DNA from: Paenirhodobacter sp.
GTDB lineage: Bacteria; Pseudomonadota; Alphaproteobacteria; Rhodobacterales; Rhodobacteraceae
Length of the DNA stretch: 64,000 nt
Assembly: GCF_041916475.1 (NCBI RefSeq)
Contig: NZ_JAYRZN010000011.1
Span: 26,053 to 90,052 of the forward strand
Direction of reading: 5' to 3'
Shown here: piece by piece, positions 1-64,000 of the stretch
Layout: every line of letters begins with the position of its first letter
Numbering within the stretch: position 1 is the first letter of the stretch
Made by a program: the position numbers and the translations under genes
Notes under the pieces: model-generated
Database searches by the model: none
Told to the model about the DNA's origin: nothing
What the model saw: only the letters and a program-made list of their open reading frames with translations

Positions 1-85
1 GCGCTGCGTTCCGGCGCCGTTCCTCGGCTTCGGCCAGCGCGCGCTGGGCGGCGGGCGGCAGCTCCTTCTTCGGCTCTTCGCTCAT
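1..85 (-). CDS. DUF1674 (SdhAF4-like) small protein, N-terminal part; runs off the window
   Basis: Own translation MSEEPKKELPPAAQRALAEAEERRRNAA from ATG at 85, with AAGGAAG upstream; resembles alphaproteobacterial DUF1674 N-termini from memory. Confidence 0.65.
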   Translation of the reverse strand, partial: MSEEPKKELPPAAQRALAEAEERRRNAA

Positions 86-157
86 ATCGGCTTCCTTGTC
101 TGGGACCGGCTTCTGATATACGCCGCGCGGCAATTCGCAACAAGGGAAGGGACCGGG

Positions 158-1411
158 ATGAGCATCGACCTCGCCCGCCGCGCCGCCTGCGCGCTGATCC
201 TCGGGGTGACCGACGATCGCCGCACGCTCGCCGAACAGGCGGAAGTGCTCGAAGGGCTTTCGCCCGGGGAACGCGCCCGCGCGCAGCGGCTGGCGCTGAG
301 CGTGCTGCGCAATCTGGCGCGGGTGGATGCGATGCTGAAGCCGCATCTGCGCAAGGCCCCGCCCGCGGATCTGCGGGTGCTGCTGCGGCTGGCGGTGCTG
401 GAGCTGTGCGAGGGCGCGCCGCCGCATGGGGTGGTCAATGCCGCCGTGGCGCTGTGCCGCTCCGGCGGGCGGCGCACGGATGGCTATGCCGGGCTGGTGA
501 ATGCGGTGCTGCGCAAGGTGGCGGAAGACACCGCGCGTTGGGCCACGTTGCCGGTGCCGGCGCTGCCCGGATGGCTGCGCGGGCGGATGATGTCGGCCTG
601 GGGCAAGGTGGCGGTGCAGCGGATGGAGGCGGCGCATCTGGTAGGCGCGCCGATAGACCTGAGCGTGAAGGGCGATCCGGCGGTGCTGGCGGAGGAGCTC
701 GGGGCTGAGCTTCTGCCGACGGGCTCTGTGCGCCTGCCGCAGGGCGCGCAGGTGACGGAGCTTCCGGGCTATGCCGAGGGCCGCTGGTGGGTGCAGGATG
801 CGGCCGCGGCGCTGGCCGCGCGGGCGCTGGCTGCGCAGCCCGGCGAGCGGGTGCTGGACTTGTGCGCGGCGCCGGGCGGCAAGACGCTGCAGCTCGCGGC
901 CGCGGGCGCGGATGTGACCGCGCTCGATATCTCCGAGGCGCGGCTCGGGCGGCTCTGGCAGAACCTGACGCGCTGCGGGCTGAGCGCACGGGTGGTGGCG
1001 GCCGATGCGCTCCTGTGGGCGCCCGATGCCCCCTTCGATGCGATCCTGCTCGATGCGCCCTGTTCGGCCACCGGCACGATCCGGCGTCACCCGGACCTGC
1101 CCTTCGTCAAGGATGCCGCAGGGATCAAGGAGCTGGTGGCGCTGCAGGCCGCGCTGCTGGATCGGGCGCTCGGCTGGCTCCGGCCCGGCGGGCGGCTGGT
1201 CTATGCGACCTGCTCGCTCCTGCCCGAGGAGGGCGAGCGCCAGATCGAGGCCGCGCAGGCCCGCCACGGGCTCAGGGTCGTGGTGCCGGAGCTGCCGGGC
1301 GTGGATCCGGCCTGGCGCGGGCCTGCCGGGCTGCGGCTGCGCCCGGACTACTGGCCGGAGCGGGGCGGAATGGACGGATTTTTCATAGGTTCTGTTTACC
1401 CTGATTCGTGA
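158..1411 (+). CDS. rsmB: RsmB/NOP-family rRNA m5C methyltransferase with N-terminal NusB-like domain
   Basis: VQDAAA, DLCAAPGGKT, DAPCSATG and YATCS motifs. Confidence 0.88.
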   Translation: MSIDLARRAACALILGVTDDRRTLAEQAEVLEGLSPGERARAQRLALSVLRNLARVDAMLKPHLRKAPPADLRVLLRLAVLELCEGAPPHGVVNAAVALCRSGGRRTDGYAGLVNAVLRKVAEDTARWATLPVPALPGWLRGRMMSAWGKVAVQRMEAAHLVGAPIDLSVKGDPAVLAEELGAELLPTGSVRLPQGAQVTELPGYAEGRWWVQDAAAALAARALAAQPGERVLDLCAAPGGKTLQLAAAGADVTALDISEARLGRLWQNLTRCGLSARVVAADALLWAPDAPFDAILLDAPCSATGTIRRHPDLPFVKDAAGIKELVALQAALLDRALGWLRPGGRLVYATCSLLPEEGERQIEAAQARHGLRVVVPELPGVDPAWRGPAGLRLRPDYWPERGGMDGFFIGSVYPDS

Positions 1412-1424
1412 TCCGCAGAATGCG

Positions 1425-3212
1425 GTGACAGCAGGAGGGGCAGGGCATATGATCGCGCTGAGGCAGAGAGACCCGGAAGCGATGGCAGGCGGCAAGGAAA
1501 GGGCGGGCCAGGAGATCAGGGGCCGGCTCACGCAGGCGCGGGCGCGCCCCGCGACCGGGTTCGTCAGCCATCCGGAGCCCCGCACCATCGGCTCCTTCGC
1601 GCGCGGGCGGCAGCTGATTGCCGGGAATTTCCAGTTCGCCGGCTATCTGATCGAGGGGCCGGGCCAGTCGATCTGGGATCTGCCGATGCCGGACCCGAGC
1701 TTCGAGCAGGCGCTGCACGGCTTTGCCTGGCTCGACGATCTCTCGGCGGTGGGCGATGCGGCGGCGCGCGGCCGGGCGCAGGACTGGACCTTCGACTGGA
1801 TCTCCCGGTTCGGCGCGGGCAGCGGCCCGGGCTGGACGCCCGACCTTACCGGGCAGCGGCTGATGCGGCTGATCAACCATGCGCTGATGGTGATGAACGG
1901 GCGCGAGCGCGGCAAGGCCGATGCCTTCTTCCGCACGCTCGGGCAGCAGACGCTGTTCCTGTCGCGGCGCTGGCGCTCGGCCGGGCCGGGGCTGCCGCGG
2001 TTTCAGGCGCTGACGGGGCTGATCCACGCCGGGCTTTCGCTCACCGGGATGGCGGGGCATGCCGCGCCCGCGGCCGAGGCGCTGGCGCAGGAATGCGCGG
2101 AGCGGATCGATGCGCAGGGCGGGATAGAGAGCCGCAACCCCGAAGAATTGCTGGATATTTTCGCGCTGCTGATCTGGGCTTCGGATGTGCTCACGGCGGC
2201 GGGCCGCACGCCTGCGCCCGCGCATTTCCATGCCATCGCGCGGATCGCGCCCACGCTCCGGGCGCTGCGCCATGCGGATGGCGGGCTGGCGCGGTTTCAT
2301 GGCGGTGGCCGCGGCGCGGAGGGCAAGCTCGATTCCGCGCTGGCCGCGTCGGGCTCGCGCAAGCCCGCCGGGGATGGGCTGGCGATGGGCTTCGCGCGGC
2401 TCCATGCCGGGCGCAGCACGCTGATCGTCGATGCGGCGGCGCCGCCGCTGGGCGAGGCCTCCGCCCATGCCCATGCCTCCACCCTGGCGCTGGAGCTCAC
2501 CTCCGGGCGGCGCCCGCTGATCGTGAACTGCGGCTCGGGCGCGCAATTCGGGCCGGACTGGGCGCTGGCCGGGCGCGCGACGGCGAGCCATTCGACGCTC
2601 GCGCTGGAGGGCTATTCCTCCTCGCGCCTCGGGCCCACCTGTAAGCTCGGCGGCATCCCCCGCACGCGGCTCGACGAAACCCCGCGCGAGGTCTGGATGC
2701 GCGCGGAGACCGACCCGGCGCGCCATGCGCTCTTCGGCCACGACGGCTATGTGGTCACCCACGGGCTCACCCATGTGCGCGAGCTGGAGCTTTCGCCCGA
2801 TGGCGGTGTGCTGCGCGGGGCGGATACGCTCGGCGCGATGTCCACCGCCGACCGGAAGCGGTTCGATGCGGTGTTCGTGCGCTCCGGGCTGAAAGGGGTG
2901 CCGTTCAAGCTGCATTTCCACCTGCATCCGGATGTGGATGCGACGCTCGATATGGGCGGCTGGGCGGTGTCGATGGCGCTCAAGACCGGGGAGATCTGGG
3001 TGTTCCGCTTCGACGGGCCGGTGGAGCTCGGGCTGCTGCCTTCGGTCTATCTGGACCGTACGCGCCTGCGCCCGCGGCCCACGAAACAGATCGTGCTTTC
3101 GGGTGCGCTGTTCGATCATGCGCTCCAAATCGACTGGACCTTTGAACGTGCTCAGGTTACGCCGACCGCGATCCGCGACAGCGGCACGACGCCGCTCGCC
3201 CTCGACATCTGA
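1425..3212 (+). CDS. Heparinase II/III-like family protein; start uncertain (1425, 1449 or 1482)
   Basis: HAHAS..ALEL..GRRPLIVNCG, RATASHSTL, HDGY motifs; usual neighbour of rsmB and purH. Confidence 0.75.
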   Translation: MTAGGAGHMIALRQRDPEAMAGGKERAGQEIRGRLTQARARPATGFVSHPEPRTIGSFARGRQLIAGNFQFAGYLIEGPGQSIWDLPMPDPSFEQALHGFAWLDDLSAVGDAAARGRAQDWTFDWISRFGAGSGPGWTPDLTGQRLMRLINHALMVMNGRERGKADAFFRTLGQQTLFLSRRWRSAGPGLPRFQALTGLIHAGLSLTGMAGHAAPAAEALAQECAERIDAQGGIESRNPEELLDIFALLIWASDVLTAAGRTPAPAHFHAIARIAPTLRALRHADGGLARFHGGGRGAEGKLDSALAASGSRKPAGDGLAMGFARLHAGRSTLIVDAAAPPLGEASAHAHASTLALELTSGRRPLIVNCGSGAQFGPDWALAGRATASHSTLALEGYSSSRLGPTCKLGGIPRTRLDETPREVWMRAETDPARHALFGHDGYVVTHGLTHVRELELSPDGGVLRGADTLGAMSTADRKRFDAVFVRSGLKGVPFKLHFHLHPDVDATLDMGGWAVSMALKTGEIWVFRFDGPVELGLLPSVYLDRTRLRPRPTKQIVLSGALFDHALQIDWTFERAQVTPTAIRDSGTTPLALDI

Positions 3213-3230
3213 GCATAAGGACTGCCAGCC

Positions 3231-4817
3231 GTGACCAGACCTGTCCCCCTGACCCGCGCCCTGATTTCCGTTTCCGACAAGACCGGGCTGATCGATTTCG
3301 CCCGCGCCCTGTCCAGCCGCGGGGTGGAGCTGCTCTCCACCGGCGGGACGGCCAAGGCGCTGCGCGAGGCGGGGATGCATGTGGTGGATGTGGCCGAGGT
3401 GACCGGCTTCCCCGAGATGATGGACGGCCGGGTGAAGACGCTGCATCCGGTGGTGCATGGCGGGCTTCTGGCGCTGCGCGACAACGAGGAGCATGTGGCG
3501 GCAATGCAGGCCCATGACATCCAGCCGATCGACCTGCTGGTGGTGAACCTGTACCCGTTCGAGGCCACCGTCGCGAAGGGCGCCGCGTACGACGACTGCA
3601 TCGAGAACATCGACATCGGCGGCCCGGCGATGATCCGCGCGGCCTCGAAGAACCATGCCTTCGTCACCGTGGTGGTGGATGTGGAGGATTATGCCGCCGT
3701 CCTGAAGGAGCTGGATGCCAACGACGGCGCCACCACCTATGCCTTCCGGCAGCGCCAGGCGCAGATCGCCTATGCCCGTACCGCCGCCTATGATGCCGCC
3801 GTCAGCACCTGGATGGCGCAGGCGATCGAGGAGGCCGCGCCGCGCCGCCGCGCCTTCGCGGGCACGCTCGCCCAGACCCTGCGCTATGGCGAGAACCCGC
3901 ATCAGCAGGCGGCGTTCTACCGCGATGGCAGTGACCGCCCCGGCGTCGCCACCGCGAAGCAGTGGCAGGGCAAGGAGCTGAGCTACAACAACATCAACGA
4001 TACCGATGCGGCCTTCGAGCTGGTCGCCGAATTCCCGGCAGACCAGCCCGCCTGCGCGATCATCAAGCACGCGAACCCCTGCGGCGTGGCCACTGGCGCC
4101 ACCCTTGCGCAGGCCTATGCCCGCGCCTTCGACTGCGACCGCACCTCCGCCTTCGGCGGCATCATCGCGCTGAATCAGGTGCTGGATGAAGCCACCGCGC
4201 AGGAGATCACCGGCATTTTCACCGAAGTCGTCATCGCCCCGGATGCGACCGAAGGCGCCCGCGCCGTATTTGCCGCGAAGAAGAACCTGCGCCTGCTGAC
4301 CACCGGCGCCCTGCCCGATGTGGCGGCGCCGATCACCTCCTTCCGCCAGGTCGCTGGCGGCTTCCTCGTGCAGGACAAGGACAACGGTCGCATCACGCCG
4401 CAGGACCTGAAGGTCGTCACCGCGCGCGCCCCCTCGGAGCAGGAGCTGAAAGACCTGCTCTTCGCCTGGAAAGTGGCGAAGCATGTGAAATCCAACGCGA
4501 TCATCTATGTGAAGGATGGCGCCACCGTCGGCGTCGGCGCCGGGCAGATGAGCCGCGTCGATTCTACCCGCATCGCCGCCCGCAAGGCGCAGGATATGGC
4601 CGAGGTGCTGGGCCTCGATGCGCCGCTGACCAAGGGCTCGGTGGTGGCCTCGGATGCGTTCTTCCCCTTCGCCGATGGCCTGATCACCGCCGCCGAAGCC
4701 GGCGCGACCGCGATCATCCAGCCCGGCGGCTCGATGCGCGATCAGGAGGTCATCGACGCCGCGAATGAACGCGGCCTTGCCATGGTCTTCACCGGCATGC
4801 GCCACTTCCGGCACTGA
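3231..4817 (+). CDS. purH: Bifunctional AICAR transformylase/IMP cyclohydrolase
   Basis: [42 protein letters not shown]-terminal RHFRH. Confidence 0.98.
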
Positions 4818-4890
4818 GGGCCGCGGGGGGCCGGCCCGGCCCCCCCAGGGGCGCCCCCTGGCCCGCCACTTCCGGCACTGAGGGCCGCGG
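4800..4890 (+). repeat. Exact 27-bp direct repeat of the purH 3' end with a 37-bp palindromic spacer
   Basis: CGCCACTTCCGGCACTGAGGGCCGCGG at 4800-4826 and 4864-4890. Confidence 0.95.
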
Positions 4891-5022
4891 CGCGCGGCCT
4901 CGTCCGCCGCTGGCTCGCGCATGGCCGCGCGCCTTCCGCAAGGGCGTAGCCGGACCAACCTATCGCTAGGCCGCGCCCGCGGCCGTCTACCCGCCGCCCA
5001 TGCGGCCCCGAAGGAGGCGAAC

Positions 5023-5502
5023 ATGCGTCTGATGGCCTGGATCGCGGCAGGGATCTTCCTGCTCGATCAGATCTCCAAATACATCGTCGTCCACCTGATG
5101 AACCTCGATCGGGTGCTGGAGATCGACGTCTTCTCACCCTGGCTCGATTTTCGCATGGCCTGGAACCAGGGCGTGAACTTCGGCCTGTTCTCGGGGGAGG
5201 ACCAGCTCACCCGCTGGCTGCTCATCGTCCTGTCGCTGGTGATCACCGGCTGGGTCTGGCACTGGGTGCGCCGCAGCAAGGGCGACCGCCGGATGCAGGT
5301 CGCGGCCGGGCTGCTGATCGGCGGCGCGCTCGGCAATGTGATCGACCGCGTGCTCTATGGCGCGGTGGCGGATTTCCTGAACATGTCGCTGCCGTTCTGG
5401 CGCAACCCCTGGTCGTTCAACGTGGCCGATATCGCAATTTTTGCGGGGGCGCTCGGCCTCGTGCTGTTCAGCGGCGAGAAGAATGCGAAACGCCGCCGCT
5501 GA
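5023..5502 (+). CDS. lspA: Lipoprotein signal peptidase II
   Basis: DQISK, NQGVNFG, GGALGNVIDR, FNVAD motifs; AAGGAGG RBS at 5011-5017. Confidence 0.95.
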   Translation: MRLMAWIAAGIFLLDQISKYIVVHLMNLDRVLEIDVFSPWLDFRMAWNQGVNFGLFSGEDQLTRWLLIVLSLVITGWVWHWVRRSKGDRRMQVAAGLLIGGALGNVIDRVLYGAVADFLNMSLPFWRNPWSFNVADIAIFAGALGLVLFSGEKNAKRRR

Positions 5503-5571
5503 GCGCCCAAGGGGCGTGACGCCGCTGCGGCGATAGGCTAAGAGGGGGCTGAAACGGTGAGGGAGTGGCTC

Positions 5572-6105
5572 ATGCGCGCGTCAATCGGAAAGCTCGGGAT
5601 CGCGGTGGCGATTGCGGCGCTGGTGGCGGGCTGCGGGTCGGAAAAGCCGCAGCTCATGCAGCTGCGCAAGACCACGCCGGGCCCGGACGAATTCGCGATT
5701 CTGCCGACGAAGCCCTTGACCATGCCGGAAAATCTGGCGCTGCTGCCGGCGCCTACGCCGGGCGGCACCAATATCACCGACCCGAGCCCGCAAAGCGACG
5801 TGATCGCGGCACTCGGCGGGCGCCCGCAGGCCGGATCGGTGGCCTCGGATGGCGCCCTGCTCGCGCGGGCCTCGCGCTTCGGCACCGATGCCGCGATCCG
5901 CGGCCGGCTCGCCGCAGAGGATCTGGAATGGCGGCGCGCGAATGACGGGCGCCTGCTGGAGCGGTGGTTCGGGGTCTCGAGCTATCTCGCCGCCTACAAG
6001 CCGATGTCGCTCAACCAGATGGCCGAAACCGAGCGCTGGCGCGCCGTCGGCATGCGCACGCCCGCTGCGCCGCCCTCGGCCGAAGCGCAAAAGGCGATGC
6101 CCTGA
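5572..6105 (+). CDS. DUF3035 family lipoprotein
   Basis: Lipobox LVAGC; GPDEFAILPTKPLTMP and LPAPTPGGTN. Confidence 0.75.
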   Translation: MRASIGKLGIAVAIAALVAGCGSEKPQLMQLRKTTPGPDEFAILPTKPLTMPENLALLPAPTPGGTNITDPSPQSDVIAALGGRPQAGSVASDGALLARASRFGTDAAIRGRLAAEDLEWRRANDGRLLERWFGVSSYLAAYKPMSLNQMAETERWRAVGMRTPAAPPSAEAQKAMP

Positions 6106-6195
6106 CGGCGCTTCAACTCCGCGTCACTGTGCCGATCGGCGGTTGCCTTGGCGGAATGTCGCCGTAAAGTCTGCGCCGACATCTACGAGGAGCCC

Positions 6196-7572
6196 ATGTT
6201 GCGCGCATCCCTTGCCGCGGTTTTCGCGGTTTTCGCCATCGGCGCGGCCCATGCCGACCCCGTGAGCCATTTCACCCTGCCGAACGGCCTTGAGGCCGTG
6301 GTGATCGAGGATCACCGCGCCCCGGTCGTGGTGCAGATGGTCTGGTACCGCACCGGCTCTGCCGATGAGGTCCGGGGCAAATCCGGCATCGCCCATTTCC
6401 TCGAACATCTGATGTTCAAGGGGACCGACACCATGGCGGCGGGCGAACTCTCGAAGACGGTTTCGGCCAATGGCGGCTCCGACAATGCCTTCACCTCCTA
6501 CGACTACACCGCCTATTACCAGCGCATCGCGGCCGACCGGCTGGAGCTGGTGATGAAGATGGAAGCCGACCGGATGCGGCATCTGAAGCTCTCGCCCGAC
6601 GACTGGACCACCGAGCGCGACGTCATCCTGGAGGAGCGCGCGCAGCGCATCGACAGCGATCCGGGCGCGCTCTTCAACGAGCAGATGCGCGCGGCGCAGT
6701 TCCTCAACAGCCCCTATGGCACGCCGATCATCGGCTGGCGCCAGGAGATGGAGGGCCTGACCCGCGACGATGCGCTGGCCTGGTACCACCGCTATTATGC
6801 GCCCAATAACGCGGTGCTGGTGGTGGCGGGCGATGTAACCCCGGATCAGGTGCGCGCGCTGGCCGAGCAGTATTACGGGCCGCTCGCGCCCTCGCAGGAC
6901 ATTCCCCCGCGCGCTCGCCCGCAGGAGCCGCCGCAGCTTGCCGCGCGGCATCTGGATTTCAGCGATGACCGGGTGGCGCAGCCCTATCTCACCCGCACCT
7001 ATCTGGCCCCCGAGCGCAACCCGGGCGATCAGAAGCAGGCAGCGGCGCTGACCGTGCTTTCGGCGATTCTGGGCGGCAATGCGCAGACATCGGTGCTCTC
7101 GCGCAAGCTCGTGTTCGACAAGGGCGACGCGATCTATGTCTCCACGGGCTATGATGGCATGTCGATCGACCGCACCACCTTCGGGATTTCGATGATGCCT
7201 GCGCCCGACGTATCCCTGCCCGATGCCGAAAAGGCGCTGGATGCGGCGCTGGCCGAATTCCTGAAGGAAGGCATCGATCCGGCGCAGTTCGAGCGCATCC
7301 GCGCCCAGATCCGCGCCGGACAGATCTATGAGAAGGACAACACCCAGGGCCTCGCGCAGCGCTATGGCGAGGCGCTGGCCTCGGGCTTTTCCATTGCCGA
7401 TGTGCAGGCCTGGCCCGATGTGCTGATGTCGGTCAGCGAGGCCGATGTGATGGCGGCGGCGCAGGAGCTGCTCGTCCCCGCCCGTGCCGTCACCGGCTAT
7501 GTGGAACGGGGCAAGGCCGGCGGCGAGCCCGCCCTGCCCGAAGCGCCGAATGCTCAGGAGGTCGCGCAATGA
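6196..7572 (+). CDS. M16 family zinc peptidase, catalytic subunit with signal peptide
   Basis: GIAHFLEHLMFKG (HxxEH), NAFTSYDYT. Confidence 0.93.
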   Translation: MLRASLAAVFAVFAIGAAHADPVSHFTLPNGLEAVVIEDHRAPVVVQMVWYRTGSADEVRGKSGIAHFLEHLMFKGTDTMAAGELSKTVSANGGSDNAFTSYDYTAYYQRIAADRLELVMKMEADRMRHLKLSPDDWTTERDVILEERAQRIDSDPGALFNEQMRAAQFLNSPYGTPIIGWRQEMEGLTRDDALAWYHRYYAPNNAVLVVAGDVTPDQVRALAEQYYGPLAPSQDIPPRARPQEPPQLAARHLDFSDDRVAQPYLTRTYLAPERNPGDQKQAAALTVLSAILGGNAQTSVLSRKLVFDKGDAIYVSTGYDGMSIDRTTFGISMMPAPDVSLPDAEKALDAALAEFLKEGIDPAQFERIRAQIRAGQIYEKDNTQGLAQRYGEALASGFSIADVQAWPDVLMSVSEADVMAAAQELLVPARAVTGYVERGKAGGEPALPEAPNAQEVAQ

Positions 7573-8873
7573 TCCGCAATATCCTGCGTGCCGCTGCCGC
7601 GCTGATCGTGCTGGCGCTGCCGGCCCATGCCATCGACATCCGCGAGGTGACCTCGCCCGGCGGGATCCGCGCCTGGCTGGTGGAGGCGCATGACATCCCC
7701 TTCACCGCGCTGGAGATCCGCTTCCGCGGCGGCGCCTCGCTCGATGCGCCCGGAAAGCGCGGCGAGATCAATCTGATGACCGCCACGCTGGAGGAAGGCG
7801 CGGGCGATTATGACAGCCAGGGCTTTGCCGCCGCGCAGGAAGCGCTGGCCGCGAAATTCGGCTTCGACGTGGACGACGACACGCTGGCGGTCTCGGCGCG
7901 GATGCTCAGCGAGAACCGTGACAAGGCGGTCGATCTGCTGCGCAGCGCGCTGACCGATCCGCATTTCGATCAGGCCTCGGTGGACCGGGTGCGGGGGCAG
8001 GTGCTCTCGGTCATCGCCTCGAACGAGAAGGACCCGGGCGCGATCGCCGGGGCGGCGCTGCGCAAGATCGCCTGGCCCGACCACCCCTATGGCACCGCGC
8101 TCGACGGCACCGCCGAGAGCGTGAAGGCGCTCACCCGCGAGGATATGTTCGACGCCAAGGCCCGGGTGATGGCGCGCGACCGGATGGTGGTCTCCGCGGT
8201 GGGCGATATCACGCCCGAGGAGCTCGGCCCGCTGCTCGATCGTCTGCTGGGGGCGCTGCCCGAGAAGGGCGCCGAAATGCCGCCCGCCGTGGCGCCGAAG
8301 CTGAGCGGCGGGGTGACGGTGGTGCCCTTCGACACGCCGCAATCCATGGTCGCCTTCGCGCAGCCGGGCCTCGCGATGGACGATCCGGATTTCTTCGCAG
8401 CCTATGTGCTCAATCAGATCCTCGGCGCGGGCGGGTTTTCCTCGCGGCTGATGGATGAGGTGCGCGAGAAGCGCGGCCTGACCTATGGCATTTACACCTA
8501 TCTGGTGCCGAAGGACCTCTCGGCCACCTGGCAGGGCGGCTTCGCCTCCGCCAACGACAAGGTGGCCGAGGCGGTGAAGATCACGCAGGAAGAATGGGAA
8601 AAGGCCGCGACCGGCGCCGTGACCGATCAGGAACTGGCGGATGCCAAGACCTACCTGACCGGCGCCTATCCGCTGCGCTTCGATGGCAATGCGAATATCG
8701 CCGATATTCTGGTGGGCATGCAGCTGAACGGCATGGGGGTGGATTACATCAACACCCGCAACGCCAAGGTGGAAGCGGTGACGAAGGACGACGTGGCGCG
8801 GGTGGCGAAGCGGCTGCTGGATCCGGCGGCGCTGCGCTTCGTGGTGGTCGGCAAGCCAGTGGGGCTGGAGTAG
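7569..8873 (+). CDS. M16 family peptidase, non-catalytic partner subunit
   Basis: M16 features (SRLMDEVREKRGLTYG) without HxxEH; ATGA overlap with the previous gene. Confidence 0.9.
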   Translation: MIRNILRAAAALIVLALPAHAIDIREVTSPGGIRAWLVEAHDIPFTALEIRFRGGASLDAPGKRGEINLMTATLEEGAGDYDSQGFAAAQEALAAKFGFDVDDDTLAVSARMLSENRDKAVDLLRSALTDPHFDQASVDRVRGQVLSVIASNEKDPGAIAGAALRKIAWPDHPYGTALDGTAESVKALTREDMFDAKARVMARDRMVVSAVGDITPEELGPLLDRLLGALPEKGAEMPPAVAPKLSGGVTVVPFDTPQSMVAFAQPGLAMDDPDFFAAYVLNQILGAGGFSSRLMDEVREKRGLTYGIYTYLVPKDLSATWQGGFASANDKVAEAVKITQEEWEKAATGAVTDQELADAKTYLTGAYPLRFDGNANIADILVGMQLNGMGVDYINTRNAKVEAVTKDDVARVAKRLLDPAALRFVVVGKPVGLE

Positions 8874-8915
8874 AATCTGTTCCGCTTGCGGGAGGGCTGT
8901 GCTACAGCTGGTAGC

Positions 8916-10760
8916 ATGAATGCACAGCCCCCCAACATAGGCACTTCGCGCCCCGTGATCCGGCAGCTGGACGAGGCCGCGGCGAACCGCATCGCCGCGG
9001 GCGAAGTGGTGGAGCGCCCGGCCTCGGCGGTGAAGGAGCTGGTGGAGAACGCGCTGGATGCGGGCGCCACCCGGGTCGAGATCGCCTATACCGATGGCGG
9101 CAAGACCCAGATCCGCATCACCGACGATGGCTGCGGCATGACGGCAGAGGACCTGCCGCTGGCGCTCAGCCGCCATGCCACGTCGAAGATCGACGGCTCG
9201 GACCTGCTCAACATCCACACCTTCGGCTTCCGCGGCGAGGCGCTGCCCTCGCTGGGCGCGGTCGGGCGGCTCACGATTACGTCCCGCGCCGAAGGCTTCG
9301 AGGCCGCGGCGATCACCGTCTCGGGCGGGCAGCTGGGGGCGGTGCGCCCGGCCGCGCTGAACCGCGGCACGGTGGTGGAGCTGCGCGACCTGTTCTATGC
9401 CACGCCTGCGCGGCTGAAATTCATGCGCACGGACCGGGCCGAGGCGCAGGCCATCGCCGATGTGGTGAAGCGCCTCGCCATGGCGGAGCCCTATGTCAGC
9501 TTTCGGCTGAGCGATGGCACGCGCGAGATTTTCCGCGCGGATGCAGAGCAGGGCGAGCTGTTCGGGGCGCTGTCGGGGCGGCTCACGCGCGTGCTCGGGC
9601 GCGAGTTCACCGAAAATGCGGTGCGCATCGAGGCGGAGCGCGAGGGGATCCGGCTCACCGGCTATGCCGCGCTGCCGACCTATTCGCGCGGCGCGGCGGT
9701 GGAGCAGTTCCTGTTCGTCAATGGCCGCCCCGTGCGCGACAAGATGCTGATCGGGGCGCTGCGCGCGGCCTATATGGATTTCCTCAGCCGGGACCGGCAT
9801 CCGGCGGCGGTGCTGTTCCTGAGCTGCGATCCGGAGCGGGTGGATGTGAATGTGCATCCCGCTAAGGCCGAGGTGCGCTTTCGCGAGGCGGGCGTGCCGC
9901 GCGGGCTGATCATCACCGCGATCCGCCATGCGCTGGCCGAAGCCGGGCACCGGGCCTCCTCCACCGTGGCGCAGGCGACGCTGGGCGCCTTCCGCCCGGA
10001 GCCGGAGGCGCCGCGGGTCTATCAGATGGACCGCCCCTCCATGGGCGCGATCCGCAGCGCCTGGGCCGCGCAGGCGCCGCTGATGGAGCCGATGTTCGAC
10101 GAAGCCCCCCGCGGCTGGGAGGCGCCCGCGCCCATAGCCCCGAGCGCGCGCGCGGAGCCCGCGATGCCGGTGCCGCCTTCGGCACCGCTCGGCGCCGCGC
10201 GGGCGCAGGTGCACGAGAATTACATCATCGCCCAGACCGAGACCGGCATCGTCATCGTCGATCAGCATGCGGCGCATGAGCGGCTGGTCTATGAGCGGCT
10301 GAAGCGTCAGACCGAGGAGCGCGGCGTCGCGGCGCAGGCGCTGCTGATCCCGGAGGTCGTGGAACTGTCGGCGGGGGATGCGGGCCTGCTGCTGGAGCAT
10401 GCCGAGGCGCTGGCGCGGCTCGGGCTCGCGATCGAGCCTTTCGGCGGCACCGCGGTGGCGGTGCGCGAAACCCCGGCGGTACTGGGCGAAATCAACGCGG
10501 GCGCCCTGCTGCGCGACGTGCTGGACGAGCTCGCCGATCTGGGCGACAGCCAGCTGGTGAAAGCGAAAATCGACGCGGTGCTGAGCCGGATGGCCTGCCA
10601 TGGCTCGGTGCGCTCGGGGCGGCAGATGCGGGTCGAGGAGATGAACGCGCTCCTGCGCGAAATGGAGCTGACCCCGCATTCGGGCCAGTGCAACCACGGC
10701 CGCCCGACCTATGTGGAACTGAAACTCGCCGATATCGAGCGGCTCTTCGGACGGACATGA
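8916..10760 (+). CDS. mutL: DNA mismatch repair endonuclease MutL
   Basis: [33 protein letters not shown]. Confidence 0.98.
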
Positions 10761-11896
10761 TGACGCTGGACCTGAACGATCCTGTAATCCTGGGCGGGCT
10801 CGGCGTGGTGGCGCTGATCGTGCTGCTGCTGGTGCTGGTGCTGCGCGCGGCCGGGCGTTCGGCGCAGGCGACGGTGCCGCTCATGGCGCAGCTCGCGGCC
10901 CTCGGGCAGCGGGTGCAGTCGCTCTCGGACGGCCAGCAGCAGCTTTCGGGCGGGCTGCATCATGTGTCGGAGGCGCAGGCCGTCAGCCAGACCAAGATGA
11001 TCGCGCTGATGGAGCAGCGCCTCGCGCAGGTGAACCAGCAGATGACGGAGAGCCTGCAGGGCTCCGCGGTGCGCACGGCGCGGTCTCTGGGCGATCTGCA
11101 GCAGCGGCTGCAGGTGATCGACAAGGCTCAGGCCAATATCGAGAAGCTTTCGGGGAATGTACTGGGCCTGCAGGACATCCTTTCCAACAAGCAGACCCGC
11201 GGCGCCTTCGGCGAGATCCAGCTGAACGATATCGTGCACAAGGCGCTGCCCGCAGACAGCTACACGATGCAGGCGACGCTCTCGAACGGGCGGCGGGCGG
11301 ATTGCCTGATCCACCTCCCCAATCCGCCCGGGCCGATCGTGATCGACAGCAAGTTCCCGCTGGAGGCCTATGAGGCCCTGCGCCGCGCGGAGAACCAGAG
11401 CCAGCTGATCGAGGCGCAGCGGATGATGCGCATTGCCGTGCGCAGCCATATCAAGGCGATTTCGGAGAAATACCTGATCGAGGGCGAGACGGCGGACGGG
11501 GCGCTGATGTTCCTGCCCTCCGAGGCGGTCTATGCGGAGCTGCATGCGAATTTTCCCGAGCTGGTGCGGGAGGGCTTCGCGGCCAAGGTCTGGATCGTAT
11601 CGCCCACCACCTGCATGGCCACGCTGAACACGATGCGCGCCGTGCTGAAGGATGCGCGGATGCGCGAGCAGGCCGGCGCGATCCGCAAGGAGCTGGCCGC
11701 GCTCTACCAGGACGTGGACCGGCTGGGCGCGCGGGTGGCCAATCTGGACCGCCATTTCGGCCAGGCGGCGAAGGATATCGAGGAGATCAAGATCTCCGCC
11801 GAGAAGGCCGGGAAGCGCGCGCACCGGCTGGATAATTTCGATTTCGAGGAAATCGCGCAGGATCCGGCGCCGAAGTTGGTGCAGGTCCGGACGTGA
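10757..11896 (+). CDS. rmuC: DNA recombination protein RmuC
   Basis: N-terminal TM, coiled coil, RGAFGE, IDSKFP, MFLPSEA, SPTT. Confidence 0.92.
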
Positions 11897-11957
11897 CCCT
11901 TTGCCGCTTGCGCGGCCGCGCCGTTGGGGCGAGAATATGCGGGTTACGGAGGATATC

Positions 11958-12305
11958 ATGCAGCTGCCGATCAGCCCCGGGAAGATCGCCCATATCATCA
12001 TCCGCGCCCGCAAATACGATGCGGACATGCCCGATGCCGGGCAAGGGCGGGAGCTGCGCGCCTTCATCGCCGCGCTGAACGAGGAAGAGCAGGCGGCGCT
12101 GACTGCGGTGATGTGGATCGGGCGCGAGACTTTCGAGCCCGAAGAGTTCGGCGAGGCCTTCGCCACTGCCCGCGCCGAGGCCACCGCGCCCACCGAAGAT
12201 TACCTGATGGGCATCCCGATGCTGTCGGATTACCTCGAGGATGGGCTGATCGCGCTCGGAATTTCACTCGAAGAGGCCGAAGAGGACGTGGATCGCCCGG
12301 TCTGA
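11958..12305 (+). CDS. DUF3775 domain protein
   Basis: LNEEEQAALTAVMWIGR...YLMGIPMLSDYLEDG; GGAGG RBS. Confidence 0.8.
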   Translation: MQLPISPGKIAHIIIRARKYDADMPDAGQGRELRAFIAALNEEEQAALTAVMWIGRETFEPEEFGEAFATARAEATAPTEDYLMGIPMLSDYLEDGLIALGISLEEAEEDVDRPV

Positions 12306-12372
12306 CCCTGTTCGCGCTTGACGCATTGCTGCGCTGCGGCAAGGCTGGCTCAGGCGGTTCAGGGGGTAGGCC

Positions 12373-14025
12373 ATGTCCGAGGTGGCGCTGGTCGTTCTGG
12401 CGGTGGCGGTGGCTGGCGGGTTCGGCCTGCTGATCGGCAATCTGCATTGGCGCGGCATTGGCCTCGGGATCGGCGGGGTGCTGTTTGCAGGCATTGCCGT
12501 CGGCCATGCGGCCGAGGCCACGGGCCTGCATCCGGATCCGGCGATGATGGAATTCATCCGCGAATTCGGCCTCATCCTGTTCGTGTTCTCCATCGGCATT
12601 CAGGTCGGGCCGGGGTTCTTCGCGGCCCTGCAGAGCACCGGGCTGCGGCTGAACCTGGCCGCGGGCGCGATCGTGGTGCTGGGCGTCGCGGTGACGGTGG
12701 CGCTGCATGCCGTGGCGGGCACGCCGCTGCCGGTGCTCCTTGGGCTGATGTCGGGGGCGGTGACGAATACGCCGGGCCTCGGCGCGGTCACGCAGGTGCT
12801 GAAGGACGCGGGGGCGGATCCGGCGGTGCTGGCGCTGCCGGGCCTTGGCTATGCGGTGGCCTATCCGTTCGGCATTCTGGGCACGCTGATCGCGATGCTG
12901 GCGCTGCGCGGGGCCCTGCGGATTTCGCTGCCCGCAGAGGCCGCGGCCTTCGATGCCGCCCGCCGGGCCGGGGCTGCGGCGCTGCCGGTGATGAATGTGG
13001 AGATCCGCAATCCGAATATCGCCGGGTTGCGCCTCGGCGCGGTGCCCGATCTGTTCGATGCGGGCGTGGTTGCCTCGCGGATGCGCAAGGCGGGCGGGCT
13101 GGTGGTGCCGGGGCGCGAGACGCTGGCCGAGATCGGCGATGTGCTGCATCTCGTCGGGCCCGCGGACCGGCTCCGCGCGATGCAGATCATTCTGGGCGCC
13201 GAGGTCGAGGCCGCGCTCACCACCCGCGGCACCGCGCTCACCTGGGGCCGCGTCATCGTCACCCGCAAGAAGCTGCTCGGGCGCAGGCTCGGCGCGCTCG
13301 CGCTGGCCGACAGCCATGGTGTCTCGATCTCGCGCATCGACCGCGCCGGGGTGGAGCTGCCCGCGCAGGCCGAAAGCGTGCTGCAATTCGGCGATGTGCT
13401 CACCGTCATCGGCCCGCCGGAGGGGCTCAAGGCGGTGCGCGCGATCCTGGGTGACGAGCGCCATGCGCTCGAGGAGGTGCAGTTCGCGGCGGTGCTGTTC
13501 GGCATCGCGCTCGGGGTGGCGCTCGGCTCGCTGCCGATCCTGCTGCCGGGCCTGCCCGCGCCGCTGAAGCTCGGGCTCGCGGGGGGGCCGCTGGTGGTGG
13601 CGCTGATCCTGGCGCGGATCGGGCATCTGGGGCCGCTGGTGTGGTATATGCCGCCGGTGGCGAACCAGGCGCTGCGCGAGCTCGGGATCGTGCTGTTCCT
13701 CTCGGTGGTGGGCATCAAGGCGGGCGGGCGCTTCATCGAAACGCTCGTGCATGGCGATGGGCTGGTCTGGATGGCGCAGGGCGTGCTGATCACGCTGATC
13801 CCGCTCCTGGTGGTGGGCTTTGCGGCGCGGCTGCTGTTCGGGTTCAATTACCTCACGCTTTGCGGGGTGATGGCCGGCTCGATGACCGATCCCCCGGCGC
13901 TCGCTTTCGCCAGCGGCATGAGCCCCTCGGCCGCGGCGGCCATCGGCTATGCGGCGGTCTATCCGCTGGTCATGTGCCTGCGGATCCTGGCCCCGCAGGT
14001 GATGCTTATCCTGTTGGCAAGCTGA
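12373..14025 (+). CDS. YidE/YbjL (AspT-family) putative antiporter with two TrkA-C domains
   Basis: EFGLILFVFSIG.QVGPGFF, GAVTNTPGLG, GSMTDPPAL, YAAVYP. Confidence 0.88.
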   Translation: MSEVALVVLAVAVAGGFGLLIGNLHWRGIGLGIGGVLFAGIAVGHAAEATGLHPDPAMMEFIREFGLILFVFSIGIQVGPGFFAALQSTGLRLNLAAGAIVVLGVAVTVALHAVAGTPLPVLLGLMSGAVTNTPGLGAVTQVLKDAGADPAVLALPGLGYAVAYPFGILGTLIAMLALRGALRISLPAEAAAFDAARRAGAAALPVMNVEIRNPNIAGLRLGAVPDLFDAGVVASRMRKAGGLVVPGRETLAEIGDVLHLVGPADRLRAMQIILGAEVEAALTTRGTALTWGRVIVTRKKLLGRRLGALALADSHGVSISRIDRAGVELPAQAESVLQFGDVLTVIGPPEGLKAVRAILGDERHALEEVQFAAVLFGIALGVALGSLPILLPGLPAPLKLGLAGGPLVVALILARIGHLGPLVWYMPPVANQALRELGIVLFLSVVGIKAGGRFIETLVHGDGLVWMAQGVLITLIPLLVVGFAARLLFGFNYLTLCGVMAGSMTDPPALAFASGMSPSAAAAIGYAAVYPLVMCLRILAPQVMLILLAS

Positions 14026-14043
14026 CAGAAATCCTGCACCAAA

Positions 14044-14061
14044 CTGTAACCTGCACGTCAT
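14044..14061 (+). promoter_or_regulatory. Possible Pho box (PhoB site)
   Basis: CTGTAAC-ctgc-ACGTCAT; 11-bp spaced half-sites resembling CTGTCAT, upstream of a phytase-like gene. Confidence 0.4.
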
Positions 14062-14104
14062 GCGCGCGCCGTACCACCCCTGCGAACCGAAGCAGGAGTA
14101 CCCT

Positions 14105-15442
14105 ATGCGCCTTTCCCTTGCCCTCACCCTTGGCTGCGCCTTTGCCGCGCCGGCCCTGGCCGAACAGACCTTCCCCGCGACGCTTGCCGGCCATGCGGTG
14201 CTGCCCGCGATGAGCATGCTCGCCCCGCCCGCCGATGCGCCGCGCGATGCCTGGGTCTCGGGCAAGTTCACCGGAAAGGCCCGCAACGAGGTGCCGATGA
14301 GCATCGAAGGCGATGTGGGCAAGGATTACGGCGCACACAAGACCGGCATTTCGCTGCCGTTCCTCGGCCAGCCGGTGCAGGGGATGTCGGGCTTCGCCAT
14401 GACCCGCGCCGCCGATGGCAGCTGGTTCACCCTGACCGATAACGGCTTTGGCACCAAGGCGAACAGCCCCGATGCGATGCTGTTCTTCCACAAGATGAAA
14501 CCCGATTTCACCACCGGCAAGGTCACCCGCGTGGCCACCGTGTTCCTGCGCGACCCGGATCACAAGGTGCCGTTCCGCATCGCCTATGAGGGCACCGAGA
14601 GCCGTTACCTGACCGGCGCCGATTTCGACCCGGAAAGCATCCAGTATCTGGAGGGCGAGATCTGGATCGGCGATGAATTCGGCCCCTGGCTGATCCGCGC
14701 GAGCGAGGATGGCCGGGTGCTCGCCGTCTATCCGACGAAGCTCGACGGCAAGCTCCTGACCGGCCCCGATACCGCGGGCACGGTGGTTCCGGCGCAGCCG
14801 GGCAAGGATTATCAGGTTCAGCGCTCGGGCGGCTACGAGGGCATGGGCCTGCAGCCCGGCACCGGCCTCCTCTGGGCGCTGCTGGAAAAGCCGCTGCTCA
14901 CGGAGGGCGGCATGGAGCCCTTCTCGCGCATCCTCACCTTCGACACGAAGGCGGGCGACTGGACCGGCAAGAGCTACAAGTTCCGGCTCGCCGAGGGCGC
15001 AAAGGCGATCGGCGATTTCAATTTCATCGACGCCACCCGCGCCCTGATCATCGAGCGCGACAATGGCGAGGGCGATGCGGCGAAAGCCTGCGCGGAGGGC
15101 CAGGACAAGGCCGCCTGCTATCCGAACCCGGCGAAGGTGAAGAACATCGTGCTCGTCGATACGGCGCAGGTGGATGCCGAGGGCTTCATCAGGCGGATCG
15201 GCCATATCGACCTGATGAACATCGCCGATCCGGAGGGCAATGCGCTGTCCGGCCTGCATCCGGCGGAGGGCCCGTTCACCTTCCCGTTCTTCACCATCGA
15301 GGATGTGGCCCGGGTGGACGAGAGCCATATTCTGGTGGCGAACGACAACAACCTGCCCTTCTCCGGCGGGCGCGAGATCGGCCGCGCGGCGGATAACGAG
15401 TTCATCCTGCTCTCGGTGCCGGAGCTCCTCGGCGCGAAGTGA
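14105..15442 (+). CDS. Secreted esterase-like-activity-of-phytase family protein
   Basis: Signal peptide (APALA); LTDNGFG, DPESI, DEFGP, GGYEGM, NDNN motifs. Confidence 0.82.
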   Translation: MRLSLALTLGCAFAAPALAEQTFPATLAGHAVLPAMSMLAPPADAPRDAWVSGKFTGKARNEVPMSIEGDVGKDYGAHKTGISLPFLGQPVQGMSGFAMTRAADGSWFTLTDNGFGTKANSPDAMLFFHKMKPDFTTGKVTRVATVFLRDPDHKVPFRIAYEGTESRYLTGADFDPESIQYLEGEIWIGDEFGPWLIRASEDGRVLAVYPTKLDGKLLTGPDTAGTVVPAQPGKDYQVQRSGGYEGMGLQPGTGLLWALLEKPLLTEGGMEPFSRILTFDTKAGDWTGKSYKFRLAEGAKAIGDFNFIDATRALIIERDNGEGDAAKACAEGQDKAACYPNPAKVKNIVLVDTAQVDAEGFIRRIGHIDLMNIADPEGNALSGLHPAEGPFTFPFFTIEDVARVDESHILVANDNNLPFSGGREIGRAADNEFILLSVPELLGAK

Positions 15443-15444
15443 GC

Positions 15445-17202
15445 CTAATCGGCCCTGGGCGTGGTGATCGCGCCCTCGGCCACCATCTGCGCGAACAGCC
15501 CGCCCGCATGGGCGAGCTCCGCGAAGGTGCCGCGCTCCACGATCCGGCCCTGACGGAATACGAGGATCAGATCGGCACCCGCCACGGTAGAGAGCCGGTG
15601 CGCGATGATCAGCGTGGTGCGGCTGGCGCGTACCGTGTCGATCGCGCGCTTGATCCGCGCCTCGGTGACCGGGTCGAGGGCGGAAGTGGCCTCGTCCAGT
15701 ACCAGGATCGGCGCGTTCTTCAGGATCGCGCGGGCGAGCGCGAGGCGCTGCCGCTCGCCGCCCGAAAGCGCCGCGCCCCGCTCGCCGATGACGAAATCAT
15801 AGCCGCCGGGCTTGCGGCGGATGAAATCATCGGCCTCGGCGAGGCGCGCGGCCTCCTCCACCTCGGCCATGCTGGCGCCGGGCTTGCCGACGCGGATGTT
15901 CTCCGCGATCGAGCGGTTGAACAGCCCCGCCTCCTGAAACACGGTGGCGATATTGTCGCGCAGCGATTGCAGCGTGATGCCGGTGATCGGCTGCCCGTCG
16001 ATGCGGATTTCGCCCATATCCGGGTCGCGCAGCCGCTGCAGCAGCGCAAGGCAGGTGGTCTTGCCCGCCCCCGTCGGGCCGACGAAGGCCACCGTCTGGC
16101 CGGGCTGGATCTCCACATCCACATCGAACACGCCCTGATCGCTGTCGGGGAAGCGGTAGCTGACGGCATCGAAGCGGATATGCCCGGCGGGGGGCGCGGC
16201 GAAGGGCGTGGCGCCCGGGGTCTCGGCCACTTCCGCGGTGGCATCCAGCAGGCCGAAATAGCTGCGCAGCACCGGCGTCTGGCGGAACAGATTGGTGACG
16301 AAGGAGGCGAGCTGGTCGAGCTGCCCCACCAGCAGCCCGGCGAAGGCGCCGAAAGAGACGATCTCGCCCACGGTGATCTCGCCCTGCTGCGCGAGCATGG
16401 CGCCCACGCCGAAGATCACCACCATGGTCAGGGTGGCGGCCGCGCGGGTCAGCACGGTGAGGAGGCCCCACCAGGTCAGCACCGGATATTGCGCGGCCAG
16501 AAGCGAGGAGGCCAGCGCCCGCATTTCGTTCATTTCCATGGCGAAGCGGCCGAAGCTCTGGACCACGGTGACATTGCCGAGCACATCGCCCACCCGGCTG
16601 AAGAGCGCGTTCGAGACCTGCTCCACCGCGCGCTGGCCGCGGTCGGTCTTGTGGACGACGAGGATATTGGCGGCGAGATAGGCCGCCCCGAGCGCGAGCA
16701 GCACCGAGGCCATCCGCGCATCCATGGAAAAGGCGGTGGGGATCATCAGCAGCACGCCCATGAGCGCGGTGAGCTGCTGGCGCAAGGCGCCGAGCCAGAT
16801 CGCAAACAGCGCATCCGTGCCCGACAGGATCGCCCGCACCACCGCGCCGGTGCCCGCCCGGGCGTGATAGCTGATCGGCAGGGTGATCGCCTGCGAGAAG
16901 GCCCGCGCCAGCGCTGCCATCCGCGCGCGGTGCGCGAGCCGGTCCGAGGCGATGGCCAGAACCGCGCTGGAGCCGATGCCGATGAGCCCAAAGGCCGCCC
17001 ACAACCCGATCAGCGCGAAGGCGCCCGCCCCTTCGGCCAGCCGGTCCACCATGCGCCCGAAGATCACCGGCTCGGCCAGCTGGACCACGGCCACGCCAGC
17101 CCCGGCCACCGCCAGCGCGATCGCAAGGACTTTCTCGCCTGCGAGGAGCCGCAGCGCGCGGCGATAGGCTTCCCAGGTTCCGGGTCCGGTCGGGTCGGGC
17201 AT
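15445..17202 (-). CDS. NdvA/ChvA-like ABC exporter (TMD+NBD), cyclic beta-glucan exporter family
   Basis: AEPVIFGRMVD and DRLAHR..LP...H TMD signature; GPTGAGKTT, LSGGERQR, LDEATSALD; GGAGG RBS. Confidence 0.7.
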   Translation of the reverse strand: MPDPTGPGTWEAYRRALRLLAGEKVLAIALAVAGAGVAVVQLAEPVIFGRMVDRLAEGAGAFALIGLWAAFGLIGIGSSAVLAIASDRLAHRARMAALARAFSQAITLPISYHARAGTGAVVRAILSGTDALFAIWLGALRQQLTALMGVLLMIPTAFSMDARMASVLLALGAAYLAANILVVHKTDRGQRAVEQVSNALFSRVGDVLGNVTVVQSFGRFAMEMNEMRALASSLLAAQYPVLTWWGLLTVLTRAAATLTMVVIFGVGAMLAQQGEITVGEIVSFGAFAGLLVGQLDQLASFVTNLFRQTPVLRSYFGLLDATAEVAETPGATPFAAPPAGHIRFDAVSYRFPDSDQGVFDVDVEIQPGQTVAFVGPTGAGKTTCLALLQRLRDPDMGEIRIDGQPITGITLQSLRDNIATVFQEAGLFNRSIAENIRVGKPGASMAEVEEAARLAEADDFIRRKPGGYDFVIGERGAALSGGERQRLALARAILKNAPILVLDEATSALDPVTEARIKRAIDTVRASRTTLIIAHRLSTVAGADLILVFRQGRIVERGTFAELAHAGGLFAQMVAEGAITTPRAD

Positions 17203-17246
17203 GGATCCTCCGTTTGGGAAAGTGCTGCGGCAGCGCGGCGCATCTG

Positions 17247-17927
17247 TCAATCGGGCAGATGCGCGCGCAGGCTTTTGGCGATCAGGGCGGCAACCCCGTC
17301 ATGCTCGCCCACAGCGGGCAGCAGGCGCCCCGCGAAGCCCGCCTGCCGCAGGGCTTCGGGGATGTCGTGGTCCACATGCGAGGCGCGGAGCGCGAAGAAC
17401 GGCAGGCACAGCCCGCCATGGCTGCGCGCAGCGGTATCGGCGATGAAGGGCGGCTCTTCGATGAAGGCGGGCAGCACCCGCCAGAACCGGGTGGCGCGGC
17501 GCAGATGGGCCGCCATGGCGAAGGTGGTGGCCTTGGCCTGGCCCGGGCTGCGCGAGCCATGCGCGGCGAGGATGAGATCGGCGCGCGCGGGATCGAGCCC
17601 GGCCTCCGCGGCGGCCTGCGTGACGATCCGCGTCACCAGCCCGGGCAGGGCGGGCTCCAGCCCGAAGGGCGGCAGGATCCGCGCCGCGCGGCCACCCAGC
17701 CTGCGCGGCAGCTCGCGCCGGGTGAACCAGCCCTCGGCCATGAAGAACGGATAGACGATGACCGGCCCATCCACAGCCGCCTCCAATGCGCCGGGCGCGG
17801 CCAAGGTGGCGGCGGAGACGGGCGCGCCGAGCTGCGCCGCCACAGCGCGCGCCAGCGCCCCGAGCGCCGCTTCGGGCGGGGCCGGATCCGAGGGTGAGCC
17901 ATGGGCGACGATCAGGAAGCGGGTCAT
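17247..17927 (-). CDS. CbiX/SirB family chelatase-like protein
   Basis: Two HGS-containing halves, PFFMAEGWF, HVDHDIP. Confidence 0.75.
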   Translation of the reverse strand: MTRFLIVAHGSPSDPAPPEAALGALARAVAAQLGAPVSAATLAAPGALEAAVDGPVIVYPFFMAEGWFTRRELPRRLGGRAARILPPFGLEPALPGLVTRIVTQAAAEAGLDPARADLILAAHGSRSPGQAKATTFAMAAHLRRATRFWRVLPAFIEEPPFIADTAARSHGGLCLPFFALRASHVDHDIPEALRQAGFAGRLLPAVGEHDGVAALIAKSLRAHLPD

Positions 17928-18033
17928 GGCCCCAAGCTAGCGCAGGAGCCGGGAAGAGCAATGGATCGGAATCGTTTCATATTTTCCGGATCTTTGCTTT
18001 GCGGCGAATCGATCTTCGGGGTAGAGATTGGGT

Positions 18034-18150
18034 GTCCGGCCAGGATGGCCAGAACCCGATAGAATTCATGGTTCCATGTGGTGCAGTGGGTGTGCACATG
18101 GGGGTGAAGGAGGGTCCTGGTAGGGGTGCCGGGGCCCTCCAACTATTTTG
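18034..18150 (+). ncRNA. Candidate intergenic small RNA (unassigned)
   Basis: TTGCGG-N17-TAGAGA at 17999-18027; hairpins at 18038-18050, 18074-18101 and 18109-18140, the last followed by AACTATTTT. Confidence 0.35.
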
Positions 18151-18251
18151 GCCACAGGGTTTTGCGCGGGGCAGGCGCCAGAGCAGCCCATATAGCCCAA
18201 GGCTGCGCGCCCCCGATGCCCTGCGCCGCGCGCGGCACAGGGCGCTGCCGC

Positions 18252-18671
18252 TCAGGGCGCGATCCCGGCCATGTCGCAGACAATCCGCCATTCCTCTTCG
18301 GTCACCGGCTGTACCGAGAGCCGCATCGAGGTCACCAGAGACATCTCCGCCAGCCGCGGCGCGGCCTTCACATCGGCCAGCGTCACCGGGCGCGCCACCG
18401 GGCGCAGGGCGCGGATGTCCACACAGTCCCAGCGGGGGTCCTCGGTGGTGGTGTCGTGGTGGGCCTCGGCGCAGACCTCGGCGATGCCGACGATCTCCTT
18501 GCCCTGGTTCGAATGGTAGAAGAAGCCCTGATCGCCCAGCTTCATCGCGCGCATGTTGTTGCGCGCGAGATAGTTGCGCACGCCGTCCCACTGTTCGCCC
18601 GCCGCGCCCTTCGCGACAAGGTCATCCCAGGAGAAGACGTCGGGCTCGGATTTGAACAGCCATTTCGCCAT
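18252..18671 (-). CDS. EVE domain protein
   Basis: WLFKSEP..FSW, WDGVRNY.ARN, FFYHS, RLSVQPV. Confidence 0.93.
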   Translation of the reverse strand: MAKWLFKSEPDVFSWDDLVAKGAAGEQWDGVRNYLARNNMRAMKLGDQGFFYHSNQGKEIVGIAEVCAEAHHDTTTEDPRWDCVDIRALRPVARPVTLADVKAAPRLAEMSLVTSMRLSVQPVTEEEWRIVCDMAGIAP

Positions 18672-18937
18672 CAGCCCATCACCCGCTTCCATTCGGTGAT
18701 GGTGACGCTCTCGAACAGGCCGGCCTTGGCATAGGGGTCGTTTGCGGCGAAATCTTCGGCCACCTCGCGGCTGCCTTCGACGATCACCAGCGAGCCGACC
18801 ATGGCGCCTTCCTCCAGCATCGGCCCGGCGAGGAACACCACGCCGCTCGCCTTCGCATAGGCCAGGTGGGCGTCGCGGTTGTCGAGCCGGGTTTGCAGGG
18901 CGCCGGGCTTGTCGCGGCAGATCAGTGCGAAATACAT
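18671..18937 (-). CDS. YCII-related domain protein
   Basis: CRDKPG...R..HLAY, AGP, GSL, DPYAKAGLF. Confidence 0.88.
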   Translation of the reverse strand: MYFALICRDKPGALQTRLDNRDAHLAYAKASGVVFLAGPMLEEGAMVGSLVIVEGSREVAEDFAANDPYAKAGLFESVTITEWKRVMG

Positions 18938-18938
18938 G

Positions 18939-19883
18939 TCATTCCTCCTTGAGCGGGCGCGACAGCAGCGCCTGAGTGGCCTCGGCCACGGTGATGCGTT
19001 GGGCGCAGAGCGCGGTGACCATGGCCGCGACCGGCATTTCCAGGCCGAGCCCCTGCGCGAGCCGGACCGCGGCCGCGGCCGTGGCCACGCCCTCGACGGT
19101 GAGCGCAGGGTCGATGGCCACGCCCTGGCCGAGCGCGAGGCCATGGCGAAAGTTGCGCGACTGCGCCGAGGTGCAGGTGAGCACCAGATCGCCGAAGCCC
19201 GACAGGCCGGCGAGCGTTTCGGGCCGGGCGCCCATGCGGCAGGCGAGCCGGGTCATTTCGGCAAAGCCGCGCGTCATCAGCGCGGCGCGGGCCGAATCGC
19301 CCAAGCTGGCGCCGATCACCACCCCGGCGGCGATGGCGATCACGTTCTTCAGCGCGCCGCCGAGCTCCGCCCCGGTGGTATCCGTGGTGCGATAGAGCCG
19401 CAGCGTGGGCGTCGAGAGCTCCGCCTGCAGGGCCGCCCCCTCCTGCGCGCAGGCCAGTGTCAGCGCCGTGGGCAGGCCGCGGGCGATATCGGCGGCGAAG
19501 CTCGGCCCGGTCAGGATCGCGGGCAGCGCTTCGGGGCAGGCGCTCCGGATCAGCGCCACCGGCCCCTGTCCGGTCGCGAGGTCGATGCCCTTGGAGCAGG
19601 CCACCAGCCGCCGCCCGTTCAGAAGCGCACGGTGCTGCGCGAGGAAGGCGCCCATCTGCTGCATCGGCATTGCGAGCAGATAGGTATCGGCCTGCGGCAG
19701 CTCCGCCGTTAGCGCCACATTGCCGGGCAGGGCGGCGCCGGGCAGGCGGCGCGCGTTCTGGCGGCTGCGGCGCATTTCGGCCACATGCCCGGCATCGCGC
19801 GCCCAGAGGCTGACGGCGCCATTCTGCGCCAGCGTGATCGCCAGCGCCGTGCCGAAGGCCCCCGCGCCCAGAACCGCGATCAT
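18939..19883 (-). CDS. gpsA: NAD(P)H-dependent glycerol-3-phosphate dehydrogenase
   Basis: [28 protein letters not shown]. Confidence 0.95.
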
Positions 19884-20971
19884 GCCTTGGCCCCCTTCTT
19901 GCCGGAGCCGAGCATCGCGGGCGCGGTATCGTCCAGCGGCCAGCGCGGCCGCGCGCCGAGGGCCATCCCGTCCACATGGCCGAGGGCGAATCGCTGGATC
20001 CCGGCGAAGGCGATCATCGCCGCATTATCGGTGCACAGCCGCAGCGGCGGCGCCACGAAGCGCGCCCCGGCGGCGCCCGCCACATCCTCGAGCCGCGCCC
20101 GGATCGCCCGGTTCGCGGCGACCCCGCCCGCCACCGCGATGGCGGGCTGCGCAGGCGTGAGCGCCATATATTCCCGCAATGCGCGGCGGGATTTTTCCGC
20201 CAGCACGTCGCAGACGGCGGCCTGAAACCCGGCGCACAGGTCCGCGCGGGCCTGCCGCGTGAGCCCGCCGCGCTCCGCCACGGCGGCATCGCGCGCGCGC
20301 AGCAGCGCGGTCTTCAGCCCGGAGAAAGACATGTCGCAGCCCGGCCGGTCCAGCAGCGGGCGCGGGAAGTGCACCGCATTCGGGTCCCCCGCCAGCGCCT
20401 CGCGCTCGACGGAGGGGCCGCCCGGCTGCGGCAGGCCGAGGAGTTTTGCGGTCTTGTCGAAGGCCTCGCCGGGGGCGTCGTCGATGGTGCCGCCGATACG
20501 ACTGAAATCCTCGGGCCCGCGCACGATCAGGAACTGGCAGTGCCCGCCCGAAACGAGGAGCAGCAGGTAGGGGAAGGAAAGCCCGTCGGTCAGCTGCGGG
20601 GTGAGCGCATGGCCCGCCAGATGGTTCACCCCCACCAGCGGCAGCCCCGCCCCTGCGGCGATGCCCTTGGCGCACATCACCCCCGACATCACCCCGCCGA
20701 TGAGCCCCGGCCCTGCGGTCACGGCGACACCATCGAGCGCGCGCAGGCCGATCCCGGCCTCGGCCAGCGCCTCCTCCACGCAGTGGTCCAGCTTTTCGGC
20801 ATGGGCGCGGGCAGCGATCTCGGGCACTACCCCGCCAAAGGGGGCATGCAGCGCCGTCTGCCCGGCCACCACGGAGGACAGCACCTGCGCGACGCCCCCC
20901 TCCAGCCGCACGATGGCGGCTGCGGTATCGTCGCAGCTCGATTCGATGCCGAGGAAGGTCAGCGGTCTCAT
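19880..20971 (-). CDS. tsaD: tRNA t6A threonylcarbamoyltransferase
   Basis: [39 protein letters not shown]. Confidence 0.97.
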
Positions 20972-21043
20972 GGCGCTCCGGTTGCGCGGGTTTCCCTTCG
21001 CAGGTAACACCGGGGGCGTGTCCAGACAATCCCGCGAGCCGAT

Positions 21044-21736
21044 ATGCGCGACCGCCCGACGCTGCTGATCACCCGCCCGGAGGAGGGCGCCGCGCGCCTG
21101 GCCGCGGCGGCGCGGGCAAGGTTCGGCGCGGATTTTGCGCTGCTGATCGCGCCGCTGACCCGGATCGTGCCCACCGGCGCGGCGCTGCCCGAAGCGGATG
21201 TGCTGATCTTTACCTCGGAGCAGGCGGTGCGTTTCGCCGGGAATGGCCGGCCGGCCTATTGCGTGGGCGCGCGCACGGCGGTGGCCGCGCGGGCGGCAGG
21301 GTTTGTGGCGATCGAGGGGCCGGGAACGGCCGAGGGCCTCAGCGCGCTCATTCTCGCGCAGCATCCGGCCGGGCGGATCGTGCATGCGCGCGGGGCGGAG
21401 GCGGCGCTGCCGCTTGCGCAGGCCTTGGCCGCCGCCGGGCTGCCTGCGCAGGAGGCCATCATATACCGGCAGGAGAGCGCGGCGCTGAGCCCGGAGGCGG
21501 CGGCGCTGCTGCAGGGCGCGGGCCCGGTGCTGGTGCCGGTGTTTTCGGCGCGCGGGGCGGCGCGGTTTGCGGCGGCGGCGGATGCGCGGGCGCCGCTGTG
21601 GATCGCTGCGATTTCCGATGCCGCGGCGCAGCCTTGTGCCGCGCTGCGCCCCGCGCGGCTGGAGATTGCGGCGCGGCCGGATCTGGAGGGGGTTCTGGCG
21701 GCAATGTCGCGCTGTCTGGGCGATCTGCCGGGTTGA
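21044..21736 (+). CDS. hemD: Uroporphyrinogen-III synthase
   Basis: [25 protein letters not shown]; precedes mic60/hemY-like genes. Confidence 0.8.
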
Positions 21737-21817
21737 GCCGGGGCAGGCCGCTCACTAGACTGCCCCGAAACGGATGGCGCGCCCGTGGGAAGCGGATGCG
21801 GGAATGGAGGAGTGGCT

Positions 21818-23122
21818 GTGGCAAAACGAGTGACCCAGAAGACCGACGCGGCAGCGCCCGAGGCGGCCGAGGAGACCGTGCCCGCGGTTGTGCCCGATGC
21901 GCCTCCGGAGGCGGTGAGCGCCGAAGCTTCCCTCCCGGAGCCCGAGGCCACGCCGGAGCCGGAGGAAGTGCCCGCGCCCGTCGTTGAGGAGCTGACGCCC
22001 GAAGACGTGGCGCCCGAAGACCCGCGGCCCGTGGATCCTCCCCGTGCCGAGCCCATGCTTGCGGCACAGCCGCCCCTGCCGGAGCCCCAGCCCGGCCCGG
22101 GCGCCGGATCGCTGATTTTGGGAGGCGTGGTCGCGGCCGTGATCGGGGCCGGTGCCGCGCTTTATGCGGTGCCGCTGCTGCCGCCGCAGCTTGCGGGCTG
22201 GGTGCAGGCGCCGCAGCCCGATACTGCCGGGATCAATTCTGTGGTCTCCGCGCAGGGCGCGCGGATCGACACGCTTGCCGCCACGATCGAATCGCTGAAA
22301 TCGGCCCCGCCGCAGGCGGCCGCGCCCTCGGGCCTGCAGGCCGCCATCGACGAGAGCGCCGCGAACCTGCGCAGCCTGCAGGAAGGCTTGCAGGCGCTCA
22401 CCGACCGCGTCGTGGCGCTGGAGACCCGCCCTGTGGCCCAGGCCGCGGAGACGGAGACGGGGCCCGGGCCGGATCTGGCCGCCCTGCGCGCGGATCTGGA
22501 GGCCTTGCGCGGGCGGGTGGATGGCCTCGGCAATGGCCAGCAGATCCAGGAACAGATTGCCGCTGCCGCAGCCCAGATGAAGGGCGAGGTGGAGGCGGCG
22601 CAGGGTCAGGCCGCGCAGATCGGCGCCTCGGTCGAGGCGGCGGCGAAGCGCAGCCTTGCGCAGGCGGCGGTGGCGCGGGTGGGCGCGGCGGTTCAGGCTG
22701 GCGCGCCGCTCGCTCCGGCGCTGGCCGATGCGGAGGCCGCGGGGCTGAGCGTGCCCGCGGCGCTGCGCGCCGATGTGCCGAGCCTGCTGTCCTTGCAGAC
22801 CTCCTTCCCGGAGGCGGCGCGCCCGGCGCTGAAGGCCGCGCGCAAGGCCGTCGCAGGGAGCGGTATCGGCGAGCGTCTGGGCGCCTTCCTGATCGCACAG
22901 ACCGGCGCGCGCTCGCTGACCCCGCATGAGGGCACGGACCCGGATGCGGTGATGTCGCGCGCGCAGGCGGCGGTGGATGCGGGCGATCTCGCGCGCGCGC
23001 TGCAGGAGCTGGGCGGGTTGCCGGAGGCGGGCCAGGCGATGATGTCGGGCTGGATCACCGGCGCGCAGAAGCGCATCGCCGCAGCCGATGCGGTGGCCGA
23101 ACTTGCGCAATCCGTAAAGTGA
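21818..23122 (+). CDS. Mitofilin/Mic60-like (COG4223) membrane-anchored coiled-coil protein
   Basis: Pro/Glu-rich N-terminus, single TM, long coiled coil, C-terminal RSLTPHEGTDPDAVMSRA...G.L..AL.EL..LP; position between hemD and hemY-like gene. Confidence 0.7.
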   Translation: MAKRVTQKTDAAAPEAAEETVPAVVPDAPPEAVSAEASLPEPEATPEPEEVPAPVVEELTPEDVAPEDPRPVDPPRAEPMLAAQPPLPEPQPGPGAGSLILGGVVAAVIGAGAALYAVPLLPPQLAGWVQAPQPDTAGINSVVSAQGARIDTLAATIESLKSAPPQAAAPSGLQAAIDESAANLRSLQEGLQALTDRVVALETRPVAQAAETETGPGPDLAALRADLEALRGRVDGLGNGQQIQEQIAAAAAQMKGEVEAAQGQAAQIGASVEAAAKRSLAQAAVARVGAAVQAGAPLAPALADAEAAGLSVPAALRADVPSLLSLQTSFPEAARPALKAARKAVAGSGIGERLGAFLIAQTGARSLTPHEGTDPDAVMSRAQAAVDAGDLARALQELGGLPEAGQAMMSGWITGAQKRIAAADAVAELAQSVK

Positions 23123-23132
23123 GGGGGCGGCG

Positions 23133-24578
23133 ATGATCTGGTCCTTCGTCAAGGTTGCGCTGTTTCTGGCGCTGGTGGCGGTGCTGGCGCTGGTGGGCGC
23201 GCATCTGGCCGATAGTGCGCGCGGGCTGCGGCTCATTTTTGCGGGCACGGAATATACGCTGCGCCCGCTGCCTGCGGTGATTCTGGCGCTGCTGCTGGTG
23301 GGCGCGGTGTGGCTCGCGATCCGGCTTCTGGGCCTCGGGATGGCGTTCGTGCGCTTCCTGACCGGGGATGAAACCGCGATCAGCCGCTATTTCGACCGCA
23401 ACCGCGAGCGCAAGGGCTATGAGGCGCTGGCGGAGGGGATGCTGGCGGTGGCCTCCGGCGAGGGCAAGCTCGCGCTTTCGAAGGCTGCGCGGGCGGAGCG
23501 GTTCCTGCACCGCCCGGAGCTGACCAACCTGCTCTCGGCGCAGGCGGCCGAGCTGGCCGGGGACCGCAGGAAGGCCGAAGAGGTGTATCGCAAGCTGCTG
23601 GGCGATGACCGCACCCGGTTCGTGGGGATCCGCGGCCTGATGCGGCAGAAGCTGGACGAGGGCGACACCGATACCGCGCTGAAGCTCGCCGAGAAGGCCT
23701 ATGCGCTGAAGCCCGGCCATGTCGAGGTGCAGGACACGCTGATGCGGCTGCAGGCGGGCCAAGGCGACTGGAAGGGCGCGCGCGAGGTGCTGAAGGCCAA
23801 GCGTTGGCAGGGGCTGCTGCCGAAGGACGTGCACAAGCGCCGCGATGCGGTGATGGCGCTGCAGGAGGCCAAGGGCGTGTTCGAGGAAGGCGCCACGATC
23901 GAGGCCCGCGAGGCGGTGATCGCTGCGAACAAGGCCTCGCCGGATTTGATCCCGGCTGCGGTGCTGGCGACGCGGGCCTATATCGCGGAGGGCAAGCCCA
24001 AGCATGCGGCGCGGGTGGCGCTGAAGGCCTGGGAGGCGCAGCCGCATCCCGAGCTGGCGGCGGCCTATGCCGCGATTGTGCCCGATGAGGCGGCCGAGCC
24101 GCGGCTGAAGCGGTTCGAGAAGCTGCTCGCGCTGCGGCCCGACCACGAGGAGACGCACCTTCTGCGGACGGAGCTGAACATCGCCGCGGAGGATTTCCCG
24201 GCGGCGCGGCGTGCTTTGGGAGACCTGCCCGAACGCCATCCGACGGCGCGGGTGCTGACGCTGCTTGCCGCAATCGAACGTGGTGAGGGCGCCGATGATG
24301 CGGTGGTGCGCGGCTGGCTGGCGCGGGCGCTGACGGCGCCGCGCGGGCCGCAATGGTGCTGCGACAAGTGCCAGAACATTCAGGCGGAATGGGCACCGGT
24401 CTGCGACAATTGCGGCGGCTTCGACACGCTCAGCTGGCGCGAGCCGGTGCAGGGCACGGTGCCGCTGCCGAACGGGGCGGAGATGCTGCCGCTGATCGTC
24501 GGCGCGCCGCGCGCGGCCCCGGAGTGGAGCGCGCCCGCCCCGGACGCGGGCGCGGAAACCGCGAAGGGCGAAAAATAG
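23133..24578 (+). CDS. HemY_N/TPR membrane protein (Orf52-like) with C-terminal CxxC-x11-CxxC
   Basis: Two N-terminal TMs, helical repeats, WCCDKCQNIQAEWAPVCDNCGGFDTL. Confidence 0.8.
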   Translation: MIWSFVKVALFLALVAVLALVGAHLADSARGLRLIFAGTEYTLRPLPAVILALLLVGAVWLAIRLLGLGMAFVRFLTGDETAISRYFDRNRERKGYEALAEGMLAVASGEGKLALSKAARAERFLHRPELTNLLSAQAAELAGDRRKAEEVYRKLLGDDRTRFVGIRGLMRQKLDEGDTDTALKLAEKAYALKPGHVEVQDTLMRLQAGQGDWKGAREVLKAKRWQGLLPKDVHKRRDAVMALQEAKGVFEEGATIEAREAVIAANKASPDLIPAAVLATRAYIAEGKPKHAARVALKAWEAQPHPELAAAYAAIVPDEAAEPRLKRFEKLLALRPDHEETHLLRTELNIAAEDFPAARRALGDLPERHPTARVLTLLAAIERGEGADDAVVRGWLARALTAPRGPQWCCDKCQNIQAEWAPVCDNCGGFDTLSWREPVQGTVPLPNGAEMLPLIVGAPRAAPEWSAPAPDAGAETAKGEK

Positions 24579-24620
24579 GGCTACACATCGCGGCGCGGGC
24601 ATGCTAACTGCCCGCGCAAG

Positions 24621-24696
24621 GCCGGTGTAGCTCAGCTGGTAGAGCACGTCATTCGTAATGATGGGGTCGGGGGTTCGAGTCCCTTCACCGGCACCA
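24621..24696 (+). tRNA. tRNA-Thr(CGT)
   Basis: Acceptor stem GCCGGTG/CACCGGC, D arm AGCTCAGCTGGTAGAGC, anticodon loop TTCGTAA, GTTCGAGTC, encoded CCA. Confidence 0.97.
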
Positions 24697-24724
24697 GTAA
24701 CTTACTGGAATCCCAGCACAAAAT

Positions 24725-24748
24725 GGCCGCCCTTCGGGGCGGCCTTTT
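24725..24748 (+). terminator. Intrinsic terminator after tRNA-Thr
   Basis: GGCCGCCC-TTCG-GGGCGGCC followed by TTTT. Confidence 0.85.
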
Positions 24749-24795
24749 GCTTTGGAAAGGTCATGGGACCTTGGCGGGGCGAGAACATAGACAGC

Positions 24796-24913
24796 GGGGT
24801 CCGTGGTCTCCATCTCCATTGATATCGGGCTCCTTACGGTATTCGGGCGCCGTAAGGAGGCCAGGCCGATGAGCAGCCTATACTGGCTGTCCGCGGCCCG
24901 AATGGAGCGCCTG
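24796..24913 (+). pseudogene. IS5-family (IS427-like) left-end remnant with the first 15 transposase codons
   Basis: ATG at 24869 gives MSSLYWLSAARMERL, like the recalled MS(N/D)LFWLTDAQMARL N-terminus; unrelated sequence and a stop follow. Confidence 0.55.
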
Positions 24914-25068
24914 AATGTGGCGGCTTACCGGCTTTGGCGGTGAACTTTTTGCCGGCACCGTTTCTTGGCACCAACGGTATCTCGGGCGACAGATGCGGGA
25001 TTTGAGCAGGGTATTGAGAGCAAAGCTGCTGTGGCGGTGATATTCGTCCAGGCAAGCGGGAGGGATGC

Positions 25069-25860
25069 ATGATGCGCAAAATTTTCGACGATATGGCTCG
25101 GATGTCTGTGCGTTATAACGACCTTTATATACTAGGGCGCAGCATCGAAGGCTATTTCTCCAAGTATTGTGAAGCCCTTGGCATCTTATCTGACCTGGAT
25201 GGTTACCCACTGTTCGTCCGCGGCTCCGCGACGCTCATCAAATATCGGGGGCGGTACTTCATGGCCTGCACGAGGCATCAGGTGAAGGACATATCTGCGC
25301 GCGAAGATGTCTGCCTGATGTTGCCGCACGATGGGAAGTTAAACTGCATCACCTCTGGCGGCGCTATTTCGTACGACAAGAGCAAGAATGCGGGCGATCA
25401 CCATGATGTTGTGCTCTTCGATTTCACCGATCCGGTTATGGACATGCCAGAGCTAGAGCACATGTTCCTCGATTTTCGGGGCCAGAACCCTGACGTACCG
25501 AGTGATCATGTCGTTGCTGTCGTCACCTATGGTTACCCCAGCGGGAAGACTAAACTCGACTATGATGACCGCAAGCTGCGAATGTTGAAGGAGAAAGTCG
25601 TCTGTCGGTATGCGGGGCAAGGCCACGATGATGCCCTTCACACAATTGCACCCATCGTTCCGATGAATTTCAAATCTGATGGAATGAGCGGGGGTCCGGC
25701 ATCTACCATTATTCGAGAAGGTGAGGGTTTGACTATCCATCTGGTGGGCATCATTGCCCGCGCAGGCCGCGAACAGATGCGGATTATCAAGGCCGGTGCC
25801 CTGCAGATGATGATGGAGGAGCGGAGGCGCTTGAGGCCGCGGCCCGCAATTGATCTTTGA
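25069..25860 (+). CDS. Hypothetical cytoplasmic trypsin/chymotrypsin-like serine protease, lower GC than flanks
   Basis: GSATLI..CTRH (His 25276-78), HDVVLF (Asp 25405-07), YGYP, DGMSGGP (Ser 25687-89), LVGII; GGGAGG RBS. Confidence 0.65.
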   Translation: MMRKIFDDMARMSVRYNDLYILGRSIEGYFSKYCEALGILSDLDGYPLFVRGSATLIKYRGRYFMACTRHQVKDISAREDVCLMLPHDGKLNCITSGGAISYDKSKNAGDHHDVVLFDFTDPVMDMPELEHMFLDFRGQNPDVPSDHVVAVVTYGYPSGKTKLDYDDRKLRMLKEKVVCRYAGQGHDDALHTIAPIVPMNFKSDGMSGGPASTIIREGEGLTIHLVGIIARAGREQMRIIKAGALQMMMEERRRLRPRPAIDL

Positions 25861-25871
25861 TGGCTTTGTGC

Positions 25872-25964
25872 GCGCTGCGCGTAGAGATCGGCCATGTTCG
25901 GATGCAGCAGAGGAGGCGGCACGTCAGCATTGTCGAGTTTGTACGCGAGATCCGGCTTCCTCCT
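25872..25964 (-). pseudogene. Fragment resembling the C-terminal region of a large serine recombinase
   Basis: RRKPDLAYKLDNADVPPPLLHPNMADLYAQR; PPPLLHPNMA..Y recalled from alphaproteobacterial recombinase-family proteins; ends where the IS3 begins. Confidence 0.5.
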
Positions 25965-27181
25965 TACATTGCGCCGTCCACCTGATCCGGTTTGAGGCAG
26001 TCTCAGGCCGAACCGCAAGGACCAGAGATGCAGCGCGGCGGGTTCACCGAAGACCCGATCATCGGCATTTTGAAGGAGCATGAGGCCGGGGTTTTTGTTG
26101 CCGATCTTGCCGCAAGCACGGCGTCAGCGCCGCGACCGGCTACAAATGGAAAGCCAAATATGGCGGCAGGGACGTCAGCGCGGCGAAGCGGCTGAAGGGC
26201 CTCGAGGACGAGAACGCGCGCCTGAAGCGGATGCCATGCTCGACACTGCTGCGCTGAAAGATCCCCTCGCAAAAAAGCTAGCGCGCGGCGCGAAGCGGCA
26301 AACGATCGCGCATCTGGTGGAGGGCCACGGGATGAGCGCGCGGCGGGCGTGCCGTGTGATCGGCTGTTGCCGGGAGACCGTGCGCTATGGGGTTGTCCGT
26401 CAGGATGACCCTGTGCTGCGCGCGCGGCTGAAGGAACTGGCCAAAGTCCGACGCCGGTTCGGCTATCGTCGGCTGCATGTGGTTCTTCGGCGCGCGGGCC
26501 TTGATCCCGATCACAAGCACCTGTTTCGCATCTGCCGTGGAGAGCAGGAGCCGGGGTGGGCGCAGGCGCGCCCTGGGCACACGGCCCCCGATGGGGCTGC
26601 CGCTGATACCGAACCGGCGCTGGTCATTGGATTCTGTGGCGGACCAACCGACGGATGGCCGTCGGTTCCGGATCATGACTGTGGTCGATGGCTGCCCCCG
26701 GGAATGCCGCGCCCTGATCGCCGGCACCTCGTTGTCGGGGGGGCGCGTGAATTGGCAGCCTTGTTCGATGCCCGCGGCAAAAGTGGTCAGCGATAGCGGG
26801 ACCGCGTTCCCCTCGAACGCGGTCCTGAAGTTCGTGGAGAATCGCAAGTTTGAGTGGCACGATATTGCCCCCGGAAGGCCGATCCGGAATGCCTTCATCG
26901 AGAGCTTCAGCGCTCGTCTGCGTGCCGAGCTGTTGAATGCGGCCCTGCTCCCGTCGCGGCACCATGCCCGCGTCACGCTGGCCGTCTGGCACACCGACGA
27001 CAACACAAAACGCCCCCACGCCCGCCCAGGTTGGCAGACGCCGGCCGCCTTCACCCCGCAACGGGGCCTGACGCTGCGCAAACCACGAAGCTCCGCGACA
27101 GCCCCCGTGGCCCACCCCGCCCACATCGGCAAAGCTCACACGCGCAGGCTCGCGCACGCTGGATAAAAGTGGGCAACGTCA
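25964..27181 (+). mobile_element. Degenerate IS3-family (IS407-like) element; orfA/orfB broken by several frameshifts
   Basis: orfA from 26028 MQRGGFTEDPIIGILKEHEAG..YKWKAKYGG; A6G slippery site 26271-26277; orfB RRRFGYRRL, WSLD, IESFSARLR.E.LN; right end GCTGGATAAAAGTGGGCAACGTCA ends at 27181; left end degenerate and approximate. Confidence 0.88.
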
Positions 27182-27406
27182 CAGTCTGGCCTGCTGCGCG
27201 CGACAGGGGTGGGGGCCCCGAAGACCTGGTGCCGAGAGATGTATCACTGTGAACCGCTGCGTGCCCTCCGCATCAGCCGCGGGCGCGCCTTTGATCCTGC
27301 CCGCACAGGCATAACCCGGACGGATTGCTGACCGGCGGCTGCCTCTGCGATATCCGCTCTTCGGGCGCAACTGTCACGTGCCAGCGCCTCACGACTGTGC
27401 TGGCTG

Positions 27407-28108
27407 TCAGCTCCAGCTGACGTCGCCGAGAAAGATATAGCCTGCGCCATAGATCGTCTTGATCAGGCGCGGGTTCTTCGGATCCTCGCCAAGCTTCGTG
27501 CGCAGCCGCGAAATCCGCACATCCATGGCCCGGTCGAAGCTCTCGCCCGCCACCCCGCCAAGCGATTGTTGCATCTGCGCGCGGGTGATCAGCCGGTTCG
27601 GCGCCTCCAGGAACAGCCGCAGCACCTCGCCCTCGGCATGGCTGAACGGGCTTTCGCCGCCATTGGCATCGACGAGCACATAGCGGTCGAAATGCGCGCG
27701 CATGCCGGCGAAATGCGCGACCTGCTGGGCGGGTGCCTCGGCGCGGGGCTTGCGCAGCCGGGCGCGGATCCGCGCCACCACTTCGGCCGGGTCGAAGGGC
27801 TTGATGATGTAATCGTCGGCGCCGAGCTCCAGCCCCGTCACCCGGTCCTGCACCTGCGCGCGGCCGGAGATGATGATGATCGCCGCGCCCGATTCCAGCG
27901 CCAGCCGGTGCACCAGCGCCAGCCCGTCACGGTCCGGCAGGCCCAGATCCACCAGGCACACATCGGGCTGGCTGCGCTTCAGCCCCGCCTCGAATTCGGT
28001 CGCGCGGGCATAGGCTGTGGTGCGGAACCCGGCCTCCTGCAGCGCATCCGACAGCATCCGGCGGATCTCGGGCTCGTCATCGAGGATCGCGACATGGGGT
28101 TGGGTCAT
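27407..28108 (-). CDS. OmpR-family response regulator
   Basis: REC (LDDE, VDLGLPDRDG, KPF) plus winged helix (DVRISRLR, IKTIYGAGY). Confidence 0.95.
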   Translation of the reverse strand: MTQPHVAILDDEPEIRRMLSDALQEAGFRTTAYARATEFEAGLKRSQPDVCLVDLGLPDRDGLALVHRLALESGAAIIIISGRAQVQDRVTGLELGADDYIIKPFDPAEVVARIRARLRKPRAEAPAQQVAHFAGMRAHFDRYVLVDANGGESPFSHAEGEVLRLFLEAPNRLITRAQMQQSLGGVAGESFDRAMDVRISRLRTKLGEDPKNPRLIKTIYGAGYIFLGDVSWS

Positions 28109-30006
28109 CGTCCGGCTCCGGCAATCAGGGCGGAGAGCTCCGCGGCGGTGAAGGGCTTGTGCAGCACCGGGCAGGGCGCCTGCGCGCGCATCGGGTCGCC
28201 CGGCGGCAGCGAGGTCATCAGCACGGATGGCATGCCCTCGGGCAGGCCGCGCAGGAGATCGAGCCCGGTCGCGCGGCCGAGCTGGATATCGGAGAGGACG
28301 AAGCCGATCGCGGGCCCCATGCCGGGCAGCGCGATGAGCGTGAGCGCCTCCTCGACCGAAGCCGCCTCGATCACGCTGTGGCCGAGGCTGCGCAGCATTT
28401 CGCGCACCTCGGCGCGGATATCGCCATTGTCCTCGACCAACAGCACCAGCAGCGGCTCCGCCCGCACCTGCGCGAGCCGGAGCGGCAGCCGCAGCGCCAC
28501 GCGCGCGCCCTCGTCGGTGTTGCGCAGCCTGACCGAGCCGCCCGCGATCTTGGTCTGGTCGTAGACCATGGAGAGGCCGAGGCCGGAGCCCTCGCCGCCC
28601 TTGGTGGTGAAGAACGGGTCGAGCGCGCGCTCCAGCGCCTCCTCGGAGAACCCCGGCCCGCTGTCCGATACGGTGATCTGGACCCAGGTGTCGCGTACGG
28701 CATGGGCCTCGATCCGGATCGTGCCGCCGCCCGGGCCCATCGCGTCGCGCGCGTTCAGGAGCAGGTTCAGCAGGCTGTCCTGCAAGGGCCCCGGATCGAG
28801 CAGAACCGGCGCATCGAGCCCGCCGACGAAGGTCTCGAGCCGCACGTTCGGGCCCAGGGCCGGCAGCGCCATCGCGGCGATATCCTCGATCAGGGGCCGC
28901 ATTTCCACCGCCTGCGGGCGCAGCTCGCGCTTGCCGGAAATGGCGGCGATCCGATCGAGGAGCGTGCCCCCGCGCCGCGCTGCGGCCAGCGTCGCGCGGA
29001 CGGTGTCGATCACTTCGGGCGGCAGGTCCGCGCGCCGCTCGATCCGGCCCTGCAGGCCGAGAATCACGGTCAGCAAGTTGGCGAAATCATGCGCGAGGCC
29101 GGAGGTGAGCTGGGTTGCCAGTTCGCGCTTCGCCGTCTGGGTGATGGCGGCGCGGGCCTGCGATTCATGGGTGACATCGGTGGAGAGCACATAGACCCCG
29201 CCCTCGGGCGCGAGATCGGGGGTCAGCGCGATGCGTACCCGCCGCCCCGAAGGGGTATGGCTGATCTCGAACACCTGCGCCGCGCCGGCGAGCGCCTTTT
29301 CCAGATAGGGGCGGATCTTCTTGGCGGTGTCGTGCCCCAGGGCCTGGGCCATGGTGCGCCCGACCGGATCGGCCTGCGAGCCGGGCATCACCGCCGTCAC
29401 CCGCCGGTTCGAAAACGTATAGACCAGATCGCGGCCGATATGGGCGATATGGGCGGGCATCATTTCCGTCACCTGCCGGGTGCGGGCCTCGATCGCGGTC
29501 AGCTCGCGCTTGGCTTCCTCCAGCGCGGAGATGGTGGCGGCGAGCGCGCGGTTCGCGGCGGCCAGCCGCTCCGCATGGGTCAGCAGCTGGCCCGAGAGCT
29601 CCTCCGAACGCGCCCGCAGCAGCGTCTCCTGCGTCTTGATCGCGGTGATGTCAGTATAGACGGTGACCCAGCCGCCCTGCGGCAGCGGCGCGCCTTCCAC
29701 GGAAATGGTGCGGCCATTGGCGCGCAGGCGCTCCATGTAATGCGGCTCGAAGGCGCGCGCGGCCTCCACCCGGCTGCGCACCGCCTCCTCCAGATCGTCC
29801 ACCGCGCCATATTCGCCGCGGGTAACCAGATAGCGGATCGTTTCCTCGAAGGAGGTGCCGGGCCGGATCAGCGCGTCGGGCAGATCGAACATCAGCTGGT
29901 ATGGCCGGTTCGAGACCGCGAGCCGCAGCTCGCTGTCGAAGATCGACAGGGCCTGCCCGATCAGGTTCAGCCCCGCCTGTGTCAGCCGTTCGCGCTCGTC
30001 GTTCAT
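28105..30006 (-). CDS. Cytoplasmic PAS-PAS hybrid histidine kinase with C-terminal receiver
   Basis: Two PAS-like domains, LAHDFANLL H-box, NLLLNARDA, DSGPG, FFTTK, G.GLGL, C-terminal REC; no TM segment seen. Confidence 0.92.
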   Translation of the reverse strand: MNDERERLTQAGLNLIGQALSIFDSELRLAVSNRPYQLMFDLPDALIRPGTSFEETIRYLVTRGEYGAVDDLEEAVRSRVEAARAFEPHYMERLRANGRTISVEGAPLPQGGWVTVYTDITAIKTQETLLRARSEELSGQLLTHAERLAAANRALAATISALEEAKRELTAIEARTRQVTEMMPAHIAHIGRDLVYTFSNRRVTAVMPGSQADPVGRTMAQALGHDTAKKIRPYLEKALAGAAQVFEISHTPSGRRVRIALTPDLAPEGGVYVLSTDVTHESQARAAITQTAKRELATQLTSGLAHDFANLLTVILGLQGRIERRADLPPEVIDTVRATLAAARRGGTLLDRIAAISGKRELRPQAVEMRPLIEDIAAMALPALGPNVRLETFVGGLDAPVLLDPGPLQDSLLNLLLNARDAMGPGGGTIRIEAHAVRDTWVQITVSDSGPGFSEEALERALDPFFTTKGGEGSGLGLSMVYDQTKIAGGSVRLRNTDEGARVALRLPLRLAQVRAEPLLVLLVEDNGDIRAEVREMLRSLGHSVIEAASVEEALTLIALPGMGPAIGFVLSDIQLGRATGLDLLRGLPEGMPSVLMTSLPPGDPMRAQAPCPVLHKPFTAAELSALIAGAGR

Positions 30007-30080
30007 CACATTCTCCCCAGCGAATGGGTAGCACCCCGCGCCCGGCGCGCAAAGCCTCGATCCCGCCATTCGCGGCCGGA

Positions 30081-30121
30081 AAGAATTCGTAAGATTCCGG
30101 AAAAACTCCGGCAAAACTCCG
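30081..30121. promoter_or_regulatory. Four tandem 9-bp direct repeats at 10-11 bp spacing (probable OmpR-type binding array)
   Basis: AAGAATTCG (30081), AAGATTCCG (30091), AAAACTCCG (30102), AAAACTCCG (30113). Confidence 0.55.
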
Positions 30122-30207
30122 CCGTCAGCTTGCCCGGAGAGCAGCCAAGGGAAGAGGAGCCCGCGGCCGCGCAGGGGCGCCGGGCCATCCGGCACGAGGG
30201 AGGACAC

Positions 30208-32178
30208 ATGGCTGACGCATCGGCGGCAGAGCAATCTGCGCATTCGATTCCCGCGCTGCTGGCGCGGAACGTCGCGCGGCTCGGGAATGCGCCCGCGTAC
30301 CGGGAAAAGGAATTCGGGATCTGGCAGAGCTGGACCTGGGCCCAGGCCAATGCCGAGATCCGGGCGCTGGCGCTCGGCTTTCTGAGCCTGGGCGTGGAGC
30401 GGGGCGACCATATCGCCATCATCGGGCGCAACCGCCCGGCACATTACTGGTCCATGGTGGCGGCGCAGATGTGCGGCGCAGTGCCGGTGCCGCTGTATCA
30501 GGACGCTGTGGCCGAGGAGATGGCCTATGTGCTGGACAATTGCGGCGCGAAATTCGTGGTCTGCGGCGATCAGGAGCAGGTCGACAAGATCGTCGAGGTC
30601 GAGGACCGGCTGCATGCGATCCAGCATGTGATCTATACCGACAAGCGCGGCATGCGGAAATACGACCACAGCCGCATGAACGCGATGGAAGACGTGATCG
30701 CCGAGGGCAAGGCCGGGCATTACCGCTATGAGGCGGACCTGGAGGCGCGGATCGGCGAGCTGACCTACGAGTCCACTTGTGTGATGCTTTATACCTCCGG
30801 CACCACCGGCAAGCCCAAGGGCGTGGTGCTTTCCAACCGCAACGTGATCGAGACGGCGAAGAACTCCTGCGCCTTCGACAAGCTCTCGCGGCGCGAGGAG
30901 ATCGTGGCCTATCTGCCGATGGCCTGGGTGGGGGATTTCATCTTCTCCGTCGGGCAGGCCTATTGGGAAGGCTTCACGGTGAACTGCCCGGAAAGCGCCG
31001 CGACGATGATGACCGACCTGCGCGAGATCGGGCCGACCTATTTCTTCGCCCCGCCGCGCGTGTTCGAGGGCCAGCTCACGCAGGTGATGATCCGCATGGA
31101 GGATGCGGGCCGGTTCAAGAAATGGCTGTTCGACCATTACATGGCGGTGGCGCGCCGGGTGGGCCCGGCGATCCTCGACGGGAATTCCGTGGGCCTGATG
31201 GACCGGCTCCGCTACATGCTGGGCGATCTGTTCATCTATGGCCCGCTGAAGAACACGCTGGGCTACAGCCGGATCCGCGTGGGCTATACCGCGGGCGAAG
31301 CGATCGGGCCGGAGATCTTCGATTTCTACCGCGCGCTCGGGATCAACCTGAAGCAGCTCTATGGCCAGACCGAGGCCACGGTGTTCATCACCCAGCAGCC
31401 CGATGGCCAGGTGCGCTCGGATACGGTGGGCGTGCCCTCGCCGGGCGTAGAGGTGAAGATCGGTGATAACGGCGAGGTCTATTACCGCAGCCCGGGCACT
31501 TTCGTGGAATATTACAAGAACCCCGAGAGCACCGCCTCCACCAAGGATGCGGAGGGCTGGGTCGCCACGGGCGATGCGGGCTTCTTCGAGGAAGGCACCG
31601 GGCATCTGCGCATCATCGACCGGGCGAAAGATGTCGGCAAGCTCTCCGACGGGCGGCTGTTCGCGCCGAAATACGTTGAGAACAAGCTGAAGTTCTACCC
31701 GACGATCCTGGAGGCGGTGGTCTTCGGCAATGGCCGCGACCGCTGCACCGCCTTCATCAACATCGACCTGACCGCGGTGGGCAACTGGGCCGAGCGCAAC
31801 AACATCGCCTATGCCTCCTACCAGGAGCTGGCCGGGCATCCGAAGGTCTATGAGATGATCCGCGGCCATATCGACGAGGTGAATGCCGCGATCGCGCAGG
31901 ATCCGATGCTGTCGGGCTGCCAGATCCACCGCTTCCTGATCCTGCACAAGGAGCTCGACGCCGATGACGGCGAGATGACCCGGACCCGCAAGGTGCGCCG
32001 CAATATCGTCGCCGAGAAATACGCGGATCTGATCGACGCGCTCTATGCGGGCAAGGACAGCATCTACACCGAAACCGAGGTCACCTACGAGGATGGCCGC
32101 AAGGGCGCGATCAAGGCGACGCTGACGCTCGCGGATGCGGATGTCGTGCCAACGAGCTACCGGGAGGCGGCGGAATGA
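30208..32178 (+). CDS. Long-chain acyl-CoA synthetase-like AMP-binding protein
   Basis: YTSGTTGKPKG, YGQTE, TGDAG, IIDRAKD; GGAGG RBS. Confidence 0.92.
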   Translation: MADASAAEQSAHSIPALLARNVARLGNAPAYREKEFGIWQSWTWAQANAEIRALALGFLSLGVERGDHIAIIGRNRPAHYWSMVAAQMCGAVPVPLYQDAVAEEMAYVLDNCGAKFVVCGDQEQVDKIVEVEDRLHAIQHVIYTDKRGMRKYDHSRMNAMEDVIAEGKAGHYRYEADLEARIGELTYESTCVMLYTSGTTGKPKGVVLSNRNVIETAKNSCAFDKLSRREEIVAYLPMAWVGDFIFSVGQAYWEGFTVNCPESAATMMTDLREIGPTYFFAPPRVFEGQLTQVMIRMEDAGRFKKWLFDHYMAVARRVGPAILDGNSVGLMDRLRYMLGDLFIYGPLKNTLGYSRIRVGYTAGEAIGPEIFDFYRALGINLKQLYGQTEATVFITQQPDGQVRSDTVGVPSPGVEVKIGDNGEVYYRSPGTFVEYYKNPESTASTKDAEGWVATGDAGFFEEGTGHLRIIDRAKDVGKLSDGRLFAPKYVENKLKFYPTILEAVVFGNGRDRCTAFINIDLTAVGNWAERNNIAYASYQELAGHPKVYEMIRGHIDEVNAAIAQDPMLSGCQIHRFLILHKELDADDGEMTRTRKVRRNIVAEKYADLIDALYAGKDSIYTETEVTYEDGRKGAIKATLTLADADVVPTSYREAAE

Positions 32179-32993
32179 AGGACATTCAGGACGGCCTGGT
32201 CACCGCCGACGGGCGCCGGATCGGCTCCGTGGTGATGGAGCTGAAGAACATCACCCTGAAATTCGGTGGCGTGACCGCGATCAAGGACATTTCGTTCAAC
32301 ATCCGCGAAGGCGAGATCCGCGCGATCATCGGCCCGAACGGGGCGGGCAAGTCCTCGATGCTGAACGTGATCTCGGGCTTCTATGTGCCGACGGAGGGCG
32401 AAGTCTGGTATCGCGGCGAGCGCCGCCCGGCGATGCGGCCCTATCAGGTGGCGAGCCTCGGCATCGCCCGCACCTTCCAGAACATCGCGCTGTTCGACGG
32501 GATGTCAGTCCTGGACAACATCATGACCGGGCGGCTGACGCTGATGAAATCGGGGCTGTTCTCGCAGGCGCTGTGGTGGGGCCGGGCGCAGAAGGAAGAG
32601 GAAGAGCACCGCGAAAAGGTCGAGAAGATCATTGATTTTCTTGAAATCCAGAATATTCGGAAAACGCCGGTGGGGCGCCTGCCCTATGGCCTGAAAAAAC
32701 GGGTGGAGCTCGCGCGTGCGCTGGCCGCCGAGCCCAAGATCCTGCTGCTGGACGAGCCGATGGCCGGCATGAACGTCGAGGAGAAGGAGGACATGTGCCG
32801 CTTCATCCTCGATGTGAACGACGAATTCGGCACCACCACCGTGCTGATCGAGCACGACATGGGCGTGGTGATGGACCTGTCGGACCGGGTGGTGGTGATG
32901 GATTACGGCCGCAAGATCGGTGATGGCCCGCCCGACGAGGTCCGCAGCAACCAGGACGTCATCGACGCCTATCTGGGGGTGGCCCATGGCTGA
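32175..32993 (+). CDS. HAAT-family ABC transporter ATP-binding subunit (LivG-like)
   Basis: GPNGAGKS, RTFQN, LLLDEPMAG, IEHDM. Confidence 0.93.
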   Translation: MKDIQDGLVTADGRRIGSVVMELKNITLKFGGVTAIKDISFNIREGEIRAIIGPNGAGKSSMLNVISGFYVPTEGEVWYRGERRPAMRPYQVASLGIARTFQNIALFDGMSVLDNIMTGRLTLMKSGLFSQALWWGRAQKEEEEHREKVEKIIDFLEIQNIRKTPVGRLPYGLKKRVELARALAAEPKILLLDEPMAGMNVEEKEDMCRFILDVNDEFGTTTVLIEHDMGVVMDLSDRVVVMDYGRKIGDGPPDEVRSNQDVIDAYLGVAHG

Positions 32994-33049
32994 CCGCTCC
33001 GTTTCTCTCAAAAGCCCGCGCTTCGGGCATCTGATCCCGGGAGGCACCG

Positions 33050-34036
33050 ATGCCTGACCAACTGCTCTATGCGATGGAGGTCACCCTGAACGGCCTGATG
33101 GCCGGGGTGATGTATGCGCTCGTGGCCCTCGGCTTCGTGCTGATCTACAAGGCCTCGGGCATCTTCAACTATGCCCAGGGCGTGCTGGCGCTGTTTGCGG
33201 CGCTGACGCTGGTGGGCATCCAGCAGGGGCAGGTGCCCTTCGCCCATCTGATCAATGCCGTCACCGGCCTGCATGTGACCCATTTCGGCTGGACGGTGCC
33301 CTCGGTGATCGCCATCGTGCTCAGCGGCGCGGTGATGGTGGGCCTTGCGGTCATCATCGAGAAGCTGGTGCTGCACCATCTGGTGGGCCAGCCGCCGATC
33401 ATCCTGTTCATGGCGACGATCGGGCTGGCTTATTTCCTCGAAGGCTTCGGCGACGTGATGTGGGGCGCCGATATCAAGACGCTCGACGTGGGTCTGCCGC
33501 AGGGCCTGAACGAAACCATCGAATCACTCACCAACGACCTGTTCGGCTATGGCTTCTTCATCGACAACCTCGATGTGGTGGCGGCCCTTGTCGCGGTGGC
33601 GCTGGTCGCGGCGCTGACGCTGTTCAGCCAGTACTCCAAGCAGGGCCGCGCGCTGCGCGCCGTGGCCGACGACCACCAGGCGGCGCTCTCGGTGGGCATC
33701 TCGCTGCGCTTCATCTGGGTGCTGGTCTGGTCGATCGCGGGCTTCGTGGCGCTGGTCGCGGGCATCATGTGGGGCTCCAAATCCGGTGTGCAGTTCTCGC
33801 TCAGCCTGATCGCGCTGAAGGCGCTGCCGGTGCTGATGCTGGGCGGCTTCACCTCGATCCCGGGCGCCATCGTCGGCGGGCTGATCATCGGCATGGGTGA
33901 GAAACTGTTCGAGTTTTTCGTGGGCCCGCTGATCGGCGGCGCGACGGAAAACTGGTTCGCCTATGTGCTGGCCCTGCTGTTCCTCGTCTTCCGTCCGCAG
34001 GGCCTGTTCGGCGAGCGGATCATCGAAAGGGTCTGA
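33050..34036 (+). CDS. HAAT-family ABC permease (LivH-like)
   Basis: YALVALGFVLIYKASGIFNYAQG, GRALRAVADD, GGFTSIPGA. Confidence 0.92.
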   Translation: MPDQLLYAMEVTLNGLMAGVMYALVALGFVLIYKASGIFNYAQGVLALFAALTLVGIQQGQVPFAHLINAVTGLHVTHFGWTVPSVIAIVLSGAVMVGLAVIIEKLVLHHLVGQPPIILFMATIGLAYFLEGFGDVMWGADIKTLDVGLPQGLNETIESLTNDLFGYGFFIDNLDVVAALVAVALVAALTLFSQYSKQGRALRAVADDHQAALSVGISLRFIWVLVWSIAGFVALVAGIMWGSKSGVQFSLSLIALKALPVLMLGGFTSIPGAIVGGLIIGMGEKLFEFFVGPLIGGATENWFAYVLALLFLVFRPQGLFGERIIERV

Positions 34037-34037
34037 C

Positions 34038-35114
34038 ATGTTCTACCGTGAAGCAGGCGATTTCAAAACCACCTACCGGGCCGACAGCCAGACCTTCCCG
34101 ATCAAGTTCGACCGGCTGCGCTTCTATGCCGTGCTCGCCGTGGCCTATGGGGTGGTGCCGTTCCTGATCAACGATTACTGGGCCAATGCCGTATTCGTGC
34201 CCTTCCTGATCTATGCGATCGCGGCGATCGGGCTCAATGTCCTCGTGGGCTATGCGGGCCAGGTCAGCCTCGGCACCGGCGGCTTCATGGCGGTAGGGGC
34301 CTATGCGGTCTACAAGCTGATGACCAGCTTCCCCGAAGTGCCATTCATGATCCATGTCGTCATCGCGGGGGCCATCACGGCGGTCGTGGGCGTGCTGTTC
34401 GGCCTGCCTTCGCTGCGCATCAAGGGCTTTTATCTGGCCGTGGCCACGCTCGCGGCGCAGTTCTTCCTGGTGTGGCTCTTCAACAAGGTGCCTTGGTTCT
34501 ACAACTACTCCGCCTCCGGCCAGATCACCGCGCCCGACCGCACCATGTTCGGCGTCTTCGTCACCGGCGCGCAGACCACCGCCGCGGCCAAATACACCTT
34601 CTGCCTCGTGGTACTCACCGCGGTGGCGCTGATCGCGCGGAACCTGACGCGCGGCACGGTGGGCCGCAAGTGGATGGCCATCCGCGACATGGACATCGCG
34701 GCCGAAATCATCGGGGTGAACCCGCTGACCACCAAGATCACCGCCTTCGCCGTCTCGTCGTTCTTCATCGGCATCGCCGGGGCGCTGTTCTTCGCGGTCT
34801 ATCTCGGCGCGGCCGAGGTGGGCGAGGCCTTCGGGATCAACAAGAGCTTCCTGATCCTGTTCATGGTCATCATCGGCGGGCTGGGCAGCATCTTCGGCTC
34901 CTTTGCGGGCGCGGCCTTCCTGGTGCTGCTGCCGGTGCTGCTGAAGAACCTGCTCGTGGGCACGCTGGGCTGGCCCACGGACCTTGCGGCTCATATCGAG
35001 CTGATGATCGTGGGGGCGCTCATCGTCGTGTTCCTGATCGCCGAGCCGCACGGGCTGAACCAGCTGTGGCGGGTGGCGAAGGAGAAGCTGCGGCTCTGGC
35101 CGTTCCCGCACTGA
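34038..35114 (+). CDS. HAAT-family ABC permease (LivM-like)
   Basis: GYAGQVSLG, LRIKGFYLAVATL, MVIIGGLGS. Confidence 0.92.
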   Translation: MFYREAGDFKTTYRADSQTFPIKFDRLRFYAVLAVAYGVVPFLINDYWANAVFVPFLIYAIAAIGLNVLVGYAGQVSLGTGGFMAVGAYAVYKLMTSFPEVPFMIHVVIAGAITAVVGVLFGLPSLRIKGFYLAVATLAAQFFLVWLFNKVPWFYNYSASGQITAPDRTMFGVFVTGAQTTAAAKYTFCLVVLTAVALIARNLTRGTVGRKWMAIRDMDIAAEIIGVNPLTTKITAFAVSSFFIGIAGALFFAVYLGAAEVGEAFGINKSFLILFMVIIGGLGSIFGSFAGAAFLVLLPVLLKNLLVGTLGWPTDLAAHIELMIVGALIVVFLIAEPHGLNQLWRVAKEKLRLWPFPH

Positions 35115-35187
35115 CGCGACGCCCCCGTATCCGGGATGCGAGGAGGCACCCCACAACCTTAGGACAGTCTCTGGGAGGAGAACCCGA

Positions 35188-36468
35188 ATGAAGAAGACCT
35201 TCACTGCGCTCGCCGTCGCGGCGCTCACGGCGACCCCGGCGCTGGCCGACCTCGTCGTGCCGAACCTGAGCTACCGCACCGGGCCGTTCGCCGCCGGGGG
35301 CATCCCCTATGCCGATGGCTTCAACGACTATTTCACCTTGCTGAACGAGCGCGACGGCGGCATCGGCGGCGAGAAGGTGCAGGTGCCGGAATGTGAGACC
35401 GCCTATAATACCGAAAAGGGCGTGGAGTGCTACGAGAGCACCAAGGGCAAGGGCGCGCTCGTGTACAACCCGCTCTCTACCGGCATCACCTATCAGCTGA
35501 TCCCCAAGGTCACGGCCGACAAGATTCCGCTTTATACCCCGGGTTATGGCCGGACTTCGGCCGCGAATGGCAAGGTGTTCGAATGGGTGTTCAACTACCC
35601 GGCGAACTACTGGGACGGCGCCTCCGTCGCGGTGAAATACATGCTGGAGAAGGAGGGCGGCAGCCTCGAGGGCAAGAAGGTCGCGCTGCTGTATCACAAC
35701 TCCGCCTATGGCAAGGAGCCGCTGCGCACGCTCGAGGAGCTGTCGAAGAAGCACGGGTTCAAGCTCGTCACCCTGCCGATCGACAGCCCCGGCCAGGAGC
35801 AGAAATCGCAATGGCTGCAGGTGCGCCGCGACAAGCCGGATTACGTCGTGTTCTGGGGCTGGGGGGTGATGAACTCGGTCGCGGTGCAGGAGGCGGCAAA
35901 CATCAAGTTCCCGATGGACCATTTCATCGGCAACTGGTGGTCCGGCTCGGAGAATGACGTGAAATCCGCGGGCAAGGGCGCCAATGGCTACAAATCTCTG
36001 GCCTTCCACGGTGTCGGCACGGATTACCCGATCTATACCGACCTGAAGAAATACGTCTATGACGCGGGCAAGGCCTCGGGCGCGGGCGATCAGGTGGGCA
36101 CCGTGGTCTATTCGCGCGGCATGTATGCGGCGGTGGTCATTGCCGAGGCGATCCGCAAGGCGCAGGAGCTGGCCGGCCATGCGGCCATCACCGCGCCCGA
36201 GCTGCGCAATGGCTTCGAGGCGCTGGAGATCACCGATGCGCGGATGGAAGAGCTGGGCCTGAAGGGCTTCGGCCAGGCCTTCGCCGCCAGCTGCGCCGAT
36301 CACGGCGGGCCGGGCAGCGCGATGATCCAGCAATGGGACGCCACCGCCGGAAAATGGTCGCTGATCACCGATTTCATCGCGCCCGACAAGGACGTTCTGG
36401 ATCCGCTGATCGCCGAGGATTCCGCGGCTTATGCCAAGGAAGCAGGCATCACCGAGCGCTGCAACTGA
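35188..36468 (+). CDS. HAAT-family periplasmic substrate-binding protein
   Basis: Signal peptide (TPALA), RTGPFA, ECETAYNTEKGVECY. Confidence 0.9.
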   Translation: MKKTFTALAVAALTATPALADLVVPNLSYRTGPFAAGGIPYADGFNDYFTLLNERDGGIGGEKVQVPECETAYNTEKGVECYESTKGKGALVYNPLSTGITYQLIPKVTADKIPLYTPGYGRTSAANGKVFEWVFNYPANYWDGASVAVKYMLEKEGGSLEGKKVALLYHNSAYGKEPLRTLEELSKKHGFKLVTLPIDSPGQEQKSQWLQVRRDKPDYVVFWGWGVMNSVAVQEAANIKFPMDHFIGNWWSGSENDVKSAGKGANGYKSLAFHGVGTDYPIYTDLKKYVYDAGKASGAGDQVGTVVYSRGMYAAVVIAEAIRKAQELAGHAAITAPELRNGFEALEITDARMEELGLKGFGQAFAASCADHGGPGSAMIQQWDATAGKWSLITDFIAPDKDVLDPLIAEDSAAYAKEAGITERCN

Positions 36469-36517
36469 CGTGACCTCCCCGGCCTTCGGGCCGGGGTTCC
36501 ACCCCGGAGGACAACCG

Positions 36518-37339
36518 ATGCTCGACGCAGGCAAGCCCGAGACACTGCTCGAAGTGAACAATATCGAGGTGATCTACAACCACGTCATCCTCGTGCTGAA
36601 GGGTGTGAGCCTTTCGGTGCCGAAGGGCGGTATCACCGCGCTTCTGGGCGGGAATGGCGCGGGCAAGACCACCACGCTGAAGGCAATATCGAACCTGCTG
36701 CATTCCGAGCGCGGCGAGGTGACCAAGGGCGCCATCGTCTATCGTGGCGACAAGGTGCAGGACATGTCGCCCGCGGATCTGGTGCGCAAGGGCGTGATCC
36801 AGGTGATGGAGGGGCGCCACTGCTTCGAGCACCTGACCGTGGAAGAGAACCTGATGACCGGCGCCTATACCCGCACCGACGGGCGCGCCGCCGTCACCCG
36901 CGATCTGGAGATGGTCTACAATTATTTCCCGCGGCTGAAGACCCGGCGCAAATCGCAGGCGGGCTATACCTCGGGGGGCGAGCAGCAGATGGTCGCGATG
37001 GGCCGGGCGCTGATGAGCCGGCCGGAGATGATCTTGCTGGATGAGCCCTCGATGGGCCTCGCGCCGCAGCTGGTGGAGCAGATCTTCGAGATCGTGAAGG
37101 CGGTGAACGAGGGCGAGGGCGTGACCTTCCTGCTGGCAGAGCAGAATACCAACGTCGCACTGCGCTATGCCCATTACGGCTATATCCTGGAATCGGGCCG
37201 GGTGGTGATGGACGGCCCCGCCGCCGCGCTGCGCGAGAACCCGGATGTGAAGGAATTCTACCTGGGCATGTCGGATGAAGGCCGCAAATCCTTCCGCGAC
37301 GTGCGCAGCTACCGCCGCCGCAAGCGCTGGCTGGCCTGA
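36518..37339 (+). CDS. HAAT-family ABC transporter ATP-binding subunit (LivF-like)
   Basis: GGNGAGKTT, TSGGEQQM, LDEPSMGLAP. Confidence 0.93.
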   Translation: MLDAGKPETLLEVNNIEVIYNHVILVLKGVSLSVPKGGITALLGGNGAGKTTTLKAISNLLHSERGEVTKGAIVYRGDKVQDMSPADLVRKGVIQVMEGRHCFEHLTVEENLMTGAYTRTDGRAAVTRDLEMVYNYFPRLKTRRKSQAGYTSGGEQQMVAMGRALMSRPEMILLDEPSMGLAPQLVEQIFEIVKAVNEGEGVTFLLAEQNTNVALRYAHYGYILESGRVVMDGPAAALRENPDVKEFYLGMSDEGRKSFRDVRSYRRRKRWLA

Positions 37340-37350
37340 GGAGAGAGCGA

Positions 37351-38568
37351 ATGACCCATTACGACGCGCTGGAGACCCGGTCGGAGGACGAACGCGAGGC
37401 GGCGCTGGCGCGGGATCTGCCGCAGGCGATCGCGCAGGCGCTGCGGGCGCCGGGGCTGGCCGCGCATCTGGGCGGGGTCGAGGCGGCGGCGGTCACCGGG
37501 CGCGCGGCGCTGGCCCGGCTGCCCGTCCTGCGCAAATCGGACCTCGGCGCGGCGCAAAAGCGCGCGGCGCCCTTCGGCGGGCTGACGGTGAAGCCCGCCT
37601 CCGGCTTTGCCCATGTGTTTCAGTCCCCGGGCCCGATCTATGAGCCGGGCGATGTCGCGCGCGACTGGTGGCGGCTCGGCCGGTTCCTGTTTGCCTCGGG
37701 CGTGGGCGCGGGCGATATCGTGCACAACTGTTTCGGCTATCATCTGACCCCGGCGGGAATGATGTTCGAATCGGGGGCGCGGGCGGTGGGTGCGGCGGTC
37801 CTGCCCGCGGGCACTGGCCAGACCGAGCTGCAGGTGCGCGCGGCCGCCGATATCGGCACCACGGCCTATGCCGGCACGCCCGATTTCCTGAAGGTGATTC
37901 TCGACAAGGCCGATCAGATGGGGGTGGAGCTTGCCATTGCCAAGGCGGTGGTGAGCGGCGGCGCCCTGTTCCCGAGCCTGCGGCAGGAATACATGGACCG
38001 CGGCATCGCCTGCCGGCAGTGCTATGCCACTGCGGATGTCGGCCACATCGCCTATGAGAGCGCGGCGATGGAGGGCATGATCCTCGACGAGGGCGTGATC
38101 GTGGAGATCGTGCGCCCGGGCACCGGCGACCCGGTTCCCGATGGCGAGGTGGGCGAGGTGGTGATCACCACGCTGAACCCGGATTACCCGCTGGTGCGCT
38201 TCGCGACCGGGGACCTGAGCGCGATCATGCCCGGGGTTTCGCCCTGTGGGCGCACGAACCGGCGCATCCGCGGCTGGCTCGGCCGCGCCGACCAGACCAC
38301 CAAGATCAAGGGCATGTTCGTGCGGCCCGAGCAGGTGGCGGCCTTCGTCTCGGCGCATCCGGAGGTGACGCGTGCGCGCGTGGTCGCGACCCGCGACGGG
38401 GAGATGGATGTGATGACCATCCGCATCGAGACCGAGGGCCATGACCCGGGCCGCTATGCGGGCGGCGTCGTCGAGGCGCTGAAGCTGAAGGGCACGATCG
38501 AGCTGGTGGCGCCCGGCAGCCTGCCCAACGACGGCAAGGTGATCGAGGATCTGCGCAAATACGATTGA
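37351..38568 (+). CDS. Phenylacetate-CoA ligase (PaaK)-family protein
   Basis: SPGP.YEP, GTGQTE, YAGTPDFL, YATAD, RFATGD, GRADQ. Confidence 0.85.
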   Translation: MTHYDALETRSEDEREAALARDLPQAIAQALRAPGLAAHLGGVEAAAVTGRAALARLPVLRKSDLGAAQKRAAPFGGLTVKPASGFAHVFQSPGPIYEPGDVARDWWRLGRFLFASGVGAGDIVHNCFGYHLTPAGMMFESGARAVGAAVLPAGTGQTELQVRAAADIGTTAYAGTPDFLKVILDKADQMGVELAIAKAVVSGGALFPSLRQEYMDRGIACRQCYATADVGHIAYESAAMEGMILDEGVIVEIVRPGTGDPVPDGEVGEVVITTLNPDYPLVRFATGDLSAIMPGVSPCGRTNRRIRGWLGRADQTTKIKGMFVRPEQVAAFVSAHPEVTRARVVATRDGEMDVMTIRIETEGHDPGRYAGGVVEALKLKGTIELVAPGSLPNDGKVIEDLRKYD

Positions 38569-38643
38569 GCGACGGATCCGGCGCCCGGATCCGTGTCATG
38601 TCCGACCCCGCGCCACTATCGGCGCCCAACGGACGTGCAAGAT

Positions 38644-39147
38644 ATGAAAGCGTTTCTCCTCCGCTACGCCACCCCCCTGATTACCGGGCTGTTTCTGGTC
38701 TCGTTGATCTCGGGGGTGGCGTTGTTTTTCCACATCGGCAGCGTCGCGTTCCACGGCATGCATGAATGGCTCAGCATGGTGCTGATTCTGCCTTTCGGGC
38801 TGCATCTGTGGAAGAACTGGCGGCCGATGACGGCCTATTTCCGCCGCCCGCCCATGGCTGCGGCGCTGGCGGTCTCGGTGCTTGCGGCGGTGCTGTTCGT
38901 GCTGCCCACGCTTGGCGGCTCTGCGGGGGCGGGCGGTCGGCCGCCGCAATTCGCGGTGGCGCAGAAGCTGCTGAATGCCTCGGTGCACGATGTCGCACCG
39001 GCGATGGGGATGCAGACCGATGCGCTGATCGCGCAGCTGCGGGCGGCGGGCATGCCGGTCGCCACCGAAACCCAGACGCTGGCACAGGTGGCCGAGGCCG
39101 CGGGCCTCGCGCCCACGGCGGCGCTCACGGCTCTGGCGGGGCAATAG
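38644..39147 (+). CDS. DUF4405-like membrane protein
   Basis: Three TM segments with SG..LF, HEW..M and LHLWKNWR; similarity recalled, not searched. Confidence 0.65.
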   Translation: MKAFLLRYATPLITGLFLVSLISGVALFFHIGSVAFHGMHEWLSMVLILPFGLHLWKNWRPMTAYFRRPPMAAALAVSVLAAVLFVLPTLGGSAGAGGRPPQFAVAQKLLNASVHDVAPAMGMQTDALIAQLRAAGMPVATETQTLAQVAEAAGLAPTAALTALAGQ

Positions 39148-39175
39148 CCCCCGCCGCTTCTGGCGGGTAAAAGGA

Positions 39176-39207
39176 AAAGGCCGTGCGGGTTTCCCTGCAC
39201 GGCCTTT
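39176..39207. terminator. Bidirectional intrinsic terminator between convergent genes
   Basis: AAAGGCCGTGCGGG-TTTC-CCTGCACGGCCTTT. Confidence 0.8.
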
Positions 39208-39229
39208 GAAATTTGCTGCCCGAAGCGGA

Positions 39230-39355
39230 TCAGCCCTGACGGGCCTTGAAGCGCTTCTGCGTCTTGTTGATCACGTAGACGCGGCCCTTGCGGCGCACGA
39301 TCTGGCAATCGCGATGACGCTGCTTGAGCGAGCGGAGCGAGTTGCGGACCTTCAT
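39230..39355 (-). CDS. rpmJ: 50S ribosomal protein L36, type B (41 aa; absent from the ORF track)
   Basis: [41 protein letters not shown]; AGGAGG RBS. Confidence 0.97.
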
Positions 39356-39423
39356 CGGTCTTCCTCCTGGTCGCGGCGCGCGTGCGCCTTGAAACAGATA
39401 TGCCCCCCGGAGGGAGCGGCGAA

Positions 39424-39498
<75 letters not shown>

Positions 39499-39561
39499 TT
39501 GACCTTTGCGATTCTCTGTCCGGACATGCATCCGGGACCGGGAACCGCTTGGGTTTGGGGG

Positions 39562-39590
39562 TCTATAAAAGGACTCGGTTTCCCTTGCAA
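39562..39590 (-). promoter_or_regulatory. Sigma70-type promoter for tRNA-Val (possibly also rpmJ)
   Basis: TTGCAA-N17-TATAGA on the minus strand. Confidence 0.65.
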
Positions 39591-39647
39591 GAGGCTTTTG
39601 GCGGGAAATCAAATCGGTGTAGGCTGTCTGCTGAAGATGGAGTGTGG

Positions 39648-40514
39648 ATGCCCATTGCCGAGGAAGACAAGCGGCCCTACAGGCTGATCCGTCCGGTAAG
39701 GATGACGACCGGCGTGGTGTTTTCCTCGCCGCATTCCGGGCGTGATTATCCGGCCCAGCTGATTGCGCGCTCGGTTCTGGACGCGCGCAGGCTGCGCTCC
39801 TCCGAAGATGCCTTCGTGGATGCTCTGCTGGCGCCGGCGCCCGAAGAGGGTGCGGCGCTGCTCGCGGCGCGGCTGCCGCGGGCCTGGGTCGATCTGAACC
39901 GGGCGGAGGACGAGCTCGATCCGGCGCTGATCGAGGGGCTGCCGCGCAGCCCGCGCGGCCCGCGGGTGATGGCGGGGCTCGGGGTGATTCCCCGCGTCGT
40001 CTCCGGCAACCGGCAGATCTATGCGGGCAAGATTTCGCGAACCGAAGCCGAGGCGCGGCTGGCCGAAGTGTGGCGGCCCTGGCACATGGCGCTCGCGGGG
40101 CTGCTGGGCGAGGCGCGGGCGGGGTTCGGCCGGGCGCTTCTGCTCGATGTGCATTCGATGCCCTCGGAGGCGACGGAGCAGATGGGCACGCGCCGGCCGG
40201 ATATCGTGCTGGGCGATCGCTTCGGCGCTTCGGCGCGCTCGGAGGTGACGGCGGCGGTGGATGCGGTGTTCACCGGGCTCGGGCTGCGGGTGGCGCGCAA
40301 CAATCCCTTCGCCGGGGCCTATATCACGCAGCGCTACGGCCGCCCGGCCGAGGGCATCGACGTGGTGCAGATCGAGATCAACCGCGCGCTGTATCTGGAC
40401 GAGGAGCGCGTCGAGCCGGGCGCGGATTATGCGGATTTCGTGGCGCTGATGGCGCGCGCGGTGGCGGGGCTGGCGGAAATTGGCCGCGACGGGCGGCGGA
40501 TGGCCGCGGAATGA
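39648..40514 (+). CDS. N-formylglutamate amidohydrolase family protein
   Basis: SSPHSG, ED.FVD, DLNR, DVHSMP, DIVLGDRFG, QIEINR. Confidence 0.9.
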   Translation: MPIAEEDKRPYRLIRPVRMTTGVVFSSPHSGRDYPAQLIARSVLDARRLRSSEDAFVDALLAPAPEEGAALLAARLPRAWVDLNRAEDELDPALIEGLPRSPRGPRVMAGLGVIPRVVSGNRQIYAGKISRTEAEARLAEVWRPWHMALAGLLGEARAGFGRALLLDVHSMPSEATEQMGTRRPDIVLGDRFGASARSEVTAAVDAVFTGLGLRVARNNPFAGAYITQRYGRPAEGIDVVQIEINRALYLDEERVEPGADYADFVALMARAVAGLAEIGRDGRRMAAE

Positions 40515-41768
40515 TCAGAGCCCGCGGCCACGGCTGATCGCTTCCTTGCCGAAGCGTGCGCGGATCCGGTCCATGGCGCGCTCGGCGCCGGCCCGGGCGC
40601 CCGCCTGCGGATCAAGCAGATCGCCCACCGGGTCGCGCCCGTCGGCCGCCGTCAGATCGGTATAGCCCGCCCCGATCAGCCGGAACGGCCCCTTTTCCGG
40701 CAGCGCCGCCAGCAGCCCCTGCGTCACCCGAAACAGCGTATCGGCCAGCTGCGAGGGCTCCTCCAGCCGCTGCTGCCGCGAGAGCGCCGAGAAATCCGCC
40801 CGGCGCAGCTTCAGCGTGGCGGTGCGGCCCTGCAGGCCCTTGGCTTTCATCCGGTCGGCGGCCTGTTCGCACAGCACCCACAGATGCCGCTCAAGGGCTG
40901 CGCGGTCGCTGATGTCGGTGTCGAAGGTGGTCTCCTTGGAGACCGATTTCAGCGGCGCATCGGGGGTGACGCGGCGGTGATCCTCGCCATGGGAGAGCTG
41001 CCACAGCCGCTCGCCCGAAGGCCCGAGCCGCTCCACCAGCCGCCGCAGCCCGGCGCGGCGCACATCGGCCAGCGTGCGCAGCCCGGCCCGGCCCAGCGTG
41101 GCCCGGGTGGCCTCGCCCACGCCCCACAGGATCGAGACCGGCTTGTCGCGCAGGAAATCTGCCGTCTCCGCCCGGCCGATCACCGAAAACCCGCGCGGCT
41201 TGTCCAGATCGGAGGCGATCTTGGCCAGGAACTTGTTGTGCGACAGGCCGATGGAGACGGTGACGCCGAGCTCCGCCTCGATCTCATGCGCCAGCCGCGC
41301 CATCTGCAGCGCGGGCGGCGCGTGGTGCAGCCGCTCGGTGCCGGTGAGATCGAGAAACGCTTCATCGAGCGAGAGCGGCTCGATCAGCGGCGTGAGCGCC
41401 GCCATCCGCTCCCGGATCGCGCGCGATACTTCGGCATAATGGGCGGTGCGCGGGCGGATCACCACCGCATCGGGGCAGAGCTTCAGCGCCTGGAACATCG
41501 GCATGGCCGAGCGCACGCCCGAGATCCGCGCGATATAGCAGCAGGTGGAGACCACCCCGCGCGTGCCGCCGCCCACGATCACCGGGCGGCTCGCAAGCTC
41601 CGGGTTGTCGCGCTTCTCCACCGAGGCATAGAAGCTGTCGCAATCCAGATGCGCGACGGAGAGCTGCATCAGTTCCGGATGCGCAACCATCCGCCCCCGG
41701 CCGCAGCGCGGGCAGCGCGCGGGGGCGGTGTCGAACAGGCTCAGGCAATCGCGGCACAGGGCGGGCAT
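40515..41768 (-). CDS. dinB: DNA polymerase IV with N-terminal CxxC-x8-CxxC
   Basis: HLDCDSFYASVE, YIAR..GVRSAM, SLDEAFLD, KIASD..KP.G. Confidence 0.95.
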   Translation of the reverse strand: MPALCRDCLSLFDTAPARCPRCGRGRMVAHPELMQLSVAHLDCDSFYASVEKRDNPELASRPVIVGGGTRGVVSTCCYIARISGVRSAMPMFQALKLCPDAVVIRPRTAHYAEVSRAIRERMAALTPLIEPLSLDEAFLDLTGTERLHHAPPALQMARLAHEIEAELGVTVSIGLSHNKFLAKIASDLDKPRGFSVIGRAETADFLRDKPVSILWGVGEATRATLGRAGLRTLADVRRAGLRRLVERLGPSGERLWQLSHGEDHRRVTPDAPLKSVSKETTFDTDISDRAALERHLWVLCEQAADRMKAKGLQGRTATLKLRRADFSALSRQQRLEEPSQLADTLFRVTQGLLAALPEKGPFRLIGAGYTDLTAADGRDPVGDLLDPQAGARAGAERAMDRIRARFGKEAISRGRGL

Positions 41769-41792
41769 GGCCGCAGTTTATCGCGCCCGGGC

Positions 41793-42185
41793 TCAGGCGG
41801 GAAGATCGACCGGACGCGGACGGCCCTCGGCATCGACGGCGATCATGGTGAAGCGCGCCTCGGTCACCTTTTCGCGCAGCGCGGTATAGGCGCGCCGGGC
41901 CCAGACCTCGATCCGGATCACCATCGAGGTGCGGCCGATCTGATCCACCGCAGTATAGACGCACAGCGTATCGCCGACCTTGACCGGCTTCTTGAACACG
42001 ATCTCGTTGGCGGCGATGGTCACGGTGCGGCCATTGCAGCGCTCATTGGCGCGGATCGCCGCGGCAAGGTCCATCTGCGACATCACCCAGCCGCCGAAAA
42101 TATCGCCGGCAGCATTGGTATCGGCGGGCATCGCCAGGGTGCGCAGGGTCAGTTCCATGCCCTCGGGGGTGTGCAGGTCGCTCAT
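41793..42185 (-). CDS. YciA-type hotdog acyl-CoA thioesterase
   Basis: MPADTNAAGDIFGGWVMSQMD, F.KPV.VGD. Confidence 0.92.
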   Translation of the reverse strand: MSDLHTPEGMELTLRTLAMPADTNAAGDIFGGWVMSQMDLAAAIRANERCNGRTVTIAANEIVFKKPVKVGDTLCVYTAVDQIGRTSMVIRIEVWARRAYTALREKVTEARFTMIAVDAEGRPRPVDLPA

Positions 42186-42298
42186 CTGATGTTCCTTTCT
42201 GCCTCCCGGCCGCAGATTTGGCATGCGGGGCACCGGCCTACAAGGCGCGCGGCCGGGAAGCCGCCTTGCATCGGCGTTGACGCGGGGCGGCAGATGGT

Positions 42299-42313
42299 GA
42301 ACATTGCGTGAAC
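42299..42313. promoter_or_regulatory. Alphaproteobacterial LexA (SOS) box overlapping the -10 of the tag promoter
   Basis: GAAC-ATTGCGT-GAAC (GAAC-N7-GAAC); promoter TTGACG(42277)-N17-AACATT(42300). Confidence 0.72.
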
Positions 42314-42340
42314 TTTTGTAGCCGCTGCATGGAGGAAGAC

Positions 42341-42937
42341 ATGGCCCTGTTCACCGGAGAGGATGGCCGCGCGCGCTGCGGCTGGTGCGCGGCGACGCCG
42401 GGCTATGTGCAGTATCACGACCATGAATGGGGCTTTCCCGTCACCGACGACATCCGCCTGTTCGAGAAGCTCTGCCTCGAGGGTTTCCAGTCCGGGCTGA
42501 GCTGGCGCACCATTCTGGAGAAGCGCGAGAATTTCCGCGCGGCCTTTGCGGGCTTCGATTTCCGGAAGGTGGCGGAGTTCGGGCCCGAGGACGTGGAGCG
42601 GCTCCTGCAGGACAAGGGCATCGTGCGCCACCGCGGCAAGATCGAGGCGACGATCAACAATGCCCGGCGCGCCTGCGAGATGGTCGCCGAGGAGGGCTCG
42701 CTCGCGGCTTTCCTGTGGCGCTATGAGGAGACGGAACCGGGCGGCGTGGTGCGCCCGACATCGCCGCTTTCGGAGGCGCTCTCGAAGGAGCTGCGCAAGC
42801 GCGGCTGGAAATTCGTGGGGCCGACGACGGTCTATGCCTTCATGCAGGCGATGGGGCTGGTGAACGACCATGCCGAGGGCTGCGCCGTCCGCGCGGAGGT
42901 TGCGGCGCGCCGGGCGGCGGCGGCCGTGCCGAAATAG
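42341..42937 (+). CDS. tag: DNA-3-methyladenine glycosylase I
   Basis: RCGW, YHD.EWG, LEGFQSGLSW, FVGPTT.YAFMQA.G..NDH..C. Confidence 0.95.
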   Translation: MALFTGEDGRARCGWCAATPGYVQYHDHEWGFPVTDDIRLFEKLCLEGFQSGLSWRTILEKRENFRAAFAGFDFRKVAEFGPEDVERLLQDKGIVRHRGKIEATINNARRACEMVAEEGSLAAFLWRYEETEPGGVVRPTSPLSEALSKELRKRGWKFVGPTTVYAFMQAMGLVNDHAEGCAVRAEVAARRAAAAVPK

Positions 42938-42968
42938 CGAAAGGGGCGGGTTTCCCCGCCCCTGCGTA

Positions 42969-45581
42969 TCATTGCAGCACCGCATCCTCGGGCCGGGCCT
43001 GCGCCGTGGGCGCCACGCGCCCGCCGACGATGAGCCCCTCCGGCCCGGCCGAAACCGCGACCGTGGCGCCATCCAGTACCTCGCCCGAGAGGATCAGCTC
43101 CGCCAGCGGGTCCTGCAGCGTGCGCTGGATCACCCGCTTCAGCGGCCGCGCGCCATAGACCGGATCGTAGCCTTCATCGGCGAGCCACATCAGCGCCGCC
43201 GGATCCAGCTCCAGCGCGATCTTGCGCGCCGCGAGGCGTTTCTCCAGCCGGCGCAGCTGGATCTCGACGATGCCGTCCATGTTCTTGCGCGTCAGCCGGT
43301 CGAAGATCACCATCTCGTCGAGGCGGTTCAGGAATTCGGGGCGGAAATGCGCCCGCACCGCCTGCATCACCTCGGCCTTGGCCACCGCGCTGTCGTTGCC
43401 CTCGGGCAGCTGGCTCAGCGCCTGGCTGCCGAGGTTCGAGGTCAGGATGATCAGCGTCTGCTTGAAGTCCACGGTGCGGCCCTGGCCATCGGTCAGCTGG
43501 CCGTCATCGAGCACCTGCAACAGCACGTTGAACACATCGGGATGCGCCTTCTCCACCTCGTCGAACAGCACGACCTGATAAGGCCTGCGCCGCACGGCCT
43601 CGGTCAAAACCCCGCCCTCATCATAGCCGACATAGCCGGGCGGGGCGCCGATCAGCCGGGCCACGGAGTGTTTCTCCATGAATTCCGACATGTCGATGCG
43701 CACCATCGCGGTATCGTCGTCGAACAGGTATTCGGCCACGGCCTTGGTCAACTCGGTCTTGCCGACGCCGGTCGGGCCAAGGAACAGGAAGCTGCCCAGC
43801 GGCCGGTTCTCGTCGTTCAGGCCCGCGCGCGCGCGGCGCACGGCATTGGCCACCGCGGTGATCGCCGCATCCTGGCCGATGACCCGCTTGTGCAGCTCCT
43901 CTTCCATCTTCAGCAGCTTCTCGCGCTCGCCCTCCAGCATCTTGGAGGTGGGAATGCCGGTCCAGCGCTCCACCACTTCGGCGATCTGCTCGGGGCGCAC
44001 CGCTTCCGAGACCATCGCGCCCTCGGACTGGTCTGCCTCGGCCAGATGCTTCTCCAGCTCCGGGATCCGGCCGTATTGCAGCTCGCCCGCCTTGGCGAAA
44101 TTGCCCTCGCGCTTGGCCTGATCGAGCTCGGCGCGGGCCTTCTCCAGATCCGCCTTCAGGTCGCGGGTGGATTCGAGCTTGTCGCGCTCGGCCTGCCATT
44201 TCGCCGTCATCGTGGCGGAGCGCTCCTGCAGCTCCGACAGCTCACGCTCCAGCGTTTCCAGCCGGTCGCGGGAGGCGGCATCGTCCTCCTTGCGCAGCGC
44301 CTCGGCCTCGATCTGCTTTTGCAGGATCTCGCGATCCAGCGCATCGAGCTCCTCGGGCTTGCTGTCCACTTCCATGCGCAGGCGGCTCGCGGCCTCGTCC
44401 ACGAGGTCGATCGCCTTGTCGGGCAGGAATCGGTCGGTGATGTAGCGGTGGCTGAGCGTCGCCGCGGCCACGAGAGCGCTGTCGGAAATCTTTACCCCGT
44501 GATGGAGCTCGTATTTCTCCTTGATGCCGCGCAGGATGGAGATCGTGTCCTCCACCGTGGGCTCGTTCACGAACACCGGCTGGAACCGGCGGGCCAGGGC
44601 CGCATCCTTCTCCACATATTTGCGGTATTCATCGAGCGTGGTTGCGCCCACGCAGTGCAGCTCGCCCCGCGCCAGCGCCGGCTTGATCAGGTTCGCGGCA
44701 TCCATCGCGCCATCGGTCTTGCCCGCGCCCACCAGGGTGTGGATCTCGTCGATGAACAGGATGATCTCGCCGGTCGCGGCCTCGATCTCCTTCAGGATCG
44801 CCTTCAGCCGCTCCTCGAATTCGCCGCGGTATTTCGCGCCTGCGATCAGCGAACCCATATCCAGCGCCATCAGCTTCTTGTTGCGCAGGCTTTCGGGCAC
44901 GTCGCCGTTCACGATGCGCAGCGCGAGGCCCTCCGCGATCGCGGTCTTGCCCACGCCCGGCTCGCCGATCAGGATCGGGTTGTTTTTCGTGCGCCGGCTC
45001 AGCACCTGCATCGCGCGGCGGATTTCCTCGTCGCGCCCGATGATCGGGTCGATCTTGCCCTGTTCGGCAGCCTCGGTCAGGTCGCGGGCATATTTCTTCA
45101 GCGCGTCATAGCCTTCTTCGGCCGAGGCACTGTCGGCGGTGCGGCCTTTGCGCAGGTCGTTGATCGCGGCGTTCAGCTTCTGCGCCGTCACCGCGCCCGC
45201 ATCGAGCGCATCTTTTGCCCGGGTATTGACCATGGCCAGCGCCATCAGGATCCGTTCCACCGGAACGAAGCTGTCGCCCGCCTTCTGGGCGATCTTCTCG
45301 GCCTCGTCCAGCACGCGCACCAGCGATTGCTCGACATAGACCTGCCCATCGCCGCCCGAAACCTTCGGCAGCTTCGAGACTGTCAGATCGACCGCCTCCT
45401 GCACCCGCTGCGGCTCGCCGCCCGCGCGGCGGATCAGGTTCGAGGACAGGCCCTGATCGTCATCCATCAATGCTTTCAGCAGATGTTCGGGAACGACGCG
45501 CTGATGGCCTTCGCGCATCGCGATGGTCTGGGCGGCCTGAATGAAGCCGCGCGACCGCTCCGTGAACTTTTCCATGTTCAT
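42969..45581 (-). CDS. clpB: ATP-dependent disaggregase ClpB
   Basis: Two AAA+ modules ([16 protein letters not shown]), middle coiled coil, [11 protein letters not shown]. Confidence 0.98.
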
Positions 45582-45660
45582 GCGGAAATCTCCTTTTCTG
45601 AAGCCCCCGGGGGAAATAGGCGCCCGCATCGGCGGCGCGCCCGGAACCGGGTCTTGAGCC

Positions 45661-45691
45661 AGAATTGGTCCCCCCGGCGCGAGGCTTCAAG
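45661..45691 (-). promoter_or_regulatory. Probable RpoH (heat-shock) promoter of clpB
   Basis: CTTGAA-N17-CAATTCT on the minus strand. Confidence 0.5.
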
Positions 45692-45806
45692 GGGGCGCCC
45701 GGCCCGCTGCGGAAAAAATATGCGCCGCGCGCGGAGGGTCGGCTTTTCCTTGACCGGGCCGGGCAACGGGGGCAAAAGACGGCCGTTTATCAACCCGGAG
45801 CCCGCC

Positions 45807-46510
45807 ATGACCCTGCCTGCAGACCACCGCCTGATCGTAGCCCTCGATGTGCCGAATGCGCTGGCGGGGCTGGAGCTTGCCCGGCAGCTCGGGGACAGCG
45901 TCTCCTTCTACAAGATCGGGCTCGGCATGCTCACGGGCGGCGGGCTCGCGCTCGCGCATGAGCTGAAGGCCGATATGGGCAAGAAGATCTTCCTCGACAT
46001 GAAGTTCTTCGACATCGGCGCCACGGTGGAGGCCGCGGTGCGCGGCATCGCGCGCTACGATCTGGATTTCCTGACCGTGCATGGCGACCCCTATGTGGTG
46101 CAGGCGGCAAAGGCTGGCGCGGCGGGATCGGGGCTGAAGATCCTCGCGGTGACGATCCTGACCTCGCTCGACCGGGCCGGTCTCGATGGCGCGCTGCTGC
46201 GGGCGGGGGATGTGAAGGATCTGGTGGTGGAGCGCGCGGCGCGGGCATTCGAGGCGGGGGCGGATGGCGTCATCGCGAGCCCGCGCGAGGCCGCCGCCAT
46301 CCGCGCGCTGCCGCAGGCGGCGGGGCGGCTGATCGTGACGCCCGGGTGCGGCCCGCAGGCGCGGAGCTTGGCGATCAGAAGCGGGTGGAGACCCCGGCCG
46401 CGGCGCTGCGCGCGGGGGCGGATCATCTGGTCGTCGGGCGCCCGATCTGGAAGGCCGCGGATCCGGCAGCGGCGGCGCAGGCGATCCTGAGCGAGATCCG
46501 CGGGATCTGA
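45807..46510 (+). pseudogene. pyrF: Orotidine-5'-phosphate decarboxylase with a 1-nt frameshift (real mutation or sequencing error)
   Basis: [23 protein letters not shown] in one frame; after TPG the conserved VRP..DQKRV.TP..A...GAD..VVGRPI continues in a shifted frame; one extra G in the run at 46344-46346 restores 234 aa. Confidence 0.9.
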
Positions 46511-46616
46511 GCTGCGCCAGCACCGCCGCGCAAATCTGAGCGCGCGCTGCGGCCTCTGCGGCCGCAGGCGGGTGGAGTGGCTTTCCGTGCGATGCGGGCA
46601 GCCGCCGCGCCCGGGG

Positions 46617-46883
46617 TCAGTTGTCGTTGATGTCGCGGTGCCAGACCTTGCGCTGGCCGCGCCGCACGCCCGCGATCCGGCGCAGCGCCAGCCAGGCCAG
46701 CACCGAAAGCGCCGCCAGCGCGCAGAGCATCGCGGGAAGGCTCGTGAGCAGCCCGGCCCAGATCAGCGCGCCGGTGGCCACCGCGCCCACCGCAAAGCCC
46801 AGCAGGTAGAACCCGGGCAGCAGCATTTCGGCCAGCGCGAGGCCCAGGCCCAGCACCATCCAGAGCCAGGGTTCGCGCCACAT
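46617..46883 (-). CDS. NfeD-family membrane protein (short, no OB domain)
   Basis: W..LGLGL.LAEM..PG.YLLGFA; coupled to an SPFH gene. Confidence 0.78.
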   Translation of the reverse strand: MWREPWLWMVLGLGLALAEMLLPGFYLLGFAVGAVATGALIWAGLLTSLPAMLCALAALSVLAWLALRRIAGVRRGQRKVWHRDINDN

Positions 46884-47764
46884 CAGGCCTTCCCCCGGAA
46901 CTGCGCAAAGGCGTCCTTGAAGGCATCGAGGGCGGCTGCGGGCAGCAGCACCACCTGTTTGCCCGGCCCCTTGCCCACCTCGGTGAGCGCCTCCACCTGC
47001 TTCAGCGCGACCTGGTATTGCACCGCTTCCAGCCCGTTCTTCGCGATCGCCGTGGCGATGACCTCGGTCGCATAGGCCTCGGCCTCGGCGGTGATGCGCT
47101 TGGCCTTCGCCTGCTGCTCGGCGGCATAGAGATCGGCGTCGGCCGCGAGCTCCACCGCGCGGCGGCGGCCCTCGGCCTCGGTCACCTGTGCGCGCCGGGC
47201 GCGCTCCGCATTCAGCTGCTGCAGCATCGCCGCGCGGGTGGCCTCGTCGAGGTTCACATCGAGAATCTCCACCCGGGTCACCTCGATGCCCCAGTCATCG
47301 ACCATATCGGCGAGGTTGCCCTGAATGGTGCCGATCAGGCTGGCGCGATTGGATTGCACCGCATCGAGCTCCATCCGGCCGATTTCGGCGCGCACGATGC
47401 CGGCCACGGTGGTGGCGATGGCGCCGTCCACATCGCGGATGCGGTACACCGTCTTCTCCGGCTCGATGATCCGATAGAAGACCGAGGTCTCCACCTGCAC
47501 CAGCACGTTGTCGGCGGTGATCGCGTCCTGCCGGGTGGCGGGCAACATCCGCTCCAGCACGGAGATCCGGTGCGCGACGCGGTCCAGGAGCGGCACGATG
47601 AAGTTGATGCCCGGCCCCAGCACCGCATGCAGCCGCCCGAAACGCTCGACCACATGCTTTTCGGATTGCGGCACGATCCGCACGCCCAGGAAGACCGCGA
47701 CGATCAGCAGCGCGGCGATGGCGATCAGGACGGCATTTTCGCCGATCAGGGTTTCGAAGTTCAT
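46883..47764 (-). CDS. SPFH/stomatin-like protein (QmcA-like)
   Basis: VERFGR...LGPG..FIVP..DR, QDAITADN, WGIEVTRVEI. Confidence 0.93.
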   Translation of the reverse strand: MNFETLIGENAVLIAIAALLIVAVFLGVRIVPQSEKHVVERFGRLHAVLGPGINFIVPLLDRVAHRISVLERMLPATRQDAITADNVLVQVETSVFYRIIEPEKTVYRIRDVDGAIATTVAGIVRAEIGRMELDAVQSNRASLIGTIQGNLADMVDDWGIEVTRVEILDVNLDEATRAAMLQQLNAERARRAQVTEAEGRRRAVELAADADLYAAEQQAKAKRITAEAEAYATEVIATAIAKNGLEAVQYQVALKQVEALTEVGKGPGKQVVLLPAAALDAFKDAFAQFRGKA

Positions 47765-47816
47765 GGTGCCTCCCGGGGTTCGCGCGATGATAGGCGGGCG
47801 GGGGGCCGCAGGGCAA

Positions 47817-47963
47817 TCACTTCGCGGGCAGGAGCTTCACCGCCACCAGCACCGCCACGGCCACCACCGCCCAGCCCCCGGGGCGGGTAAAGAGCCACAG
47901 CGCCAGAGCCATGGCCCAGAGCGCGAGCCGCGAGCCCATACCGCCCAGAAGCGCCCAGATCAT
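47817..47963 (-). CDS. Unlisted 48-aa hydrophobic small membrane protein
   Basis: MIWALLGGMGSRLALWAMALALWLFTRPGGWAVVAVAVLVAVKLLPAK; ATGA overlap with the upstream stop; strong G/C third-position bias. Confidence 0.65.
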   Translation of the reverse strand: MIWALLGGMGSRLALWAMALALWLFTRPGGWAVVAVAVLVAVKLLPAK

Positions 47964-48199
47964 CGGCGCGGCCCATACATGCGCCACAGCCAGATCAGCA
48001 CCATCGCGCCGAGCACGGCACCGACGAAGCCCGCGGCCCAGCCGGTCAGCACGATCAGGAAGCGCAGCACCAGCCCGCTGATCAGGGCGCCGATCACGCC
48101 GATGGCGATGGTGGTGGGGATATCGGTGTTCAGCCGCATCAGCCGCGTGGCGATGAAGCCCGCGGCGGCGCCGACGACGATCAGGGCGAGAATGGGCAT
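47960..48199 (-). CDS. GlsB/YeaQ/YmgE family stress-response membrane protein
   Basis: VGAAAGFIA..LM, I.IGVIGA..G, GAVLGA.VL. Confidence 0.82.
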   Translation of the reverse strand: MPILALIVVGAAAGFIATRLMRLNTDIPTTIAIGVIGALISGLVLRFLIVLTGWAAGFVGAVLGAMVLIWLWRMYGPRR

Positions 48200-48260
48200 G
48201 GCCGGCCTCCGTAGGGGTACAGGGTGCGATATGGGGCCCAAGGGCGCGCGGCGGAAGGGC

Positions 48261-49154
48261 TCAGAGCTGGGCGGGCAGGGTCAGGCCACGCAGCACTTCG
48301 GCGGCGGGCATCGGGCGCTTGCCCTCGCGCTGCGCCTCGAGGATCTGCACCGCGCCGGTGCCGCAGGCGATGGTAAAGCCGCCCAGCACCTGGCCGGGGG
48401 CGCCGGTGCCGGAGGTGAGCTCTGCGCGCAAAAGCTTCACCCGTTCGCCCGCGACCGATGTCCAGGCGCCGGGGAAGGGCGAGAGGCCATTGATCCGGCG
48501 CAGGACCTCCAGCGCCGGGCGCGCCCAGTCGATCTCCGCCTCGGCCTTGTCGATCTTGCTGGCATAGGTGACACCCGCCTCCGGCTGCGGCACCGGCGGC
48601 AGGCCCGACAGATGCGCGAGCGCCTCGACGATCATCCGTGCGCCCATCTCGCTCAACCGGTCGTGCAGGGCGCCGGTGGTCTCGGTGGCGCCGATCGGCG
48701 TGGCGGCGCGCAGCAGCACCGGCCCGGTATCGAGCCCCGCTTCCATCTGCATGATGCAGATGCCGGTCTCTGCATCGCCCGCCATGATTGCCCGGTGGAT
48801 GGGCGCGGCCCCGCGCCAGCGCGGCAGCAGCGAGGCATGAATGTTCAGGCAGCCAAGGCGCGGCGCATCGAGCACCGCCTGCGGCAGGATCAGCCCATAG
48901 GCCACCACCACCGCCACATCGGCCTGCAGCGCCGCGAATTCGGCGCGCGCCTCATCAGAGCGGAAATTGAGCGGCGTGCGCACCGGCAGGCCCAGCTCCG
49001 CCGCGCGGGCATGGACGGGGGAGGGCCGCTCCTTCTTGCCGCGGCCCGCGGGGCGGGGCGGCTGCGAATAGACGGCCACCACCTCATGGGATGCGGCCAG
49101 AGCCTCCAGCACCGGGACGGAAAACTCGGGCGTACCCATGAAAACGATGCGCAT
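48261..49154 (-). CDS. fmt: Methionyl-tRNA formyltransferase
   Basis: [33 protein letters not shown]. Confidence 0.97.
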
Positions 49155-49156
49155 CT

Positions 49157-49654
49157 CTACCTCTGCAGCTTCTTTGCCTTCTGCACCAGCATCTTGCGGC
49201 GCAGCGGCGAGAGATGATCGAGGTAGGTCCGGCCGTTCAGATGGTCGATCTGATGCTGCACGGAGGTGGCCCAAAGGCCGACGAAATCGCGGTCCTCGAT
49301 CTCGCCCTGGTCATTGAGGAAGCGCACCGTCACCGCGCGGGGGCGCTCGATGATCGCGGAAATGCCCGGGATATTGGGCGAGGCCTCGTCGTGGCTGCGC
49401 ATCTGCACCGAGGCGTGCAGGATCTCCGGATTGGCCATCCGCACCGCCTGGCCGCGCTTGTCGGAGGCATCCACCACCGCGAGGCGCAGCATGATCCCGA
49501 TCTGCGGCGCGGCCAGGCCTACGCCCGGCATCGCATCCATGGTCTCGATCATGTCGTCCCAGATCATCCGCACGGTTTCGGTGATGGCCGGAACCGGCTC
49601 CGCCGGGCTGTGCAGGCGGCGATCGTCATAGGGGATGTAGGGGCGCACGGCCAT
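49157..49654 (-). CDS. Peptide deformylase-like protein with degenerate active site
   Basis: [10 protein letters not shown] intact; EGCLS replaced by EASPN; HExDH replaced by HQIDH. Confidence 0.85.
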
Positions 49655-50196
49655 CAGGCGATGCCCTGTTCCCGGGCCGCCCGCGCGCGTTCGCGCTTCA
49701 GCTTTTCCATCTTGCGGGTGATCATCTGCCGCTTCAGCGGCCCGAGATAGTCGATGAACAACTTGCCATCGAGGTGGTCGTTCTCGTGCTGGGCGCAGGT
49801 GGCCCAGAGGCCGTCGAACTGCTCCTCATGGAGCTGCCCGTCGAGCCCGAGCCAGCGCATCCGCACCTCCGCGGGGCGGGTCACCTCGGCATATTGCTCC
49901 GGGATCGAGAGGCAGCCTTCCTCGTAGACATTGGTCTCCTCGGAGGTCCAGGTGATCTCGGGGTTGATCAGCACCATCGGCTGCGGCGCGGCGGATTTGT
50001 CTTTCACGCAATCCATCACGAAAACCCGCTTCAGCACGCCCACCTGCGGTGCGGCGAGCCCCACTCCCGGCGCATCATACATGGTGGCCAGCATGTCGTC
50101 GGCCAGTTTGCGGGTCTCGTCGTCGACCGTGTCCACGGGGGCACAGAGCTTCTTGAGCCTCGGGTCGGGATGGATGATGATGGGGCGAATGGTCAT
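49654..50196 (-). CDS. def: Peptide deformylase
   Basis: [24 protein letters not shown]. Confidence 0.97.
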   Translation of the reverse strand: MTIRPIIIHPDPRLKKLCAPVDTVDDETRKLADDMLATMYDAPGVGLAAPQVGVLKRVFVMDCVKDKSAAPQPMVLINPEITWTSEETNVYEEGCLSIPEQYAEVTRPAEVRMRWLGLDGQLHEEQFDGLWATCAQHENDHLDGKLFIDYLGPLKRQMITRKMEKLKRERARAAREQGIA

Positions 50197-50369
50197 GGTC
50201 GAGATTTAGGCGATGACTGCCTGCGGTGCAATGGCGGCGTGCTTTGATGCGTTCGTTCTTGCTTTTGTTTTAAATCAGGTAATTTGTTCCATATTGTACG
50301 CCTTCATTGGGATCCCTTCCCGGTGTATGCGTCTCGTGTGGAACAGGATGCCCGAAGGAGCTGTGTGCG

Positions 50370-51545
50370 ATGAGCCTTTCCCCCGATTTCGACGAAATCA
50401 TAGACCGGGTCGGCACCCATTCGTCCAAATGGGACGAGATGGAGCGGATCTATGGCGTCAGCCCGCGGGACGGCATTCCGATGTGGGTCGCGGATATGGA
50501 TTTCCGCCCGCCCACCTGCGTGCAGGCGGCGCTGGAGGCGATGGTGGCGCGCGGGGTCTATGGCTACTGGGGCGACAGCGCCGCGTATCTGGAGGCGGTG
50601 CGCTGGTGGATGGCGCAGCGGCACGGCTGGCAGGTTGAGATCGACTGGATCCTCACCACGCATGGGCTGGTGAACGGCACCGGGATCTGTGTGGATGCCT
50701 TCACCCGGCCGGGCGACGGGGTGGTGCTGATGACGCCGGTCTATCATGCCTTCGCACGGGTGATCCGGGCGGCCGGGCGCCGGGTGGTGGAATGCCCGCT
50801 GAAGCTCGTGGATGGCCGCTACGAGATGGATTTCGAGACCTGGGACGAGATCGTGGACAGCTCCGCCCGGATGCTGATCCTGTGCTCGCCGCACAACCCC
50901 GGCGGCCGGGTCTGGACGGAGGACGAGCTCAAGCGCGTGGCCGATTTCGCGCGGCGCCACGATCTGCTGCTGGTCTCCGACGAGATCCACCACGATCTGG
51001 TGATGCCAGGGCACCGGCACCTGCCGATGGCGACGGTGACCGACCTGCCGGTGGTGACGATGACGGCCACGACCAAAACCTTCAACATCGCGGGCGGCCA
51101 TACCGGCAATGTGATCATCGGCGATCCGGCGCTGCGCGCGGCGTTCATGGGGCGGATGGCGGCGCTCGGGCTTTCGCCCAACAGCTTCGGGCTGACCATG
51201 GCCAGCGCCGCCTACAGCCCCGAGGGCGCGGCCTGGGTGGATGCGCTCACCGCCTATCTGGACGGGAACCGGCGGCTCTTCGAGGCGGGGGTGAGTGCGA
51301 TCCCGGGGCTGCGGGCGATGCCGTTGGAGGCGACCTATCTGGCCTGGGTGGATTTCCGCGGCACCGGGATGGAGCAGGCGGAATTCACCGCGCGGGTGGA
51401 GCGGGAGGCGAAAATCGCGGCGAATCACGGCCCGACCTTCGGCGCGGGCGGCGAGGGCTGGCTGCGCTTCAACCTGGCGACGCCGCGGGCGCGAATCGAA
51501 GAGGCGGTCGTGCGCCTGACCCGCGCCTTCGGCGACCTGCAATAA
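50370..51545 (+). CDS. MalY/PatB family PLP-dependent C-S lyase/aminotransferase
   Basis: MWVADMDF, CSPHNPGG, SDEIHHD, TKTFN, YLAWVD. Confidence 0.9.
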   Translation: MSLSPDFDEIIDRVGTHSSKWDEMERIYGVSPRDGIPMWVADMDFRPPTCVQAALEAMVARGVYGYWGDSAAYLEAVRWWMAQRHGWQVEIDWILTTHGLVNGTGICVDAFTRPGDGVVLMTPVYHAFARVIRAAGRRVVECPLKLVDGRYEMDFETWDEIVDSSARMLILCSPHNPGGRVWTEDELKRVADFARRHDLLLVSDEIHHDLVMPGHRHLPMATVTDLPVVTMTATTKTFNIAGGHTGNVIIGDPALRAAFMGRMAALGLSPNSFGLTMASAAYSPEGAAWVDALTAYLDGNRRLFEAGVSAIPGLRAMPLEATYLAWVDFRGTGMEQAEFTARVEREAKIAANHGPTFGAGGEGWLRFNLATPRARIEEAVVRLTRAFGDLQ

Positions 51546-51644
51546 GATCCGGGGGCGGCGCTGCGCCGCCCCCGATTCCCCGCCCGGAGCAGGCCAAGCA
51601 GCCTTGGTGCGACGAAAGTTCGATCTTTTGCGACATCTTTTTTC

Positions 51645-51722
51645 TTGCAGTGCGCGCGGCACAGGCGTAATTGCGGCAGCGGGACACCTCTTCCCAACAA
51701 GAGGCGTTTATCTGAAAGGATA
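51645..51722 (+). promoter_or_regulatory. serC promoter and structured leader (possible serC leader RNA)
   Basis: TTGCAG-N17-TAATTG; hairpin GACACCTCTT/AAGAGGCGTT (51683-51708); TATC/GATA hairpin over the AAGGA SD. Confidence 0.5.
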
Positions 51723-51728
51723 CCAGTC

Positions 51729-52883
51729 ATGGCGACCCCCGCACCGGCTACGCGTCCGGCCAATCCGCGTTTTTCTTCGGGCCCCTGCGCGAAGATCCCC
51801 GGCTTCACCCTCGACATGCTCGCAGATGCGCCGCTCGGCCGTTCGCACCGCGCTGCCGTTGGCAAGGCGAAGCTGAAAGAGGCAATCGACCTCACCCGTG
51901 AAATTCTGGGCGTTCCGGCGGATTACCGCATCGGCATCGTCCCCGCCTCGGATACCGGCGCCGTCGAAATGGCGCTCTGGTCGCTCCTTGGCGCCCGCAA
52001 GGTCACCATGTGTGCCTGGGAATCCTTCGGCTCCGGCTGGGTCACCGATGTGGTGAAGCAGCTCAAGATCGACGCCGAGGTCAAGGAAGCCGCCTATGGC
52101 GACATCGTCGATTTCAAGACGGTCGATTTCAACACCGACGTCGTCTTTACCTGGAACGGCACCACGTCGGGTGTGCGCGTCGCCAACGGCGACGACATCC
52201 CGGCGGACCGCGACGGCCTGACCATCTGCGACGCGACCAGCGCCGCCTTCGCGATGGATCTGCCCTGGGACAAGCTCGACGTCACCACCTTCTCCTGGCA
52301 GAAGGTGCTGGGCGGCGAGGGCGGCCATGGCGTGCTGATCCTGTCGCCCCGCGCTGTCGAGCGGCTGGAAACCTACAAGCCCGCATGGCCGCTGCCGAAG
52401 ATCTTCCGCATGACCAAGGCGGGCAAGCTGATCGAGGGCATCTTCGTCGGCGAGACCATCAACACCCCGTCGATGCTCTGCGTCGAGGATTACCTCGTCG
52501 CCCTGAAATGGGCGCAGACGATCGGCGGGCTGAAGGGCCTGATCGCGCGGGCCGAAGGCAACGCCAAGGTGGTGAAGGATTTCGTGGATGCGAAGCCCTG
52601 GATCGCCAATCTGGCCAACACGCCGGCCAATGCATCGTGCACTTCGGTCTGCCTGAAGTTTACCGATGCGCGGATCAAGGACGGCGCGGCCTTTGCCAAG
52701 GCGATCGCGAAGCGGCTTGAGAAGGAAGGCGTGGCGCTTGATGCCGGTGCCTATCGCGATGCCCCGGCCGGTCTGCGGATCTGGTGCGGTTCCACCATCG
52801 AGAAGGCCGATGTCGCGGCGCTGATGCCCTGGATCGAATATGCCTTCGAGGCCGAGATTGCGGCGCAGGCCGAACTCGCCTGA
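51729..52883 (+). CDS. serC: Phosphoserine aminotransferase (alphaproteobacterial type)
   Basis: [35 protein letters not shown]. Confidence 0.95.
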
Positions 52884-52953
52884 TCTGTGAAAGCGCGGCG
52901 GGCCCCCGGCGGGCCTGCCCTTTTCCCCGATACCCCCATTCAGGAGCCCCATC

Positions 52954-54549
52954 ATGGCCCCCAAGGTTCTCATTTCCGACGAACTCTCCGACGCCGCCGT
53001 CCAGATCTTCCGTGATCGCGGGATCGAGGTCGATTTCCAGCCGAAGCTCGGCAAGGACAAGGACAAGCTGGCCGAGATCATCGGCAACTACGACGGCCTC
53101 GCGATCCGTTCGGCCACCAAGGTGACCGAGAAACTGCTGGAGCAGGCGACCAACCTCAAGGTCGTCGGCCGCGCCGGGATCGGCGTTGACAATGTCGACA
53201 AGGAAGCGGCCTCGAAGCGCGGCGTGATCGTGATGAACACGCCCTTCGGCAACATGATCACCACCGCCGAACATGCGATCGCGATGATGTTCGCGGTGGC
53301 GCGGCAGATCCCCGAAGCCTCGGCCTCCACCCATGCCGGCAAATGGGAGAAATCCAAGTTCATGGGCGTCGAGCTGACGGCCAAGGTGCTGGGCGTGATC
53401 GGCGCGGGCAATATCGGCGGCATCGTCTGCGACCGGGCCAAGGGCCTGAAGATGAAGGTCATCGCCTATGATCCCTTCATGTCGCAGGAAAAGGCCGACA
53501 AGATGGGCGTGGAGAAGGTGGAACTCGACGAGCTGCTGAAGCGCGCCGATTTCATCACCCTGCACGTGCCGCTCACCGACCAGACCCGCAACATCCTGAG
53601 CCGCGAGAACCTGGAAAAGACCAAGCCCGGCGTGCGGATCATCAACTGTGCCCGCGGCGGCCTGGTGGATGAGGTGGCGCTGGCCGACCTGCTGAAATCC
53701 GGCCATGTGGCGGGCGCGGCGCTCGACGTGTTCTCGGTGGAACCGGCGACGGAGAACGTGCTGTTCAACCTGCCGAACGTGGTTTGCACCCCGCACCTCG
53801 GCGCCTCGACCAGCGAAGCGCAGGAGAATGTGGCGCTGCAGGTGGCCGAGCAGATGTCGAACTACCTGCTCGACGGGGCGGTGGAAAACGCGCTGAACAT
53901 GCCCTCGATGACCGCCGAAGAGGCGAAGGTCATGGGCCCCTGGGTGAAGCTCGCGGAATATCTCGGCGCTTTCGTCGGCCAGATGACCGACGAGCCGATC
54001 ATCGCGATCAACGTCACCTATGACGGCACCGTCTCGAAGATGAACCTGAAGGCGCTGGATTGCGCGGTGATCGCCGGCATCCTGAAGCGGGTGAACCCGG
54101 ATGTGAACATGGTCTCGGCCCCGGTCATTGCCAAGGAACGCGGGATCCAGATCTCCACCACGACGCAGGACAAGACGGGCGTGTTCGACGGCTATATCAA
54201 GGTCACCGTCGTCACCGATCTGCGCGAACGCGCCGTGGCGGGCACCTGCTTCTCGGATGGCAAGCCGCGCTTCATCCAGATCAAGGGCATCAACATCGAC
54301 GCCGAAGTCGGCCCGCACATGCTGTATACGACCAACAAGGACGTGCCCGGCATCATCGGCAAGCTCGGCACCCTGCTTGGCGAGAACAGCGTGAACCTCG
54401 CGAACTTCACCCTTGGCCGGGCGGCTGCGGGCGGCGAGGCGATTGCCATCGCCTATCTCGATGAGCCGCTGCCTGTCGCGGTTGTGAACGCGCTCGAGGC
54501 CACTGGCCTGTTCCAGCAGGTGAAACCGCTGGAATTCGCCGTCGCCTGA
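52954..54549 (+). CDS. serA: D-3-phosphoglycerate dehydrogenase
   Basis: GRAGIGVDN, GAGNIG, NCARGG, TPHLGAST, C-terminal ACT domain. Confidence 0.97.
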   Translation: MAPKVLISDELSDAAVQIFRDRGIEVDFQPKLGKDKDKLAEIIGNYDGLAIRSATKVTEKLLEQATNLKVVGRAGIGVDNVDKEAASKRGVIVMNTPFGNMITTAEHAIAMMFAVARQIPEASASTHAGKWEKSKFMGVELTAKVLGVIGAGNIGGIVCDRAKGLKMKVIAYDPFMSQEKADKMGVEKVELDELLKRADFITLHVPLTDQTRNILSRENLEKTKPGVRIINCARGGLVDEVALADLLKSGHVAGAALDVFSVEPATENVLFNLPNVVCTPHLGASTSEAQENVALQVAEQMSNYLLDGAVENALNMPSMTAEEAKVMGPWVKLAEYLGAFVGQMTDEPIIAINVTYDGTVSKMNLKALDCAVIAGILKRVNPDVNMVSAPVIAKERGIQISTTTQDKTGVFDGYIKVTVVTDLRERAVAGTCFSDGKPRFIQIKGINIDAEVGPHMLYTTNKDVPGIIGKLGTLLGENSVNLANFTLGRAAAGGEAIAIAYLDEPLPVAVVNALEATGLFQQVKPLEFAVA

Positions 54550-54618
54550 GGTACACAGGCGGGTGTTATTCCCGGGCCTCCTGCCGCGGCGGGGGGCCCT
54601 TTGCTTTGGGAGATCTGC

Positions 54619-55353
54619 ATGCGCGCCTATGCGGTTGGCGACATTCACGGCCATATCGACCTTCTGAAAACGGCACAGGCCCTGGTGGCCGAGGACAGGG
54701 CGCGGGAAGGCGATGCCACGGCGCCCTTGGTGCATGTGGGCGATCTGGTGGACCGGGGCCCGAATTCGCGTGCGGTCGTGGAGCATCTGATGGCGGGGCA
54801 GCAGCGGGGCGAGCCCTGGGTGGTGCTGAAGGGCAACCACGACCGCATGTTCTCGATGTTCCTCGACGATCCCTATGCACATGATCCGATGCTGACGCGC
54901 GAACTGGAATGGCTGCATCCCCGGCTCGGGGGCGCGATGACGCTCGCCTCTTATGGCGTGCGCAATGCCGAGGAGCGCCTGCGCGAGGAGGTTCATGCCG
55001 AGGCGCTTGCGGCCGTGCCGGAGGCCGCGCGCCGCTGGATCGCGGCACTGCCCACGCATTTCCTGCATGGTGAGGCACTGTTCGTCCATGCCGGGATCCG
55101 GCCCGGGATCGACCTGCGCCATCAGGTCGAGGACGACCTGACCTGGATCCGCAAGGGCTTCCTCGAGGACGAGCGCGACCATGGCGTTCTGGTGGTGCAT
55201 GGCCATACCGCCATCGACAAGGTGACCCATTACGGCAACCGGCTGAACATGGATTCGAGCGCGGCCTATGGCGGCCCGGTCTCTGCCGCGGTGATCGAGG
55301 GGCGCGACGCCTGGCTGCTGACCCCCGCGGGCCGGGTGCCGCTGCGGCCGTAA
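54619..55353 (+). CDS. Metallophosphoesterase (PrpA/ApaH-like)
   Basis: [24 protein letters not shown]. Confidence 0.9.
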
Positions 55354-55441
55354 CGTCCCGTCACTTGCCCGAGCGGCAACTCGCGCCCCGATCCGCGGTT
55401 TGCTAGGCTTGCCCCCGCAATTCCGGAGCAAGGGGGGAACC

Positions 55442-56617
55442 ATGACCGGCATCGTCATCCTGTCGGGCGCGCGCACGGCAATCGGGACTTTCGGGGGCAG
55501 CCTTGCGGGCTTCCGGCCGATCGAGCTTGCCACGTTCGCCGCCCGTGCCGCCATCGCGCGCGCGGGGCTCCCGGCCGAAAGAATCGGGCAGGTCGTCTTT
55601 GGTCATGTGCTGAACACCGAGCCGCGCGACATGTATCTGAGCCGGGTCGCGGCGGTGGAGGCGGGGGTGCCGGTGGGGACGCCGGCGATGAACGTGAACC
55701 GGCTTTGCGGCTCGGGCGCACAGGCGATCGTCTCGGCCACGCAGGCGCTGATGCTGGGCGACGCGGATTTTGCGCTCGCAGGCGGGGCCGAATGCATGAG
55801 CCGCGCGCCCTATATCCTGCCGCAGGCGCGATTCGGCCAGAAGATGGGCGATGCTTCGGCCATAGACATGATGACGGGCGCGCTGACCTGCCCGTTCGGT
55901 ACTGGGCACATGGGGGTGACGGCGGAGAATGTCGCCCGCGAGAACGCCATCAGCCGCGAGGATCAGGACGCATTCGCGCTGGAAAGCCAGGCCCGGGCCG
56001 CGGCGGCGATTGCGGCGGGCGCGTTCCGCGACGAGATCGTGCCGGTGGAGATCGTGACGCGGAAGGGCGCTGTGATGTTCGACACCGATGAGCATCCGCG
56101 CGCGACCTCTGCCGAGGCGCTGGCCGGGCTGAAGCCGGTGTTTCAGAAGGGCGGGTCGGTCACGGCGGGCAATGCTTCGGGCATCAACGACGGGGCGGCG
56201 GCGCTGGTTCTGGCGCGGGCGGAGGCGGCGGAGGCCGCAGGCCTGGTGCCGCGGGCACGGATCCTGGGCTATGCGGTGGCCGGGGTGCGGCCGGAGGTGA
56301 TGGGGATCGGCCCGATCCCCGCCGTGCAGGCGCTTTGCGCCCGAATCGGCAAGGCACCGGGCGATTTCGACGTGATCGAATCGAACGAGGCCTTTGCCGC
56401 GCAGGCGCTTGCCGTGTCGCGCGGGCTGGGTCTGGATCCGGCGAAGGTGAACCCGAATGGCGGCGCGATCGCGCTTGGCCACCCGATCGGGGCCACCGGC
56501 GCGGTTCTCACGGTGAAGGCGCTCTATCATCTGGAACGGACCGGCGGGCGGCTCGGGCTGATCACGATGTGCATCGGCGGCGGCCAAGGCATCGCCATCG
56601 CCATCGAGCGGGCCTGA
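55442..56617 (+). CDS. Acetyl-CoA C-acyltransferase (thiolase, BktB-like)
   Basis: [29 protein letters not shown]. Confidence 0.95.
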
Positions 56618-56627
56618 AACGGCCCCC

Positions 56628-57488
56628 TCAGCGGAAGCTGCGGGGGTCGAAGGCGACCGGGATCACGAAGCTGCGCCGCGACATGCCGGGCGGCGGCGGG
56701 GGCACCGGCGAGGCGCGGCGCACGGTCGCGACGGCATTGTCGTCGAGCTCGGGCATGCCTGAGCTTTGCGCCAGCGCGACCGAGAGCACATTGCCCGAAT
56801 CGTCGATGCTGAAGCGCACCTTCACCACGCCCGCATTGCGGTCCGGCGTCGCGCGCACCTTGCTGCGGTAGCGCTGCAGATGGGCCTGCAGGCGCGAGAC
56901 CCAGCGGGGATCCGTGGCCGCGCCGCTCGCGCCTTCGCGCGCCTGCGAGGCGTTGCGATCAGATTTCTGCACCTCGGCTGCGGCCCGGTTCTGTGCGACG
57001 GAGGGCGGCGGCTCGCGCCGTTTCCTGTGCTCGCGCTTCTCGTCTTTCGGCGGCTCGGGCCGTTCGGCTTTCTCCGGCCGCGGGCGCGGCTCCGGGCGGA
57101 CCTTGGTTAGGGCGACGGCGGCTTCTGTCACCGGCTCCTCGTATTCCTGCACCGGCTCTGGCTCCGGCAGGGGCTCGGGGAGCGGCGGGGGTGTGTCCTC
57201 GGTAAGCTCCTCTGGTATTGGCTCCGGCTCCGGTTCGGAGGCCTTCACCTCGGCGGCGTCCCGAAGATTGTCGGCGATATTGGTCTGATCGGTGTTCACG
57301 GCCTCGGGCATCGGCGCGAGCTCCAGCATCAGCGCGGGAGCCGCCGCGGCATCCTGCGCCTGCGGTACCGGGCGCAGCAGATAGGCCGCCCCGGCCCCAT
57401 GCGCGCCGATCACGGCGAGGGTGGCGAGCGTCCATGTCGCCACGCCGCCGAAGCGCAGGCTCCGCGCTTCATCGAGCCAGGGGTTCAT
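56628..57488 (-). CDS. tonB: TonB family energy transducer
   Basis: N-terminal TM with His, EP/KP-rich linker, C-terminal V.FSID..G.V..V.L..SSG...LD..A..VRRA.P.PPPP. Confidence 0.85.
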   Translation of the reverse strand: MNPWLDEARSLRFGGVATWTLATLAVIGAHGAGAAYLLRPVPQAQDAAAAPALMLELAPMPEAVNTDQTNIADNLRDAAEVKASEPEPEPIPEELTEDTPPPLPEPLPEPEPVQEYEEPVTEAAVALTKVRPEPRPRPEKAERPEPPKDEKREHRKRREPPPSVAQNRAAAEVQKSDRNASQAREGASGAATDPRWVSRLQAHLQRYRSKVRATPDRNAGVVKVRFSIDDSGNVLSVALAQSSGMPELDDNAVATVRRASPVPPPPPGMSRRSFVIPVAFDPRSFR

Positions 57489-57925
57489 TGCGCGGTCGCC
57501 CCCGGCGCGACCTCGAGGCCGACCAGCGCGACCTTCAGGTATCCGGACGCGCGCAGCAGGTTCAGCGTGTCGGTCAGGCTGCCGTAATCCACGCTCTTGT
57601 CGGCGCGCAGGAAGATCCGGGTCTCGCGGTCTCCCTCGGTCACGGCATTGAGGGCCGCGCCGAGGCCATCGGCCGCGACGATGGTTTCGCCCACGGCCAA
57701 GGTATGGTCCGCCTTCAGTGTGAGCCAGAGCGGCTTGTCGGGGCGCTCGGCGGGCGTCGCGGTGGAGCCCGGCAGGTCCACGTTCATGTCCACCGTCGCG
57801 AGCGGCGCCGCCACCATGAAGATGATGAGCAGCACAAGCATCACATCGATGAACGGGGTGACGTTGATCTCGCTGTTTTCCTCGGTATCGAGACCGTCAG
57901 AGCCCTGTCTGATTCCACCCGCCAT
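57485..57925 (-). CDS. exbD: Biopolymer transport protein ExbD
   Basis: [28 protein letters not shown]. Confidence 0.93.
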
Positions 57926-57931
57926 GGCCGG

Positions 57932-59056
<1,125 letters not shown>

Positions 59057-59281
59057 CGGTCTGGCATCTTCCCGTTGTTCGGTGCGGCCGAGAACTCGGT
59101 GCCGCACATGGCGCCTGACATGCGGGGCTGAACCGGCCAAAGGGTGGGGTCGCCTGCAGACATGCGCGTCATCGACATCAAACGGCTCGTATTCCATCCG
59201 GGGAGGGAAACTGGCTGATGGACTGCTTATCGCGAAGTCATGGGCGTGGCGCAAGGCTTCAGCAGGAGGCTGAGGCAAATT

Positions 59282-59298
59282 TCTGACAATATATGTCG
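59282..59298. promoter_or_regulatory. Probable Iron-Rhodo/RirA-type box upstream of exbBD-tonB
   Basis: CTGACAATATATGTCGG = TGA-N9-TCG with inner C/G pair, one mismatch from TGA-N9-TCA. Confidence 0.5.
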
Positions 59299-59319
59299 GA
59301 TTTCTCTGCGGCGGGGGCC

Positions 59320-60495
59320 TCAGGGGGTGCCTGAAGCCGATTCGGGCTGCTGCGGTGCTTCGGTGACGATTTCCCGCTGCCATTCGCGCCAGATCGTCAC
59401 GAGAAGCGCCATCAGCACCGGCCCGACGAACAGCCCGACGATTCCGAGCGTTTTGACCCCACCAACCAGGCCAAACAGGGTGGGCAGGAACGGCAGCTTC
59501 ACCGGCCCGCCGACCAGCACGGGGCGAATGGTTTTGTCGACGGTGAACAGCTCGACCGTGCCCCAGACGAACAGGGCGATCCCGGCGACGGTCTGGCCAT
59601 TGGCCATCAGATAGACCGAGACCAGCGTGAACGAGAGCGGCGCGCCGCCCGGAATGAGCGCCATGAAGCCGGTGATGACCCCGAGCGTGACCGGCGAGGG
59701 TGCCCCGGCGAGCCAGTAGGCGATGCCCAGCACCACGCCTTCGCCGATGGCGATCAGGGTCATGCCGGTCACGGTGGCGGAGATCGTGGCGGGGACCACG
59801 CGCGACAGCCGCTCCCAGCGGGTGGGCAGGATGCGCAGGCCGACCCGGTCGATCTGCGCGGCGATCTTTTCGCCGTCGCGGTAGAGCACGAACAGGGTGA
59901 TCAGCATGAACAGCAGCGTCAGCGCCAGATGGAAGGCCAGCGCCCCGGCGGTGAGCAGGCCGCGGTAGATCGCGCCGATGTTGGAGCCGCTGACCAGCTG
60001 CACCAGCTCGCCGATGGCGCCGGGGCGGCCGACGAATTCGACCCATTGCTGATCGATCCAGGGGCCGATGCGGGGCAGGCGGAGCATCCAGTCCGGCGTG
60101 GGCGCGCCGACGGCATTGACCTCGAAGGCCCAGCCGGTCCAGCTCTGCAGCTCGCCAAAAGCATAGACGAGCGCCATGGTGATCGGGACCACAAGGAAAC
60201 ATACGATCAGCAGGACCATCAGGATCGCGGCACCGGTGCGGCCGGAGCGCTCCACCGCCCAGTTGCGGATGGGCCAGCTGGCGAGGCAGATCACCCCTGC
60301 CGCCAGAACCGGCACCAGGAAGCCATAGAAGAAATAGATCGACGCGGCGATGATGGCGAGCAGCAGCCAGCGCGCCGCCGAGACATCGGAGATCAGCGGG
60401 CGACGGAACATCGCGCGGTGGGGCACGCGCGACAGGATATCCGGGTCGAGCTTCCTGCGCGGTTTGCCGCCGGGGGGATCCGTGTTGGTGACCAT
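59320..60495 (-). CDS. AI-2E (PerM/YdiK) family transporter; start could be 60552
   Basis: Multiple TMs, FVLYRDG, ALIPGGAP, D..IRP.LVG, GLFVGP. Confidence 0.88.
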   Translation of the reverse strand: MVTNTDPPGGKPRRKLDPDILSRVPHRAMFRRPLISDVSAARWLLLAIIAASIYFFYGFLVPVLAAGVICLASWPIRNWAVERSGRTGAAILMVLLIVCFLVVPITMALVYAFGELQSWTGWAFEVNAVGAPTPDWMLRLPRIGPWIDQQWVEFVGRPGAIGELVQLVSGSNIGAIYRGLLTAGALAFHLALTLLFMLITLFVLYRDGEKIAAQIDRVGLRILPTRWERLSRVVPATISATVTGMTLIAIGEGVVLGIAYWLAGAPSPVTLGVITGFMALIPGGAPLSFTLVSVYLMANGQTVAGIALFVWGTVELFTVDKTIRPVLVGGPVKLPFLPTLFGLVGGVKTLGIVGLFVGPVLMALLVTIWREWQREIVTEAPQQPESASGTP

Positions 60496-60610
60496 CGTGC
60501 TGTTCCAATCTGCGGTCGAGACCGCCCCCGGGGGTGGTCCCGGGGTGTTCAAAGAACCTGTGTCACGCTGGCCCTGGTGTCAACCAGCCCCCGGGCGACC
60601 TGGCCTTGCG

Positions 60611-60832
60611 TCAGGCCTTGTTTTCGTCGGCGGGTGCCGCGGCGGTGGCCTGGGCGACGGGGGATGCGATCGCGGGCGTTTCGGATTCTTCGTCTTTCAG
60701 GCCGCGTTTGAAGGCGGTCATACCCTTGCCGACTTCGCCCATCAGGCCTGCGACCTTGCCCTTGCCGAAGAGCACGAGGACCACGACGGCGATCAGAAGC
60801 AGATGCGGAAGCGCCAATCCATTGCTGAGCAT
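60611..60832 (-). CDS. tatA: Twin-arginine translocase subunit TatA/E, orphan copy (no tatB/tatC adjacent)
   Basis: LLLIAVVVLVLFG.GK..LMGEVGKG..AFK.G; SD AAGGAG 7 nt before ATG. Confidence 0.92.
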   Translation of the reverse strand: MLSNGLALPHLLLIAVVVLVLFGKGKVAGLMGEVGKGMTAFKRGLKDEESETPAIASPVAQATAAAPADENKA

Positions 60833-60840
60833 GTTCTTTC

Positions 60841-60895
60841 TCCTTGAACCATGAGGTGCCGCGCGGACGGCGCGGCGCGTGTCGGGATCAGAGGA
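60841..60895 (-). promoter_or_regulatory. Predicted mRNA stem pairing the uORF stop region with the tatA Shine-Dalgarno
   Basis: UCCUCUGAUCC (60895-60885) pairs with GGUUCAAGGA (60850-60841): 9 bp, one bulge, one U.U; encloses a 7-bp GC hairpin at 60858-60876. Confidence 0.55.
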
Positions 60896-61214
60896 TGCGG
60901 GGCGGCGCGCGCGATTCGGCCCAGGAATGGGTGCGGATGATCCGGTCCGGGCCTGCGGCGAGGTCGATCGTGGCCGGGAAATTCCGGACGAGCGGCATCA
61001 CAAGCCGAGCGGGGACGGGCAGGATCGCGGGCGGCAGGTCGTCCGGAGTGGTGGCTTTGGAAAGAAACAGACGGTCCTCGCCGCCGATCAAGGCGATGCG
61101 CTCGGCATGCGCCCAGAAGCCGGCTGCGCCGCGCTCGGGCACGAAGCTGCTCAGCAGGGCCAGAAGGCCCAGCAGGACAACCGATACACAAAGGCCCTTC
61201 GTTGCGCGCGACAT
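60888..61214 (-). CDS. 108-aa membrane-anchored leader protein ending in RAPP (candidate translation-arrest peptide)
   Basis: MSRATKGLCVSVVLLGLLALLSSFV...RIIRTHSWAESRAPPRIL*; hydrophobic residues 8-25; RAPP = residues 102-105 (60911-60900). Confidence 0.7.
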   Translation of the reverse strand: MSRATKGLCVSVVLLGLLALLSSFVPERGAAGFWAHAERIALIGGEDRLFLSKATTPDDLPPAILPVPARLVMPLVRNFPATIDLAAGPDRIIRTHSWAESRAPPRIL

Positions 61215-61220
61215 GACGGG

Positions 61221-61249
61221 AACGTGACAGCCCGCGCCCGCGCTGGCAA
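61221..61249 (-). promoter_or_regulatory. Sigma70-type promoter predicting a leaderless transcript for the RAPP ORF
   Basis: TTGCCA-N17-CACGTT-N6-ATG; no SD in front of the ATG. Confidence 0.55.
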
Positions 61250-61290
61250 GAAAAATGGTCGTGAACGGCGCAGCTGCGGCAAAGGGGCGC

Positions 61291-62544
61291 TCACCCCTGC
61301 AAGGCAGCAATTTCGCGCGCCAGGGTGGGCAGCTCCGTGGTGGCGCCGGACAGGCCGGGCAACAGCGGGAACAGGCAGGCCTGGATGGCGTGATAGATAT
61401 CGGGCTTGCCGGTGAACTGACGCGCATCCGGACGGTTGTCGGTGCCGACCTCCGGGAACCAGCCGCCACGCCGGCGGTCGATGAACAGGTCTTCGGCGCA
61501 GCGCCAGAGGCGCAGGTAATCCTCCTGCAGCGCCTCATCCGGCTGCCGCTTCAGCTGGGCGGCGGCGGCGCCGATCGCCTCTGTCACCGGCCACCAGTAG
61601 CGCGCGCGCCGCAGCGGGCGGCCGTGGGTATCCACCGTGTAGAGGATGCCGCCATGCGTGCTGTCCCAGCCATCCGAGAGGGCGCGGGCATAGAGCTTCT
61701 CGGACCAGCGTAGCAGCGCGGGATCGCGGCGCCCGTCCATGTCCCAGGCCTGAAGCAGCAAGCGGGAGAGCTCCAGCGAATGGCCCGGCGTTGTGCCCGC
61801 CGGGCGGAACATGGGGTTGCCCTCGTAGGCGGGGTCGACGTGCCAATCGCGGTTGTAATGCTCGGGCAGGCGCCACTCATGCCGCGGGGCCACATGGCCC
61901 GCGAAGAAATCCAGAATCATGCGGGCGCGGGCGGCGAAGCTGCGATCGCCGGTGGCTTCGCTGGCGGCAAGCAGCGCCTCCACCGAATGCATATTGGCAT
62001 TCATCCCGCGGTAGGCGGAGAATTCGGCCCAGTCGCGGGTGTATTCCTCACGCATGCGGGCCTGGTCGTGATCCCAGAAATGGACGTTGATGATCTCCCA
62101 CACATCCTCGATCAGGCGGTCCGCATCCGGATGGCCCGCGGCCTTTGCGCTCGCGCCCGCGAGGAGAACGAAGGCATGGCCATAGGCGAGCTTGCTGGCG
62201 TCGGTGGTGGCGCCGCCCGGCGCGAAGGCCCAGACATAGCCGCCGTGGGCCCCGTCGCGGTGATGGCGCCAGAGGCTGGCCATGCCGTGGTCGATCATGT
62301 CGTCGGCGCCCTTCACCCCGGCCAGATGGCCGAGCGCGAAGGCGTGAACCATGCGGGTGGTGGCGTGCAGCTCGCGGGGCGCGCCGGGAATCGGGGCGCC
62401 GTCGAAATCCTGCGCGTGGAAGCCTCCGGCCACGTCGAGGCTGCGCGCGAAGAAGCGGAACTGCCGCAAGGCATCGCGGAGCAGGTAGCTGCGGTGATCC
62501 TCGGTGCCCCACCAGGGGCCATGACGGGGCACGCTGTCGGTCAT
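61291..62544 (-). CDS. AGE-family epimerase/isomerase (YihS/mannose isomerase-like)
   Basis: R....FALG, HGGY, YGHAFVLLA, NANMH..EA, PGH..E, WWP..EA, YH. Confidence 0.9.
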   Translation of the reverse strand: MTDSVPRHGPWWGTEDHRSYLLRDALRQFRFFARSLDVAGGFHAQDFDGAPIPGAPRELHATTRMVHAFALGHLAGVKGADDMIDHGMASLWRHHRDGAHGGYVWAFAPGGATTDASKLAYGHAFVLLAGASAKAAGHPDADRLIEDVWEIINVHFWDHDQARMREEYTRDWAEFSAYRGMNANMHSVEALLAASEATGDRSFAARARMILDFFAGHVAPRHEWRLPEHYNRDWHVDPAYEGNPMFRPAGTTPGHSLELSRLLLQAWDMDGRRDPALLRWSEKLYARALSDGWDSTHGGILYTVDTHGRPLRRARYWWPVTEAIGAAAAQLKRQPDEALQEDYLRLWRCAEDLFIDRRRGGWFPEVGTDNRPDARQFTGKPDIYHAIQACLFPLLPGLSGATTELPTLAREIAALQG

Positions 62545-63536
62545 TGCGGATCTCCGGTGAAGGGCGCGGCGGGCTGCAGATGGGTCAGGGCTTCGGCCGG
62601 CTCTCCGGCGATGGCGCGCAGCAGCAGGCCCGCCATGAGGCGGCCGGCTTCGGCCAGGTCTTCGTGGATGGTGTCGAAGCGGGGGCGCAGGAACTGGGCG
62701 ACCTGCGATGTGGTCTTCATGACAACGCGGGCGGGGCGGCCCGAATCGATGCAGGCGGCATTGACCGCCAGCGCCGAGACCTCCCCGGCGCAGATGAAGC
62801 CATCGGGCGCGGAGGGATCGCGCAAAAGTGCCCGGATATGGGCGTAGATCTGCTCGGCGGGGGAATCGAGTGTGACGGTGTCAAGGATCTGCCCGCTCAG
62901 CCCGGCCTCTTCGCAGCCGCGCAGGAAGCCCAGGCGCAGATGGTGCGCGAAGGTGAATTCCGGCGGTGCGGCGATCAGCGCGGGGCTTCGGGCGCCTGCG
63001 GCAGCCAGCCGCGCGGTGGCGGCGCGGGCGAAGGCGCGGTTGTCGTAATCGACCCAGGGGTGCGGGGTCGCGAGCTCGGTGCGGCCATGCGAGACGAAGG
63101 GAAACCCGCGCTCCAGCATCAGCCGGATTCGCAGGTCGTCCGGCCGGGTCCGGGAGATCAGAACGCCGTCGGCGAGGCGGTTGCGGATGATTTTCTCGAC
63201 CGTCTCCGCCTCGGGCGCATCGGCAAAATTCGGCATGACCACAAGGTGATAGGGGCTGCCGCGCAGGGCCTCGGAAATACCGCGGATCATCGAGGAACCG
63301 TAGCCGAGGATTTCCTCATGCGGGTTCAGCACCAGGGCGATGACATTCGTACGCCCGGTGCGCAGGCGCTGCGCGGCGCGGTCCGGGGAATAGCCGATCT
63401 CGCGGGCGATCTGCTGTACCCGGGCGCGGGTGTCGGGCGCGATCTGGGGGGCATCGGCCAGGGCGCGCGAAACCGTGGTCACGGCCAGGCCTGCGATCTG
63501 TGCGACGGTACGCAATGTGGGCTTGCCCTGAACCAT
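62541..63536 (-). CDS. LacI-family transcriptional regulator
   Basis: PTLRTVAQIAGLAVTTVSRAL HTH, GY.PD.AA..LRTGRT hinge. Confidence 0.95.
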   Translation of the reverse strand: MVQGKPTLRTVAQIAGLAVTTVSRALADAPQIAPDTRARVQQIAREIGYSPDRAAQRLRTGRTNVIALVLNPHEEILGYGSSMIRGISEALRGSPYHLVVMPNFADAPEAETVEKIIRNRLADGVLISRTRPDDLRIRLMLERGFPFVSHGRTELATPHPWVDYDNRAFARAATARLAAAGARSPALIAAPPEFTFAHHLRLGFLRGCEEAGLSGQILDTVTLDSPAEQIYAHIRALLRDPSAPDGFICAGEVSALAVNAACIDSGRPARVVMKTTSQVAQFLRPRFDTIHEDLAEAGRLMAGLLLRAIAGEPAEALTHLQPAAPFTGDPQ

Positions 63537-63549
63537 GTGCAGACTGCCA

Positions 63550-63563
63550 TTATATCGTTTGCA
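63550..63563 (-). promoter_or_regulatory. LacI-type operator 1
   Basis: TGCAAACGATATAA on the minus strand; 12/14 identical to operator 2. Confidence 0.55.
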
Positions 63564-63670
63564 AAAAACGGGAGATGCCCCGGAGATGCGATTACATACA
63601 GATTAACAATTGAAATTCAATATGGTGACTGTGCAGCTGCGGCGAATGAATCAGTTGACATAACTGGAAA

Positions 63671-63684
63671 TGAAAACGTTATAA
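63671..63684 (+). promoter_or_regulatory. LacI-type operator 2, overlapping the promoter TTGACA(63655)-N18-TTATAA
   Basis: TGAAAACGTTATAA with the central CG typical of LacI-family sites. Confidence 0.6.
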
Positions 63685-63725
63685 ATAGGGCGCCGGGGGG
63701 AGGATCCGGCTTGGGAGGATAAGAG

Positions 63726-64000
63726 ATGCGACATGTCTTTCTGGCCGGAACGGCCTGTCTGGCCTTGTGCGCGGGCGCGGCCCGGGCTGAGGAAAGCGTC
63801 GAGGTATTGCATTGGTGGACGGCGGGAGGCGAGGCGGCGGCGCTCAATGTTCTGAAGGAGGATCTGGCCGCCAAGGGGGTTGCCTGGAAGGACATGCCGG
63901 TCGCGGGGGGATCGGGCGTGCAGGCGATGACGGCGCTGCGGGCGCGGGTCACGGCGGGCGATCCGCCGACGGCGGTGCAGATGCTGGGGTTCGATATTCG
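63726..64000 (+). CDS. Sugar ABC transporter substrate-binding protein (glucose/mannose type), 5' part only
   Basis: Own translation [40 protein letters not shown]...DMPVAGG...[13 protein letters not shown]; GGAGG RBS; runs off the window. Confidence 0.88.

Follow-up and report, generated by a model that had tools for sequence, protein, structure and literature searches.

Organization of the locus

The window, a stretch of 64,000 nucleotides from a Paenirhodobacter sp. genome, carries two short genes on its minus strand that form the subject of this analysis: a leader ORF (uORF; positions 60888 to 61214) and, behind it, an orphan paralogue of tatA ('tatA2'; 60611 to 60832). The uORF comprises 108 codons followed by TGA and encodes a candidate arrest peptide of 108 aa, MSRATKGLCVSVVLLGLLALLSSFVPERG...THSWAESRAPPRIL*. 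Codons 8 to 25 (61140 to 61193, minus strand), as read from the sequence, specify an N-terminal hydrophobic segment, which may be a signal peptide or a signal anchor and includes no twin-arginine motif. The predicted arrest motif, R102-A103-P104-P105 (CGC GCG CCG CCC; 60900 to 60911, minus strand), is followed by CGC ATC CTC and the stop codon (60890-60888). The codon for Pro104 is at 60903-60905 and that for Pro105 at 60900-60902. By analogy with ApdA and ApdP, Pro104 would occupy the P-site and Pro105 the A-site of a stalled ribosome; this placement on RAPP-type motifs is taken from section 7 of PMC12992588.

A preliminary description of this DNA had proposed an ORF of this length and strand with hydrophobic residues 8 to 25, an RAPP three codons before its stop, and a distance of 55 nt to the downstream tatA. 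All three were confirmed, the 55-nt gap ending at the tatA2 ATG (60832). The spacer between hydrophobic segment and motif had been described as Pro-rich and about 75 residues long: its length is as given, while its Pro-richness is modest, with about 8 Pro in about 76 residues when counted by eye.

The 73-aa product of tatA2 (LPHLLLIAVVVLVLFGKGKV...AFKRGL) has the N-terminal transmembrane (TM) helix, FG hinge and amphipathic helix of the TatA/TatE family. It matches Pfam TatA_B_E with 40.6 bits (cut-off 21; E = 1.5e-10), and its best NCBIfam matches are all TatA/TatE models, with scores below their cut-offs (for tatAE, TIGR01411, 53.4 vs 53.9). Neither tatB nor tatC adjoins the gene. Since a canonical tatA-tatB-tatC cluster is present on contig C1 and the genome contains a single tatC, tatA2 is a TatE-like orphan paralogue, and the preliminary description was correct in calling it an orphan. 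It shares 59% identity with the canonical TatA of C1. Its TM helix carries His10 where the canonical copy has Gly, and the uORF-linked TatA paralogues have a polar His, Glu or Thr in this helix.

The unit is bordered upstream by a GlcNAc 2-epimerase-family gene and downstream by a gene for an AI-2E family transporter (59320 to 60495, minus strand; Pfam AI-2E_transport, 3.6e-35), which provides context and lies outside the conserved unit. In every Paenirhodobacter-type locus whose sequence extends far enough, the transporter gene is found 3' of tatA, and it was considered as the true partner of the leader. This was rejected because 54 of the 57 relatives fetched (from Paracoccus, Gemmobacter, Pannonibacter and others) have neither tatA nor the uORF upstream and because the genes downstream of the unit differ in other genera. 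The only relatives with the unit upstream were three Paenirhodobacter-type loci (L034-L036).

A speculative promoter can be placed at 61221 to 61249 on the minus strand, composed of TTGCCA (61244-61249), 17 nt and CACGTT (61221-61226). The uORF ATG lies 6 nt past CACGTT, and a TTGCC box, 17 nt, a hexamer and 5 to 7 nt to the ATG recur, by eye, in L005, L006 and L007. A scan with the sigma-70 consensus found no promoter at the uORF. It is tempting to speculate that the uORF mRNA is leaderless or near-leaderless; against this idea speaks one metatranscriptome contig, which extends to 61237 and does not fit a start at 61214. The metatranscriptome contigs that cover the uORF region are short and of low depth, come from wastewater RNA-type libraries, and indicate presence only, not transcript ends or translation.

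Coding character and conservation of the leader

The GC content of the uORF at codon positions 1, 2 and 3 (0.70, 0.53 and 0.82) resembles that of the adjacent genes, and this coding-type pattern (GC3 > GC1 > GC2) is found in the uORFs at all loci. Substitutions between the uORFs of L036 and L095 number 15, 14 and 35 at the three positions, a clear third-position excess. Gene callers have predicted the uORF independently in several assemblies and the NCBI annotation is 'hypothetical protein'. No Pfam or NCBIfam family matches it, and a search with eight members at Pfam E <= 1 gave none. Overlapping alternative ORFs are present on both strands at the site.

The uORF-tatA unit was found at 12 loci in 5 genera. 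Eight are distinct Paenirhodobacter-type loci: the window, L005-L007 (the same as L034-L036, from three Paenirhodobacter/Sinirhodobacter genomes) and the metagenome-assembly loci L091, L092, L093/L094 and L095. The other four (L113, L115, L120 and L122) belong to other Paracoccaceae genera, where the uORF adjoins second tatA copies. These leaders were found only by reading the DNA upstream of second tatA copies, with sampling within the Paracoccaceae; a word-indexed protein search and an HMM search of 1.84 billion representative proteins matched Paenirhodobacter-type members only. The uORF family is small and patchy: it forms 7 clusters among these representatives and occurs in about 5 of the 400 genera sampled. 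In small samples taken at order and class level, every genome gave one tatA match. The resolution of the TatA tree is too weak to separate one origin from several for the uORF-tatA pairing.

Each of the 12 loci presents the same architecture: an N-terminal hydrophobic segment, a spacer, the motif [R/Q][A/G][P/S]P, exactly three codons, TGA and then a co-oriented tatA. A hydrophobic 15-17-mer, judged from hydropathy only, lies within the first ~35 residues of every uORF. The spacers (69-92 aa) diverge rapidly, and the gap between uORF and tatA ATG varies from 32 to 136 nt. Identity of the peptides to the window copy is 21-39%, with many indels, and there is hardly any conservation outside the TM core and the last 7-10 residues. 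The invariant columns (alignment A2) are G16, A19, L20, R28, P66, R102, A103 and P105; R, A and the final P of the motif are invariant in alignments A1/A2, and over the 12 loci R/Q, A/G and the last P are fixed in position. The preliminary description had suggested asking whether a TM segment and a C-terminal RAPP-like motif are retained upstream of orphan tatA copies while the spacer diverges, and this proved to be so. What is retained is an RAPP-like motif, not strict RAPP, since RASP, QAPP and QGPP also occur. The absence of a twin-arginine motif extends to all members except one ambiguous case, L113, which has an atypical RR.

Among the 12 loci RAPP was counted six times, RASP and QAPP twice each and QGPP once. 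The codons of the motif vary synonymously between loci (Arg CGC/CGG/AGG, Ala GCG/GCC/GCT, Pro CCG/CCT/CCC), which argues that selection acts on the peptide.

The variants deserve separate comment. In ApdA and ApdP, arrest is lost whenever the Arg is replaced and, with few exceptions, when the third-position Pro is replaced (PMC12992588). RASP, present in 4 of the 10 Paenirhodobacter-type sequences (P0004 and P0009 counted), and Gln in place of Arg, in the QAPP and QGPP of three other genera, run counter to these mutant data. The cultured carrier Sinirhodobacter populi SK2B-1 has the RASP form. SecM homologues with RASP or RGSP also exist in nature.

We also considered membership of the uORF in the DUF2946 (PF11162), CruR or CutF groups. 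This was rejected: there is no Pfam match in eight members and no invariant Cys, His or Met.

Predicted pairing of the leader stop region with the tatA Shine-Dalgarno sequence

In the MFE and centroid folds of the window RNA, the end of the uORF pairs with the region preceding tatA2. The 5' arm of this predicted masking helix (UCCUCUGAUCC; 60885 to 60895, minus strand) includes the end of codon 107, codon 108, the UGA and 3 more nt. The 3' arm (GGUUCAAGGA; 60841 to 60850, minus strand) contains most of the tatA Shine-Dalgarno (SD) sequence, AAGGAG (60840-60845, minus strand), the pairing being UCCUCUGA with UCAAGGA. The fold places an inner GC hairpin, GCCGCGC-CGUCC-GCGCGGC (60858 to 60876, minus strand), within the helix, and L006, L007 and L095 have GC-rich inner hairpins of a similar kind.

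Several comparative observations bear on this pairing. Of about 300 segments compared as SD partners, the 14-nt segment over the uORF stop ranks first in 6 of 8 loci. At the end of the uORF the last three amino acids vary (RIL, ASP, ERS, IKT, SLS, VLS and SVS), while the bases YCC/CUC-UGA persist. In other genera the helix is rebuilt with different bases (UUUGAUCUGA/UCAGAUCAAA in L120; CCUUCGG/CCGAAGG in L113), and a helix UGAUCC/GGAUCA can be read by eye in L122. As judged from these comparisons, the uORF stop region is conserved at the RNA level for complementarity to the tatA SD. The SecM-like layout suggested in the preliminary description is strengthened by this conserved pairing.

The effect of a ribosome was predicted by folding, with the footprint edge assumed to lie +15 nt past the P-site codon. 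For the window, the predicted probability that the SD is unpaired is 0.27 in free RNA, 0.85 with a footprint centred on the Pro104 P-site and again 0.27 with a footprint 30 nt upstream. With the ribosome at the arrest site this probability rises from 0.0-0.27 to 0.46-0.85 in 7 of the 8 Paenirhodobacter-type loci. A codon-by-codon scan of 4 loci predicted, in 3 of them, that SD accessibility rises only once the P-site has reached codon -6/-5. Unmasking was not predicted in L007 or in the four other genera, which have long intergenic regions (59-136 nt). The local fold is no more stable than shuffled sequences (z = 0.48), so we have relied on the position-specific and comparative tests instead.

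Proposed mechanism

Comparison and folding establish a conserved architecture, selection on the motif at the peptide level, conservation of the stop region at the RNA level and, in silico, unmasking of the SD that is specific to the arrest position in most Paenirhodobacter-type loci. We consider it fairly probable, judging from the sequences, that the uORF is a real gene, that it is translated as a leader of the RAPP class of arrest peptides, and that it controls translation of the orphan tatA behind it in the manner of SecM.

The mechanism that we infer involves ribosome stalling, release by export and regulation in the following direction. Translation of the leader would expose its N-terminal hydrophobic segment when about 80 codons are left to read. 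On reaching R-A-P|P, the ribosome would hold a peptidyl-tRNA that ends in Pro104 at its P-site and Pro105-tRNA at its A-site, and the peptide bond between them would be prevented from forming, as in ApdA, ApdP and SecM. A ribosome stalled there would extend about 15 nt beyond the P-site codon and so cover the last three codons and the UGA. This covered segment is predicted to pair with the tatA SD in the free mRNA, so the SD would be open, and tatA translated, as long as the stall lasted. A pull by Sec or YidC on the nascent chain would release the stall; termination would follow, the helix would re-form and tatA translation would fall.

The leader looks, from its sequence, like a Sec/YidC-type substrate. 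A spacer of at least 30 aa is needed to expose the signal, and spacers of 69-92 aa are within the range of the Sec-type monitors (PMC10987492). Against arrest, the RAPP motif alone is not sufficient. SecM, MifM and VemP are, moreover, substrates of their own pathways, and the leaders described here carry no consistent twin-arginine motif. As the Tat subunit lies outside the pathway that the peptide would use, the feedback logic of true monitoring substrates is missing. Tentatively, and with the balance of our own judgement somewhat on the side of doubt, this may be the first arrest-peptide switch wired to Tat, in which a Sec/YidC-type or membrane-energy-sensitive leader cross-regulates a specialised TatA paralogue, raising or remodelling Tat or TatA-dependent membrane capacity when Sec/YidC insertion falters. 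On such a reading the monitoring peptide would mediate cross-talk between export pathways rather than self-feedback.

Alternative explanations

RAPP is a frequent motif in this genome of 67.6% GC. It occurs 1,117 times in the six-frame ORFs; among 29,470 such ORFs of at least 60 aa, 50 have it within their last 10 residues and 6 exactly at -7..-4. As a motif near the end of an ORF is this common by chance, the significance of a C-terminal RAPP in a single sequence was rejected as evidence, and it is conservation that carries the argument. A combined genome filter (N-terminal hydrophobic segment, C-terminal RAPP-like motif and coding-type GC3) keeps only 5 ORFs genome-wide. Two of these, which precede a PCu(A)C gene and a PepSY_TM gene respectively, are RAPP/RGPP leaders of classes already described (PMC12992588); their recovery is an internal positive control. 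The motif frequencies, the overlapping ORFs on both strands and the lack of a Pfam or NCBIfam family would all suit a chance ORF in GC-rich DNA, its RAPP drawn from abundant CGN, GCN and CCN codons and its conserved bases serving only the RNA structure or promoter of tatA. We regard this as highly improbable in view of a frame that stays open at similar length in 12 loci of 5 genera, with its N-terminal part hydrophobic and its motif at -7..-4, motif codons that change synonymously (CGC to AGG included), the codon-position pattern of GC content and substitutions, and the independent gene-caller predictions and NCBI annotation. A small secreted or membrane protein with a function of its own, for example as a partner of the TatA paralogue, would also account for a unit that is always co-oriented and close. 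The motif would then be structural or cause a mild pause, as RASP and QAPP variants might, and tatA would merely be translationally coupled; the helix between stop region and SD would give plain coupling too, opened by any terminating ribosome (positions -4 to -1). The low identity and many indels outside the TM core and last 7-10 residues are unlike a folded function, however, and the fixed 3-codon distance to the stop suits ribosome geometry better than protein structure. Ordinary proteins, in addition, strongly avoid RAPP-like motifs, which are enriched where small exported leaders end (PMC12992588); that study measured enrichment in gene classes other than tatA against AAPP controls. This makes a protein with its own job distinctly unlikely.

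A further alternative retains the arrest-peptide leader and the same SD-unmasking helix, with a stall that senses something other than Sec/YidC pull: proton-motive force, membrane state, EF-P or proline supply, or a small ligand or metal, as proposed for CruR and CutF. RAPP-type leaders do precede genes of many functions, some of them metal-linked (PMC12992588), and classical feedback logic is inapplicable here because the target is no Sec/YidC component. Cys residues can also be found, with a CxxxC just before the motif in L007 (HCDDRCGPAPRAPP) and CC in P0009. Yet the family has no conserved Cys, His or Met column, no member matches DUF2946, and RASP variants, which lack a Pro-Pro pair, speak against a purely EF-P-dependent pause. 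The sole conserved feature besides the motif is an N-terminal hydrophobic targeting segment with a spacer of 69-92 aa, as release by force needs. A signal of this other kind seems to us unlikely. The arrest-peptide leader responding to Sec/YidC engagement is the reading that we carry forward.

Significance

The known arrest-peptide monitoring substrates concern SecA, SecDF and YidC, and RAPP-type leaders have lately been found before metal-related and other genes. The preliminary description was aware of no earlier account of such a leader paired with a Tat gene, and we have likewise found no report of a Tat-linked arrest peptide in the literature searched; neither the full-text literature nor the supplements of the main survey paper gave a link between such a leader and the Tat pathway or any tatA paralogue. 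The locus probably contains a stall-operated switch, of the kind known for Sec and YidC genes, before a Tat gene. If the stall is real, the family would open a regulatory approach to the long-standing question of why bacteria retain additional TatA/TatE copies, and would be a case where the monitored pathway differs from the regulated pathway. RAPP, RASP, QAPP and QGPP would also be available as natural variants of homologous leaders, all of them three codons from the stop and combined with a simple SD-masking helix, and the effects of motif strength and footprint geometry on stall output could be examined in a compact system.

Comparison with known systems

The closest parallels are ApdP, ApdA and the RQH family, in which RAPP, RGPP, QAPP and HAPP uORFs precede secDF, secA and yidC (Sakiyama 2021, PMC7897499; Fujiwara 2024, PMC10987492). 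Like these, the tatA leaders are small uORFs that open with a signal or TM segment, continue through a spacer that varies and exceeds 30 aa, and carry R/Q-A/G-P-P at the C-terminus, near the stop. They are similarly co-oriented and directly before a protein-export gene, and share a patchy distribution that includes the Rhodobacterales. ApdP is able to stall E. coli ribosomes. RAPP, RGPP and QAPP uORFs stall ribosomes, and in one RQH member the stalled ribosome opens a stem-loop that masks the SD, which induces secDF2 (PMC10987492); such opening has been demonstrated experimentally there and is predicted here. The tatA leaders differ from these systems in that the downstream gene is a TatA paralogue rather than secA, secDF or yidC, in the absence of detectable sequence homology beyond the motif, and in the occurrence of the RASP form. 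Exactly 3 codons separate the motif from the stop, compared with 5-6 in ApdA and ApdP. Moreover, no SD-sequestering hairpin can be predicted for ApdA, ApdP or ApcA, whereas a conserved one is predicted for the tatA leaders.

RAPP/RGPP leaders are also known before non-export genes, in the CruR-BfrG, CutF-CutO, PCu(A)C, PepSY and YcnI classes (Fujiwara 2025, PMC12992588; Roy 2022, PMC9426467). Those leaders have conserved Cys/His motifs or DUF2946 and are associated with metal homeostasis, while the tatA leaders have neither feature.

With SecM-secA of E. coli and relatives the tatA leaders share the order of signal sequence, spacer and R-A-x-P, its Pro at the A-site, and they are predicted to share the SD-masking stem-loop that the stalled ribosome disrupts. 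They are shorter (104-128 aa, compared with 170 aa for SecM) and lack the SecM element FxxxxWIxxxxGI. SecM is itself a substrate of the pathway that it regulates, whereas the tatA leader is without a Tat signal and yet stands before a Tat subunit.

To our knowledge, no TatE or second TatA paralogue has been described with a stalling leader peptide, and none was found so in the literature searched. In its genomic setting tatA2 is nevertheless like TatE of E. coli and second TatA paralogues such as Campylobacter jejuni TatA2 (PMC4148689), being a monocistronic extra tatA-family gene located away from tatABC.

A leader ORF upstream of an orphan tatA

On the minus strand of the window, an ORF of 108 codons (the leader) can be read directly from an ATG at 61214 to a TGA at 60890-60888. 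Its product, MSRATKGLCVSVVLLGLLALLSSFVPERG...THSWAESRAPPRIL, has the N-terminal hydrophobic segment (residues 8-25) claimed in the preliminary description and, as was also claimed, carries R-A-P-P three codons before the stop (R102-A103-P104-P105, 60911-60900, then CGC ATC CTC). The gene that follows after a 55-nt gap, tatA2 (73 codons; 60832-60611, minus strand), is indeed a tatA: it scores 40.6 bits against Pfam TatA_B_E (cut-off 21) and its best NCBIfam matches are, without exception, TatA/TatE models. The genome (G000) is that of a Paenirhodobacter relative, with a 3.5-Mb assembly in 80 contigs. A canonical tatA, tatB and the only tatC of the genome are clustered on contig C1. The copy in the window, described at the outset as having no tatB or tatC neighbours, is therefore an orphan paralogue; it is followed by an AI-2E family transporter, and a GlcNAc-2-epimerase-family gene lies upstream. 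Family HMM searches with the leaders gave no hit to any Pfam or NCBIfam family, DUF2946 included. Inside the leader ORF, at about codons 44-49 (61070-61085, minus strand), is a weak (5-bp) hairpin that resembles a terminator and has a T-rich tail (GGCGGCGAGGACCGTC TGTTTCTTTC).

A TTGCC(A/T/C) box followed by 17 nt, a hexamer and, 5-7 nt later, the leader ATG is kept in four loci: the window (61221-61249, minus strand) and, at the same places, three Paenirhodobacter/Sinirhodobacter loci (L005, L006 and L007). None of the four loci has a Shine-Dalgarno sequence (SD) before the leader ATG, so that the mRNA may be leaderless or nearly so. A consensus promoter scan of 61221-61249 was negative. RNA-type wastewater libraries contain short contigs over the leader, the intergenic region and tatA, one of which reaches 23 nt further upstream of the leader ATG and so does not fit a transcript beginning there. 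These contigs show presence only, with DNA carry-over possible.

Chance expectation within the genome

Taken alone, RAPP near the end of an ORF in the window is no more than expected by chance. In G000 (67.6% G+C), six-frame ORFs of 60 aa or more contain 1,117 copies of RAPP; the motif falls in the last ten residues of 50 ORFs and at exactly -7 to -4 in 6. Only five ORFs of the genome, including that upstream of tatA2, pass a combined filter (hydrophobic N-terminus, RAPP-like motif at most 8 residues from the end and coding-type GC3). The filter also recovers two further leaders, one with RAPP ahead of a PCu(A)C copper-chaperone gene and one with RGPP ahead of a PepSY_TM gene; these serve as internal positive controls because both classes have already been described for RAPP-type leaders (PMC12992588). 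This filter and the conservation of the leader lift it above chance.

Both of these other leaders lie outside the window. That on contig C12 (118 aa; minus strand, 55747-56104 in reverse-complemented contig coordinates) has an N-terminal TM segment, a PDCPACH motif and the C-terminus ...GGRAPPAA, and ends 56 nt upstream of the PCu(A)C gene (whose first 70 aa match Pfam PF04314 with E 9.8e-6). It appears to belong to the Cu-related class of RAPP leaders in PMC12992588. That on contig C13 (135 aa; plus strand, 30269-30677) ends in ...FLARGPPLMAT, 58 nt upstream of the PepSY_TM gene (PF03929, 5.9e-15), with a weak DUF2946 match below the cut-off (E 0.042). RAPP-type leaders therefore number at least three in G000, each with a target of its own.

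Conservation of the leader-tatA pair

Within the genus, a second tatA occurs in four other genomes and is preceded by a co-oriented ORF in three. These end in ...GWPEPRAPPASP (G004/L034, an ONT-derived MAG), ...CGPAPRAPPIKT (G021/L035) and ...LRPASRASPERS (Sinirhodobacter populi SK2B-1/L036). The fourth (G006/L008) has no leader ORF; its tatA paralogue lies 36 nt after a kup potassium-transporter gene, and the protein (69% identical) groups in the tree with the leader-associated clade. Loss or replacement of the pairing is therefore possible. In the G004 locus (L005, identical to L034; NZ_JASGKI010000004.1), one extra base at codons 12-13 (GTT C GTG) puts the N-terminus MNRIARALNISV out of frame with the remainder of the leader; all other members share a single uninterrupted frame. 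As a single extra base in a nanopore-derived MAG, this is probably an indel error of sequencing and not the mark of a pseudogene.

A profile search of a 5.8-billion-protein collection added four distinct leaders from run assemblies (P0005 to P0008). Here the next gene is always TatA_B_E, followed by the AI-2E transporter wherever the contig is long enough. An exhaustive HMM search of 1.84 billion representatives returned just 7 clusters, all Paenirhodobacter-type, and added P0009, ending in ...CCWPASRASPRLF. An ENA contig of 975 nt with coverage of about 1 (L096) carries a 3' half nearly identical to that of the window leader (...ATIDLAAGPDRIIRTHSWPESRAPPRIL). Its N-terminal half is unrelated and directly abuts an XFP/HIT-domain gene, and the contig stops before tatA; the fragment is a rearranged copy or else a chimera assembled at low coverage.

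For the family survey we took one genome per genus and examined every genome with at least two tatA hits. This identified a leader before the second tatA in four further Paracoccaceae genera, ending in ...RPASQGPPPSA (L113), ...RPGSQAPPAQV (L115), ...RPFSQAPPHLI (L120) and ...AAQARAPPARG (L122), each with a start codon and then a hydrophobic segment 105-112 residues before the end. In L113, L115 and L120 the AI-2E transporter is absent downstream of tatA; the next gene encodes a small protein that combines a zinc-ribbon-like motif (Cys-x2-Cys...Cys-x2-Cys) with a TM segment at its C-terminus (...TLLHW/TLMHW...).

The preliminary description had proposed comparing regions upstream of orphan tatA copies for a retained TM segment and C-terminal motif with a diverging spacer, and this is what the 12 loci show (eight Paenirhodobacter-type, including the window, and four from the other genera). 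All 12 have [R/Q][A/G][P/S]P, exactly three codons and TGA, with the tatA start 32-136 nt further on. Leaders are 104-128 aa long (the frameshifted L005 counts as 90 aa from its longest uninterrupted frame), with 69-92 aa between hydrophobic segment and motif. Of 400 Paracoccaceae genera sampled, about 5 have the unit, a restricted and patchy distribution.

The tatA copies are themselves distinctive. Canonical copies read LPGLLLIAVVV in the TM helix; leader-associated copies carry a polar residue, which is His in the Paenirhodobacter type (LPHLLL; residue 10 of TatA2, 60803-60805, minus strand) and Thr or Glu in other genera (LLIVVVTLLL in L113 and L115, LLIVAVTVLL in L120, LPEMLII in L122). 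Judged from sequence, this may mark a functionally specialised TatA. A tree of low resolution places the leader-associated paralogues in two or more groups and is compatible with one or several origins of the pairing.

Constraint on the peptide and on the RNA

Leaders are 21-39% identical to the window copy (alignment A2). Invariant columns are G16, A19 and L20 in the TM core, R28, P66, R102, A103 and P105. Motif codons vary synonymously among loci (Arg CGC/CGG/AGG, Ala GCG/GCC/GCT, Pro CCG/CCT/CCC), so it is the amino acids that are constrained. In every locus the GC contents of the three codon positions have a coding pattern (0.70/0.53/0.82 in the window), and the closest informative pair, L036 and the metagenome-assembly locus L095 (74% identical), differs by 15/14/35 substitutions at positions 1/2/3. 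The last three residues are not conserved (RIL, ASP, ERS, IKT, SLS, VLS, SVS); their bases are (YCC or CUC, then UGA). This points to constraint at the RNA level on that stretch. The L007/L035 leader has CxxxC directly before the motif (VPHCDDRCGPAPRAPPIKT), and P0009 has CC (SDCCWPASRASPRLF). These are reminiscent of CutF/CruR-type leaders but are not conserved across the family.

Predicted masking of the tatA SD

Two stretches upstream of tatA2 are predicted to pair. One, UCCUCUGAUCC (60895-60885), runs from the end of codon 107 through codon 108 and the stop to three bases beyond; the other, GGUUCAAGGA (60850-60841), holds the greater part of the tatA SD. Their helix encloses a GC hairpin of 7 bp. 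Since the local fold shows no excess stability over shuffled sequence (z = 0.48), we used position-specific tests. When all 14-nt windows of each leader (about 300) were scanned against the SD arm, the stop-codon window ranked first in six of the eight Paenirhodobacter-type loci, 31st in the window and 15th in L007.

A 28-nt footprint (P-site -12 to +15; boundary assumed) was then forced unpaired and shifted codon by codon. Predicted SD accessibility stays at a baseline of 0.2-0.3 until the P-site reaches codon -6/-5 (counted back from the stop), where it is 0.83 in the window, 0.66 in L005 and 0.46 in L006. Codon -5 encodes the first motif Pro, the position established as the arrest P-site in ApdA/ApdP. 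With the ribosome modelled at this site the SD opens in seven of the eight loci, L007 being that in which unmasking is not predicted; with the ribosome 30 nt upstream it opens in none. In this model, the fixed three-codon distance to the stop would match the reach of a motif-stalled ribosome. Pairing of the stop region with the SD, or beside it, recurs in the other genera through different bases, as a perfect 10-bp helix UUUGAUCUGA/UCAGAUCAAA in L120, as CCUUCGG/CCGAAGG in L113 and, read by eye, as UGAUCC/GGAUCA in L122. However, L113, L115, L120 and L122 have long intergenic regions, for which the thermodynamic model predicts no unmasking.

Interpretation and comparison with known arrest peptides

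The most economical reading is that of a RAPP-class leader which would stall the ribosome and so unmask the tatA2 ribosome-binding site for as long as the stall lasts. The arrest-leader proposal is supported as far as comparative genomics reaches, and its parts differ in strength. That this is a real, selected gene functionally tied to tatA is very likely, and it probably stalls ribosomes. We lean slightly towards the full SD-unmasking mechanism; release of the stall by Sec/YidC pulling is a tentative proposal. The leader falls outside the strict definition of a 'monitoring substrate'.

Arrest cores that are established or tested include RAPP (ApdA, ApdP), RAPG (ApcA), RAGP (SecM) and RGPP/QAPP/HAPP (RQH family), with the third residue in the P-site and Pro in the A-site (PMC7897499, PMC10987492, PMC12992588). 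Natural SecM homologues include RASP and RGSP, and the Mannheimia RGSP SecM is listed as a staller demonstrated by experiment (PMC10987492); the RASP variants of the tatA leaders are therefore within the known repertoire. In ApdA/ApdP, any substitution of Arg and nearly any at the third position abolishes arrest (PMC12992588), and most RAPP-like sequences of ordinary proteins do not stall (PMC10987492). An Alteromonas RQH leader induces secDF2 through an SD-masking stem-loop (PMC10987492); for ApcA, ApdA and ApdP no such hairpin is predicted.

A 2025 survey places RAPP/RGPP leaders before genes of many classes, including TonB receptors, YcnI, PCu(A)C, PepSY and ECF sigma factors (PMC12992588). 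Neither its text and supplements nor the 2024 paper (PMC10987492) mentions TatA, twin-arginine or Sec-independent translocase with such leaders. Our literature search found no paper tying twin-arginine transport to arrest peptides, in line with the initial remark that such a pairing was not known to be described. As the peptide has no Tat signal, the pathway monitored and the pathway regulated would differ, and this is a novel aspect. Compared with known RAPP-class arrest leaders, what appears from sequence to be new here is Tat as the putative target pathway, together with a well-defined predicted switch geometry.

Follow-up and report, generated by a model that had tools for sequence, protein, structure and literature searches.

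A leader gene upstream of a second tatA gene

The window, by which we mean the whole 64,000-nucleotide stretch of Paenirhodobacter sp. DNA that was analyzed (NZ_JAYRZN010000011.1:26053-90052), carries on its minus strand a short open reading frame (uORF; 60888..61214), here called the leader gene, that ends 55 nt before the start of a tatA paralogue on the same strand. The paralogue, tatA2 (60611..60832), starts with an AUG at 60832 and encodes a protein of 73 amino acids (LLLIAVVVLVLFGKGKVAGLMGEVGKGMTAFKRG) that matched PF02416 (TatA_B_E) with 40.6 bits at a cut-off of 21; its score against TIGR01411 was 53.4 bits, slightly below the cut-off of 53.9. tatA2 has its Shine-Dalgarno (SD) sequence, AAGGAG (60845-60840, minus strand), 7 nt ahead of the AUG. 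Three TatA/B matches were found in the genome, and a tatA-tatB pair sits on another contig (C1), so the tatA gene of the window is an extra paralogue. A second tatA copy is present in only five of 27 species of Paenirhodobacter. A gene of the GlcNAc-2-epimerase family lies upstream of the two genes and one for an AI-2E-family transporter downstream.

The leader gene encodes a protein of 108 amino acids that starts with MSRATKGLCVSVVLLGLLALLSSFVPERG and ends in ...HSWAESRAPPRIL*, and its codons have a GC3 of 0.82 compared with a GC2 of 0.54. Searches of Pfam and NCBIfam gave no matches to the protein. Its layout consists of an N-terminal hydrophobic export or anchor segment, a linker of about 80 residues, and a C-terminal SRAPPRIL. 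The hydrophobic segment GLCVSVVLLGLLALLSSFV (61140..61196, minus strand; codons 7-25) follows R3 and K6 and is a putative signal peptide or signal anchor in a region devoid of a twin-arginine motif. Residues 7-21 form the best 15-residue Kyte-Doolittle window of the leader, with a mean of 2.79. The R-A-P-P codons, CGC GCG CCG CCC (60900..60911, minus strand), specify residues 102-105 of 108 and are followed by three codons, CGC AUC CUC (Arg-Ile-Leu; 60899-60891), and the stop codon UGA (60890-60888). The leader has the sequence-level traits of a RAPP arrest leader, being a small, co-oriented upstream ORF with an N-terminal hydrophobic segment and a RAPP motif near its C-terminus. An assignment to CutF/DUF2946 was considered and rejected, as six members of the window leader's own family gave no Pfam match at E≤5.

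On the minus strand between the leader gene and tatA2, a terminator scan gave no terminator-like site, and an Rfam search of 60500-61400 gave no match at E≤1. Among wastewater cDNA libraries, one Logan contig covers 60664-60917 with zero mismatches and further short Logan contigs cover 60610-60879. These contigs are compatible with a single leader-tatA2 transcript, a weak indication given that carry-over of DNA is possible.

Predicted pairing of the leader stop region with the tatA2 SD

The initial annotation proposed that the mRNA around the leader stop codon can pair with the tatA2 SD sequence, and both arms were located as described. The 5' arm, UCCUCUGAUCC (60885..60895, minus strand), begins 10 nt past position 60905, where the first proline codon of RAPP starts, as the annotation had also noted, and the 3' arm, GGUUCAAGGA (60841..60850, minus strand), overlaps the AAGGAG. 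Pairing of the two arms in the window comprises four UCCU:AGGA pairs, a bulged C, three UGA:UCA pairs, a U.U mismatch and two CC:GG pairs. In a 143-nt context the seven core pairs had probabilities of 0.61-0.69 and the outer two CC:GG pairs 0.40; when the arms were folded alone, the core pairs exceeded 0.9. The minimum free energy (MFE) structure uses a different register, in which the UCC just 3' of the stop codon pairs with the GGA of the SD sequence, and the SD sequence is masked there too. The best structure containing the pairs of the initial annotation lies 0.7 kcal/mol above the MFE, and despite this difference in register the core pairs are the most probable ones in the Boltzmann ensemble.

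When all registers were taken together, the probability that GGAG pairs with the last three codons, the UGA and the following 3 nt was 0.74, and it stayed at 0.73-0.75 in contexts of 95-480 nt. The check that had been suggested, folding the region to see whether the SD sequence is left open, pointed to masking: GGAG is unpaired with a probability of 0.24 in the window and of 0.00-0.41 in the orthologues described below, and the prediction has the tatA2 SD largely hidden, with the stop region as its partner.

Between the two arms lies a 7-bp hairpin, GCCGCGC-CGUCC-GCGCGGC (60858..60876, minus strand), which was present in all predicted structures of the window. A role of this hairpin as a terminator or attenuator was rejected, since no U-run follows it and no minus-strand terminator was called between the genes.

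Orthologues and conservation of the stem

Seven distinct orthologues in about four clades were compared, comprising the window locus, L014 (also recovered as L018) from genome G321 with the metagenomic L054 and L056 of the same clade, L020 from genome G320, L019 (identical to L053) from genome G314, and the metagenomic L055 of the L019 clade. Another metagenomic locus (L015) is near-identical to that of the window with an identical spacer, and a 975-bp metagenome contig carries a partial locus (L016). The six other distinct leaders are 104-114 aa long as annotated, each lies immediately 5' of a TatA gene, and their identity to the window protein is 27-41%. The spacers between leader and tatA, 32-55 nt long, are barely alignable. 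A matching hydrophobic segment was found in all orthologues, 73-83 residues ahead of the position of the arrest motif.

The arrangement R-A-(P/S)-P, exactly three codons and UGA is present in seven of seven orthologues, while the three residues after the motif vary (RIL, ASP, SLS, VLS, IKT, ERS). These codons thus form a fixed 9-nt spacer between RAPP and UGA that doubles as the carrier of the anti-SD. In four further orthologues RAPP is encoded by CGC GCC CCU CCU, CGC GCC CCG CCU, CGG GCC CCG CCU and CGG GCG CCC CCC; because the codons change synonymously, the peptide motif itself is under selection. The clade of L019/L053 and L055 has R-A-S-P instead, kept between two clearly different sequences, and retains a stem of 7-8 bp that is at least as good as those of the RAPP loci.

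In all seven sequences the last codon ends in CC or UC and the ribosome-binding site (RBS) of tatA2 contains UCA(N)GGAG, and when each was folded singly, the last codon or codons and UGA paired with this element. The pairs differ from one sequence to the next. L014 forms UCUCC:GGAGA and UGA:UCA around a C.A mismatch, L054 and L056 form the same two blocks around a one-base bulge, L020 forms CCUGAU:AUCAGG, L019 forms UCCUGAU:AUCAGGA (7 bp), and L055 forms CUCCUGAU:AUCAGGAG (8 bp), where a synonymous change of CGA to CGC supplies the eighth pair. The probability of pairing between arm and SD was 0.74 in the window, 1.00 in each of L014, L054, L056 and L055, 0.63 in L019 and 0.35 in L020, the last being a weak pairing whose probability ranged over 0.10-0.35 and whose null p was 0.19.

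Compensatory changes, which the initial annotation had suggested looking for, were seen at one pair. When the arms of the seven sequences were aligned by hand-fitting, 84.6% of the cells paired, compared with 34-53% when the partner was slid. Five pairs in this alignment are invariant, all of them involving the SD sequence or the stop codon, and at one position, where the base after UGA faces the one preceding UCA, both partners change (U-A in three sequences, A-U in two, G.U in one and U.U in one). This is the single pair that strictly covaries, and 53 of 500 shuffles of the hand-fitted alignment reached the observed level of covariation. RNAalifold, run on an unguided MAFFT alignment of the seven regions from the R codon to the AUG, returned zero pairs. 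The alignment breaks because of a 1-nt register shift (UCA-N-GGAG versus UCAGGAG) together with the variable spacers. Overall, seven of seven sequences pair with differing arms and one pair in the hand-fitted alignment varies in both partners; a consensus structure did not emerge from RNAalifold.

The inner GC hairpin, around which the initial annotation has the stem close, exists in the window but is not a conserved component. Other GC hairpins replace it in L020, L019 and L055, the hairpin-bearing spacers being 47-55 nt long, and per-sequence folds gave no hairpin at this position in L014, L054 and L056, whose spacers are 32-41 nt. Because hairpins vary in the longer spacers and are absent from the shorter ones, the inner hairpin fits a lineage-specific helper whose only effect would be a shorter loop within the outer stem.

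Searches beyond these loci gave few returns. The leader protein matched only noise across 301 genera of the family. A pattern of RAPP, three codons and TGA followed by CANGGAG retrieved from 401 genomes only the window locus itself, apart from copper-chaperone leaders and chance matches. Among 80 TatA loci examined, such a leader occurred only at the already known Paenirhodobacter locus, and JGI metagenomes scanned by DNA pattern and by protein yielded no relatives. As judged from the databases searched, the locus appears to be confined to a few lineages of Paenirhodobacter.

Comparison of the pairing with chance expectation

Compared with dinucleotide shuffles, the fold energy showed no extra stability (z = +0.5 for 60820-60920 and +0.6 for 60800-60960). 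As a genome control, the identical calculation was made for 135 co-oriented gene pairs having a GGAG SD sequence and a spacer of 19-85 nt. Pairing between stop region and SD reached at least 0.74 in one of the 135 pairs and at least 0.35 in 6.7%, with a mean of 0.06. The cost of opening the tatA2 RBS was 5.9 kcal/mol, compared with a genome mean of 8.9 ± 3.8, so that 77% of the 135 pairs are more occluded. As the pairing is rare but the opening cost is below the mean, it is the masking partner that is unusual and not the strength of masking.

In a further control the last three codons were swapped for draws from the codon usage of the genome in 300 trials, and the pairing observed in the window was reached in 2.7% of them. 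The corresponding p-values were 0.027 for the window, 0.000 for L014, L054 and L055, 0.003 for L056, 0.050 for L019 and 0.187 for L020; these values are non-independent, the orthologues being related in about four clades. Taken as a single sequence, the window pairing exceeds chance only partly.

Geometry of a predicted ribosome stall at the leader 3' end

By analogy with the assignment for RAPP peptides in PMC10951233, the P site of the arrested ribosome is predicted to hold CCG (60905-60903) and its A site CCC (60902-60900). When the P-site codon is numbered from +1, the three codons after RAPP in the window occupy +7 to +15, UGA +16 to +18, and the 5' arm +11 to +21, of which +11 to +15 is the anti-SD part. 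By toeprint and footprint conventions, a ribosome covers the mRNA to about +15/16 past the P site. The anti-SD bases would therefore lie inside the channel, leaving only UGA(U) outside.

The model of the stalled state kept only the RNA that lies 3' of +13, +16 or +18. A version in which the footprint was forced to be unpaired was dropped, as RNA 5' of the ribosome then paired across the footprint. With the boundary at +16, the modeled stall reduced the cost of opening the RBS in all seven sequences, from 5.9 kcal/mol in the free RNA to 3.0 in the window, from 9.4 to 4.7 in L014, from 13.7 to 6.6 in L054, from 7.6 to 4.8 in L056, from 6.2 to 4.2 in L020, from 6.8 to 5.4 in L019 and from 10.7 to 5.4 in L055. 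The short arms of L020, L019 and L055 start at +13/+14, at the very limit of what a ribosome held at RAP|P would cover, and with the boundary at +13 these three sequences stayed closed.

These calculations agree with the initial proposal that a stalled ribosome would cover the 5' arm and free the tatA SD, in that the anti-SD at +11 to +15 is covered and the opening cost falls in seven of seven sequences; the size of the effect is where the proposal has to be tempered. The predicted amplitude of the switch in the window is modest, about 3 kcal/mol. The alternative register, in which the UCC after the stop codon pairs with GGA, falls outside the stalled ribosome and can still form in the window.

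Discussion

Our preferred reading of the stem is that of a real and conserved element for masking the SD, with the end of the leader ORF serving as its 5' arm. On balance we think it more likely than not that a ribosome that has reached the leader 3' end opens this stem and that RAPP arrest prolongs the open state, giving a translational switch of the SecM-secA or CutF-cutO type on an auxiliary tatA gene. In the off state, the last one or two leader codons and UGA would pair with UCA(N)GGAG in the free mRNA and occlude the tatA SD, a predicted state for which complementarity, computed pairing and conservation all speak. Geometry and modeling suggest an on state in which a ribosome at the leader 3' end holds the anti-SD in its mRNA channel and the SD is freed. 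While it lasts, arrest at R-A-P-P would leave the SD accessible, a role suggested by the sequence R-A-P-P, three codons and UGA. For release, SecM, MifM, VemP and CutF offer the analogy: the N-terminal hydrophobic segment, which lies some 80 residues ahead of the motif, would be taken up by the machinery for membrane insertion or export, pulling the chain off the arrest, so that slow export or insertion of the leader would raise TatA2 synthesis.

The most serious competitor is plain translational coupling, in which any ribosome that reaches UGA melts the stem and RAPP is incidental or causes a mild pause. The stop codon lies inside the 5' arm, and because a ribosome terminating at UGA covers the whole arm, the stem would enforce coupling with or without arrest. 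The RASP clade, moreover, keeps its stem although ApcA and ApdA cannot arrest without the proline that it has replaced, all substitutions of which abolish arrest in these two peptides (PMC12992588). The only permissive change reported at that proline is RAGP, in ApdP (PMC12992588); permissive variants of RAPP comprise RGPP, RAPG and RAGP, and RASP is not a documented one. In L020, L019 and L055, opening by a ribosome stalled at RAP|P also hinges on the footprint boundary that is assumed. For the first two of these reasons, the claim that the stem supports arrest independently of the peptide motif does not hold: a terminating ribosome would melt it as well, and the RASP clade has it too. Several features of the leader speak against mere coupling. 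It would not require the conserved N-terminal export segment and leader length (104-109 aa); the exact three-codon distance from motif to stop is kept though the residues vary, and four clade members retain RAPP while its codons change synonymously. Few tetrapeptides are avoided as strongly as RAPP in the proteomes of bacteria, yet it is enriched close to the C-terminal ends of small leader proteins that are exported (PMC12992588). Because RAPP is avoided save in such positions, and with its synonymous retention, the fixed motif-to-stop distance and the conserved export-signal architecture and length, arrest is favoured on sequence grounds, and coupling without arrest, though a serious contender, seems to us rather unlikely.

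Two further explanations are less probable still. The pairing could be a chance or compositional match between C/U-rich end codons and a purine-rich SD in a GC-rich genome, its conservation reflecting shared ancestry. The z of +0.5 against shuffles would suit this explanation, as would the invariance of most pairs, which lie in elements constrained anyway (SD and UGA), and the failure of RNAalifold to give a consensus structure. Yet only one of the 135 gene pairs used as a control had comparable stop-to-SD pairing, the codon-randomization nulls were low in six of seven sequences, and pairing persists with differing arms (UCCUC-UGA, UCUCC-C-UGA, UCUCC-UGA, CC-UGA-U and CUCC-UGA-U) though leader and spacer have diverged nearly fully, and we consider chance improbable. 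Control at the level of transcription, as for TnaC or CruR, would have ribosomes at the leader end govern access of Rho to the spacer and to untranslated tatA2, with SD pairing secondary. CruR is itself a RAPP leader that works through Rho, according to the summary given in PMC9973294. The spacers of L014, L054 and L056 are, in addition, C-rich and G-poor, with ACAC and CCCC runs. At merely 32-55 nt, however, the spacers are short for Rho loading, the sole conserved feature is SD complementarity and not C-richness, a GC hairpin dominates the window spacer, and a terminator-like site was not found between the genes, which together make this mechanism very improbable here.

The mechanism that we prefer for this locus, in which a stalled ribosome opens a stem that masks the SD, has precedents in SecM-secA (PMC10987492), uDF_RQH-secDF2 (PMC7897499) and CutF-cutO (PMC9973294). 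The last of these, from the cutFOG operon of Rhodobacter capsulatus, belongs to the same bacterial family as the window locus (PMC9973294). Like the window leader with its predicted export signal, CutF is small, bears a Sec signal and has at its C-terminus a motif of the stalling type that is rich in proline, and an intergenic stem-loop places an anti-SD over the SD of the next gene, as predicted here; the system has been dissected genetically, and mutation of the anti-SD makes the leader dispensable (PMC9973294). The two systems differ in that the target in the window is a TatA paralogue and not a copper enzyme, and in that the anti-SD in the window consists of the last codons and the stop codon itself. 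The CxxxC copper motif is absent from the window leader, and among its relatives only L020 has a comparable sequence, HCDDRC.

SecM-secA of E. coli and uDF_RQH-secDF2 of Alteromonas share with the window leader an export signal at the N-terminus and, a few codons before the stop, a C-terminal motif of the arrest type (PMC10987492, PMC7897499), with RAGP and four codons before the stop in SecM compared with RAPP and three codons here. In both systems the SD-masking stem is broken by the stalled ribosome and the target is an export component, as we propose for tatA2; the window target is part of the Tat pathway and of neither Sec nor YidC, and the leader shows no sequence similarity to SecM or uDF_RQH. 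ApdP, which is from an alphaproteobacterium, and ApdA resemble the window leader in having R-A-P-P near the C-terminus of an exported protein of roughly 100-130 aa that precedes an export gene (PMC7897499, PMC10951233). Their downstream gene is secDF and not tatA, and homology between the leaders was not detectable. No hairpin that would mask the SD was found by the authors in the case of ApcA, ApdA or ApdP (PMC7897499), in contrast to the predicted and conserved one described here.

Another class of RAPP leaders in the same family precedes PCu(A)C copper chaperones (class in PMC12992588; loci L048, L051 and L052) and likewise shows RAPP, exactly three codons and UGA. In these three loci a hairpin, GGUCUGA...UCAGACC, has the stop codon in its 5' arm. 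Unlike the stem of the window, their hairpins end just past the stop codon and leave the SD outside in the MFE structure; these leaders also bear Cys/His metal motifs and precede a different gene, unlike the window leader.

To our knowledge, all characterized export-monitoring arrest peptides (SecM, MifM, VemP, ApcA/ApdA/ApdP and the uDF/uA families) act on components of Sec or YidC. Within the arrest-peptide papers and the supplements to the proteome-wide RAPP survey that our search covered, Tat goes unmentioned. The type of switch would thus be a known one, and what appears to be new, as far as the literature covered extends, is the Tat pathway as its target. We put forward tentatively, and with clearly less confidence than the switch itself, that a RAPP-arrested, membrane-targeted leader senses a defect in insertion, export or proton-motive force and, by way of the stop-codon/SD stem, switches on an auxiliary TatA, which would make it the first such monitoring substrate for Tat.

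The switch is a computational prediction for a few Paenirhodobacter lineages, with a modest energetic effect. The locus would offer a compact and easily mutated model, in which 9 nt of non-conserved codons and the stop codon make up the anti-SD, and therefore arrest-dependent unmasking should be separable from plain coupling. A comparison is already at hand in the naturally occurring clades with RAPP and with RASP, and the locus bears on the prototype RAPP peptides, whose mRNAs gave no such hairpin (PMC7897499). If the switch operates as predicted, a nascent peptide destined for export could control the dosage of TatA at a post-transcriptional level, and feedback by arrest peptides would reach beyond Sec and YidC to twin-arginine translocation.

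Divergent leaders and the context of tatA2

In one clade of the leader family, R-A-S-P replaces R-A-P-P. These RASP-type leaders (L019 1743-2072 on the minus strand, L053 1300-1644 and L055 1501-1821), which end in ...ADWLRPASRASPERS followed by the stop codon, keep the substitution across two clearly different leader sequences, and the stem masking the tatA2 Shine-Dalgarno sequence is intact in the clade at 7-8 bp. RASP is either a natural arrest-competent variant or the outcome of a loss of arrest with coupling retained.

Two further copies have unusual N-terminal parts. The leader of genome G321 carries an apparent frameshift after codon 12 (L014 1467-1504) relative to the intact L054 and L056: MNRIARALNISV and LLGLFALLDGF... 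lie in different frames. Either the sequencing is at fault or this copy is decaying; both its stem and its RAPP are intact. On a 975-bp metagenome contig, a 72-aa leader variant (P0002, L016 728-946) has an unrelated N-terminal half, and its start overlaps the stop of a HIT-family gene. Over the final ~30 leader codons and the first part of the spacer, the variant's DNA is almost the same as that of the window; the sole difference seen there is a G-to-A substitution, which disrupts one base pair of the inner hairpin. Either the sensor part has been exchanged as a module, or the contig, assembled at low coverage, is a chimera.

A conserved block lies 5' of the leader at 61215-61265 (minus strand), reading (GA)UCACGACCAUUU..CUUGCCAGC-N10-GCUGUCAC, and is common to the window, L014, L054 and L056. 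Its end is 9 nt from the leader AUG in the window, and a Shine-Dalgarno sequence before this AUG is absent in every orthologue. The mRNA from which the leader is translated may be leaderless, or nearly so. Within the leader coding region, a weak terminator-like hairpin with a U-rich tail at 61070-61085 (minus strand; GGCGGCGAGGACCGUC UGUUUCUUUC) is probably a chance occurrence.

The gene order leader-tatA2-AI-2E transporter is conserved, and the upstream gene varies (epimerase, Zn-ADH or HIT). One species has a tatA2-type paralogue (MLSNALTLPH...; L021, G307:C14, ~1501) lacking any leader ORF, directly 3' of an unrelated gene. The interval between tatA2 and the transporter gene holds a conserved GGUUGACACC...(G/C)ACAGG(G/U)U motif (60553-60610, minus strand), found at the equivalent place in L014, L019 and L020. 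A TTGACA hexamer is part of this motif, which may act as the transporter gene's own promoter.

CxxxC and Cys/His motifs in RAPP leaders

Among the leader orthologues, only the one at L020 (protein P0003, 1731-2045, minus strand) has a CxxxC motif, HCDDRC, located seven residues before RAPP; it recalls the copper-binding motif found in CutF. Leaders that combine RAPP with Cys/His motifs also occur in other genera of the same bacterial family, where they precede PCu(A)C copper-chaperone genes (L048, L051 and L052 from G273, G213 and G330, each at ~position 1500). The stop codon of these leaders lies within a hairpin, GGUCUGA...UCAGACC, which, unlike the tatA2 stem, closes just 3' of the stop and leaves the Shine-Dalgarno sequence outside it in the minimum free energy structure. 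Like the tatA2 leader, these PCu(A)C-associated leaders end in RAPP, exactly three codons and UGA.
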